A stretch of DNA of 64,000 bases from Epiperipatus broadwayi (taxonomy: Eukaryota > Animalia > Onychophora): assembly GCA_028023455.1 (NCBI GenBank), contig JAQFVV010000005.1, positions 18,972,001-19,036,000 on the forward strand. The letters are read 5' to 3'. The position numbers were made by a program, and so were the translations under genes. Below, in pieces: positions 1 through 64,000 of this stretch (its first letter is position 1; each line of letters opens with the position of its first letter). Below the pieces are notes generated by a model. It saw only the letters and a list, made by a program, of their open reading frames with translations. It had not been told where the DNA came from and made no database searches.

Positions 1-1361
1 AAATAAGGTAAACTGAAATAAAGACTTGGACAGCATATATAATTTGTACAAAAATTAAAGCAAAAATATTGAATATTTATTTCAGTATATTAGAATGTTA
101 AAAAAATCACAATAAATTGGAGAAGAAATTTAAAGAAGATATTTTATAATCTTTTGGTTAGGTCTTTATAATAAAATAAGATATCTGAAAACAGGATAAT
201 AGAACTAATAAAATTGTTATTAAAATGGGATTGGATAAGAAAAAGTAAGAAATGAATGAATTTATTGTGGTATATAATAGTTTTAGAAAGAGGATTTCTG
301 AATATATAATCTATGCATAGACATTTCTCAGTTCATTTAAGAAGTCATTTACAACATATTACATTATCATGCTTAGCTGCACAATTGAGTGTCCTCCCAA
401 ATTCTTTATTTCCTAAATATGCTTTTCTATTGTAGATGATCAATTTTGAGCTAATTAAGTTTCTTTGGTAACAGCTTTTAATTTTCACTGAACCCATCTA
501 ATAATTACATTTTCTCTTATTCAAACTAATTTCAAATAATCTAAGCAAACTTGCTTGTATTGCTTATTTATGTTGGTCACAAGGCCAAAAATTAATTAAT
601 TAATTAAGATGTTTTCCTGTGTCATTTAGCAACGATCGATACAATAGTTAGATATATCTCAATTGATTCAACTAGGTTAAATGAGAAGAACTGTCAAATT
701 CAACACATTATTTTGATATTCAAGTAAAACATTATCTTCTGTATTACTCACCATACAATATATTATTTTTTATAAAGATGTATAAATTGTATTAAAAGAG
801 TGACAAAGATTAAATTTCTATTTACTAAATCAGTAAATGAGACACACACACCTCCAAGCTCTACTTCCACTCACATGTTATGGAAATATTTATTATTATA
901 ACTTAATAGTATATTTGTTTCAGTAGTCTGTCCTTATATAAAACAATTTATTGTAATATTAAATAATGCAAACTATATATAAAGTTACACATTACATAGC
1001 ATTACATAAAGAATATTATTTATTTACTGATGTAAAGAATCAAGCCACTGATTTGCCAATTACTCATACAATTAGATCAAATGCACATGGATTGCTAAAA
1101 AGAGGTTAAACAGTCTTTTTAATAAATAGCCCTCTGAAGACAATGATCTCTTCAAGAGCTCTTCATATAGAAACAGTGAAAGAAAATGCTTTGTACTCCA
1201 CCAAGTTTGCCAATTGCAAAGTGGTAGGATATGAACAGTTTTCAATCCTTCTAGCTAAGAATATAAAGATATTTAATTACTGACCAATGCTGTACAATTA
1301 ATGGGTTGGCTATTGACCAGTTATTTAATAAAAAATCCTAAGCCTCTTGGCAAAAATTTCA

Positions 1362-1432
1362 TTTGTCCCAGATTCGAACCTTTAAGTCAGAGGTATAAGG
1401 GGAAAATGTGCTACCTCTGCACCATTTAGACT
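1362..1432 (-). mobile_element. tRNA-derived SINE head (degenerate)
   Basis: Minus strand: A-box-like TGGTGCAGAGG and B-box GGTTCGAATC at tRNA-like spacing; no complete cloverleaf. Confidence 0.55.
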
Positions 1433-1539
1433 GTTACACATTAATAAAACATTTACAAATTATTCACAAATTCCATGATGAATAATTCATTATTTTCGAA
1501 TAAACATCAATTGTGACATGAAGCAACTGTCTTTGTTGT

Positions 1540-3311
1540 TGATATGTATATGTATGCTTAAATGCACATACATAATATAGGTGTAAACTTAATGAGAAAA
1601 AGTTATAAGTTTAAATAAATTAAAGAATTTTGAAAAACTAATTCTTTTTAAAATAGTAAGTAAAAGATTTATAACTTTAAGATTAGAAAAAGATTATTTT
1701 CTAAAATGAATACCAATCTAATTAATGAGAGTAGAATACTTCGTTAATGAAATATAAAAAAAACAAAAAAAAAGGAAAATAAATAGGGCACACTGATGCT
1801 CTATCATGTATGCCTGATCAGACTGAAAGATATAAAAAAGAAATTAATTATATCGATGCCTTGAAGAGTCAAACCCTCAACAGCACAATAGTGACTGCAT
1901 GGTCATCCGAAGACAATGGCTAACAATGGATGGTAAAGCAGATCAGCAAAGGATGGCCGAATCAACGACCTAGTTTTCTTCATAAAGAATTATGGAATGC
2001 CCATGAGAAGTTGTCTGCATGCAAGAGATGCATTCTGAGGTGTGATCGCGTTCTAATCCCACTAAAGAGTAGGAATCAAATTCTAAAGCTGTTGCACGAG
2101 GGCCATCCAGGCATCATTAGGGCAAAAGCATTAGCTCATAGTATGTCTGGTGGCCCAGTATTAATAATGACATTACAAAAATGCAAACACTGTCAAACAT
2201 GCGCTAAAGTGCCTCCAGTTAAGTCTGAACCATGACCTAAATCTGAAACGTCATGGCAACAGATACACATCAACAACTGCGGCCCATTTGAGGGTCATTT
2301 ATTTTTGGTAGTGGTTGATGCATTTTCAGTGTGGACCGAATATAAAATAATCAATAACACAAGTACAGACATGACAGCAAATTATACGAAATTTTTGCTC
2401 ATCACAAGTTTCCAGAAATGCTTGTTTCAGAGAATGGAACTGGTTTGACTTCAGCAAAGTTTGAAGAAGTGATGCAAGAATGGGGGATTAAACACACACT
2501 CATCCCTCCTACTTCCCTCAATCCAACAGACTAGCTGAGAAAGCTGTACAAACTCTAAAGTCTTCCATTAACAAACTGGGTAAAATTAAAATACATGAAG
2601 CAGTGCTGACTGCACTCCTCCATCAACATGAGACCCCAGTGCTAAATCTGGAAAATCACCGGCTAAAATGTATTTAGGTAGAAAGTTACACACAAAATTA
2701 TCAAACATTGTGCCAATTGGGGATCAAAATAAACACCTATAAATTTAATAAATTTAAACCACAGGAAAAAGTGTAGGTGAAAAAATAATACAAACAAGTT
2801 TTTCACAGGTGGAAGTTTTTCATCATCTATCAAAACAAGTAGTTATAGTTCAAATAAAAAATGGGGAAATACTTCGCAAGCATGTAAACCAGTTATGTAA
2901 AGACGACAACAAGGAGATAATACCCGACTTATTCAACACAACGGACACCGCTGACCAGTTATTAAGAGGGAGCACACCAAGTGAAGTGAAACATAAACAA
3001 CATGCTAAAAGGAAAATAAAAAGACCCACATATCTTAATGACTACATACTGAGTTCAGAGATTAAAAACTGATCTCGGAACTTGGGGAAGTAATGATATG
3101 CATGTGTATTCTTGAATGCACATACATATATACATATAAACTTAATGAGAAAAAGTTATAAGTTTAAATAAATTAAAGAATTTTAAAAGACTGATTCTTT
3201 TAAAATAGTAAATAAAAGATTTATAACTTTAAGATTAGAAAAAGATTATTTTCTAAAATAAATACCAATCGAATTAATGAGAGTAGTATATGTCATTAAT
3301 GAAATAAAACA
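1540..3311 (+). mobile_element. Internally deleted Ty3/Gypsy LTR retrotransposon with both LTRs and an integrase remnant
   Basis: Direct repeats 1540-1765 and 3094-3311 with TG...CA ends; PPT GGGGAAGTAA at 3084-3093. Integrase HHCC region (RVLIPLKSRNQILKLLHEGHPGIIRAKALA) and core remnant (WQQIHINNCGPFEGHLFLVVVDAFS) carry stops and frameshifts. No TSD recognised. Confidence 0.9.
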
Positions 3312-4015
3312 ATTAAAGGTGATCGAGTTAGACTTCCTTTATAAGATAAATGACAAACTATAAAAATAAGTCATTAATTAAAATCAGAAAGATATCAATG
3401 TAAATTCATTAAAATGAAGAATCACCTGATCGGATGGATGGGAGTACAAGCCAATCAACTGTGGAAATTAAAACAATGAAGGCCTTTATGAATTTGAGGA
3501 AGAAGACTACACTTGATTCTTGGAGCTTTGCCTGTGCACTCGGACATATATATTGGAGCAAATAGTCTTCCATGGCACACTGACTTCAAACGCAGAGAGC
3601 TGGCCTCCAAATGTGGGAACAACCAGCTAGGACTCTTATAGGTCGTATTGATCTAAATTATTATTTATATATGCCTTCAGGCCTTATTACATTAAATGAT
3701 TGGATATATGTAAATAGTTTAAAATGCTATTAAGAATTGTTCATTAAATTATCTAAATATTAAATATTTAACAGTGATTTGTACTCGTGGGAAGTGCACT
3801 CTTAGCATCAGCTAGACATAACAGTTGGGATACTGAGAAAGTTCAAATAAGAGAATTATTAAATATTTACAATGCAATTTCAGATAAACATTCCAATATA
3901 ATGTGCTTATTAGTATACAACTACTCAGAAGTATACTTATTAGAACAATATTTATTAGTATATTTGTTTGAACAATTCAAGAGCCAGAAATCTCCATGAA
4001 TATTATGCTCTAGAC

Positions 4016-4509
4016 CAGTGGTCTTCAACCGCCGGTCCACGGCCCGGCATCGGTCCGTAGAAGTTTTTTGCTGGTCCGTGCTAGACTGGCAAGAAAGTTT
4101 TTAATAACAAAATAATAAGATTTTAAACTTTTAATTAATATAAACAATTTTTATTTATTTTTTCATCGCACTTTTACCTGATTAAAAAAAAGAAACAGAA
4201 CAAAATCTAATCAATCATACATAAATTAATTTGTTTTTTTAGTTATCACAGATGTTTATGGAGGGGGGGGGTAGAATTAAATTTTTATTGCTTTTCTAAA
4301 AAAATTCAAAATTAAAAAAAAAAAAGTTTTTTATTATACAAACTCCATATATATATAACTTCATCTAAGGCTAAGCTGTTTACATCTTTAAGAAAATTTA
4401 TCTATAGACTTCTGCTGGTCTACGAAACCTTATCCTTATTTTTGCCGGTCTGCGAAATCTTATCCTTATTTTTACCGGTCCGCAGGTGTGAAAAGATTGA
4501 AGACCACTG
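4016..4509. mobile_element. Non-autonomous hAT (Charlie/Buster-type) MITE, 494 bp
   Basis: TIRs CAGTGGTCTTCAA...TTGAAGACCACTG; perfect 8-bp TSD CTCTAGAC (4008-4015 and 4510-4517), matching the NTCTAGAN preference; subterminal CGGTCC repeats. Confidence 0.95.
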
Positions 4510-5786
4510 CTCTAGACTCTACCATTACACTAAACTATGCAGATAAATAATGTATTTTAAAGTCATTCTTATCACTGTAAATGAAAGTCAGTTTGAAATG
4601 TTTATCTTTATCTACTCATAATCAACCTATTAGTACTCTTTATTTTAATAGTAATTTTTATATTCCTATATATTTTCTTAATATTATTACTTTCTTTAAA
4701 TACTTTTGCATTAACTTCTGTAATTATTGTTTTTATTTTACAAATAAATATTGTAATTACATTTGATTTTTTTCATGTCTTATTTTTTTACTAAAATTAA
4801 TTTCTATGAAAAGTTGTTATAAAGTTTGTTGATATCAAACAGAAACTTACACATCAATAAAGACTGAATACTAATGATATACAAATACTCTTTTTCCAAA
4901 AGCTTAGCAGTTATAGTTGCTTGTCTATATAGTTAGATAAGCAAAATTGTTTAGGTTCAAATTCTTATGAAGTGTGAAAATATCAAGATATTTGTTTGAT
5001 TATAATGAATAAAATATGGGTTCTGAATGGCAAAAATAATTCTCTCCTCCAAAAAAGATTAATCAACCAAAACTAATCTACGGATTTGTATTTATATATA
5101 ATTTACAGATATTTGTAGCTAAGGCGTTCTAGTAAAATTAATATAACTTGTTATATTTTATTTGCTGCTAATTTTAAAAAATTTCATTTTGAAAATGGGA
5201 GCAAAAAAAGTACACAAATATGTGTGCAAACCACATGGTTAACAAACATATACAAATAACCAGAATAAAATAAAATTTTCTGAAATATTTAAGACGTGAA
5301 TTTGATATTCACACACTTAATATTGAAACGGAAATCTCCAATCCTTTTCCGTTTCACCATCAACCTAATGACCTACTCGTCTAAACTAATTTCGAACCTA
5401 TTTTTAATGTAAAAATGTAATATATAAGTCGAGCGGGAAAACTTTGCTACAATGGCCGCTTGAATGGCATCATCCATTTACATACGAAAACACGCTATAA
5501 TTAGACAGGTTTGATACAATTATAGCGGAGAAATGCTCATAATTTATTATAAAATGTTTTATTAATTTTCAGTCAATTCTTAATTATATTCGCTATTATA
5601 TTCGTATGTGGATGGATAAGTTAAACATTGGAATGATATATATATATTTAAGTTTAAATAAAGATACTGTAAAACATTTTCTTTAAATTATATTTAACGG
5701 TTTTCTGATTTAATGTTTTACATATATAATTGAAACTAAAGTATTTTCTTTAAATTTGCTTTTTTTTTTTAATAAACAAATAATAT

Positions 5787-7651
5787 TGTAAGAACAAATA
5801 TGTTAAAAGTTATTTATTTCAGTAAAATAAAAATCATCCATTTGTAATTAAAAATGAGAATTTTGTGTAAACAAGAGATCAATTAGTGACTGCACCCCGG
5901 GTAAAAAGTAAAATCTGTTTTCTGATTGATTTTTGTTTGCAACAAAAGACTTTTTCATTAAATCAGAATACCGTTCCTTCTGCTAAGTAATAACACCTGA
6001 AAAGGAATTTAATTAATGAAAATGAATCAAATTATATAGTTTATATATTTTGATACATTTTTTTAAGGAAATTAAATATAACACCTCGGAGATTTTATCA
6101 GTTGTTGTAGAAATTGAATTATATTATTTTGCTTTAATTAAAAGTCAATTGGTCCTGAGGCTTACGAAATTCCAGAAAGGTGTTAAAGTTTAGTAGAAGG
6201 ATATAAATAGGCCTTATTTTAAGCGGGAAGAGAGAATCCATCTTACTTTTGAAGAGAGTCAACAGGAGAAGTTTTATTATTGTTCAACCTTAACATGTCT
6301 GGCTAAAGTCAGGCAAAATTTTGCTGCTTTCCCGTGATGGAACGCCTAGTTCAATCCATCAAATGCCAAAGGAACAACCAAGCTTACACCAACTAAATTT
6401 GAAGATGCCATAAGCCGTAAAAATAATTTGCCCTCGTTCCGATTTCAATCCAGCTAAAGAAACACTATTTTAAAAATCGTCTCCCAACTAAATTGAAGAT
6501 GCCATAAGCCGCCAAAGAAGTCACCTTCGTTTCCAGCTCGAATCTCTCCTTAGCTACAGAACTATTTTAGTATTATTTAAAATCGCAGAGCTCTGTGTGC
6601 ATTTCAAAAACATTCATTATTTCTTCAAAAACAGGTTAGCTAACCATATTATTGCAATTTCTTTCTAAATTTTTTCCAAATAATATTGTAAATTCTCTAA
6701 AATGAAATACTTTTGCAAATTTCTTTATTAATTCAATATTGTAAACTCTGTCTAAATCGTATTTGAAATCTATAAATGAAATATTTTTGCTAAATTTCTT
6801 TGTTAATTAATATTTTGCTATATAATTTAATCACTGCAGTTATATTTTGCTTTTCTTTTGCTTATTTTAATTATTGTTAGTTATGCCTATGTTTCGAAAC
6901 GGCGTGCATTTAATTATAGAATATGTTTTTAAACATATAAATTTAAATTATTTATATAGCGTCATTTCGTGCGCTGTTTCGAAACCCAAATTCATATTTT
7001 GTCATTTTGTAAATTAATTAATATAAATATAAAATGTGGCTTTTCAACCTTTATTTATTATGTTACTAAAGATTAAACTAGCCTGGAGTGCAATCATAAG
7101 TATATTTTTTTAGTTAAGTATTCGTAAGTCCCCTATTAAATATACTTTTCCCCCCTTTTAAAAGTTTAGTAGTTATAGATAACTAAAGAGATTGAACGAG
7201 AAAAGTAAAGTTTGTATATATATATTCCCGTCAGTAGCATATCGTATTTCTCATGCTACAGAAGAGTTGGCTCTTTTGAATCAAGCTGATGATCTAGTGT
7301 TCATTTAATATATAATATTTAATTTATAATATCCTTCAGCTTGGCGGATGTGGAATTTATTTATATCTTCTCGTTATGCTGTTTTTTTTATACATATATA
7401 AGATGGAGCCACGGTAAGTCCAGCCCATCTTCTCTTATGGGTAGTGCAGTAGCGAAGTCTGAGCTACGGGCCAGATTAGCACGTAAGTCCCCCGCCTCTG
7501 AACCAAATAAAGGTTCCCCATTAGCAGCATGACGACCGGTTCTTGGGTAAACCGTTGTTTGTCACAAAAACCCTAAAACTATTCTTCCATCCGCAGAGCC
7601 ACTTTATTATTATACTTTACTTGTGCCTAGCGTATTAGTAAAATCGTTATA
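5787..7651. mobile_element. Putative long LTR-like element, possibly a distant relative of the 24349/36597 family
   Basis: CpG-retaining block starting ATAT|TGTAAGAA. Shares colinear words with the 24349 element (AATTAGTGACT 5881 vs 24854; TTCTGCTAAG 5978 vs 24948, similar spacing; ACGACCGG near the 3' end). Right boundary uncertain (TCGTTATA at 7644-7651); no TSD. Confidence 0.35.
6389..6590 (+). repeat. Two diverged tandem units of about 95-105 bp
   Basis: CCAACTAAATT(T)GAAGATGCCATAAGCCG at 6389 and 6484, each followed by similar sequence ending CTATTT...AAAATCG. Confidence 0.8.
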
Positions 7652-8249
7652 GCCAACTCTTCCCTCCCTAATATGCAGTCTTCGGCGTTGATCCGAAGCA
7701 TTCTTGAAAACCCGTTCGATCTAAAGCTATCTGGGACGCTTTAAAAGCCCATAGTTAAAATAAATTTATTATAATTAAGATGTATTAAGTTTCACTCCAG
7801 ACTTGGTTTGATTTTACGTAAAAGAGCCACACGAACTGATGATGAAAGGGCATAACTGGTAAAAGTTAATGTAGTGATTAGTTATATAGTAGGGTATTTG
7901 TTTCCATTAAATAATATTGGAGCAATTAAATAATAGCCAACGTATCAATTATTGGCCTAGAGTAATGTTACTTTATAAATAAAATGCCTGCGTGCATTTG
8001 CCAACAACAATTGTCAATAAATATATTTTAATTCATCATATATCAGTTTCTGTCTCATTATTAAATCAATCCAATTCACTAATTGCCCATAAGTATTCAT
8101 TAGTAAAGCCCCTATTATTTAAATATGTTAGATTTTATCTGTGGAATGTCTAGTATTTACGTTGTTTATATATATGTTTAAGTCCATGAGTCTTATTGTT
8201 TTCTCCGATTTGCTAGTGGGCCGGATGAAGAATTAAATCTCGTGTGCTA

Positions 8250-8320
8250 CCATTGTTATGTTATCCATTGGGTGTTAGATCTGGTGCTTGGAGAGTGGGT
8301 TCGAATCCAGGCTGGTCCCT
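8250..8320 (+). mobile_element. Possible tRNA-derived SINE fragment
   Basis: B-box GGTTCGAATCC at 8298-8308; A-box not convincing. Confidence 0.35.
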
Positions 8321-9189
8321 GACCTAAATCTCGGGCTTGACTGGGTTTGAAGTACATTTTGTGAGTTCCAGCTCGTGTTAGATGGATAAGCATGTTTTGA
8401 CTGGCACAATATATAGTAATAAACATTTTTAAATTAGTCAATCAGTTCCATGATATCTTCCTAGTATTAATTTTAAAAAACAATATCCATACATCTGTAG
8501 CAAGATGAAAAAAAATGATGCCAGCTATACAAGAAAACTTTTATAGTTTAAAATAAAAGATATGAACTGAGCTTGATATAAAATTATCAAATACCAGCTA
8601 TCTTTAACATTTTTCTAAGCCATAAACAGAATCTATTAAGATAAACTTCATTAAATTAGTTCATTTTCATTCTGTAACTACATGTCACTATAGATTATCT
8701 ACAAATGACATAATGAAAGCTAAAAGACAAGATCCAAGATAGTTCAAAAATCGTACACATAAAGAGATATTAGAATTCATATGGAGTAAATCACTACTAA
8801 AATAAGACAAAATCTTGTATATATTGAACCTAGTACTCTATTATTAAAGCTAATAAATAAAAGTAATTAATTTGTATAACTAAAGTTATAGTATAATAAT
8901 AAAATGATGCAATTTAGCACTCATCAAAGATTAATAAGAATTAAGTAATAATAGGAAACTTATATTTCTACAAAATTATAGCTAATATTTTTATCTCTAA
9001 AATATTTTAACTATTGCATATTAATAATAATATGCACATATTTTGCAACTTTTTGATGTGGTGAGGAAGTCAAAATAAAATGTGTTGCACATGATGATTG
9101 GAGCTGATATCTCTTAAGATTTATTTATTATATATTTTAAAATTATTCTGTATTTTTTAATTTGCTCCTTATTTCTTAAGATTATTAAT

Positions 9190-9420
9190 GTTATTAAAAC
9201 AGGCAAAAACTTTCCATACAGTAGTGCCACTCAGTGCCAAACAGAGTAATCAATGGATGCCAGAAGGCTTGTGCATAAAATCCCCATCAGTGCCTACTCA
9301 TCCAATATCCCCAGACTAGTTTCTGGCTGTTTGGCACTGAATGGCACTACTGTATGGAGAGTTTTGCCTGTTTTAATAACAGTTATGTGCTAGCATAAGA
9401 AATAGTGATCGTGTGATTAT
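9190..9420. mobile_element. Fold-back PLE pseudo-LTR fragment, family A, with the 3' half of a hammerhead
   Basis: Inverted arms 9190-9244 / 9327-9381. Minus strand CAGCCA-GAAA-CTAGTC-TGGGG at about 9309-9330. Homologous to 22591, 44058 and 60621. Confidence 0.8.
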
Positions 9421-9967
9421 TAATGTTGTTTTAAAAAACATTAATGTTAAATCCTCAAATGATTAAATTTCTGTAAATAGGAAAAAAATATATGAATTTA
9501 ATTGAATTTTAATTGCTGTAAATAACATACTTAATAATATATGAAATAAAATTTAAATATAATTCTTTTGTTTTGATACGTATTTGTAATAATTAACTTT
9601 AAATCTTACTTAGTGTGTTAAATATAAAGATCATGTTCCCAATGAATGAATTTACATCTTAACAAGCATAACACAGTTTGGGATAACTTGAATTAATCAG
9701 CATTTTTAAATTTATTAACAATTAGTAGTAACATGTGTATATATAAAAAAAATAGTTCTAACAACTCAAATGATAGAAAGGAGTCATGATTTATGGATTC
9801 TGAACTTCAGAATCTACTACCCTATCACTGCTCTAAACCATGTATTTGTGAACAACTATTAGAAAATAAACAAACTATTACACAATAGTAGTTTTGATCA
9901 TGAAAACATTACTGTGATGATAATTAGTTCTGATTATTTATTACCATATGAAAGTAATATATATATA

Positions 9968-10112
9968 TAACCATTAGAAACCAGTTAACTCTTGGACAAC
10001 CCAATATAGATAACAATCAAGAATTTCAAACTGTTGTCAATGCAACAATTTGAAATTCTTGATTGTTATCTATATTGGGATTATCTAAGTGTTGACTGGT
10101 TTTTAATGGTTA
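9968..10112. repeat. Near-perfect hairpin (about 63-bp arms), probably PLE-derived
   Basis: TAACCATTAGAAACCAGTT...TTTCAAA / TTTGAAA...ACTGGTTTTTAATGGTTA; both arms begin with a degenerate GAAA-CCGGTC-like motif. Confidence 0.8.
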
Positions 10113-13100
10113 CTTATAAATCCACTTAGCCTTGAGCATTATTACACTTAATATATATATATTACAATCAAGTAGCAAATCTATTTCTCCTATCTTAGTT
10201 CTACCACTTAATGTAAGCATGAGCAATCAATAGATGCCGGATGGTAATATTTAATAACTCCATATCCAGTGCTATCCATATCTTCAGATTAGTTTTTAGT
10301 TTATAGCTTTCACCAGTGAGGAATTCTGATTTGGCTCTGTTGTATTTTGTAAAAATTACATACAAGTTTATGCACTCCAGAAAAACTAGTATTTATTCGA
10401 GAGGTTGTTTTTAGATCGCGCACTGATAACTGAGGAATTTAATTAAGGCATTAACGTAATGGCGAATGTTAATTCCAAAAAATATTTGCTGATTGCAAAT
10501 ATTTCTAGATAAGAGACCTTAGCTTATTGGACAATGTAATTAAATGCTGCAGTTATCAGAAAGCTATAAAAAGACTGGTAACAACTACATGAGGCAGTAT
10601 TTGAGTGCATCTCCAGTAGACGTTCCTGTTTAATTCCAGTAGGAGACATCTCACGTCAGTGCTTCGGTTAATGGCCAGTGCCCAGTGGAAATGTAGTTCA
10701 TGAGTATAGCTGAAAGAGCCCATGGAGATGGGAGACCGTAGCCTGAGGAAACCGTCCGGATAGCAGCTGATATTATGAGTTGAGTTTCCAGTGGTTTTCA
10801 AGTGGAGTTACTGGTAGACTGTTGCAGAGACGGAAGCTGTAAGGAGCTTAATGTCAGTTGCAGTGCTATACTATGAAGCGTTCGTGTGCAGCTAAACTGG
10901 ACTGGGGCTAAGGTATGCGTAAACCTAGCCCATTGTGAACAGTTTTTTGTAGCAGCCAGCCTGAATGAACATCGAGGGAATTGAACATTAGCGATCTGTA
11001 GAGATAAAGTTGTTGCGGACTATTTCGCTATTCTGATTACTTAAAAACATTGTGTCTTAATGTATATAGTCATACATATGGACATAACAGGCTCCAATGC
11101 ATCTTTCCTCCTGAAGACATTTTTTGCAGTAGGTGGTGGAATTGGAGTAAGAAAAATAAATTTTCTATTTAAAAGTAATGTGTAAAAAGGGATAATATGG
11201 TATTTTGTTGTTTTTATAATAATGCATATCTGCAATATATTCAAATATTATTCAAGTTATTTTACACCTATATTTAATCTGTTAATTTGATAATGTAAAG
11301 AGGTTTACTAAATTTATTTATATGTTTCTATATTTAATAAATGATGAAGAGGGTAGAAGGTTACAAACTATAATTGACAGTGGTCAAGTATATTTGTTCA
11401 GCTATTGAACTCTATTGCTTAGTTACCTTAATCTGTCTTCTGACAAAATCTTCAACATAGTTCTTCTAATTCTGAATAACTGCAATAAACTGATTAGAAT
11501 ACCCTCCCCCTGCCCCCTGATTAAAGAAAATAAACTATGCTAGTATCTTGTCGTGCAAATCTTTTAAATATAAGTTTTAAGAAGATAACATCTAATGACA
11601 TTCTACTATAGTTTATTCCTGCTATTATATTATTGTACAAAAAAAATATTGCTTCCAATGAATGTTTACATTGCAGAAAAGCTGATCTCTGCTAAAATAT
11701 CAATGCTCATAGCTTCATAAACTTTTATTATTAAAGAATATAATGATATATGCTATCATTTTCAAAATTACTTTTTATTTTAAAACAACCCTAATGAACC
11801 ATAAAAAAATGTTCTGTAATTAAAAAAATTAGCTACAATTTTTGTAGGCACCAATATCAACAATATTAATAGTACAATAGACTTTCTAAGAATAAAGTAT
11901 ATTAGGTACCCAAATAATTTTAAATAAAATCTAATAAGTATGATCTAAATTTATGATAAATGAAGTATATGGCTGAATGGAGTGATTAAAGGTGTATAAA
12001 TAATATTATATAGATATATACAGATCAATGCATAAAGAAATAATAAGTGAAGTTGTCATTCTATAATGAAAAAGAAAGCTTTTTTTTTTTTAATAAATGG
12101 CATGTTTAAAAATGTAAATAAAAATGATTTTCTTTGTTTAAAATATGTATATCAACTATATAGTTAATTTACAGTACATTAGATCACAACATTGCTCAAT
12201 AAAATTAAAATCTTTAAACACTGTCTGGCGTCAATTATCATTCTCATACTGATAGAAAGTAGCTACGAATATTTAAATCATTTTGATGTTTTTTAAAAGC
12301 AAGTGCACTATGAAATGATTATTATCTAGTGACTTTTTATGAAGCTATGAGCAGTTACTTGATCATAATCATACAAATTTGTAATGAATATAAAAAAATT
12401 TGGAAATTTTAATATATTAAATAATTTTAAATAACTAATTTTTCTTTACACAATTTCATTAATGGCTATTTTAAATATTTTCTATTAATTGTAAAAGTTC
12501 ACATGTACAAGTTACATTTTCCATATATATTAAGATAAAATATTTAGTGAATAAAATATAAGAAAACTGCATAAAAGATTAAGCTCAATCTATTTACTAT
12601 TCAGACCAATTCTTGTTATGTAATCTCAGTCAATCTAAATACATATCTTCAAAATTAAGAAAATGAGACCATGAACATGATTATCCATATTTTGAATTTA
12701 AGAATTTAACTGCTCAACTTTATAAATTTATTGTTTCAAAGTCAGAAAATATGATAACATTATTGTAATGAAGATGATGCTGTATCAAAGAAATTGCAAT
12801 AAATTATATAAGAATGAAATTAATAGTCATCATTCTCCATAAATTCAATGAATATTCAGAAAAAGTGTTGAAAATTATGTCCATTGCAATATGATAAATG
12901 TCAATATGAACAGTTTGTCCTTTTCTGAAATAATTACCATCTGAAATATGTATATGAATACATATTCTGTCATGTGATGTCTAAAATAAAAAATGGGTAG
13001 TACCTCCTTATTGTAAAAGTGATGTTCTTAACAGTTTAGACATAAAACGATAATTTCTAATTATTTTAATAAGTTCATAAATAAATTAAGGTCTTTAAAT

Positions 13101-13129
13101 ATGTAATACTGAGATATAAACTTATTCAA

Positions 13130-13320
13130 GTCAGATCTCCAAAGAATATATTTTCTAATAAAATTGCAAATAATGCCCCTTTTCTCATATCAACACCCAT
13201 ATTTTGTCTGATCAATAGATAGACATTGATAAAAGAAAAAGGATATGTTTTCTTTTCACCTGAAGTAAAGCTCTGTTATTATATTAGTAATATCTGAAAA
13301 ATTAATATGCATACTTTTAA
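13130..13320 (-). pseudogene. Possible decayed PLE/LINE reverse transcriptase fragment
   Basis: Minus-strand translation fragments (KYGVDMRKGALFAILLENIFFGDL) loosely resemble the PLE RT Q..GVAMGSPLSPVIANIFME motif; heavily mutated. Confidence 0.3.
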
Positions 13321-13465
13321 CAATCAAAATAAAAAATATATTGTATAAATATTATACAAAATGTAATTTAAACTTATATATAAAAAAGGTAAACAAAAAT
13401 ACACATAAGTTGAAATGTGTATGTCTTGTTTTGCCAATATAATAATAAGATATTTTATAAACTAC

Positions 13466-13522
13466 CTGAATTTTTAATGGAAAGAGTGATTCTGCAAGCA
13501 ACTCTGTATACTTCAACAATAT
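13466..13522 (-). CDS. SYNRG: Synergin gamma-like gene, short C-terminal domain exon (phase 1-1)
   Basis: Acceptor tttcttttcag|AT, donor TCAG|gtagtt; 57 nt; (N)IVEVYRVACRITLSIKNS matches the recalled human GVVEVYRVTKRVELGIKAT, which directly follows the previous segment. No further 3' exon was found in 1-13465. Confidence 0.9.
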
Positions 13523-14951
13523 CTGAAAAGAAATGTATATTATTTTTAAAATTCTTCCTTGCTGGAGTATTAAAAACATAATAAAATAAGCTTCATAGAT
13601 ACTGTTAAATAGAAAAAACAATACTCGTTAATTAAATCTCATGAAATTACTTAATTCAATATTATATAACAGAAATTATTGCAGTCAGATAATTAATAAT
13701 TAAATAGTAATAACATCTATCTTTACTACAGCCTTATATAGGCACTGAGAAATCTGTATACATTTATTGATTAATGCATAGAATGTGTACTAAGAAAGAA
13801 AAATCATGTAAATTTAATAGGTTTATAATTATATTACTAGAATTAAATGTAAGATATAAAATTCAAACAATTTACTTTTACTGAGAACAAAACTAAAAAA
13901 AAAATTACTTAAATAATTTTTTTAATTAGCTGGCTAGTAAACTGACTTTTAATCGAACATCTTTTCAAATAATTATTCAAGAAACCTAAAATTATTATTA
14001 TTATTCCCTTACTATTATGATTATTCCTTAGCCTATTTCTTACAAACTCTTTCAAAAATTTTTTTTAATGTTGGCCATGTAGTGACATCTATGACCTCTT
14101 ACTATAATTCTTAAATCATGAACATAAAACAACTGCAGCAAATATAATTTAATATGAAAATATCTGTAATTTCTTTTGACTATAAAGATAGATACTGCCA
14201 ACATTGTTGCATTTCCTTATCTAGTTTATAATAGATGAAAATAATTATTTTCATTTAGATTATTTGAGATTAAAATATATATATATATTGTCACAGCAGT
14301 TTATGAACTCCATCAAATCTATAAGAAAAAAAAGAATGGATTGCAGATTAGGAACTTCTGCCAACACATAAAAGACATCTATTAAACAATAAGGCAAAAA
14401 TTAGATAATAATCCAATGATCTGAGTAAGATATTAATAAAATAGCTATTTAGATATATTATTTTTAAAAAAATATATATACAGTTTCATCAGAAAGAAAT
14501 GCCATTTGAGCAATAAATTTCTTTCAGATGTATTCACATATGTATATATTATTGTCTGTTAGAAATTATTTTGAGAATTTTTTGCTACTTAGCTGAACAT
14601 TTTTACTATTAGGATAAAAATTGAATATCCCATTATATCCTAGTAAAACTGAATTCAATTTTCATTGCAAAACTAATCTTTTTCACTTTATTTTAAAAGA
14701 TTATAATTTTAAAAATATTAAATAGTATTAAAATTTAAATAAATAAAGTAAAATGCATTTCTATTTAATTTTGTTTTAAAAAAGTTAATGTCATAAACTA
14801 AGCAAAGAATAGATTACTTATATTTTCTTTTAAATGAAAAAAAAAAAATCAGAAATTGCAAGAATTTTACCTTTAACAATAAATTTCTTTCTTTTTTTTT
14901 TTGGTTTTACAACTATTCAATTTTATAATAGCTTATTTTTTTGTTACTTAC

Positions 14952-15114
14952 TAGTAATGTATTCTGCCCCTTCTTCTGATCGTAATACTTCTTGACACAC
15001 AGCTGAGCTGCTAGCACTGTTAAATACATTATTTGCATTTTTGATTAATTCATAACAGCTTTCTAAGCATCTTTGCCATTCATACGTGTGACGATCCATT
15101 TCTTGGTATAGAGT
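14952..15114 (-). CDS. SYNRG: Synergin gamma-like gene, conserved C-terminal domain exon (phase 0-1)
   Basis: Acceptor cttattgcag|ACT, donor ACTA|gtaagt; 163 nt; TLYQEMDRHTYEWQRCLESCYELIKNANNVFNSASSSAVCQEVLRSEEGAEYIT closely matches the recalled human SYNRG segment YAYEWQRCLGSALNVIKKANDTLNGISSSSVCTEVIQSAQGMEYL. Confidence 0.93.
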
Positions 15115-16422
15115 CTGCAATAAGAACAAAACTTAATTTTGATAAGCCCATAATTAAAATACAAACTTATTGTATTACCAGTAAAATAACCATTTCAAAA
15201 GAATAAATAAATGCATGATCAAAATGAATTTCCTTCATTCGTAAATCAGATGTTAAATTAATCTTAAGATATAATAATCAATATTTATTTATATGGCTTT
15301 TAAAAATAAGTGTCATTGGTGTAATCAAACATTTAAAATTTTTGTGATAACTATCATTCTCATATTATTTCTAGATACTATGTATATTTATTTATTATAT
15401 TTTAAGAGTAGATATAGCCCAGTTCCTAGTTTTAGTTAAACCAGTAGCTTAAACCAAACAGATTTTTGAGATGGTTATTTTGTTTTCTGAACTCATACTA
15501 TAGTCTATATATAACCAATAAAAATTGTATTAATTTTAACAATGTAAATAAACAACAACTATTCAATAAGTGGCACTAAAAATAATATTTCTAAAGTACT
15601 AATCTTGTGCACATAGTTAAAAACTCTTTACAAATTAGACCCCTCTCTTATCAATCTACTAACCAGATGAAAGATGAATCCATTTCTTACAGTTTCCAAA
15701 ATTTTATATGATAGCAGATTAATAACTAAAATTTTATATTACATTAGCAAAGTCTTAATCTAATCAGCTCAATTTCAGATATTTACATGGTTTAGTGAAG
15801 TAGCAGAGCAGCAGACTTTAAACCCAAGAACAACGGATCGCAACATTTCTGTCACTTTTAGTAGCCAAACTTCTTATGAATTCCTGAGTGACAAATCATT
15901 TGATTTTTTTTTTACAGTTTTAGATAACAATGTATATATAAATTTCATTCATTTTAACAATTGCAATAAACGTTTTTGTTTATAAAGTTGTTGAAATTAT
16001 TATAATTTATGTTGCATTGTTGTCTAAAATTAAACCGAAACTTTGCCAAGAATCCCACTAACAATATATTTCATTTCTATGAAATACCCATTAATAGTAT
16101 GCTATCCATTAAATGTCTTAAGAACTATATAAAAATGGATTTATTTTTCATCAAGTTAGTAAATGATGTGTGAAAGCATTATTTGCAAATTTATTAAATA
16201 ATTCCTAGAAAGTCTGACTTTTAAACAATTCTTATAATATGCACATATGAAGATTATTATTTTAGAAATGTTATTGTAATAAATACTTATGTCAAGTTCT
16301 ATAAATGAGTTGCTATTAGAATTATAATCATTATAGCTAATAATTATGGAAACATAACTAATGCACAAGTTATTTATACACTTCACAGATTTAAAACTAG
16401 TGTGTGGATGAATGTATTAGGG

Positions 16423-19142
16423 CAGTGATGGGAACCTTTTTACGTGTGCATGCCAAAAATTTACAAATAATATATATCAAGTTGTTGATATATCAGGCAT
16501 AGTTTTTATTTTATTGAGACAAATTTAACAGAATTTCATACAGATGAATTCACGATTTGACATAAATTTTGTCATATAAAAATCAACATTATGGATTTAT
16601 TAATGAGATTTTTGCTGTTGCGCATTCAATGCCAATTGATTTATATCAAGTTCATATTTCATCATTTTTACTAATACAAACATCAAATTAGATTCATTAA
16701 TCATATTATTTCTTATACTGTCTTTTATAAAATTCATTTGAAAAAATAATGACTCACAAGAGTATGTAGAAAAAAAAAAAAATGGACTGCCTGTGCATGT
16801 AAATAAAGTTTATTAAATTCTTGTAAATGATTTCAGACATTATATGAGTAATTATCATCTTTCATTAGAGTAATAACTCTAGAAAAATTTACATACAATC
16901 TGAATAACTTTGATAAGAAATGATAATATATGTAAATAAGTTTAGATTATGCAGGAAGGACTGACGTAAAAACTTGCAATGGCCTACTTAGAGATGTGCT
17001 GATATATTGAAAATATATGTAGTTATCAGCAGAATATTGGCTGAATAATTGAATAGTTAATCTCGGTAAAAAGCTATAGGTAATAGACATCCACAGTTAT
17101 ATGAACAATATTAAATTATTGTGCATGTAAATAAATTATTCATATAACTACAGATTAAAATGTATTTTAGAGATTATAAAGTCATTTCTAAATTCTACTA
17201 ATTATTTTATTTATATACATTTATTGGCATGTGAATACACTTGTATGTTAGGTTTAAATTGTCTTAGTTTAATTTTTATAAAGTTATTGATGCTACCCAG
17301 CTGATAATTAAAAGAATACTTTGAAGACACAGTAATAATATAGTCATCACTAGTTTTTAAAATAATTAAAAGCTTCAATAATAGTATTCCAAATTCCCAT
17401 TATTTCTTCTTCACAGAAATTTTTTTTTATTACACCCAATAATTGATCATTTTCAATTATTTCCTAATCATTTTTTGAATTGAGACATATTTTTGTTTCT
17501 ATATACAATTGGATTTAGAATTGATTAATTATATTTCTGCATCTTTCAAATTCAATCACTCATAATGTCTAAATTAAATTTATCTGATGATGCTATGACA
17601 ATGTAAAAAAAACTTTGATGTTTCTACAAATTGCTTGAATTGCATAAATCTTGAAGGAAATTAGTTAATCATCAACTAATTTTATAAATTTAATTTGATC
17701 TGATTTTTCATGAGTCTAAATCTGTGAAGATTTTGTTTATATATTTAAAGTTGTTTGAAAATAATGTCACGATTAAAAATTTAGCTTGGAGTGCTTTAAG
17801 TCAAATATAACAATAACCATCTCATTAACATTTTGTAGTTTAATATGTAATTCATTTGAATGTAATCATTTGATATCAATTAGTTGATTACATTTTTCAA
17901 TGATTTTCTCACTATATAAAAAAATCTAACTTTATCTAAATGCTCAATGATTCTTTGAAAAACTCTTCCATGACTTAACCATCCTATATTTGCACACAAG
18001 GAATCCATTGTACATTGAGTTTACTTTATTTAATAATTTTTAGAAATTTTCATTTATTTAAAGCAGATGCTATTATAAAATTGATCAATTTTGTTACAAA
18101 GCTTATAACACCTTCCACAGACTTGGAAATTGGCCTTTGTGCAAAAAAATCTGTTGATATTTATTGCAATAAAAATCCAAACTGAATGACCAACATGTTT
18201 GATAAATAAATTGATAAAACTTATTTTCCCCTTCAGACATAATGCAAGCATCATCAACAGTTACTGATATAAATTTGAAAGGTCTATTTTTCTTTCAGTA
18301 AATACATTAACAATTGTATTGCAAATATCTATTTGTTGTTACCGATAATGTTAAATTGTTAAATTCTTTATTCCCAACACAAAAATGAATAAAATATGTA
18401 TAAACAAGTTGAGAATACTTATGTCAGTACTCTCAAGACAGAAAGAAACTAAAAGATTTTCCATCTATTTTTGCTAATGAGTTATGTTTTTAGTTAATTT
18501 TAAGATTCTATCTTTCCCATATTTCTAATCAAAAGCATATCTTTTATTTTTTGAATATTTTTTTTTATGTTTTCAAAATCTGCAATAAAAACTGGTGTGC
18601 ATTTTAATCATGCTTTTATATATTTTCCATCACTAAAAAATTTTCCACATTTGGAAATTACACTTGAAATAGAAAGAAAAAGTAGAAGCAATTATATATG
18701 AACAACTATTGATAAATTTCATTTAGAATACTACCTGTATATTTTTACTTTTAGTTGCCCAACCAATAAATTCTTTTTGTTCATTCTTGCTTTTCTCAAG
18801 GACTAATTTATAGTTTATCTCATAATGTTGTTTATTGTCATTCTGCATACAACTGTCCCAGAACATAAATCAAATACTATTTCATTGGCTTTTTAAATCA
18901 TGCTATACTCTTTAACTCTCTAACTTTAAAACTCTTTGTTACTTGATTCTGATAAATTTTGTTTTTTATTTTTACTAATCATGTTGAATAGAATTGTTAT
19001 AATTTTTTTTAAAAAATAAAATCAAATACATTTTTTTTAAATTTCAAAAACAACATTTTATTATAAGTTTAAATTATGTTTATAATACATGCACATAGCA
19101 AAAACTCAAGCAAAAACAAAACACAAAGTATATACACCACTG
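16423..19142 (-). mobile_element. hAT (Charlie/SPIN/Buster; GTF2IRD2-like) transposase fossil
   Basis: Minus-strand motifs in the correct order: ESTDIS (about 18430), FISVTVDDACIMS (about 18250), HCxxxQQ..KLINFIIASAL (about 18060-18170), GWLSHGRVFQRI (about 17960), STYSCESLFFQMNFIKD (about 16750). Left TIR-like CAGTGATGGGAACCTTTT at 16423; right end approximate. Confidence 0.85.
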
Positions 19143-20804
19143 TTTGTTCTGCCTATTAATTACCAAGCAGCATGGAATGTATGAATGCACTTGCAATTAG
19201 AGATAGAAAGAGTCTGAACATCCTAAGTATGAATTATCTACAATGCATCAACTAATATAATGAAAAATGTATTTGTTGGTTAGTTTCTATTGCATAAAAC
19301 AAAATTTTACTTGTACAATATTTTAACAATTAAAAAAAAAACAGAATACTTTGTAAGCATATGAAATATCACCTGTAAATCATTCATATGAAAATAAAGT
19401 TTTCATAGTGCTACCTCTGGCATAAATGTCTCACATTAGTCAAGACTGTATTAAATGAAAATTTCACTTAGTAAAGTATATTACTTATATGTTGAGTGCT
19501 AACCTCAGACCATAATAAGGTTCAGAAGTAGTGGATAATAAATAAACTTCATTTATGAAGGTTAATTGCAAATACTAGTAAGCAGTGCAGCATTCATCTA
19601 TAAATATTCCCTATTACCTTATAGAATAAGATATTGGAATATTTAAAGCTATATACTGATTCCAACACAAACGTTTTTCTGTCTCTTTTCTTTATTCTTT
19701 CTCTCATTCTCTCCTCATTTTCTTTTTTTATTTTAACATAATATTTTGGGACCTGGTTTTCATAAGTTTCTCATATCAGTGACCATCTCTCTGAACTAAT
19801 TATGATAGTGGAGGAGCATCTTGTAACCACATTTCTACTATTAAATTACATATATATGAGTCCAATGGATGTAATCATTTTCATTTGGTTGCTAAAAAAA
19901 TTATAAAAATTTTATTTAGGAATGATAGAAATAAGACCATCTATTTGTTTGTAAAATGAGAAAAAAATGTGGATTCATTTTTTTTTTTAATGTGAAAAAT
20001 TCATATTACAGAGTGATCTGAAAGCATTTATGGTATAAAGTAAACAAAATATGCTTATATGATAGTGCCCAAGAATGTCCTCTCTCAACAATTTTTTCAT
20101 TTTTTTTGAGAAAATTAAAAAATAAATTAATAAAAATAAGAAATTTAAGATACAATAAGACAAATAAAGTATGCTAATGTAATTTTTTAGATGATATAGA
20201 ATAAAAAACAAAAACAAATAGAAAATGAAAAACAGAAAAATATAGAAATGTAGTTTGTTGAAAATGAATACCAAGAAGAATAAAATATACATTAAATTGG
20301 AAAAAATATTTCACAGTTAAATACTGAAAAGAGAGATGTAAATTATACCATTATATATAGAAATAATGCAATACTATTAAAACACAGTTACTGACAACAT
20401 TGTATAAATACTTGAAAAAAATATGACAGCAGATGAAGTTATAAGGAAAAATGAGATGAACATCATTTCTCATGAAAATGTTTGATAGAATTTAATACTT
20501 GGCTGAAAATAGAATGCAATGATAATTTTTATTTTGAAAGAAATAACTAAAATAATTTGATGGGAATTGTTTTTAGTGATGATATGAAAAAACATTAGAC
20601 TGAATATACTAATAATACTCTGAGCACATGATTTATTAAAGATAAAAATAATGTACTTTTTCTTTCACTTTGAAGTTAATAATATATTTTATTTTTATTA
20701 TTTCTTATGATTTTGATTGACTAGCAGTCTTCTTCAGAACTGGAATTAACATATATTAATTCTAAGGCAGTATGTAATTTGCTTATGCTGAATGTTTGTT
20801 ATAT

Positions 20805-21345
20805 ATGTAATTAGAAGGATTTGAAATGAGGATTTTTCAATCTATTCATCTTCCACTCCATCTCAAGCAACTGATACACATGACAACATACATGTGAAAA
20901 AAATACATGATCCTAAATATACATATTTCTTGCAGAACTAGCGCTCATCAGTGCTCAATTTATATTAAGATAGCAATTCCTCAAACTTTAATGGACAAGC
21001 TTCGATCTTGTCACTCTTTCAACTATTCAACCATCCATGATCATGATCTTCCCACACATTTATACAATCAGTGCTTGGTTAAATAGTTGGAAGAGTAAGA
21101 AGATTGAAGATTTTCCATTAAAGCATAAGAAATTGCTATCTTAATATAAACCAAGCACTGAATGTATATATATGTGTGGGAGATTATGATCTGGTCCAAC
21201 TAATAAGTTCTGGCTCTGCACAAAATACGTATATTAGGGATTATGTATTTTTTTCGCATGTATCTGGTAATGTGTGTCATTTGCTTGGAATGGAGTTGAG
21301 GATGAATAGAGTGAAAAATCCTGAATTCAACTCCATCTAATTAAA
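20805..21345. mobile_element. Decayed fold-back insertion (family D) with hammerhead-like motif
   Basis: Diverged inverted arms (e.g. GATAGCAATT 20969 / AATTGCTATC 21131; GATTTTTCA / TGAAAAATC). Minus strand 20914-20957 reads UGAGCA CUGAUGA GCGCUAGUUCUGCAA GAAA UAUGUA UAUUUA. Confidence 0.6.
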
Positions 21346-21744
21346 TATTATATTAGTTATATCATACACTTAAACATAAGTATTTATATTATTATATATA
21401 TATATATAGACATAGATAATGAAATCCAATCTATTAAAAAATATTTCAACATCCCGATTATATTAGCTTGCTCTGCCAACACAAAATAATCATTTGTATT
21501 AGCTGCCTTGGATTAGCAAATTTAATAATTGTTTTAAACATAAGTGAAATGATTACAATTTAGATGGAGCCACAGCTTCATTTATATACAATCTAATTCA
21601 AAGTTTCATGAGAAAGTCCCTTACTTATTCATTTTAAACCCCATGCAAATGAAGAAATTTAAGTCAAATATTTGCAATATAATAATACAGTATTATTTTA
21701 ACTGTTATATATAATCTCTGGTTTTACTAGAATTACTAATCCTT

Positions 21745-22200
21745 ACATACATCTAGGGCAATTAATACAAATAGTTATTTTGTGTTGGATGAACAATCTA
21801 GTACAGAGTAGATTCTGAAATGTTCACAAATAGTGTTTGGTTTGATAGGTCAAAACTGGAGATTACATATAGCTGTTAAAATAGCCTTCTATTTATTATT
21901 TGATTTAAAATTCTCCACTTGTATAGGCTTTAAAATAAATAAATAATGGTCAAGAAAGTTTGAATTAGTCATATATAAATGAGACTGGATGTCAATCTGG
22001 ATTATAATGTTTTCACCCTTGTTTAAACATTTACTACATTTACTAACCTTTATGTACATCCAGAATGATTAATACAAATAGTCATTTTGTATTGATTCAA
22101 TAATCTAGTATAGTGGGGGTGCTGAAATGTTTTTCAACAACATTTGGTTTTGTTGGCCAAGATCAGAGATTACATATAACACTTAAAATAACATTGTGTT
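21745..22200 (+). repeat. Diverged direct repeat, two copies of about 145 bp (21745-21890 and 22055-22200)
   Basis: Shared ATTAATACAAATAGT..ATTTTGT, AATCTAGTA, CTGAAATGTT, GAGATTACATATA. Confidence 0.75.
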
Positions 22201-22705
22201 TATTATATATAGAGATAAATATCATAATACCTTTAAATACATTATTCAGGTGTGCCACTTAGATTATTAAGTTGTTTTTTTGTTTTTTTTTTATAAAGAG
22301 ATTTTTTAAAAAATGAACCCATGGATTTATTTTTTAATCTATTTGTAAAAAAGAATTTGCTAACGATGTAGCAACAGTTGGATAATGCATGCATATATTG
22401 TTGTGATATTTGTTTATATAAATGCCATTTTAGTGTTACATTTATATTTCATATCTATATATAATAAATTATGTAATTTACTTATTTCTATTATTTAAAC
22501 ACAAATGTATAATATGAATCAGTGCACATGCACTCATGATATATATATATATAATTATTAATAGAAAATGTCTCTATATTTATGATAAATAATAAGAGTA
22601 TCAAACTCTTGATACAGTAGTGTCACCAAATGCAAGGTTTTGTAATCAATCAATTCAGGAAGGTTTGTGCATAAAATTCCTATCTAGTGACTACTCATCC
22701 AACAT

Positions 22706-22745
22706 CCTCATACTAGTTTCTAGCTTGTGGCTTTCATCAGTGAGG
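22706..22745 (-). ncRNA. Minimal type I hammerhead ribozyme with intact catalytic core
   Basis: RNA: CCUCA CUGAUGA A-AGC-CACAA-GCU-A GAAA CUAGUA UGAGG. 5-bp stem I (CCUCA/UGAGG), 3-bp stem II, palindromic stem III ACUAGU, predicted cleavage after GUA (22711). Confidence 0.85.
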
Positions 22746-23423
22746 GGACTTGGATTGAAAGCACTGCACCTAGATCTTAGGATCTAATGTAACCCCCCAG
22801 CAACCATTTTTTACATATTTGGTTAACTATAAAGCTAGAAGCTCAAGATGAAAACACCATAAATTTCTAACCCAAGCTCATGCATTTATATAGTCATATA
22901 GATCTAAACTCAGTTCAGCATCTATACATTTTGGTGTCTTTGGTTTTTCAAAAACCAGTCACCATTATCCTATGGGCAGGATAGATATAAAACCATCAAA
23001 ACATCACATGATCACCATTTCATATGTTTACACATGTTGTTAATAAGATTATCAAACTCTCCATATAGTAGTGCTATCAAGTGCAAGCTTTTATAATCAA
23101 TGGATTCTGGAAGGTCTGTGCATAACAGCATGTGTAAGCATATAAAATGATGATCATGTGATGTTTTGATGATTTTATATCTATCCTGCCCATAAGATAA
23201 TGGTTACTGTGGTTTTTGAAAAACACAAGACACCAAAATGTATAGTTGCTGAACCGAGTTCAGATCTATATGACTATACAAGTAAATGAGTTTGGGTTGG
23301 AAACATTATGGTGTTTTCATCTTGGGTTCATAGCTTTATAGTTAACCAAATAGGTAAAAGGTGGTTGCTGGAGGGTTGCAATAGATTCTAAAATTTAGGT
23401 GCAGTGCTCTGGAATTCAAGGCT

Positions 23424-23463
23424 CCTCAATGATGAAAGCCACAAGCTAGAAACTAGTCTGGCA
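23424..23463 (+). ncRNA. Hammerhead motif, family A, core-mutated
   Basis: CCTCA ATGATGA AAGCCACAAGCTA GAAA CTAGTC TGGCA: C3-to-A change in CUGAUGA and weakened stem I. Confidence 0.7.
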
Positions 23464-24348
23464 ATGTTGAATAAGTAGACACTAGATATGGATTTCATGC
23501 ACAAACCTTCCTGAATCCACATTGATTACAAAAGCTGGCATTTGGTGGTAGTACTACATGGAGAGTTTGGTACTCTTATTAACAGCATATGTAAGCATAT
23601 TAAATGGTAATCATGTGATGTTTTAATGGTTTTATGATAAATATATAGAGAAAATATTAAAAAATAAATAATTATAAGAGATTGTAAAAGAAAATGAAAA
23701 AGTAGAATTTTAAAAAATAAATATGAATAAAATAACATTTAATTATATAATAATAAAATATATATGTAAAATAGGAAAAGACACAAAATAACATTACAAT
23801 GAGTTTATTTCTGTTTGGTGCAAAACAGAAGCTTTGGATACCAGGAAAAGTGAGAAAAATGGAACAAGAATTTAAACTATAAAATGTTGAAAAAGTATCA
23901 AAATAAATTGTACAGAAAATGAAGAAACATAAAGGAAAATGCAAGGAATGACAGAATTAAGAATTTGGACTACAAAATGTTGAAATAAAAATCAAGATAA
24001 ACTGTATGGGGAATGAGAGCCAAAGGTAAAAGAAATGAAAAAATATAGATTTTTTTATTCAAATCTTTATATATCAAGGAATATATGGTTACAATACTGG
24101 AACTATTAAAATATCTTTTACTAAAATAGGGTAGAAAAATAATTTGGTAATAAAAGCAAGAAGTAGATGAATTTACTATGGTACATAATAGTTTCATACA
24201 TTATGTAGATTAAACTTAGTTGGTTATTCTCTTTAATTTATATATAAACACACCTAATAAATTGGTATATATTTAAGTAAAAATATAATATATGATTAAG
24301 TTCTGCTATCATTTTTTAAAATAATAATACACACACATATATATATAT

Positions 24349-26558
24349 TGTAACGAGCACAGACGTTCGTTACATTGTTGTTTTTTTTTATTTATTAAAC
24401 ATGAAAGTAAATTAAAAAGTTCGCATTTAAAAATTTTCTTTTAGAATTAAAAATTGAAATTAAATATCAACTTAAACTCTTATATATTAAATCGCACAGA
24501 TAATGAAAAATTATTAAAATAAAAATTTATTAAAGAAAAAGTATTTTAAAACTAAATTTTAAAAAGATTTGGAGATAAAATTATATCTTTAAATTTATCT
24601 TTAAACATATTTTTGATTTGGAAAACAGGTTAATTAATCAGAAATGGAAATGATTGTTAATTAGTTAAATGTAAACCAGCCTTGGCATTTAAATGTAAAA
24701 ACACCGGTCAGATAAGAAAACAATAGAAACTTTCAGCAAATGAAATAAATCCATTTGGAAATCGGACCTCAACGAAAAGGATCATCTCATTGATGACGTA
24801 ATGTTAAGTCAATCCTTCGAATACGTATAAAAGGAAAAATTTTGGAAATTATTAATTAGTGACTAGTTATTGATGATTATTACGATGTAACAGCTAGGTG
24901 TTAGTGCTGAGGGGATTGAAAAAGACGCACAGCTTCAATCCCTTCAGTTCTGCTAAGAAAGGAAGAAAAATGAACCATCGTTTCTACATTGAGGACCAAC
25001 TACACTAAAAAATCTCCGGATGGATAAATAAATCGGCCAACAGGATACCAATCTTCGGACGACGTGGGAATTCACGTTCAAACGGCAAGGAATATATGAA
25101 GATGAACTATTTAAATAACCGTAAGAACTTTAAAATTTATGAACAGTAAATTAAAAACTTTCCAGATTTAAATAATTGCAATATTATTCTATCTGACCAA
25201 CATTATTTATTAATTAGTTATAATTTTATTTAATGTATTTATTTTGTAAAATCATTTCCATTTATTTATTTTTTGTTCTTTAAGTTTTATTATGATTTTT
25301 GTTTTCCGTTAAATTAATTATAAAAATGTTAAACTTAAGTCGGGCGTGAATGGCTGTATAGATTTGTAAAGTTATATTAGGGGAGGGTAATCTTAGGTTA
25401 TTTATGTCGTTGTTAGATTGGGTCAATGGATTGGATATATTGATGTAGTTAGTAGATGTAATCGGAGATTCGCTACGGGCAGAATCGTTTATATATACGC
25501 CGCACTCACCCGTTTGCCTATGGAAGGAATTATAAGACGGAGAACGCAGTTCCTTTCTATGGAGTTTTTTTTTATTGTTCTTCTCGTTAGATAGATGTAA
25601 TATTCCTATCTGATTGAGAGTCAATGTCTTTTCTTAATTCTTTTGGTGCTGCCGTATTTCGTATTACATTGAATACATCGATGTATCAGATGGATTGATG
25701 CCAGTTTGACTGCGAATTTTAGCCTAAGGTTAAATAGGGATAGAATATTTTAATTTCAATGCAAATCTATGTAGTATTCATACTCGATTCTAAATAAAAA
25801 TGCATTAAATTTAAGTTGTTTATAGACGCTTGCATGGATTGTTTATCGGTTAACTATGTTTTGCGTTTTCATATTTGATCAAAATATATAGACATTCGAT
25901 AAATAATGATACCTTACGGTGAGTATCTAAAATGTATTTATTCGGATGTCTTTTAAGTTATTGGTGACAATGCAAGTATCTTATGGTGAATACTATTGGG
26001 TTACATATAAATTTCCCTCCGCAATTGTCAGTAATCAATAATTTTATATTTTGATCGCTTATGTTTACTTTGGAATGTTTTTAACCGTGTAATCTATGTA
26101 ACCGATCTATAGCAACTTATTATAACAAGCTTTTATAATCCCATCTGTGCGAACTTAATTAAAATGTAAAATTAGAATATAATAGTAATTAAATGTAAAT
26201 TAAAGTCAAAAATCAAAGTTAAAAAGAATGTTAAAAATTAAAATGTAAAACTAATACTAAAATAATTTTAAATCTTATATATATGTGCATAAATAAATGT
26301 TTGTATGTTAATTACTGGCAGTGGCTTATTTTATTCTTTTTTTATATATATGCTCTTAGATTATCTTATTAAATCTCTGCTATTCCACTGAGCTAGTGAC
26401 ATGGGCTAACGACCGGAACCAAAATATTTAAAAAAAAAAAAAAAATTTTTTTTTTTTTTTGACTTACGTATCTGCCTACTTATAAATTTTTCTAGGTTCA
26501 AATGCCTAGATGGCGCCCCGTAGAGCAGTTTACATAAGTCATTCTCCGGATCGTTACA
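24349..26558. mobile_element. Solo LTR, 2210 bp (Ty3/Gypsy-like)
   Basis: Terminal inverted TGTAACGA...TCGTTACA, 4-bp TSD ATAT (24345-24348 and 26559-26562), no recognisable protein-coding sequence; colinear diverged copy at 36597. Confidence 0.8.
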
Positions 26559-26639
26559 ATATATCATATGGATGAAAAAAAAAACAAATAGATTCAGTAT
26601 AAATAGCGGTCTGAAGGAATTTTTTAAAAATTGTAATGA

Positions 26640-27150
26640 CATTATGAACGTTTACTTGATACAATAACAAGATAAATGAAAAAGAATAATTCATTTAATT
26701 TGATGATAACTAAAAAGAAAAGAAATGCATATGATTGCTTGAAATATAGAACAATAGCATTATTATCTAATGCTTTCAAAATTTTACTAATAATAATTAA
26801 AAATAGGATGCAACAAAAGATAAATAGAAAGTTTGATAGTCATTAGTAAGTTTTTAGATTTGGAAAAAAAGCAGAGAAGTTATAATGGCATTTAGAATGA
26901 TTTTGCAGAAAGATCTACAAATTAAAGAAGAAATCTTATCTAGCATTTATTGACTTGGAAAAACCTATTGATGGTGTGGATTGAAAATTGCTGGTTCAAA
27001 TGATAAAAAAAAGTAGATCTTGATATTGAAAAAAATCAGTGTGGAAAAGGAATTACTGAACATGATAAAATTGAGAGAAAAGTTTCTTTAAAAATGTGAT
27101 CAGTGAAATTCAATGTAATTTATAAAGGGATGATTGAAGTCAAAAAACAT
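26640..27150 (+). mobile_element. Decayed RTE-clade LINE RT fragment
   Basis: Translated remnants YRTIALLSNAFKILLIIIKNRMQQKI and LAFIDLEK, with stops and frameshifts. Confidence 0.7.
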
Positions 27151-28056
27151 GCCTGCATTAACACAGCAATTCCTTAAAATCTGATAATGACTAATGAGTT
27201 ATTGAGTTGACAACACATACATGAGTAAAATATTGTTTGGACATTATAAAGATTGATATAATATTGAATTAAATTATTTTGTAAATATTAAAAGGTAATA
27301 TAGAAAACTGTGATATCCAAGTCTTTTATAATTGTATACTAAAAAATAAGTACAGTGCATGATAGATATTTAATTTCCCTTTGTTGTTTCCAAATTGACA
27401 GAATAACAAAACATCTGGGTCAATAATTTTCTTTTAAATAAGTTTTAAATTTTAAAATTACATCAGAATTATGTACTTAGATGGAAAAAAAATTGATTTT
27501 GTAATTGTAAAAATTCAATGACTAATAAAACAGAAAGTGGTGTTCATTTTGTTGCTGAAACTGAATAAATTTCTAATACATAATTATGCTAATGTTTTGA
27601 ATAATTAAAGTAATTTGAAGAAATTAACAACTTTATGGGGAAAGAACTAGATATTGTTTACTGAAAGCAATATTATTTAAAAAAGAAATAAGATCTACTA
27701 TAAGAAAAAATTAATATATAATTAATATGTTTTAATTGATTTAAATTTATTTTAGACATTTAATGACAAAAGATATATCAATACATATACATGCAAATTG
27801 GTTTTAGTTATTTCTATATGCATTTCTAAATGTTTAATAAGAATGAAAATTTAAAGAAATAATTTTTTTATTAGCATAATATGGATAATAATAATTTAAA
27901 ACAATGCATTTATAGAAAATAAGTTATTTATTAAGAAAGACACAGTAAGCAATTTTAATTATCTGTGATAACGTTAAATCAGGATAATATTTAGATTAGT
28001 GACTAATTATGTTTAAATTATGTGCTAAAAAAATTAAATAAAGTTAAACAAGGTAC

Positions 28057-28157
28057 TTCATTTGTTTCTGTTACAGCACTATAGCGATTAGTCCATGGTA
28101 ATGGAGCTCCATTTTGAATGAAGTTACTACTGGATTCATTCCCAGCATTTTTGCTAA
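28057..28157 (-). CDS. SYNRG: Synergin gamma-like gene, coding exon (phase 1-0)
   Basis: Acceptor ctattttgtag|TT; open frame (I)SKNAGNESSSNFIQNGAPLPWTNRYSAVTETNE; donor GAA|gtacct (alternative GCT|gtaaca at 28075). Supplies exactly the phase 1-to-0 link needed. PLPWTNRYSAV lies where vertebrate SYNRG has ALPVIRDKYKDL (recalled). Confidence 0.72.
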
Positions 28158-31100
28158 CTACAAAATAGTAAAAAAAAAAGGATCTTACTTCATTAAAATC
28201 AGCAAATATATATTACAATATAATACATACATATATAAATAATGAAAGTGTGTTCTCTATTTAAAGACAGACTGAGACAACTAGGCAATAGGGTATTATG
28301 ACCAAAAAGTAAAAATTATCAATGGTAGTTAGCTATTGCTTACTGCTCCCTTAATGCAATATATTCTACCAACTCGATGCTTAAAATTATATAATAAACT
28401 TTAATAAAATTCAAGTTTATTCTGATCTGCGATGTTTACATCAAGGCATAAGTAATAAGGAGGTTTTTTTGTAAACATTCCTGTGAACTTTGTATTGTTA
28501 TGATTTATCATTCAGATTTTGGCTATTGTATATAACATTTTAATCTTACTTTCACAAAGCACTAATGTGAAGTATTTACATGCTCTCATAATACTGCACA
28601 TAACATGTAAGTATGCATTGTTATGGATACCTCAAACACTCCTCCAATACCTAGTAGTACATACCATGAGATTCAACCCTAATTCAAGACCCATGATGTT
28701 AGTGACTTATTAATTACCAGATTAGTAAATGTTAGGGCACACAAATTAACAAACCAATAACCACAATCTAAATTTAAAATCATAACCTAAATAAAAAATA
28801 AACAAAGATTTAAACTAAATCTATTAAACAGACATGATAACTAACTGCTTAGAACCACTACTATTAAATGTATTATGATTGCAAACACAATACGACAATA
28901 CCTGAGTGAATGCAATCAAGAAATAAAATAAACTAATAATATTAAAATAGAGAAAAGTCAAATAAATAAAAAAAATAATATAATTTTTTTTTTGTATTTT
29001 TATTATCAAATTATTGAAATAGTTAAGGCTTTACTTCATTAGCGTTTGAAATCAATTAATATATATATATATTAATTGATATCAAATTATTTACATTAAT
29101 ACTCAGTAAAGAAAGCATCAACAATGAAATAAAAGGATGAGCACAAACATGCTTGAATTAAATGAGTTTTCATGAGAAAGATAGAAAAAAATCTATTACT
29201 TGCGGAAGAACCTACATTTTCCTATGCAAAAAAGTTGAATTTCAAGTTTGAAGACAAGTGTCGATTAATTCAGAGTGGCAATATTATCAAAACTCATATA
29301 TAAATATCCAGAAAGCGAGGATAAACGTAAACAACTCAATATAACTAAATAAAGAATTTCAAATTTAAGTCTTCATAAATAAAGTAAAAGTGTTTGAATT
29401 TCTAAAATTATCCTTAATTCCCTACTATAGATCACAAAACCTAGATCTGAAAGTATGGAATAATATAACAGACATTGACAATACTCCACTCAAAAAAAAA
29501 CTACTAAAGCAAATATAAGTAATAGTGAAAACAAACATGCAGTGCTTGTCAAGATCAGGAAGGAATTGGCCCATCACTCCACACTGGTACTTATAAAAAT
29601 CAAGCCAATTTGTAATGAATTCATCTTATAACTCTCCATTTCAAAACACCAATTCTACAGCTATTAAAGACATCCAACCTGACAGATGTTCTAGAACAGT
29701 TATAAGTTACTATCTATGCATAAATGAACCATTATGGATTACTGGGACAAGTTAAAGTTAGTCTAATCTACATAAGTTTTCTTTTCTTTAATATAGGGAT
29801 AAAAAGATTCAAATTTAGTATTGACGAGTAATATAAAGAAAAAATATTTTCATTCGTAACATAAACTTACTAAAATAAAATCTATGATGTATACTTTATT
29901 GTGCAATAACCCGATAAATATCAACAGGGGAAAAGTAAGATATTATGTAATATGTATATAATTTAAACCTGATATATTTGCAACACATACATTTTCTTTA
30001 CTTGTTTATTTCAATGCTTGTGTTAACTATTTCTTTTTTCATATCTCGTTGATTAATTATGTCATGATGTCAAATAGAAGTGTAACAGATTAAAATAATC
30101 ATATAAATGTATATGTAGTATGAAAATTATACAGGTTGATTGAGACATTGAGTGGCTATTCTTTGTGGGATCACGGTTTGGGTTAATGTTAGAAACCAAG
30201 TGTAAACAAAGAATGACCACAAATGCCTAAGTGAATGTTTCACAATTTTGTTTTAAATTTTTCTCTGTTTAAATACTAGATCTCTGTAAATATGATTAAA
30301 TTTATTCAAACATTAAAATATGATTCTTGTTTTATTTTTCTGTAGTCAAATTTTAATTAGTCATATCCATCCAGATATTCACAATCACTTTATTTATTTG
30401 CACATGATCTCATACCCACTCCCATTAGCAGACATATATTTATTTTACACTTACTAATACTCCAGTGATTTGTATGACCTGAACTAGATGATCATGCAAA
30501 TTCTCCCTGGATTCAAAAACCTGGAATATCGGATATGCAATATGGATGAAGTAAATTAAGTGTAGAATTAATATTTAATTAGTTCTTAATCTCTTCTCTC
30601 CTAGGTAGGAATTCAATGTGTGCAGGGTATGCATAAGTATGAGCAACAAAGAAGTATTTCTCCATTTGTCAGTAGGAATCCACCAACCTATTTGCATACC
30701 AATCAAGGTCTGTTCCATTACAGTATGGGGGGGGGGGGGCACTACAATACCAAAAAATGGTAAAACACTATATTTAGTTTAAATTCAAAATAATTTTTTT
30801 TCCAGCATAAAAAAGCCGAAAATGAAATTTTTTTATTTGATATGTTCTTGATATTTAAAATATATTCTGAGAGAGCATTTAAATACCATCTGTTAGCTCA
30901 TTATTTAACTAAGATTGAAGATGCTATTTAAGAGCCAAATTCTGAATTTTGAACTAATACAGAACTCACACAACAAATTAGGGAACATCCTTCACCAATT
31001 ATTCCAGACCCAACATCATTAACCATAAACCAGAATAGGCTTAAATCTTATTTGTATTAAGTAATCCATTTCAGAGTGTGAAGCATATATAACTATTAAA

Positions 31101-31298
31101 TGTGATGCTCTTTATAGTAAACAAGCACATATACATCTAAATTTCTAGATAGGTAAAAATTATAATTAATTTCATTTTTAAAAAATGTCTATAAAAAAAG
31201 ATTAACTTTTTTGCAAAGTTTAGCCTGATCCTGCCCAAGTACTCAATATAAATAAGATTCAAGCCTCTTCAGATTTAAGATTATAGGTTGGGACTTGG

Positions 31299-31338
31299 CA
31301 CAGCTGATGAAAAGGATACTCCTAAAACTGGTCCTATG
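31299..31338 (+). ncRNA. Isolated hammerhead-like motif, core-mutated
   Basis: CACAG CTGATGA AA-AGGA-TAC-TCCT AAAA CTGGTC CTATG: 4-bp stem II, GAAA changed to AAAA, stem I CACAG/CTATG with one mismatch, further AGGTT/AACCT pairing outside. Confidence 0.55.
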
Positions 31339-31565
31339 AACCTTGTATTGCCATATTTCACAATTCAGAACTTAGCTATTATATAACATCTTAGTTAAAT
31401 GATGAACTAATTGGTGATTAACAGCTCTCATTCATAATCTTATAAGATATAGCTTTGTAATGTATTAATTCTAATAATTGGTTATGTTATATACACATTA
31501 TATATATATATTAATTAATAAAACAAGACACAAAATTGTGTAACTTGCTTTAAAGCTGTATTAAA

Positions 31566-31938
31566 ATGTTCACTAGGGGGAGCTTACCACTAGCTCCAAT
31601 CAAGCTTTAATTTATAAGTGCTGAAAGGGAAAGAATTCAAAATCTCTATTGGAAGGTCCTTATCCCCAGATCAATTGGTTTCGTGCTTATGGTTCACCTC
31701 AGTGAGTAGCTAGGACTCCAGACACTACATCTAAAATATCAACTCAGTGCTGACTTTTGAGTTGGTATTTTAGATCTAGTGTCTGGAATCATAGCTCCTC
31801 ACTGAGGTGAGCCATAAGCATGAACCCAATTAGTCTGGGGATAAGGACCTTCCGATAGAGATTTTGAATTCTTTCTTTTTCAGCACTTATAAATTAATGC
31901 TTGATTGGAGCTAATGGTAATCTCCCTCTAGTGAACAT
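31566..31938. mobile_element. Fold-back insertion, family C (about 180-bp arms), with a hammerhead-like motif in each arm
   Basis: Arms 31566-31745 / 31757-31938. Motifs at 31664-31706 (-) and 31797-31840 (+); two-copy consensus CCUCA CUGAGGU GAGCCAUAAGCAC GAAA CCAAUUGGUC UGGGG, with 10-nt palindrome ACCAAUUGGU. Confidence 0.8.
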
Positions 31939-33479
31939 ATATATATATATTCTAGTCTTCACAAAAAGTTCATTTTTCAAAATGTTATAATTATCTTAAA
32001 TAATTAAGTAGCTGTAACTCCAAATAATATTTTCTTATATATTTTAATTTTTTGTTTTAATAATGAATATCAACAAGTCAGATGTAATATATAACAAAAC
32101 AATACTTTGAATGGTACTAATATATAAAAATATAATTATATTGAAAAACTATGGTTCCAGATCAAGTTTTACTGTATTTTCAATAGATATGCTTTAATTT
32201 AGATTTTCTAGTATTGATCATAACAAGAAGTAGCACTCTGTCTTTAGATAGAATAATGCTTACTTGATCATCAAAACTGAAAAAAACCTTAAAACATATT
32301 TTGCCTAGCACACAAACATACAATTTATCTGTCTAGATCCAAGGTTCCTAACCTAAAAGTCATGACCCCCTAGGAGATCATAAAGGGATTATTTCAATTG
32401 CACTTATTTATAGAGGAAATTTCAATACTTATTTATCTCAATATTCTACTAATGTTTGCAACAATGATTTTTTGATAAACAAAGTGATTTATACTTAAAA
32501 ATTATTAAAAACCTGTATATTCACGCACATTAATCATTTGATTAATTAAATATTGATTAAAATTATAAATTGCAAAAGTCGTTTTTAATATGTTTTCTTT
32601 ACTCTTTTAAAAAAGCCTTTTTATGTAAATATCCATGGACAAAAATTTCAGGTTTTCTTGGCTAAATTAAATAGAAGTTGCAACATGGTGGGCGTCTGCA
32701 TCATATGCTAAATTGTCACTGTTTAAAGTCATCACATTATTTAAATAGAAAAGACAATATTTCTGCTAAATTTTTGAAAACTCTCAATATGATATTAGAA
32801 AAAAGAAAGTCAATAATATATTGCCAATAAAAGACTTTAAAGAATGAATGACTTAATACTAACATCTTCCAAGTAAGTACTCAAAAAAATATAACTCCTA
32901 TTCTTAACAAAAATGATGTTTCAATTTAAAATAAAATGACTCACAATGCTATACAATATCTAGAATCTGTGGCAGCTGCCAATTTTTATCAAGATAATAA
33001 ATATTGTAGCAATGTTTTACTTTAATAAGTAAAAAATTAAGCTACCATCACATTAAAATCTAGAAATACAACAGATTAATAAAACTCTGATGACATTTAA
33101 AAATCTGTTAGATGTTTTTCCAAAGAACAAATTATTACTAGTCTACCACATCAATTTTGCAAATTATACACATAATGGTGAATCCTTCAGTAAACCGATA
33201 TTGTCAATATTTTTTTTTATTTCTAATTTAGGCTTTCTCTTCCAAACTTTGTAAGATACTTAGAAAAACTAGATAAATTATGCATTCTCAAAATCATTCA
33301 GGATATATGAACATTTTCTGCAATGCAATATAAAATGGCTATATCACTTATAATTAAACATATCTATTGTTGAAACTATTTTAAATCACTTAAAATAAAA
33401 ATTTACAAAATTTACATTATGTAACTGAAGGTAGAATGGTGAGGCTGTAACAACAAAGCATTGCATTTAGAAGGTGATG

Positions 33480-34312
33480 ATATATTGCAAGGAAATAAAG
33501 TCATATATCATCTAACTTAATTTAATAAGCTGGTATTACAAATGCTATATAATGAGCATGCGCTTTTCAAAATATCCCTATCCTCAGATCGGTTTCTGGC
33601 TGCTGACTTATGTCAGTGAGATGCTAGGATATTCAAGCATTAGATTCAAAATACCAGGTAAGCCCTGCACTTATTTAATGGTTAACTATTAAGTAGAAAA
33701 TCTGAAATTTTCACACATCCATATGTCTTTAAAACCAGCTATTTAACTTAAATAGCCATATGGGACTGAATTAAGTTCATATACACTATATATTAATAGC
33801 TTTAGCAACATAAAATCACCAAAGTCTTAAGAGTAAAAACAATAATTGCAAGGAAATCAAGTCATAGCAGTCAGAAACTGGTCTGAGGATAGGGATATTC
33901 TTAAAAGCTTGTTGAGAGCCATTGGCATGCTCATTATATAACATTTGTAATACAAGCTTATTAAATTAAATCACGTGATATATGACTTGATTTCCTTGCA
34001 ATTATTGTTTTTGCTCTTAAGGCTTTGGTAATTTTATGTTGCTAATGCAATTAATATATGGTGTATCTGAATTTAATTCAATCCCACATGGCTATTTAAG
34101 TTAGATAGCTGAATTTGAAGACATATGGATGTCTGAAAATTTCAGATTTTCTACTAATAGTTAACCATTAGATAAAGTGGTGGGCTTGACCTGGTATTAT
34201 AAATCTAATGCTTGAATATCCTAGCACCCCATTGACAAAGGCCAGCAGCCAGAAACCAGTCTGAGGATAGGGATATTCTCAAAAGCTTATTGAGAGCTAT
34301 TGGCATGCTCAT

Positions 34313-34318
<6 letters not shown>
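33480..34318. mobile_element. Tail-to-tail PLE pseudo-LTR palindrome, family B, with three hammerhead remnants
   Basis: Arms about 33545-33865 / 33980-34318. Motifs at 33582-33620 (-), 33867-33888 (+, 3' half) and 34227-34265 (+); inferred consensus CUCA CUGACGA AGGCCAGCAGCCA GAAA CCGGUC UGAG, eroded mainly at CpGs. A related fragment lies at about 59610-59690. Confidence 0.82.
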
Positions 34319-34344
<26 letters not shown>

Positions 34345-35287
34345 CATAGGGCAATTTTTTCATAAGTGTAGCAATGGATTTTGGCATTTTGAAAAGTTAA
34401 TATATTAGTTACCACAACATTTCTAATAATATGTACCCAAAGAATTGATAAACATTTTTCCAATATATTTACATCAATACATCACCCTATTGTGTCAGAT
34501 TTCAACATGCAAATGTAAAATGAATAAATTTACATTTGCATTATCAATTTTATAAAAATAGTTAATTTGATACAATAAGGTGGGGCATTAATAACAGCAT
34601 AGAGAAAATTTATCAGCCCCTTGATTACATATTATTTATATATTTATTTATAAGAACATTAAAATGAATAGCAACTAACTTTACTAACATGTGAATATAG
34701 TTGGAAGTTTGCTCTAATTAATACCATTTGTCTGTCTCACTATTTTTTATAAACAGAATGGAAATATAAATTTTTATCGATCTTATGACTGCACAGTGGC
34801 AAAACTCTCCATACATAAAGAATGGTGATCATATAATCTAATGATTACATATATAATTAGGATATTTAAAGCTATATTTTATCTTATTAATGTTACATAA
34901 AATGATTTTCTCCTTAGATAAACTCAGAAGTTTCTGAACACAGGTCATATGTCTAGAAACCTTTTGGCCAAATTAAACACTTTCTCCTTTAATAAACCAT
35001 TACATTTTACAATAAACAATCAACTTCTTATTTATTATTAATTTATTCTTCTGGAAATTGATTCTTTTTTTCTCTTCTTTCCTATTTTAATTTCATTATA
35101 CCTATCTTCATATTTTCCATTATTTTTTTATAAATACCAAAATAAAAAAGTTATAAAATCTCTATCTCTTTCCTTCTCTTTTAAGATTCATTCACTATCT
35201 ACAATTTATTCAGATCTATTACTTCTAATAACTTATTTCATATACACTTTAATGCAAAAAAATTCTTTAATAAAACTTCTTTATTTT

Positions 35288-35326
35288 CCTGACAGTTTTG
35301 ACTGTCCATCAGTCTTCATCAGAGCT
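35288..35326 (-). ncRNA. Isolated hammerhead-like motif, core-mutated
   Basis: AGCU CUGAUGA A-GACUG-AUGGA-CAGUC AAAA CUGUC AG: perfect 5-bp stem II; GAAA changed to AAAA at a former CpG; stems I and III short. Confidence 0.55.
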
Positions 35327-35339
35327 ACAATATTTGAAT

Positions 35340-35660
35340 GATATAAATACATAACCATTACTTCATATATATAATATACACACATATATATATATCAAAA
35401 TATATACACATATATCCCCTACATACATATATAGATTCACATCACCCATAAACATATCTATATAAAAATCCATCCATACATATATATGCACATATGCATA
35501 TCTAAATATATACACATATATCCTTTAAACATACATATATAGATATACATACCATCATATACATATATATAAATCTATATACACATATATAAATACACAT
35601 CCATATACATACACAACTTACATATAAAATAAATATATACAAAAATATATCTAATACACA
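35340..35660. repeat. Degenerate (AT)/(ACATAT) low-complexity microsatellite tract
   Basis: Recurrent ATATACACATAT / ACATACATATAT units. Confidence 0.75.
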
Positions 35661-36115
35661 CTTTTTTTAAATATTACATTTTAAAAACTATTTTATTTTT
35701 ATTTTAATTTTTAAGAAATTTTTTAAAATATTATCCTTTTATTAATATTATTTTATTTTATAATTTTTACCTGTCATAGTTTCTTGCTATCTATCTTTTT
35801 TAATTATTATCTAATATAAAATATCATCTTTTACATTTTATTTTAATATCTATAATTTTAGTTTTATAAACTTTTATCTTTTTATTAGTTCTAGTCCTAT
35901 TCTTTATTAATAATTTATATTTTATTCTCTTCAATAATTTCCTATTCATTTTAACGTACCTTTCTCAAACTTCCTCTGCTTTTTAAAAATAACTGATTTT
36001 TTCAAAATTGTCTACCTTTTTAAATATAGACTCCTTTAATACAATTCCCTCTGTTATCAATTTTCTAAAACTTATAATTCTATTTGAAAATTTAAATCCT
36101 ACAAACCTTAACCAT

Positions 36116-36439
36116 TTCACTGACTTCTACAATGATTAGCACACACATTGTATTTTTCTGCTTACAAGGTGCACAATTGCTGCTCCCACACTTACATAAA
36201 ATGCTGCTCTGGCCCCACTAGAACATTTCTGGTTATATTTACGCAGTTCAGAATATGTAATAGAGCTCATATAAACATATTGACTTTGCTCAATATCAAA
36301 TCCAGATTTTCATCTTTATTCTGATTTTCTAGAGTACATTTATAGCACTAGTAATTTTAATGCACTGTGTACGTAAAATACAAGATTTTATTAAACTTTA
36401 TTTACTCTAAATATACATATAAATGCACAGAACAGTCCA
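36116..36439 (-). repeat. Dispersed repeat, inverted copy of 40471-40780, probably LTR-derived
   Basis: Reverse complement TGGACTGTTCTGTG...AATGTACTCTAGAAAAT...CATTGTAGAAGTCA.TGAA aligns along the 40471 copy. Confidence 0.8.
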
Positions 36440-36596
36440 AATATATGCAGTAATTCAAAAAGAAGTAGGCCAATCCATTCACTGAGTGGTAATTTGTGGG
36501 CAGCAAATAAGATTTATCATCTTTTTTACTAGAAAGACTTATTTTTTAATGACAAATTGAAAATGTTTGAAAATATAGTATTTAATTGGTTTATAT

Positions 36597-38630
36597 TGTA
36601 ACGATATATAAATATGCCGTTACATTATTTTAAAATAAAAACTTAAGTTCGCAAATAAAAATAAATTTATTAAAAATCTAAAGGCTAAAAAAAAATTAAA
36701 GAGTTGTTAAACGTATATATATTCGCACAGATGCAAAACTTTAAAAATATTTTTTTTAATAAATAAAAGTATTTGAACGTACTTTGTTATAAAAAAATAC
36801 AAGATTTATAAATTTTGTAAATGGAAATGATTGTTTATGAATTATCGAAAACCAAACTAGCCCTTAGGGCTCTTATATACTGTAATTAAAAAGTCAGAGG
36901 ATAAGATAGATAAGAGAATAAAAAGAATTAGCTTGTCCAATATAGAAACAGCAAATAAAGGCCTGGACCATAACGAAAAAATGGAAGAGTGATGTTTTTG
37001 TTCATGGAATCCATAGGAGGATTATAAAAAGAGAAATATAGAATTTTTCCTGATAGTTCCAACTTGATTTTGTGAGAAGAACGATAAGACACACTTGTCA
37101 TTCTCTCTCACTTATTTTAAAAAATGAAATGACTGTGATACCAGAATGGAACCAGCTAAGGCTACCTCCAGAATATCAGACCGGTCTTCCATGAAAGTCT
37201 TCGTGGGAATTGCCAACAGGAACAGGGAGCTCTTCTACTGTAAGCAATTGAACTGAACAATTTTAAAATCTGAAGTAATTAAGAACTTTAAAGATTTGAT
37301 CAGTTAATCTAAATTTTAAAAAAGGAACTTTTCTCTGACTTATGTTTCAAATTAATTATAAATGTTTAATTTTTACATATTTGTTTGCTAAAAATCATTT
37401 CCATTTTTTTTTTTAATTATTATTTTTATTTGTATTAATATTTATCGTTTAAATTATTAAATGTATTAAATTTCAATTGGGCATAGACGCTTGCATGGAT
37501 TCGTTCACATTTAATTATGTTTTTGTTTTCATATATGATTAAAATATATAGACATTCGGTAAATAATGATATCTTACGGGAATATCTAAAATGTATTTAT
37601 TCGGATGTCTTTTTAGTTATTGTGTTAATGGCATCTTATGATGAATGCCATTGGGTTTCTTTGAATTCCCTCATGCAATTACACAATGACTTTATATTTT
37701 GATCATTTATGTTTATTTTGAAATGTTTTTGAGCGTGTAATCTGTGTAGTCGATCTATGCTCAACATAAAAAAAACAAACTTCTATAAATCCATCTGTGC
37801 GAATTTAAATAAATGTTAAATTTAAGTCGGGCGTGAATGGCCATATAGATTTGTAAAGTTATATTAAGGGAGGTAATCTTAGGTTATGGTTTAGTTGAAT
37901 TAGGTCAATGGATTGGATATATTGGTATAATTAGTAGATGTAGTATGAGGGTCTAGTGGACACAACCCTTTTCCATGGATGGGATTGTAAGTCGGCAAAA
38001 GGACCGGTCCCTTCCTATGGAGTTTTTATTTTATTGTTCTTCTTGCCATACAGATGTAACATTCCTGTATTGGACAATGAGTCAAATCTTCTCTAATCTG
38101 TTCAGATGTCCATTCCTGACAGTATAGTATATTGTGCTGTTGTATTTTCATGCTACATTGAATACATCAATGTATCAGATGGATTGATGCTGGTTTGATT
38201 GCGAACTTTTGGCCTAAGGTTAAATAAGGTATAGAATATTTTCTTTTCAAATGCAAATCTATGTAGTTTATTCATACGCGACAATTTCATCTGTGTAGAT
38301 GATTTAAAAGTTTAAAATAATAATTTAAATTAAAAGTTATATTAAAATCTAAAATAATGTTATTCCTCAAAATTTAAAATGATTCAAAATTTATATGTGT
38401 GTAAATAAATGTTTGTGTGTTAATTACTGGCAGTGGCTTATTTTATTCTTTTTTTTATATATTCTTAGATAAGAATTTATTATAAAATATAAATCTCTCT
38501 ATTCCACTGAGCTAGGACAATGGGCTAACGCGAACACCAATAATTTTTTTAACTTCGTATCTGCCTACTATATAAATTTTTCTAGGTTCAAACTAGGGCG
38601 CCCTTGCAGATATGTTAAGTCCTTCTCACA
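36597..38630. mobile_element. Second, diverged copy of the 24349 solo-LTR family
   Basis: Begins ATAT|TGTAACGA; long shared blocks (AAACTTAAGTCGGGCGTGAATGGC, GGATTGATG, ATTACTGGCAGTGGCTTATTTTATTC, CTATTCCACTGAGCTAG), some in rearranged order; 3' end eroded, no right TSD. Confidence 0.8.
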
Positions 38631-38896
38631 TTAAAAGGAGAGGGAACATATTTCCAAGAAAAAAAAATTTTAAGATGTGCAAACCCAATAGGTAGAGAAT
38701 TTATTTTGTTACTTACCTAATTATGATGGTTGGAAAATGACTAGATAAATGTTAGGAAAAAAATAGATGCATGTTAGGGAAAGAATAGATAAATGTTTAA
38801 GAGATAAAGAAGTAGAGTTATGAAAAATGATTTTATAAAAATAATAGATATGTAATAGATGAAAGAATATGTCTTAACACTAGAGAGAGCTTAATA

Positions 38897-41072
38897 TTAA
38901 TGTTTTGTTTGATTAAATTATTGCAGATGCATATATAGCAGGTAAATATAAATCTCACACCTGTATATAGTAGAATGGTGCAGGTCGACAGTAGAATGGT
39001 GTAAGTCGACAGTAGAATGGCGCGAATCAAAAATTGAATGGCTGTAGACAGCAGTTTATGAAGTTAAGAATGTGTTTAAGTTATTGTTTATAAATAATGG
39101 CAATGTTGAACAGTAGTATTTGTGAGTTTGATATTAACAACACATCCCCATGGAAAGTTTATGTCCAGCATATTGAGTGTTATATGCTAATAAATAAAAT
39201 TGATGAAGATATACTGAAAATAGCTATGCCTTTGTTATTTGTTGGCAAGAACGTTTTACAAATCGCAAAACAACTTCTGAGGAAATTCCATGTAAAGAAT
39301 TAAAAGAGAAATGCATTTTTTAACTTGAAATGAGTATCTAGTCTGCGTTTTAGAATGAAAAGGTAAATACCTCATGAGCATTATATAGACTATGATATAG
39401 CATTTCGTACACTTGCAAAACAATGCCAATTTTCCCCTGGGTTAGAAAATATGCTGCTTGACCAACTATTGTTTGGAACGTCTGACCATAGCCTGAGGAA
39501 AACTTTGTTGAGTGAGCCAAATCTGAATTATAAGATAGCCCTCGGAAAATGTTTGGCTCAGGAAGTAATGTTAGAAGAAGCATCAGAATTTCAAATTTCA
39601 ATCTGAATGCAAAATAATTCTATTCTTGTAAATAAAGCAAAAGCTATAGCTATGAGTTTGAAGATGGCAAAGGAAAATTTGATTTGTTATTGCTGCGGTG
39701 TAAAAAAAGATGTTAAGAAATTTTGTAAATTTAAAATGGAGAAATATAATGTTTGTAAAATTAAAGGACATTTAGCTCATGTCTGCAGAAACAAAGACAA
39801 GAATTGTGAAACTCAGTTACATCCAGACTTTAAATTGTGGAGAGACAAATTAAGAGGCAAAAATCCGTTGACAAAATTAATGACACAGATGATGGTCAGA
39901 CTTTAAATCACGGGGAGGCAGATTAAGTGGCAAAAATCTGTTAACAAGATTAATGGCATATATGATGGTCGTATTGTGTTAGACAAGACTGTCTGTGAAA
40001 GTAAAATTACAATTGAAGTGAACCAGAAGTGCTAGCCTTTTTTTGTTGTCATATAAAGACTGGATAACAATTAATGGCAGCACTAAAAGAAAATACACAC
40101 TCCAAAATATGGAGGTATTAACCACAGATGTGAATGGCAAACAGAATTGACATATGTGGGAAAGTTAATATACCTGAAAATATTAATGCTAAAGCTATTG
40201 TTTTACCATTACACATTGTGAAGAGTAATATAAGTCCTATATTAGAAAGAAATTGGCTTCGTCCATTGGGAATTTGTCTAAAGAGTTCGGTTAAAAATAG
40301 AAGTTAGAAAGATCTTTCCAATTCATTTAAGCCAGGATTAGCTGAATTAAAAACCAGATACAATGGATTTTATGAATAATCAAGAAGAAAAAAATGTATC
40401 TCCAACAAGATCCACCAGAGTTTGACGACAACCAACAAGATTATTTTTTGTAACCAGGAAGAGCTGTTTGGGAGAGGAATGGACTGTTCTGTGTGTATAT
40501 ATGTATATTTAGAATAAATACAGTTCAATAAAATCTATTAAAATTATTATTGGTATAAATGTACTCTAGAAAATTAGAATAAAGCTAAAAATCTGGATTT
40601 GATATTGAGCAAGGTCAATAAATTTACATGAACTCTACTACATATTCTGAACCGCATAAATACAACTGGATACGTTCTAGCAAGGCAGAGCAGCATTTTA
40701 TACAATCATGTGAGCATCAATTGTGTAACCTTGTAAGCAGAAAAATGCAATGTGTGTGCCATTGTAGAAGTCAATGAAGTCTGATATTACAAATAAGATT
40801 AGAATATCTATGTGTTAAAACCAAAGTAAATGGTTACACACAGGTAATTGGACTTTTATATAATGTTTGTGCATATGAACAGTTTAATATGTGGCTAATT
40901 ATTGGCACTACTTAAAGAAGCTAAATGGTTTCATTCATTTTATTTTATTATTCTTTTTATTATTATTAAGGTAAATAAACTTGTTTTTATTACTTTAGTT
41001 AATGTTTTGCTTGATTAAATTATTGTAGATGCATATACAACTGGTAAACATAAATATCACCCCTGTATATAG
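38897..41072 (+). mobile_element. Internally deleted Ty3/Gypsy element (gag and protease remnants)
   Basis: gag N-terminus (MAMLNSSICEFDINNTSPWKVYVQHIECY), zinc knuckles (CYCCG...; CKIKGHLAHVCR), protease-region remnant (PILERNWL), PPT GGGAGAGGAA at 40461-40470. Direct repeat 38897-38970 / 40999-41072 may be part of the LTRs; LTR limits unresolved. Confidence 0.8.
38969..39020 (+). repeat. 21-bp tandem repeat (2.5 copies) in the Gypsy 5' LTR region
   Basis: AGTAGAATGG at 38969, 38990 and 39011, with GTCGAC in the spacers. Confidence 0.85.
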
Positions 41073-41782
41073 CAATATCTAAAAAAATTTAAATGCTCTG
41101 GCCAATAAAAGATGCTCATTTCCAAATGTTAAAACAAGTACCAATATCCCTTCCAAACTATTCTACCTGACTATGTATTTATTATATAAAAAAAATATGG
41201 CAGATTTTTAATCAATCTTATTCTATTATTATTTTTTGTCACAACTCTAATTCTCAACTGTCTGTATAATCCTTTTCCCATTTAACAAAATATCTAAATA
41301 TCTACACTGCTCTATTTTTCAAAGATAAAGATTTTCCATCCTTCAATTTAATCTTTCCTATAAAATATTAGTATCTCAGATTTTTCTTCAATCAATTGAA
41401 TTTTAATATTTCTTCCTATCTCTTTGCACTTCTAAAAATGAAAGTGTTTATATATCTTCTATTAGCTCTTGTGAAAATAAGATTTGAATTATTATATAAT
41501 GACTAAATTTTGAATTGTAAACTATTACAAGATTTATAGAGCTGCCTTTATAAGAATCCCTTCATCAATTGTATCAAGACCTTAAACATACTAGCCACAA
41601 ATCTAAATGGCCATAAATCTTACATATATATATAAAGCAAATTTTATTTGCTTTAATTTTAAAAAATAAAGGATCAAGTACATGCAATTATTAAATATGA
41701 TGCTGTTTGTAGTAAATATGCACACATAATTATATATATATATTTAAAAAATAATTATTTAAAATAAAAAAGTAAAACTTAC

Positions 41783-42649
41783 TATTTACATCATTTGTAT
41801 TATTAAAATCATCATGATCTAATTGGTGGGAATATGTTGCTCGTTGTTCAGCACCAACACTTTCATTCAAACTTTGACTATCTTCCCCAGAACTCAAATC
41901 AAAATTAATGCTTTTTAATTCAAGGCTTTTAACTGACTCTCTGTCATCATTAGTAATTCTTGAGAGAGAAGATTTCACATCTGTTTGTAAAAAATTACTG
42001 TCTGAATTCTGCTTACTGCCCATAGGCCAACCATCCTGAGATTGCTTCACTGCAGAAGTGTTCCCATTAGAGAAATTCATTTGCATAAAGTCTGCAAAAT
42101 TATTATCTTCTGATTTATCATAAAATGACTCTTTTTTCTGAAAATCATCTTCTCCAGAATGAGCAAAAAATGTACTAAACACAGGGATATCATCATATTC
42201 AATCTGAGGTTCTGATTGCAGATCTTTAACAGAATCATTTATTTTATTTGAGATTCCAGATTTATCATTACTATGTTTATCAATAACTGGAGAGCATTTA
42301 AACTCATTCCATTCTTCTTCTTCTTGAAGTTTACTTGAATCTTCCAATTGAAGTTTCTTTAGTGCACTGTATTTATCATACAATGGTAACTCAGTTTTCA
42401 ATTGTTTAATATTATTATTTGTAACATTTGCATGCTGAAAATTGGAAATAATACCCCTTTCCTTGTCTTCAGAAATTGCTTTAAAATTTGCACAATTTTC
42501 AGATTGGGATGACGGTAAATTCTGATGATCACCAGATGACTGAAATGATCTGAAATCAGCAAAATTCTCAGATGAAGTGGCTGCCCCATCTGCAGCTTTA
42601 AAATTATCAAAATCATCATCTGGACCTAAACTAGTGTCGGGTGTAATTA
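41783..42649 (-). CDS. SYNRG: Synergin gamma-like gene, large acidic exon with AP-1 gamma-ear/clathrin-adaptor binding-type motifs (phase 1-1)
   Basis: Core of ORF 41730-42737. Acceptor ttactttcag|TA, donor AAATA|gtaagt; 867 nt. Low-complexity D/E/S-rich sequence with DDDFDNF, NFADF (twice), EEWNEF and DKYSALK motifs, typical of synergin/aftiphilin GAE-binding regions. Confidence 0.9.
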
Positions 42650-43226
42650 CTGAAAGTAAGAGAAAAAATAAATAAATAGATGTTAAAAATAATAAAACTA
42701 GTAATGTTTTTAGTAATATTAAATAATAATTATTCACTTATTTGATAGAACTTACATTAATTTAAACAAATTCAATTTAATCTAACTATTTAATCTATTA
42801 TTACTTTTTAAGTAATATGTTTTCTATCATATATTTAATTCAGGTGTTTCTTGGATTATACTGACTTAATATTAAAAAAAAAAAAAAAATTACATTGATA
42901 AAAACAATAAAAATCCATAAGTAATATATCTTTTTTATAAACCCCTCTGCCAATCTCCTTTCAGTAAATTTTCTATAGTGTACTAGATGTTGATCAAGAT
43001 AAATTATAACTTTATTCTTGAGAAAAATAAGCTGATGATATGAAGGAAGGAAAAACTTATGGTGTTTAAAGACTTGAGCAAAAGTTAGCAAAGTTTGCAG
43101 AGCCTACCTGAATGAATCTGCCATTTTGCCAATAAATTGCTCAAGAATAAATCTTAAAACATTTTTATCACCATCTAATATTCATTTCAATTTGTAATTT
43201 TTAATCAGAAGGTAATCAGTCTTTGA

Positions 43227-43548
43227 CATGCATTGTTTAATCATGTTATTAACTCACCAATGTTATAATGAGTATACAGGACACTCTTAAATCCAAAACC
43301 ATGATAGAGACTTTTAAAAGATAAGAACAGCTGTCTTATCTTTGTATCTAAATGCAATTATATAGGCCAATTTAAAGCATTTTGGAATGAGAGTATGAAG
43401 ACTTTATATCCATTAGGTTATTAATTTATAGTTAAACCCAGTGAAATTTTCAGAATCAGTTTAATATTTCTATCTTGTGTTTGGATTTGAGTGTCCTGCA
43501 TACTTACTATAACATCGGTGAGTTAGTAACATGATTAAACATTGTATG
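43227..43548. repeat. Fold-back element with about 75-bp inverted arms
   Basis: CATGCATTGTTTAATCATGTTATTAACTCACCAATGTTATA...GGACACTC / GAGTGTCC...TATAACATCGGTGAGTTAGTAACATGATTAAACATTGTATG. Confidence 0.75.
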
Positions 43549-44057
43549 TTGAAGGCTTATTACTTTCTGATTAAGAATTACTAATGAAAATTGCGCTTCT
43601 AAATTATAATGTTATTAAATTTCAATTTTGTGTAAAAAAAAAAAAAGGAGGGGGGATTATTTACAAAAACCAATATTTATGTTAAATCAAGACTAAAGAT
43701 GAGCTTATTAGAAGAAACAAATACTTACATCATTAAACAAGATCCTATATAAAGTAAATACTTACTAATTAACATTTTACAAATCCAGCACAATTTTCAT
43801 GCTACCTGATTTATTTGTAATTAACTTGAATACCAGCTGGTGAAAGTGCAATATTTGTAAAACATTAATTGGGAGATATTTACTTTAGATGAATTTATTT
43901 AAAACTGGAACTTTTTCATATTCAAATATATTAATTTGCAATATCCTGAATCACAGATAGACTACCTGCTGTTTTTAATAGTATTTTATGGAATAGTACC
44001 AAACACTTTATAAGAATAGCAAGTGGTAATATAATAAATATCTAACAGATCATCATA

Positions 44058-44360
44058 TTAAAACAGGCAAAACTCACTATATGTATTGCCACACACAGCA
44101 AGCTAGAGTAATCAATGGATGCCAGAAGGCTTATGCATAAAATCCCTATCTAGTGCCTACTCATCCAATATCCCCAAACAAGCCAGAAACTAATTTGGGG
44201 ATATTGGATGAGTAGGAACTAGATAAGGATTTTATGCACAAGCCTTCTGGCATCCATTGATTACTCCAGCTTGCTGTGTGTGGCAATACATATAGTGAGT
44301 TTTGTCTGTTTTAAAACAGTTATACACAAGCATAAGAAGTGGTGGTCATGTGATGTTTAT
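44058..44360. mobile_element. Fold-back PLE pseudo-LTR fragment, family A (about 120-bp near-perfect arms)
   Basis: Arms 44058-44176 / about 44196-44314; the loop holds the hammerhead 3' half ACAAGCCA GAAA CTAATT TGGGG; followed by the family tail GGTCATGTGATGTTT. Confidence 0.88.
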
Positions 44361-46328
44361 TGGCTTAAGATCATTATATTACTTACCCTAGGTAATATTT
44401 AAATTTACATTAAGAGCAACAATCATCATATTCTAAGCTATCTATTATAAGCAAGCGTGATAAAATTATCTTTACAATAGATAGTTTAAAACAGAATGAC
44501 CTACTGCTCCTAATGCATATATAAAGATAAAAGAATTGATAAGCAATAAATATAATAAAAATACTAAACATTCAGATAGGTAAAATGTTTTATAGTTATT
44601 AAGAATGGTGTGAAAAGAGAGCTATATTTTACATAACTAATAATACATTCAACAAATTGTCAAACTCTTTGACCTGTAAATAAGTATATCATTGCCAAAT
44701 GTATCACAAGACTATATTATAATGTATGAACTAATAATTCATGTTAATGTCATATTTTTTATATTTCTCTTCATAAAGTATAGTTACATAGCTTTAAAAA
44801 GTTAATGTTTTCTAATAAAAAATATTTAATAACGAAAATATTTGGCGCTAAATCTTATGAAGGTGATGAATAAGGAAAACAAGACAAAAAAAGCAATTGA
44901 AGTTTTAATAGTAATAAAAACAGAAGTGGCTTTAAAAATATATAAGTAAAAAATAACTTGGATATCATATTACCCTGAACTGCTGCCATAATTCAATGGC
45001 ATATTTTTATTAAAACAATACAAGATTCCAAAAGAAGTAAAAATAAACAGATTATATTAAACTTAATGCTAAAAATAAAAGTAGTAGTAATTAATTTAAT
45101 GCTGATGTCAAAAAGAAATGAAGACTTCTATCACTAGCAGAAATGGGAATTTAATTAAGAGTAAAATAACACAACGTTGCACAATGTTTGGAATTTAGAG
45201 CTAAATGTGATGAACTTGCAATGATTAAATATTTATCAAATTAACATAGCTGTCTGTGCTTACATTTTAACACATGGTATTGGGAACAATTTTTTTTTAT
45301 TCTACTCCAGAGCTATATACTGTATGCTTGAATAATCAATGGATGCTAGGTAGTGGTACTATTATATCCATATATCGGAAAATAATATTTACTCATTATT
45401 CAAATTCACAATATAAGATTTTGAAATACAGTGAAAGAGAACCTGTCAACAGCAGATGACAGTATTAAACAAAAAATTAAGAAATTGACTGATAAATCTT
45501 AAATGATATTAAAAATGTTTTTTGGAAGTCATAAAATCTACCGAAGCCTTTGCAAAATTAAATATATGTTGGATAAATCAATAAAATAATAAAAATAAGA
45601 ATCAAATGGTTTATTGTTTAGGAGCTCATAAAAGGTCTGAATACTGAAAGTAATAGAAAAGAATCACAATCCATGGATCCTGAGTTCCAGAGATTGTCAC
45701 TCTATTGCTGCTTTAAATCATACTGGGCATTAATAATCAATCTAACTGAAAATGCAAATAAAAATATTGACCAGTTTATATTCTCCCTGAAGTTTGCAAA
45801 ATATTTAAAAAGATCAGATAAATTATATTCCAATACTACTCAGTATACAGAAATATATTCTGAAAAGTCTTTTGGAGCAATAAATTATCAGTCAACAAAA
45901 ATTAAAACTTATAAACATGCAATGGAAGTTCATGTCTGATAAAGTCTATGCAATGCTATATAATTTGTGGAAATTTAGTATTAAAATAATAATAAAAAGA
46001 ATTAAACAATTGTCATGAATCTATTACTATTATATTTAAGAGAATAGAGACAATAGTATTCCACTATGATTCTATTGATAATATCACTGCTAAATGCACT
46101 ACAAGAGAATGCAAAAATTGTCAGTGTTTTGACAAAATTGGGCATTACTATATCTCTCTAAAGCCAGAGTTCCCAGTTTGGATTCCATATGGCCCTAGAA
46201 TTCTTCTGAACTGCAATAAAATTCCAATTTTTTAGCTCTAATTAATGGTTTAAAAGTTGTACAAAAATTTTTCATTCTTCACTGTGACAAAATAAAATTG
46301 AATGCCACTCCTAATATTAGAATTCAAT

Positions 46329-47924
46329 TCATCATCATCATCATTATCAACCATTATCAATCCACTGCAGGATGAAGGTCTCTCCAAGTTTAATCCATCT
46401 TCTCCGATCTTTAGCTTCTCTTCTCCACATCATCCCTGCACACTTTCTTATTTCATCCATCCATCTCACATGTGGTCTCTTTCTGGGTCTTTTACAATCT
46501 CTTGGAATCCAGTTTAAAATTTCAATTGTCCATCTATTATCATCTCTTCTAACAATATGTCCAGCCCAACTCCACTTCAATCTTTTAATTTTTTCAATGA
46601 GGTCAGTAACACCTGTTTGTTCTCTTACCCATACATTGCGTTTACGATCTCTTCTTGTTACTCCCAACATACATCTCTCCATACTTCTTTGAGTGATCTG
46701 AAGTCTCTGAATTGCTCTTCTATTAAGTGTCCAAGTCTCAGATCCATAAGTAAGAACTGGTAAAACACATTTGTTAAAAACCTTCCTTTTCAAACACATA
46801 GGCATATTTCCTTTTAGTATCAAGTTATTTCTACCAAAAGCACTCCAACCAAGTTTAATTCTATGATTAATTTCCTCCATTATGTTTCCATCTGTATTAA
46901 TAATCTGACCAAGGTATTTGTAACTGTTAACTTCTAATTCATCATAATCAATCTTTATTTTCATATTTTGAGCAAATCGATTAAACATTACTTTAGTCTT
47001 TTTAACATTTATCTTTAGTCCTACTTTCCTACTTTCATCTGATAATTCCTGCAACATTTCCTGCAGATCTGAAGCATTATTTGCAAAAACAACTACATCA
47101 TCTGCGAAATCTAAATGACTTAAATAATCACCATTTACTTTCACTCCTTTAGTTTCCCATTTTAATCCACAAAATACTTCATGCAGCACTGCTGTAAAAA
47201 GTTTTGGAGATATGGAGTCACCTTGTCTTACACCTTTCTCAATGTTGACTTTCCCAGTGTCATTATGTAATCTAATTGTTGCTGTTGCATTTTTATAAAT
47301 ATTCTTTAAAATATGACAATATCCTGGATCTATACCTTGATGATCTAATGCTTTAATCACTGAAGAAATGTTTATAGAATCAAATGCCTTTTCATAATCT
47401 ACAAATCCTAAGCATAATAGCAACTCATATTCATTTGTCCTTTCTATAACTTCTCTCAATACCTGGATATGATCTACTGTACTAAAACCATTTTTAAATC
47501 CAGCTTGTTCTCTTGGTTGGTGGAAATCCAATGTTCTCTGTAGACGAGTAGTAATTATCTTGGTAAAAATTTTATATAAAACTGATAAAAGGCTGATAGG
47601 TCTGTAATTTCTAATATCTTCTTTATCACCTTTTTTAAATATTAATATTATTACTGCATTCTTCCAATCATCCAGTACATCTTTATCATTTAGACATTTG
47701 GTATATAACTTTGCTAAAAATTTTTCTATTTCTTCACCTGCTTCTTTTAATATATCAATCATAATTCCATCATTACCTGGAGCCTTTCCTTTCTTCATAC
47801 ATTTAATTGCATGTCTCACTTCTTCATTTAAAATTCTGGGCAATTTGGAAGATGTAATAGATATAGGAGGTACTTGTTCTTTATTACTATATAATTCTTG
47901 ATAAAAATCTTCTACCAATTTCAA
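46329..47924 (-). mobile_element. 5'-truncated, young RTE-clade LINE with an uninterrupted RT reading frame
   Basis: 525-aa ORF with non-LTR RT motifs (YRPISLLS, QAGFK, FVDYEKAFDS, GVRQGDSISPKLF, DFADD, YKYLG) and an RTE-type C-terminus (WAGHIVRRDDNRW); the stop codon runs straight into a (TGA)n tail at 46329-46349. Confidence 0.95.
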
Positions 47925-49276
47925 TTATCTACAATTAATCAAATTTTGGAATAATACTGAAGAGAAAAAAACTAAGTTTAATTTTGTTACTGACAAAGAT
48001 TGCTAAACAGTTGAAAATATCCCGTTTTTGAAGATGTGGAATAACAAAATATTGTATTTGCATTGTAAAAGTGCAAAGAAAAGTATGTTAATATAATTTG
48101 TTTATATTAAGTTTAATTCTTCCTATTATTAATCTCTTTTTTTTTGTATTTTCAGATTTTTGAATATAAAATTAGTGATAAATTTATTAAACTGGAAGAT
48201 TAATGAAAGAAGGCATAACTATACAATTAATTTCAAAGGTTTTGCAGTTTATCATATACATTACAGAGATACTTCTACATACGCTCCATTGGTGACATCT
48301 ATCTTTGCCACAATCTGTTTTAAATATTTAATCGTATTTTTATAAATCTGTGTTTATTATAATCATGCATAAACACAACATATTAATTTACCATTCAATT
48401 CATAAACACTTAAAATTTAATACTATATTATGGTGCCTTATTAAAATCAAGTGGTTTGAATATTAAATATATATGCAAAAAAAAAATCACACTAAATTTT
48501 CAAAACTAACATTCAATAAACTTTATGATTAAATATTCATTAAATAAAAATGTAATGAATAAGATTTTTGAGAAATTTAGAAGCAATTTGAGAGCCAATA
48601 ATTTCTTTATTCCTACTTCTAGAATACGTATTTTTATTATAGTACAAATATTTTTAGATATTATCCCTAGGATTAATTTAACATTGCTGTGTTTTAGACA
48701 ATTATGGATTTTCATTACTGCCAATATTTAATTTAAAAGCAATGCATTTCCTGCATACATTCAACGATGATTACTATTTTTAGATAAATATATTAATAGT
48801 TATTAAGAATCATTTATTAGACTGAAGATTACTATATTATATATAGTTCAGATATAAAATCTAAATTTCATCAAAAATTAATATATCATTTCTTATTTAT
48901 TATAAATGCATGGTCTTATAATAATTTAGCATCATTCCCTTTTTTCTATACATATGCCATATGTTTAAATATACTTGAAAACTATTCTTTAACATTCTTA
49001 TACTTTAAACAAATAAATAAAACATTGAAAAAAAAAGACAAACGACTCCCAAAATACCTTTGTTTGAAATACAAAAATATTAAATAATACTTTTCAAGTA
49101 TTTTTATTATGATAAAAAAAAAATGCCTACTTGTTGTAAATATACCACTAGAATTTATGACCATTAATATCCAAATCCACATACTCATACATTTAAGTAT
49201 TTATAACTGATACAGCTGACTAGCAAACATATAGTTTAAATGCATATTCAATAACAAGAAAAAAAACCCATCTTAC

Positions 49277-49428
49277 TAGGAGTATCATTAATCGTGAAAT
49301 ATTTCTGTTCTTCTACAGGATATGCTTTAATTCCACTATAGCTGCAAACACTGTGCCTATCTGAATTGGTATCAGATACTGGCGAATAGTTAGCTTCAAT
49401 TCGAAAAGCTGCATATTTATCAGCAGAA
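49277..49428 (-). CDS. SYNRG: Synergin gamma-like gene, coding exon (phase 2-1)
   Basis: Acceptor ttattttcag|T, donor CCTA|gtaaga; 152 nt; SADKYAAFRIEANYSPVSDTNSDRHSVCSYSGIKAYPVEEQKYFTINDTP. The DKYAAF motif resembles the DKY repeats of synergin gamma, and the phase joins in frame to the large exon. Confidence 0.82.
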
Positions 49429-52400
49429 CTGAAAATAACATCAAAATAAAGAATTGTTAATAGAAACAGAGTATTAAATAGCCTTCTTTTTTTTCTTTTT
49501 TTTGCAATTCTACTTTTGCCTGGCCAAATTAACAGAAAAAAAAAAGCAAAGAAAAATGAACAAATAATAATAAACCTAAATGAAATAAAATAAAAAAATT
49601 ATAATAATAAAATAGCAGCCATCTAGATAGGCTTGATTTAAGACTTAAAACGAAAGTCACAGTTTTTTTCCTTTGGTAATTGACAAAAATAATGTAAAAT
49701 AAATAAAATAATAATAATAAAGAGAACAAAAAATAGATTATTAAAAACCATAAATTTTTTGCTATCTTCCTGGCAATTTATTTATATAGACGCAATATTA
49801 ATTTTATCAGCTAAATGCCACTTCCAAAATTAATTCCAACATCATTTATATTTTGAATGTGAATATTATTTTTAATTACACATCTTAATGATATGAAGGG
49901 TTCATTAAAATTTGTGCACAATTCTAAAATTGAGATGCTAGAATAAATTGCATTAGAAGAGCAGCAGCAAAGGCAAACTAGCCTCAACAGTTTTTAAGTT
50001 TATCTCATCTAGTTGCTCAATCTGCCATTGAGCAGTAATTGAGATGTAACATTCAAGTAAGAAATATATTTATTTTAAGTAGATTTTAAAACTATTGAGT
50101 TGAATATACTAGAACTGCTGATTAATATTTTAAGGTGCTGACATTAAAAAAAATAAAATCATTAAAAAAAAAAAGTGTTCACATCACAAAGAAAAATCAC
50201 AGTTTATAATAATATATTTATACTCAAAGTGATTAATTTCAGATTCACCCAAAGTTGATCCTATAAAACAATGTAAATTGATATTAATGTGATCATATTT
50301 TAAGCACCTCCCCCCCCCTCAAAAAACATGTACAACGTGAGTGTGTTTGAAATATAATTTAAATAATGCTCTTATGCAATTATTAAAATGAACTTATGAT
50401 AGTATCCATCTAGAATCATAGGCAATAATATAAATTTATCAAAACAATGCATCACAACCTCTCTAGTTTTATCTACTCTAAGTAAGACAGCAGTGAACTT
50501 TTTCTTCTCACTCTACAATCATTTCTAGGCAATCAATGAATAACAGACAGCAATGTAAACAGATTCTTATTGCCAGTTTCTGGTTCTTGATTTTTTTCAA
50601 TAAAAAATACTTTTACACATGTTACACTATTTGAGATAGTTGATTAAAGACTCAGTCTATATGGTTTTCATAGAGCTATATAGATCAGGCACTAAATTGC
50701 TAGCAATATATTTTAATACAATAACATTACTTTTCATTTTTTGCACTTTGTCAAGAATTTGTATTTCTTTTTTTTTGTTTTAGCTTAACTTGCACCCTTT
50801 TTTAAAAATAATCACACGGAATTCTAATTAATGCCACAGATTCAACCAAAATAGTTAGAATAAAATAAAATAATATTGTTGAGTATATATAAAATAATAT
50901 TAATTGAAAAATAAAGAGATAGTAAAGACACTGGATCATATATACTTTAGTGCTAATTTGTCTAATTATAGAAGCAAGTCAGTGTAATTTCAAATTTTCA
51001 GAATGAAAGAAATTAGTTAATGATTTACTGCAAAAACAATGCATCCTATTTAAAACCTATCATAAAAATCTAGTTGCACTGCCAGTTAAAGTTCATTGAT
51101 GACAATATTGCTTTTGAAACAAGGAAAAGGATTATTGTTATCAAAACTTATTGTTTAAAAAAAGAAAAGTACCAATTTTAAAAAGAATGTATGATTGCTA
51201 AATATGTGATAGTATGTTTCATTTAATTAAGTAAATTTAACTTTCAAAGATTTAAAGAACCATTTTTAGCAAAGTTGTAAATAACAACTCCACTTTCTGT
51301 ATTAATGCCAATTTATTTACATAGCATAAGACAGGCATAAGTAGGTCAGTGATAATTAAAAGTTAATAAATAATGTACAATAGATATAAAAATACTCTAG
51401 AGATCTTCACCAACTTATCTTTGAAAATTAAATTTACTTAATTAAATAAATAAAATGTAATACCAAATATTTAACAATCATAGATACTCATAATGATTTT
51501 AATGAAGACTAAAATTTCATTGCCTGGATTAATATGTAAGTACCCATTAAAGTTCTTAAACATGTCAATATTTAGTAATCGAATTACGTATAATAAAAAA
51601 TAATTGTAAAATAATAGAAAACAATGCAATTTAATTTTGTAATCATTTATATTTAACATAAATCCAGTATTTTCAAAACAAAATGAACAACAATTACCAA
51701 ATCAATTAAAACGCTGTTTAGCTAAAGGTTATTTTCTATTTCCCAATAAACCGCAAAGAATCTATCATAAAAGATGTGAACTCTAGTTAAATATTTTTGA
51801 GATCCTAATGTTATAAAAATATATTAAAAAATAATGCTTACATTTTTTTCAATACATTTGCATTACTGGCATTTAAGCAAATGCTATTTTGCCTAAGTGT
51901 GAGATAGTTATTGAAACTAAATAACTGTGTGGATTTTTAAAAACTTTTGTAAATAATTGTCAACCATAAAAAAAATTATGAAAGGTGAATCCTTTAATCA
52001 TGTGAAAATGCCATTAACAGTTTGTTGTTGTTTTTTAATTAATAATAGTTCTTTTAAAAAAATTTATAATTATTATTTTTTTAAATTTATTAATGTTGTT
52101 TTTTTCCCTAGGTCAAATTTTATGATCAGTATTTATTTACAAATATTAAAAGCTAATCACACTTTAGTTTCAAACAATAAAATAATTTCAATGCTCTTAA
52201 AACAATAATAGTAATAAATGTAAAACAATTCACAAACATTACTTATTTTAAAGTTTATAGATTAAATAATTAAAATAATTGAAAAGTTAAAATTTAAAAT
52301 TCATTTAATTTTAAACATTATTAAGCATTAATTTTTATGATTTGTTAATAAAATCGTGAATTAAATTTAGGATATTTTTATTTTTAGAATATACTACTTT

Positions 52401-54789
52401 TGGTTTTGTTTATATATTGTTAAAAGACAGTGTTAGTGAATCTTTTTTAGTTTCAACATTAATATGTTTGAGAATGTATATATACATTTGGGTGCCAATC
52501 TTAAAAATGTATTATCAGTGCTTGAACCAACATCAATACATAGAGTTGGTAAGAAAATACTAACTGATCAGTTTGGGTTTTTTCATACAGAAGACAAAAT
52601 GAGATACTATTTACATTATAATATTATATAGTGCAAATAAATAAATAAAGTACACTTGAAAAAGCAAGCATTATAAATGTAATTTGTTAGCTATCTCCTA
52701 TTTGATAAGAATAGAGAATACCATTCAGAAAATAAATGAACCGTTGATTTACTTTTTGCCACATACAATATTCATTTTTATCAACTGGTGGAATTGTTTG
52801 TTCTTGTCAATAATTTAATTTCTTCCAGAATGTTTACATTGATCATGCTTAAAGGAAATTTTTTTTTCCAATCATTTTTATTTGTCCTTGTTTATACTTA
52901 ATTTCCATCCTGAACACTTTTCAATCATTTTTTATCCCCTAAACATTATTAACTTCAGGATTTTGTCTAAATAAGTTATAAAGGTTTGTGTTTTTAAGCT
53001 GTTTTTGTTTTTTCCCAAATATAAATTATTTTCATTATTAAAAAAAGAAATAAATAAACATATATTCCTTTACAATCATGTTTTATTTTTTAAAGATTCA
53101 TAAATACTTTTTTCCCCCCAAACATATTATATTATTTTGAAGGAACTGATATTTTTATTATAAAAAAATTGATTGAATACCATCTTATTGTCAATTTTTG
53201 CCTGTGCATGATGCCTCTGCCGAGGAATAGCATATGCATAAGATCAGCGCCCATATTTGTACGACTGAAATTTGAAGACAAAGCATTTTTAAAAACTAAT
53301 ATGTATATGAATTATTATTAAAACATCAGTTTGATTAATTATTCTTTTTGGCTATTTCATAATCGTAAAAATACTACAACAATTTTTGTTAAGTACTGAT
53401 GAAAAGCAATGGCAATTTTTACCGTGAATGATTAAGTATTTTTATTGTTTGATTGCAATGTTCTTTTTCAAAAGGTTATTTGGAATCAACAACCTGTTTT
53501 CAAAAAAATTATCTTACATATATATAAATACATACATTACATATGCATTCTATTCTATATTTTGTTCTATTAGTTTGCAAGTTGAAGATAATTATCTGAT
53601 ACCATGAAAACATCTTTTATATGTAATAAACTTTTTTATCCCTGAGAACAGTTTTCTTCAATTTGTTACAAAGGCACTATAGTGCCATCAGCTGGACAAA
53701 CACATTCATCTGGAAGCCATTTTTTATAACTTCAGACTATTCCAGCTATCAGTTTAAAATTTAAAAAAATTCTAAGATTTTTAAACCTCAGCAAACTCAT
53801 TTGCATAGTTATATAGATTTGATATTTATCAACCCCTATGAATTTCAAAAATCTCAGTATCACACCAATTGTAATATTTTTGGTATTAACTTAATATCTT
53901 TTCTTTATAATGCATTAATATGCCTAACCTTAAGTATGTAATTTTTTATTTAAAATTTCCTCTAAATCAATATCTTAAATACACATCATTACCATTATTA
54001 GTGATTATTTATAAATAAGTATAGTCATTCTAATTTCAAAAAAAGAAAAAGACAAAGAATGAAAATCTGTATTTTTGTCATAACTATAATAACTATTCCA
54101 TAACCCACAAATATACATATATCACATGTAACAGCAGAAAGGAATTTGATGTTAACTAAAGTAGACCTTTTAATTCTTCTTAGAGGCTTTAAAGGAATCA
54201 AACAAACCAATCCAAATATCCAAGCCATAGGTTCTTATTATTGTATATATTATTATTGTGATTATTTATATGGTAAATTAACATAAATTGGCTGCTCACT
54301 AATGCTTAATAAACCAATGTGGTTGAGTTCAATGTTTTTCTATCTCTGGGTTTATATTTCAAAGCAACCTTTATTGTTAAAGATTACATAGAAGATTGCA
54401 AAGCATTCAATGTGCAAAAAAAAAAAAAAAACAATTATTAATCTTGTTTACAAAAGGACACACTCCAGACAACAATTACATCCACAAAAGGGTTACTATA
54501 ATCTTGCCCAATATGTACCTGTACATGGGTCTACATGGCCCAACTGCCGAGAAATTATCCATAGCCCAATGATCCCACCCCTGGGCCCCGGAAGACTCAA
54601 GCTTCAGCTGAATAGGTGGACATGTCCATCATTAAGGCCCAAAAACATCATGTTTTTTTCTTCTGTTACCTGATAATCCTTATCTGGAATATCAATGGAA
54701 TTTTTTTGAAAGCAGAATAAATGTATATGGGAATAATTTTTTTTATTAGATATTTAGAATCAGAACAGACAAAACTAAATTATAACTTT

Positions 54790-57315
54790 AGTTCCTAGGA
54801 GGCAGCAAAGTCATCAACGAAGGCAGTGGTTGGTAACTGAAATCTGGAAGTACTGAGAATTCCCTGATTGGGCAAGGCTGCCATTCAATTACAACTGTTT
54901 ATTTAGACACTTATAACTATAGGTCACTTTCAAATAAAGGAAATTTGCATAAATTATCTAATATTATAATGGGTCATCATTGCATTTAGTGAAGTTAAAT
55001 GAAAAAATGAAGAAACAATTTTTTTGAAAAATAGACGTGTATTTGATTATAAAAGTATACATATTGGAAGCACAAATGGAGTGGGATTCATTATAAATAA
55101 AAAGTAAAAGAACATTATGGAGACTGTTGGTATACCAGACAGAGTGGAAAGGTTAGTTATTCAAATTAATGAAAGATATTAAATGCAGATAATTCAGGTT
55201 TATGCCCCAGCAACTTCTCACTGTGATGAAGAAGTAGAAGATTTTTATATGGATGTACAAAATCCTTTTGACCAAATCAAGCAATATTTTAAATTATTAT
55301 GAGAGACCATAATGATTGAAGATGGAAGTGCTATGGGTAAATCTGATTATAGTGATAGAAATGAGATATTATAGATTTATATAGTTTTCAGAAAAAGAAA
55401 AACAGTATAGTGTGAATTCTTTCTTTGAGAAAACTAAATGGAAATGAACATGGAACTATACAAAAAAAAAATGTACAGCAGAATTGGATTATATTTTGAT
55501 TAACAGAAAATAAGTATTTCAAGATTGAAATGTTCTTTCTTAATAGATTCAATATTAGAAGTGATTATCAATTAGTGGGATGCAAGATATGTGATAATGC
55601 AAAATTAAAGAGAATAAAACTTTTAAGAAAGGCAGCAAAAACAGTTTTATATTCCAATCTTCAGAAACACTCCAATAAATTTTAGTAAGAACTTGTAAAT
55701 TATTTTAAAATATTAACAGATTTTGAAAATGGTTCAAACCCAATTGCAATCATTGATAAGATAAATGATATTCTATTAAGAACTGCAAAAAGATAACTGA
55801 TACAAGGAAGCAGCAATTTATCAGTACATTTTTAATGAGACAAAAAATGTTTGAAGAATGATAGGAATATGACATTTTTTAAAAATGATTCATTAAGAAT
55901 GTATAGTTTTGTAAAATGATGGGAAAAATAATTAATTATGATATAAAAAATATAATTGTGAATTGGCAAGAAAAGTTATAAAAAAGAATAAAAGCTCAAA
56001 AGAATAAACTAATATCTTGGTATTGGAAAGAAAATTGTTTCTGCAAAAAGAAGAAAAGATAGAACTACTATTAAAAACAAGATGACACCCTGAAATATGT
56101 GGAAGAGCTCGCAAAAAAATATATAGTGATACAGAATAAGAAAACAAAATAAACACTACAACTCTTCTGAATTGTCACACATTTTAAATGATGAGGTGAG
56201 ACATGAACTAAATCTTAAAAGAAGCACATGAAGATATAGAAAAATTATTGACAAATCTAAATCCAAAATATTTAAATGATAAAAATGTACCAGATGATTA
56301 AAGAATTTAGTAATAATACTGATATTTAAGAAAGATGATAAAGAAGATATTAGAAATATATAGATTTATCAGTCTTCTATCAGTTCTGGACAAAATCTTT
56401 ACCAAGATAATTACAACTCATCTATAGCAAACTTTGGATTCAAACCAACCAAAAGAACAAGCTGAATTTAAAAGTGGTTTTACTACAATAGAGGATATAC
56501 AAGTATCAAGAGAAGTTATAGAAAGAAAAACGAATATGAATTGCCATTACATTTTGGATTTGTAGATTATAAAAAGGTATTTGATTCTAGAAATATTTCC
56601 ACAGTGATAAAAGCTTTGGACCATCAAGATATTCACCCAGATTTTTTCACATTTTGATGAATATTTATCAAACTGTAGCAGCGGTGATTAAATTATGTGG
56701 AGATAGGTAATAAGATTAACATTTAGAAGGATATATGACAGGGTGATTCCATATTTCCAAAACTTTTTACAGCAGTTTTACTAGAAGTATTTTCTAGATT
56801 AAAATGGGAAGCCAAGGGAATAAAAATACATTTAGATTTTTACAGATGATAGTTATTTTTGCAAATAATACTGTAGAGCTTTAGGAAATGTTGCAAGAGT
56901 TGACAGATTAAATCTAAAGATAAATATTAAAAAATTAAAGTAATGTCCAACACATTTCTTCAAAAGAAATCAATAAAGAATGATAATCATGAAATAGAAG
57001 TTAACAATTTCAAATATCTTGGTCAGATTATTCATATAGACAGAGAAACATAATGGAATTAATTAAAAAATTAAACTTGGGTGAATGGCTTTGGTAGAAA
57101 TAATTCACTATTAAATTGAAATATACCTATGTATGGAAAAAAAGGTTTTAATAGACATGTTTTTCCAGTTCTTATTTATGGATCTGAGACTTTGACACAT
57201 AAGAGTAGAGCAATTCAGAGAATCCAGATCACTCAATAAAGTACAGAAATACGAATATTGGAAATAACAAAAAGAAATTGAAAAAAAAAAAATTTAGTTG
57301 AGAGAACAAACAGAT
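54790..57315 (+). mobile_element. Decayed, near full-length RTE LINE (APE endonuclease plus RT), same family as the 46329 copy
   Basis: APE remnants (IIQVYAPATSHCDEEVEDFY near 55190-55250); RT region 56200-57300 aligns at nucleotide level to the young copy (e.g. AAGAAGATATTAGAAAT, ACCAAGATAATTAC, GAACAAGCTG); many stops. Confidence 0.88.
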
Positions 57316-57329
57316 CATTAAATAATTTC

Positions 57330-58870
57330 TCTTAATTCTTGAATGTGATCTATTAAGCTGTAATCAAGCTTGGTTTGAATCATATTCTTAGTAGATGATT
57401 TTAAGGATGTTATATAGAACTGATAGGTTTGTAATTGCTAAAATCTTTTTTTTTTCCCATCTTTGTTAAATATCACTACTGAATTCTTTTTTCAATCATC
57501 TGCTTTATCATTTAGATATTTAGCTATATAATTTTATTAATAATAATCCCAATCTCTTCATATATCTATAATTCTGATAATTTTTCTATTTGTCATCGAT
57601 TTAATTGCATGTCACACTCCATTAAAAATGTATAGAATTTCAAATAAGGTGTATATAATTGTAGATGGATTCTTTATTTTCTTGGTTTTTATTCTTCCAC
57701 ATATTTCATATTATTTTCCTTTTTTAGTAATGGTGCCTTCATTCCTTTTTATTGCTGAAATAACTTTTCTTCCAATGCTAATATTTTTTTTATATTTTTG
57801 CCTTTTATTCCCTTCTATAGATTTTGTTATAATTTTCTAAGTACATTTCCTGATCTTTTTCTTAATTATTATAAAATTTTAGATATTATTTTCTTCTAAA
57901 TGGACCATTTTAAAATAATTTCATATTCCTACTTCCCTTGTTTAATTAAAAATTTATTAATGAAGTAGTGTTTTCTTTTAACATTATGTGGTAATCTTTT
58001 TTTTATCAGTCACCTTCTTACTGATCTCATGTAAGTCTGAGCCATCTTAGAAATTTATTAATATTTTTAAAGGATTTGCAAGTTCTGTTTTAAATTCATC
58101 AAAGTATTTCTAGAGATTATATATTTCAATTATCTTAACAGCTAGCATCTTTCTAGAGTTTTGCATTAATGCATATCTTTCATCATGATAACTGGCAATC
58201 ACTTTTTGTGTTAAATCTATTAAGCACATTGAAATCTCGAAATATGTGTTTACTGTTAACCAAAATATAATCCAATCCTGACACACTTTCATATTCATTT
58301 TAACTTTGAATTCTTCTCAAAAAAGAAATTCATAATATATGATTTTTTTTTTTCTGCAAATTCTGTAAGTCTGTTATCTCTCATTTCCATCTCTATAATC
58401 AAATTTTCCCTCAGCACTTTTATCTTTAAGTCATTTTTCAGTTATAGCATTAAAATCTCCCACAACAGTTTTAAAATGTTATATGGTCTCATAAAAAGCT
58501 CTTTGTACATCTATATAATTTTTTTTTATTTCTTCATTAGAATGTGAAGTTGTTAGATATAAACCTAAATTATCTGCATTTGATATAAATGTTGAATAAC
58601 AAATATTGAAACTCGGTCTAATATATCAATGATCTCCATAATCTTGTTCTTCCATATTCTATTTATAATGAATCCCATTCTATTGTATGTGCTTAAGTAT
58701 ATGCCTACTATAGATTAATTGGTACTTCACTTTTTCTTCTAATTTCCTAAAGTCTGATAATGTCTTATTTAATATTAAACAGATCTTCCAATTCATGAAA
58801 TCTTCATTCATATAAATGTAATCCACAGTTATAGGTAACTAAATCAAATGCTATCATAGACTGACAATCT
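57330..58870 (-). mobile_element. Decayed RTE LINE 5' part (APE endonuclease and linker), convergent with the 54790 copy
   Basis: Reverse complement matches 54900-55900 (e.g. ATGGGATTCATTATAAATA, ATGCAGATAATT.AGGTTTAT, ATAT.GATGTACAAA). Confidence 0.75.
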
Positions 58871-60620
58871 AGAGTTATAACTAATGATTCTAAGCATCAT
58901 CTTTTTTCAATTGGCAACTGCAACATTTTATACAGTTTTATAGCCTTCAAGAAATAGTGTTCATAATTTATGTCTGTTTATCTATCATGATTGTGAATAT
59001 AAAAAGAATCAGTATTTATACCCACATGCATACATTCATCTTGCTTTGGGAAAAAAAAAACCCAACTGATATCTCAACTGAAAACTCTTAGGCATCTAAA
59101 AAAAAGACTATGTAATAATAGATGCAACAAGAAAAATGTATGGAAGAAATATCAGAAATTTTATTAAACTTTGTTTCTTAAAAAAAAAAAGAAGAATATA
59201 AACACTTTTTTGCTGATAAAAAAAAAAACCTAGAACTAAACAAAAAAATTTCAGAATTTAAACTAAATTAATCTCTTAACTATGTAGAAGAACTTCGTTT
59301 TAGTTTTTGAAAAGCCTTTGTAATTTGTTTTTCAATGTTCATTAATAATATTAAGAAACAATTTGGTACTTGACAAAATAAACTATATAAAATGACATCA
59401 TGAAAATACCTTCACTCTGTTTTGTATTTTTTTTTTTCCTTATGATATTTTTATTCATTCTTAACAATTTTATTTCCATAATTGAGGAAACCCCAATACA
59501 AAAAGCACTCAATTCTTAAATATTTAGCAACTACAAATAGAAAAAAAAATCTGCCTAATTATAATCAATTATATACAGGATCTAATAATCATAAATAATA
59601 ATTAACATTATATAATGAGCATGCTAATATAACATTTGTACTACAAACTTATTAAGACACGTGATATATGACTTTATTTCCTTGCAATAATAATTAACAA
59701 ATACAATCAAATTTTCTATATACTCCCCCCCCCCCCATTTCCCTTACAAATAAATAAACAATCACTTTTGCAAAAAAACAAATAGAAATAAATAATACCT
59801 GAATAGACTATAAAACAACAAAATATATTAAAGATAAAAAGTTTTTATGATAATGTTTCATCATTTTTATAATACATAAATACAAATATAGTGATATATA
59901 TGCATTGTTTCGAAACGAGATAATAGTTTTTTATTTCTAAATATTATTTGCAACAAAATGAAATTACAATAACATTATTCATGTATTGATATAAACATAT
60001 AGATAAGCTGAAAATAATTACTTTTATATATACATATATCATTTTATATATCAAAAATGCAGACACCCACACCATATATAATAGATACAACTTTTTATAT
60101 ATATTATCCAAGCCCATTTGTACATGATTTAGAATACTATAATACTGATGATGTCTCAATTGTAGCTGTCATTGACTGGGTATGAATGTTATTATAAAAA
60201 ACCATTGTACAGATGTTACACACTGACAAGAATAGAAAAATTTAAACATAAAAATGAAGATGGAGTGATATTAAATATGAAAATCAATATAAAAATCAGC
60301 TACTCTAATTAAATGTTTTTCTTATGTCAAAAGATAATTGATATGTATTATTGTTTGTTGAAACAATTTGGTTTCTTAAGGATCTCAACCGTTTTTCTTA
60401 ATTTTTCCTTGGATCTACTTTATTCTTGATCTTTGTCAATAATATTTGCTGTTCATAGACTGAAAGGGAGAATAGTTTATTCCATTAATTTCATATATAT
60501 TGAGTTTGACTAATTTAATGTTTCCAATTAATAACTTATGTTTAATTATTAAAACAAGATCACTAAAAAGAAGATTCAGTTTCTATTCTTGTATAATTGA
60601 CAATTAATTTAATAATTATA

Positions 60621-60915
60621 AGAGTACCAAACTCTCCATACAGTAGTGCTATTAAGTATAAGCCTTTGTAATCAATGGATGCAGGAAGGTTTGTACATAA
60701 AATCCCTAACTAATGCCTACTCATTCAACATCCCAGACTAGTTTCTAGCTTGTGGCTTTCATTAGTGAGTAGGCATTAGATAGGGATTTTATACACAAAC
60801 CTTCCTGCATCCACTGATTACAAAAGCTTGCACTTGGTGGCACTACTGTATAGAGTTTGGGTACTCATCAATAGCATGTCTAAGCATATAAAATGGTGAT
60901 CATGTGACGTTTTAA
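60621..60915. mobile_element. Fold-back PLE pseudo-LTR fragment, family A, with a hammerhead in the loop
   Basis: Arms 60621-60722 / 60765-60866. Minus-strand motif 60732-60769: CUCA CUAAUGA AAGCCACAAGCUA GAAA CUAGUC UGGG (G5-to-A). Confidence 0.88.
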
Positions 60916-62252
60916 TACTTTTAATTTAATAATTATTCACGTCATATTTTCATATAACTAATATATTGAATACACTCTACATTTTCATCAATGTTCAGAG
61001 TGATAAATTTATAAACATCAAAAACTTAAAGAATAAATATTTTCACTTTGAATTCATTCTATTCATGATTCTTTATCAATAGTGTTTGTTATTCATTCAT
61101 AGCCTGAAAGGAAAAGTGATTTATTCCATTAATTACATATATATAAAGTGTAAATTCATAACGCTTGTTAAAAGCTTCCACAATATTCTACTATCATTTT
61201 CCATTTATAAATAATTATAAATTATAAAGTATAGTAAACATTATTTTAATCTTTTTTTTTTTTTTACTGGAAAAATTATTATGATTATAATTGACATTTC
61301 AGCTAAACTTTGTTAACCATCTTCAGAATTAATTACAAAAAAAAAAAAAATTGAAAATAAATATGATAAATAATAATTACATAAATAAATGTAATAGTAA
61401 ATGTTTTTAGATTTATTTATAGAATTATTATTTATTATTTTAATTTTCAAGTTTTCTTTGTAATTTTCTTTGCAGTTAATACTAAAAATTGACTGAAATA
61501 TCAATTATCATAATAAAAATAATTTTGCAGTAAAAAAAAATAAAGATGCTTTGATCAGTACTTATAATTTATTATCAATATGCATTAACATACCTACAGA
61601 TACAAGTATATAAAAATATTATTAGAATCTTCATTATATATTATATAATTTCCATTAACAATATAATATTTTATTATTAAATAATCTATTTAGACATAAT
61701 TTATTTGTATATGTAAAAAAATAAGATAATGAATTATATAATTATTTCTATTTTTAATCTAACTAATTAAGAATATATTCCTTAAAAATACAAGGAAATA
61801 ATTATAATATTTTATTATAAAACTTATAATATTATAAAAAAGGAAGTAAAAATTTGGAATTTGGGCATGTCATAAAATCAAAAAAACATTTAATATAATA
61901 TTGCCTATGATTGTGATAGCATTACAATTAAACATATGAAAGATTTCATCATTTGTTTTACAATAAATAATTTAATGGTAATATTGAATAATAAAAAAAT
62001 ATGATTTGAAAAATTTTTTTCATCATTAACAAACTGTGACTTTCCTTTAAGTTGTCAAATGATCTAAGTGCAAATGCCATCCAATTGTAAGAAGAAGAAG
62101 CACGTCTAGAGATGTGCAAATTCATTTAGAAGATGTCAACTAAAAATAAAAAAAAAAAAAAAAATAGATCAGCTAAAGCAAATCATGGCTTCAAACTGGA
62201 GGTGAGTTAAGATCTTGACTAAGTGCACCAGCAAGAGTTCAGAAATAATTAC

Positions 62253-62369
62253 CAGTGGGTGTAGTATTTTTTGAGGGGAGAGCCCTGTGTGATGTAGATG
62301 TCTGAACTAGTATCGGAAAGAGGGGAGTAGTTAGCTTCAATACGGAAAGCTGCATACATATCAATGGAG
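62253..62369 (-). CDS. SYNRG: Synergin gamma-like gene, coding exon (most 5' found; phase 2-2)
   Basis: Acceptor ttcttggtcag|C, donor CACTG|gtaatt; 117 nt; open frame SIDMYAAFRIEANYSPLSDTSSDIYITQGSPLKKYYTH. Phase-2 end matches the start of the 49428 exon. Assignment rests on similarity to that exon and on phase, not on independent homology. Confidence 0.7.
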
Positions 62370-63427
62370 CTGACCAAGAAAAACCAAAATAGTGTCATAT
62401 CATTAAGGTTGGCATTTTCCTTATTTGTTTTAAAATATAAAATAAAATATATTTTCTGAATTGGAGCAGAATTTTAGTGATAGCATATAAATAATAAAAT
62501 GATATTTTATAGATAATATCAATAATACTAAATAAAATAAAGCTTGTGCATATATATGTATCAATGTATTTGGCCATTATTTTTTAAAACAAAAAGAACA
62601 AAAAAAAAAATATTTTATCTAATTTCTTAACTAGATTTTATTAATAGTTTTAAAATTATAATATTGCATTTAAAAATAAAAATCTCGCACTTACATAATA
62701 ATTACTCTATTTTAAAATCTTTTCTAAGGGTTTGGTTTTTTAAAATAATAATAATAATCAAATAGTATCATGTAAGTTGAGATATAAACAGGCAAAACTA
62801 TCATGTGAAGTCGAGATCTAAAGAACAAAAAATTGTAATATTCCAATTATAAGTTAAATATTACAGTTTAAAAATATTAACATCTATTAATATTTTGACA
62901 AATATTTCTTTTTTAAAAAAAAACTCCCAATTTTAAGCCTAATATTCATCATTGATATATATATCTTAATATAGTAAAATTTGCACTTTTTTTAATATGA
63001 AGAAAAACTTAACTATATAATTCGAAATATACATATAATTAAATTTAATAAATTCATTAACACATGGACATTTTGCATCATATATATATACTTCATATAA
63101 ATATACTGAACAACAGAAGTGGTTCTGTAGGATTTTAAATTGAAAATGACTATTTGATAATGTCAAAACATGTCATAGTAAATGATGTATTACATTTATA
63201 AAGATATTAGTATATATTTTACACATTCTAGATTAAAACTTACAAAAAGTAAAACAATAAAAATATATTAGCAGTTCGCTAATAAATTGTCTTTAAAACT
63301 TCATTTTATTGTTTTAATTATAGAAACCTCATATTAAAACAATAAAAATATTTATTGCACATTTTTTCTGAACAACCTTTTTTTAGATGCTCATAATAAA
63401 ACAACATCTAATTATGAATATATTTGT

Positions 63428-63470
63428 GATGCTGCTGCTGCTGCTGCTGATGATGATGATAATGATAATA
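63428..63470 (+). repeat. Compound (GCT)n(GAT)n microsatellite
   Basis: GATGCTGCTGCTGCTGCTGCTGATGATGATGATAATGATAAT. Confidence 0.8.
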
Positions 63471-64000
63471 ATAGTAATATGATCAATTGCATAAAAAATC
63501 AAATAATATTCAAGCATTAAAGTGACAGGTCAAGAACTTTTAACATTCAAGTCCTTCCTTTCATCACAGGCTAAATTACTCAAGACATGGCAATGTAAAA
63601 AGTGATAAGCTACTACTCAGTTTTAAGACTAATGATATTGATAACATTTTTAGAATGAGCATATACATCTTGGACTAGTTGAGAGTTGTCAATGCCTAAT
63701 AATTCCTTTCGATCTACAATTCTCAGATTGGCTTTCATGGAATCCTTTAAGATTTCACTATATAAAATTTGAAATTCTGAAGAAAAAAAAATTTTTGAGC
63801 TATAATTAATAATTTAAAATGTATATGAAAAATTTTTGCTATACATTGTGACAAAAATAAAATATGTAATTTAGATGCCATTCTTGGTAGTAGGATTGAG
63901 TTATACACAATTGAAACAAATTTTAAAAGTTAGAAAGAAATTTAATCATTAATATTAATTACCAGTGGGAATTAAAAGTATTTGCCTTTTCATTATTCTG

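Follow-up and report, generated by a model that had tools for sequence, protein, structure and literature searches.

The window, a 64,000-nucleotide stretch of the Epiperipatus broadwayi assembly (contig JAQFVV010000005.1, positions 18,972,001 to 19,036,000), contains exons of a minus-strand host gene, and carries a hammerhead ribozyme motif on the same strand at 22706-22745, within an insertion in an intron. GC content of the contig is 23-30%. Host exons were searched singly, by reference. A whole-genome scan for EH domains gave four hits only, one of which (C5:19069081-19069263, minus strand) lies 33 kb upstream of the window, and the translation of this exon matched PDB 2mx7, 'Synergin gamma', at E 2e-26 and EPS15 at 1e-5, with many aligned positions differing from the PDB Synergin gamma EH domain. 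Since this exon is on the same strand and matches Synergin gamma far better than EPS15, the host gene was identified as a SYNRG orthologue. Acidic-phenylalanine motifs abound in a 335-aa ORF on the minus strand (41730-42737); neither Pfam, applied to exon 15114-14947, nor the ESM Atlas, queried with the large acidic exon 42644-41778, was informative. The motif is in the sense strand, inside the 12.9-kb interval between the recognised exons 28157-28057 and 15114-14952, which may hold further exons, and its placement in a SYNRG intron between exons 28057 and 15114 by an earlier reading of the letters (the initial annotation) was borne out by the canonical AG and GT sites of these exons and by the EH exon. 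The features of the locus are as follows.

14952-15114, minus strand: downstream host exon (polypyrimidine tract and AG at 15116-15115, donor GTAAGT from 14951)
22579-22591: target-site duplication (TSD), left copy, 13 bp, TTTATGATAAATA, direct repeat at the insertion edge
22592-23085, minus strand: arm 1 of the insertion, ~1.1 units of a ~451-nt non-coding repeat, sense with the host gene
22697-22755, minus strand: extended hammerhead, with internal loop 1 and the 6-bp helix I closing stem
22706-22745, minus strand: hammerhead core motif (helix I of 5 bp, CUGAUGA, helix II of 3 bp plus A.A, GAAA, palindromic ACUAGU)
23086-23630, plus strand: arm 2, ~1.2 units, on the opposite strand and head-to-head with arm 1
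23424-23463, plus strand: arm 2 hammerhead, antisense to the host gene and inactivated, with C3>A and with UGGCA as its helix I 3' strand
23631-23643: target-site duplication, right copy, 13/13 identical to the left copy
28057-28157, minus strand: upstream host exon (acceptor AG at 28159-28158, donor GT at 28056-28055)

Direct reading of the minus strand of 22706-22745 gave letters identical to those reported initially, and the 40-nt string has a single occurrence in the 64-kb window, even with up to 3 mismatches allowed. In its 5' part, CCUCA is the helix I 5' strand, followed by CUGAUGA (C3-A9); the helix II segment of 13 nt consists of an A.A opposition, 3 bp of AGC/GCU, and a CACAA loop; in the 3' part, GAAA provides G12 A13 A14 A15.1, the self-complementary ACUAGU ends in U16.1, H17 is the A at 22711, and UGAGG is the helix I 3' strand. 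The scissile bond is predicted between 22711 and 22710. All nucleotides of the type I core are present (C3 U4 G5 A6 N7 G8 A9, G12 A13 A14, A15.1-U16.1, and H17 not G), and three helices surround the core with the open end in helix I, which is the type I topology. Beyond a small internal loop, helix I carries a 6-bp closing stem, formed by AUCCAA (22755-22750) with UUGGAU (22702-22697) and conserved in the repeat-family consensus, and because this stem is present the layout is that of a canonical metazoan type I hammerhead, not a bare minimal one. Since a 2-nt hairpin loop cannot form, helix III of the monomer has one pair at most, A15.1-U16.1 closing a CUAG tetraloop, and 6 bp in the dimer. 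The G10.1-C11.1 pair, highly conserved in other hammerheads, is replaced by A.A at the base of helix II, in this motif as in its repeat family. The A directly after A9 faces another A before G12, and, since the same positions form U-A in the sister subfamily, it probably reads better as position 10.1 than as a bulge of the kind seen in the minimal hammerheads of Penelope-like elements, which have an additional nucleotide between A9 and 10.1 (PMC4209133).

A relaxed hammerhead descriptor script, with an expectation of 0.077 matches per random 64-kb sequence, produced two matches in the real window, 22706-22745 and 61288-61331, both on the minus strand. The simple pattern CUGAUGA...GAAA occurs 5 times in the window versus 1.4 expected; its matches at 20926-20951 (minus strand), 35285, 42522 and 43032 failed the full descriptor and were taken as chance. 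The 40-nt minus-strand hammerhead of the initial annotation, with the helices described there, was thus confirmed by direct reading and by the descriptor. Its proposed Infernal check with the Rfam hammerhead models was run and gave no match: hammerhead families were absent among matches for the whole window at the gathering score, and a search at E<=10 of slices of 701 nt and 96 nt returned noise hits only, without a match to the hammerhead model. The accompanying statement that this is the only intact copy in the window holds within the repeat family, in which the other copies (23424-23463, plus strand; 60707-60795, minus strand; 9284-9373, minus strand; and 44136-44236) are mutated or 5'-truncated within the hammerhead, but not beyond it, since the different motif at 61288-61331 also passes the descriptor. 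This second hammerhead-like motif is likewise sense with SYNRG. Its core is CUGAAGA, a U bulges out behind A9, helix I is AAUU/AAUU, helix II has 6 bp, and helix III is a minimal AUGU; by its letters the motif appears to resemble published Penelope-type minimal hammerheads. An old AT-rich repeat, with ~100 first-look candidates at 72-82% identity, has the motif as its consensus state, and the window copy carries a C-G to U-A double change in helix II.

The insertion that holds the motif at 22706-22745, in its arm 1, is an inverted block of 1,039 bp (22592-23630, GC 35%) whose arms meet head-to-head near 23085. Since the whole block is bounded by a perfect 13-bp direct repeat, it was taken as one insertion event. 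Inverted self-alignment covered 22590-23581 at 82% identity; the arms are still 82-92% complementary, with a divergence between them of ~13-18%. Self-comparison gave a repeat unit period of 450-451 nt, with one hammerhead per unit, and no ORF above 55 aa, and no Penelope ORF, was found inside 22592-23630. The arms contain only 1.1-1.2 units each, and other family loci have adjacent hits of more than one unit. An inverted 5'-truncated copy with a partial tandem within a TSD, which is the Penelope-type insertion architecture, was found at this locus. The carrier of the motif is a non-coding ~451-nt retrozyme-type unit, which refines the earlier reading of a Penelope-like element (PLE). An autonomous parent was sought in an intact Penelope-like pair upstream of the window; the hammerhead there is of another type (U3-A8), no sequence is shared with the ~451-nt unit, and the search hit nothing but an unrelated 64-nt family fragment. 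That pair (L042:3077-9566, in G000:C5:18958000-18967999) is head-to-head, 99.8% identical between its copies, and carries the hammerhead in the form UUGAUAA ... GAAAC; a separate decayed inverted pair of a further hammerhead family, with ACCGGU as helix III, lies at L042:604-1028 of the same segment.

Several other repeats were observed in the window. At 33480-34320 on the plus strand, tandem and inverted repeats with a spacing of 378 nt and arms 88-92% alike contain decayed plus-strand hammerhead remnants, in one of which GAAACCAGUC precedes UGAGG at 34252 and the 5' box has become UUGACAA; this block is probably another retrozyme family. Short head-to-head pairs at 44058-44314, 60634-60855 and 9193-9373 are 3' fragments of the superfamily of the ~451-nt repeat, one pair being 96% complementary with 15 nt between its arms. 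The inner ends of these pairs lie ~3-20 nt from the hammerhead cleavage site, which could mean that cutting by the ribozyme set the 5' ends, or that template switching has a hot spot there. A non-LTR-like element at 46347-47924 (minus strand) has an uninterrupted 525-aa reverse-transcriptase ORF, and an inverted partner at ~56200-57300, 78-81% complementary and ~9-10 kb away. Collinear direct repeats in series at 25280-26110 and 37460-38210, 80-94% identical and ~11.7-12.5 kb apart, are either a segmental duplication in the gene region or two copies of a large element. Two ORF fragments of 101 and 87 aa at 1930-3072 (plus strand) look like remnants of a retroelement integrase region.

Searching an arm against its own 5.6-Gb assembly gave 10,412 first-look candidates, of which the best other copies were 84-87% identical over ~500 nt, and among the best hits of this search 14 or more further loci had the same layout, with the minus arm to the left of the plus arm. 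The exact 30-nt core, from CUGAUGA to H17, has 6,662 copies in the genome versus 0 for the reversed control. A further 35,397 copies belong to sister subfamilies, whose helix II has GGCC...GCC, which brings the hammerhead lineage to at least 42,000 exact cores. Grouped by the nucleotides at position 10.2/11.2, copies of the family and its sisters are distributed as follows.

G-C: about 34,000 copies (estimated from 100 listed matches)
A-U, the subfamily of the motif at 22706-22745: at least 6,662 copies
G.U: about 1,100-1,400 copies (estimated from the same 100 listed matches)
A opposite C: 1,238 copies

The pattern of these counts is that of a single compensatory change, fixed between master lineages. 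At the base of helix II most superfamily copies have A.A, and roughly a quarter of the sister subfamily has U-A; since most copies share A.A, the opposition at 10.1/11.1 is a family trait and not damage to the copy at 22706-22745. A broader hammerhead pattern found 19,010 further motifs in the genome (control 5), belonging to other families with the same architecture and different helices: helix II is GACC/GGUC or GAGC/GCUC, both with the canonical G10.1-C11.1, or UGC/GCA, and helix III in another family is ACCGGU, palindromic too, versus ACUAGU. Helices II and III thus covary between subfamilies and families, giving good comparative support for a ribozyme that would have been functional in the source elements of the ~451-nt repeat. 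Separately, the family with GACC-CAUA-GGUC as helix II, one of at least three further hammerhead families in the genome, forms near-identical tandem arrays with a period of ~426 bp, and looks young and possibly active.

Arm 1 was compared with the consensus of 37 other copies, and was 9.1% diverged, with two changes within the 40-nt motif, C17>A at 22711 and G>A at 22708. The former is tolerated because H17 may be A, and the latter converted a consensus U.G of helix I to U-A. The 'perfect 5-bp stem I' stressed initially is indeed present, but owes its perfection to this G>A, which is absent from the consensus and from arm 2, and a further T>C at 22746 broke the sixth inner helix I pair of the family consensus. 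Arm 2 was presumably identical to arm 1 when inserted; its hammerhead retains the consensus at both sites, namely C17 and the G that corresponds to the A at 22708 in arm 1. Since arm 2 keeps the consensus states, both changes in arm 1 are most probably post-insertion. Simulated random substitution at 9.1% per site left the motif intact, as scored by the descriptor, in 16% of trials, and by the same descriptor it was intact in 9 of 53 sampled aligned copies. Since simulation and observation agree at these values, intactness of the motif needs no selection, and the copy appears to have survived decay by chance; a meaning of its being intact thus found no support in a copy 9.1% diverged. In amniotes, the few intronic hammerheads that are conserved are monomeric ribozymes, stable and subject to purifying selection, and the motif at 22706-22745 shows no sign of either property.

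Whether the motif would cut the pre-mRNA was considered from predicted folds. For a 71-nt extended motif, the hammerhead fold had -7.7 kcal/mol and the minimum free energy (MFE) fold -15.6 kcal/mol, so that the hammerhead is disfavoured by ~8 kcal/mol, and MFE folding of the same segment did not reproduce the hammerhead junction, which is weak evidence only; nearest-neighbour folding ignores the tertiary contacts of hammerheads and co-transcriptional kinetics, and transient active folds are possible. Folding of a 1,091-nt region gave -617 kcal/mol, with a ~500-bp imperfect hairpin between the arms, in which 36 of the 40 nucleotides of the motif are predicted to pair with arm 2 at p ~1 (mean probability 0.89 per hammerhead nucleotide). 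Since the host gene is transcribed from high to low coordinates, the arm 2 complement is made before the motif. When two copies combine as a double hammerhead, each supplies enzyme strands that work on the substrate strand of its partner. No second intact sense-strand hammerhead of the ~451-nt repeat was found near 22706-22745 among the copies checked in the window. Hammerheads with a short palindromic helix III cleave poorly as monomers and well as dimers (PMC4209133, PMC7229834). Since the monomer helix III is 1 bp, an intact sense partner is lacking nearby, and the motif would be buried in the hairpin, cleavage of the SYNRG pre-mRNA is predicted to be unlikely, and the motif most likely does nothing, or would at most cleave its host pre-mRNA very inefficiently. 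The co-transcriptional cut suggested in the initial annotation, and the effect on SYNRG that it implies, consequently found no support, although the kind of hammerhead named there, retroelement-borne and dimer-dependent, did.

One route to cutting would be in trans. The helix I substrate strand of the motif pairs perfectly with the consensus enzyme strand, U-A replacing U.G, and abundant family RNAs might provide the enzyme half of a domain-swapped double hammerhead that cuts intronic sense copies at 22711/22710; the corollary would be that A.A at 10.1/11.1 is a competent natural variant without G10.1-C11.1. We regard this as highly doubtful; if true, thousands of host introns would be targets of retrozyme-directed cutting.

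The reading that we favour, at a probability of roughly 85%, is that the motif belongs as its hammerhead to a single old, non-coding copy of a retrozyme-type repeat (~451 nt) that is very abundant and of a kind that Penelope-like machinery mobilises, and that the motif was preserved by chance and is most likely inert in the SYNRG intron. In active source elements, following the literature, the hammerhead would act as a dimer with swapped domains, joined by the palindromic helix III, and would cut multimeric repeat transcripts to unit-length RNAs, which would then be circularised by a host ligase and copied back to DNA. At the locus itself, a single insertion event placed two partial-tandem copies head-to-head (22592-23630) into the present SYNRG intron, with a 13-bp TSD, after which both arms diverged.

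An active sense hammerhead that cuts the SYNRG pre-mRNA co-transcriptionally, as first proposed from the letters, and does so alone or as a dimer and thereby affects SYNRG expression, is in our judgement improbable. The sense strand has the complete invariant core and three helices, and the helix I substrate strand fits the enzyme strand of the consensus at least as well as the consensus substrate strand does, so that trans action by the abundant family RNAs is possible in principle; set against this are the 1-bp monomer helix III with a fold disfavoured by ~8 kcal/mol, the little or no monomer activity of dimer-type hammerheads (PMC4209133, PMC7229834), the absence of a nearby second intact sense copy, the predicted sequestration by arm 2, a weak helix II without G10.1-C11.1, and an intact state that neutral decay predicts. 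The predicted -617 kcal/mol over 1,091 nt, and arms that are still 82-92% complementary, would also suit an insertion co-opted as structured intronic RNA, in which the ~500-bp hairpin serves RNA editing, small-RNA production or an influence on splicing, and the hammerhead is irrelevant. We consider this very improbable, since the arm divergence of ~13-18% fits two independent neutral decays of ~9% each and does not indicate selection for pairing, and since the insertion mechanism of the element makes the same architecture routinely at many loci. That AT-rich intronic DNA matches the hammerhead consensus by chance might be argued from the Rfam hammerhead models, which did not match, and from the excess of the simple CUGAUGA...GAAA pattern (5 in the window versus 1.4 expected), but this has a negligible probability, and the family data already refute it: 0.077 matches per window are expected for the full descriptor, the same core occurs in thousands of copies with 0 reversed-control hits, and the helices covary between subfamilies and families.

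Within the favoured reading of an old retrozyme-type copy, the closest known systems are the metazoan non-LTR retrozymes (Cervera and de la Pena 2020, PMC7229834), especially HHR_Amex1/Amex2 of the axolotl, an amphibian. Both they and the ~451-nt repeat have a non-coding, low-GC unit of a few hundred nucleotides with one type I hammerhead, and the values found here (period 450-451 nt, GC 35%, no ORF above 55 aa, one hammerhead per unit) agree with the published description (~150-450 bp), the unit being at the upper end of that range. Shared with them are a helix I of ~6 bp followed by loop 1 and a closing stem, a short helix II, a very high copy number, and a TSD longer than that of LTR elements; shared with the amphibian retrozymes in particular is a one-pair helix III with a palindromic tetraloop, because of which the ribozyme is expected to act as a dimer. 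The U.U mismatch at the helix II base of HHR_Amex2 is a precedent for A.A (PMC7229834). Published retrozymes of this class are arranged head-to-tail, as dimers to multimers, and are expressed as unit-length RNAs, both linear and circular (PMC7229834). Unlike them, the locus at 22592-23630 has two head-to-head arms of ~1.1-1.2 units rather than a long head-to-tail array, and the helix II base is A.A.

Next closest are the minimal hammerheads in the pseudo-LTRs of PLEs (Cervera and de la Pena 2014, PMC4209133), with which the motif shares its type I topology, a short inner helix I, and a palindromic helix III segment implying dimeric action (15.2-16.2 with loop 3 is palindromic here, in ACUAGU). 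Opposite-strand motif pairs 100-700 bp apart are frequent, and dispersed single motifs occur in huge numbers, in both. The motif differs from PLE minimal hammerheads in having a helix II of 3 bp plus A.A versus 6-8 bp, without G10.1-C11.1, in a helix I with a defined internal loop and a 6-bp closing stem, which departs from the PLE helix pattern, and in lying outside a pseudo-LTR, with no attached RT/GIY-YIG ORF (PMC4209133). It is also unrelated, with no sequence similarity, to the U3-A8 hammerhead of the neighbouring intact PLE upstream of the window. The inverted 5'-truncated copy with a partial tandem at 22592-23630 matches insertions of PLEs (PMC8557442). Animal retrozymes have been argued to be non-autonomous derivatives of Penelope-like elements, and the repeat class has been reported absent from mammals (bioRxiv 10.64898/2026.07.22.740005). 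About 43% of Xenopus retrozyme copies overlap introns, and retroelement-derived hammerheads in introns, like that at 22706-22745, are common; the surveys report an overall depletion from genic regions, unlike this intronic copy (10.64898/2026.07.22.740005).

The motif is a correct observation of an ordinary member of an already known kind of element, and an intact intronic hammerhead such as that at 22706-22745 requires no host function. It provides a calibration point: where a genome has tens of thousands of hammerhead repeats, an intact sense intronic ribozyme is a neutral leftover in ~1/6 of copies. The ~451-nt repeat family is a very successful animal retrozyme lineage whose hammerhead has A.A in place of the usual G10.1-C11.1, and its insertions, head-to-head and bounded by TSDs, are further support for the published view that Penelope-like machinery carries animal retrozymes along.
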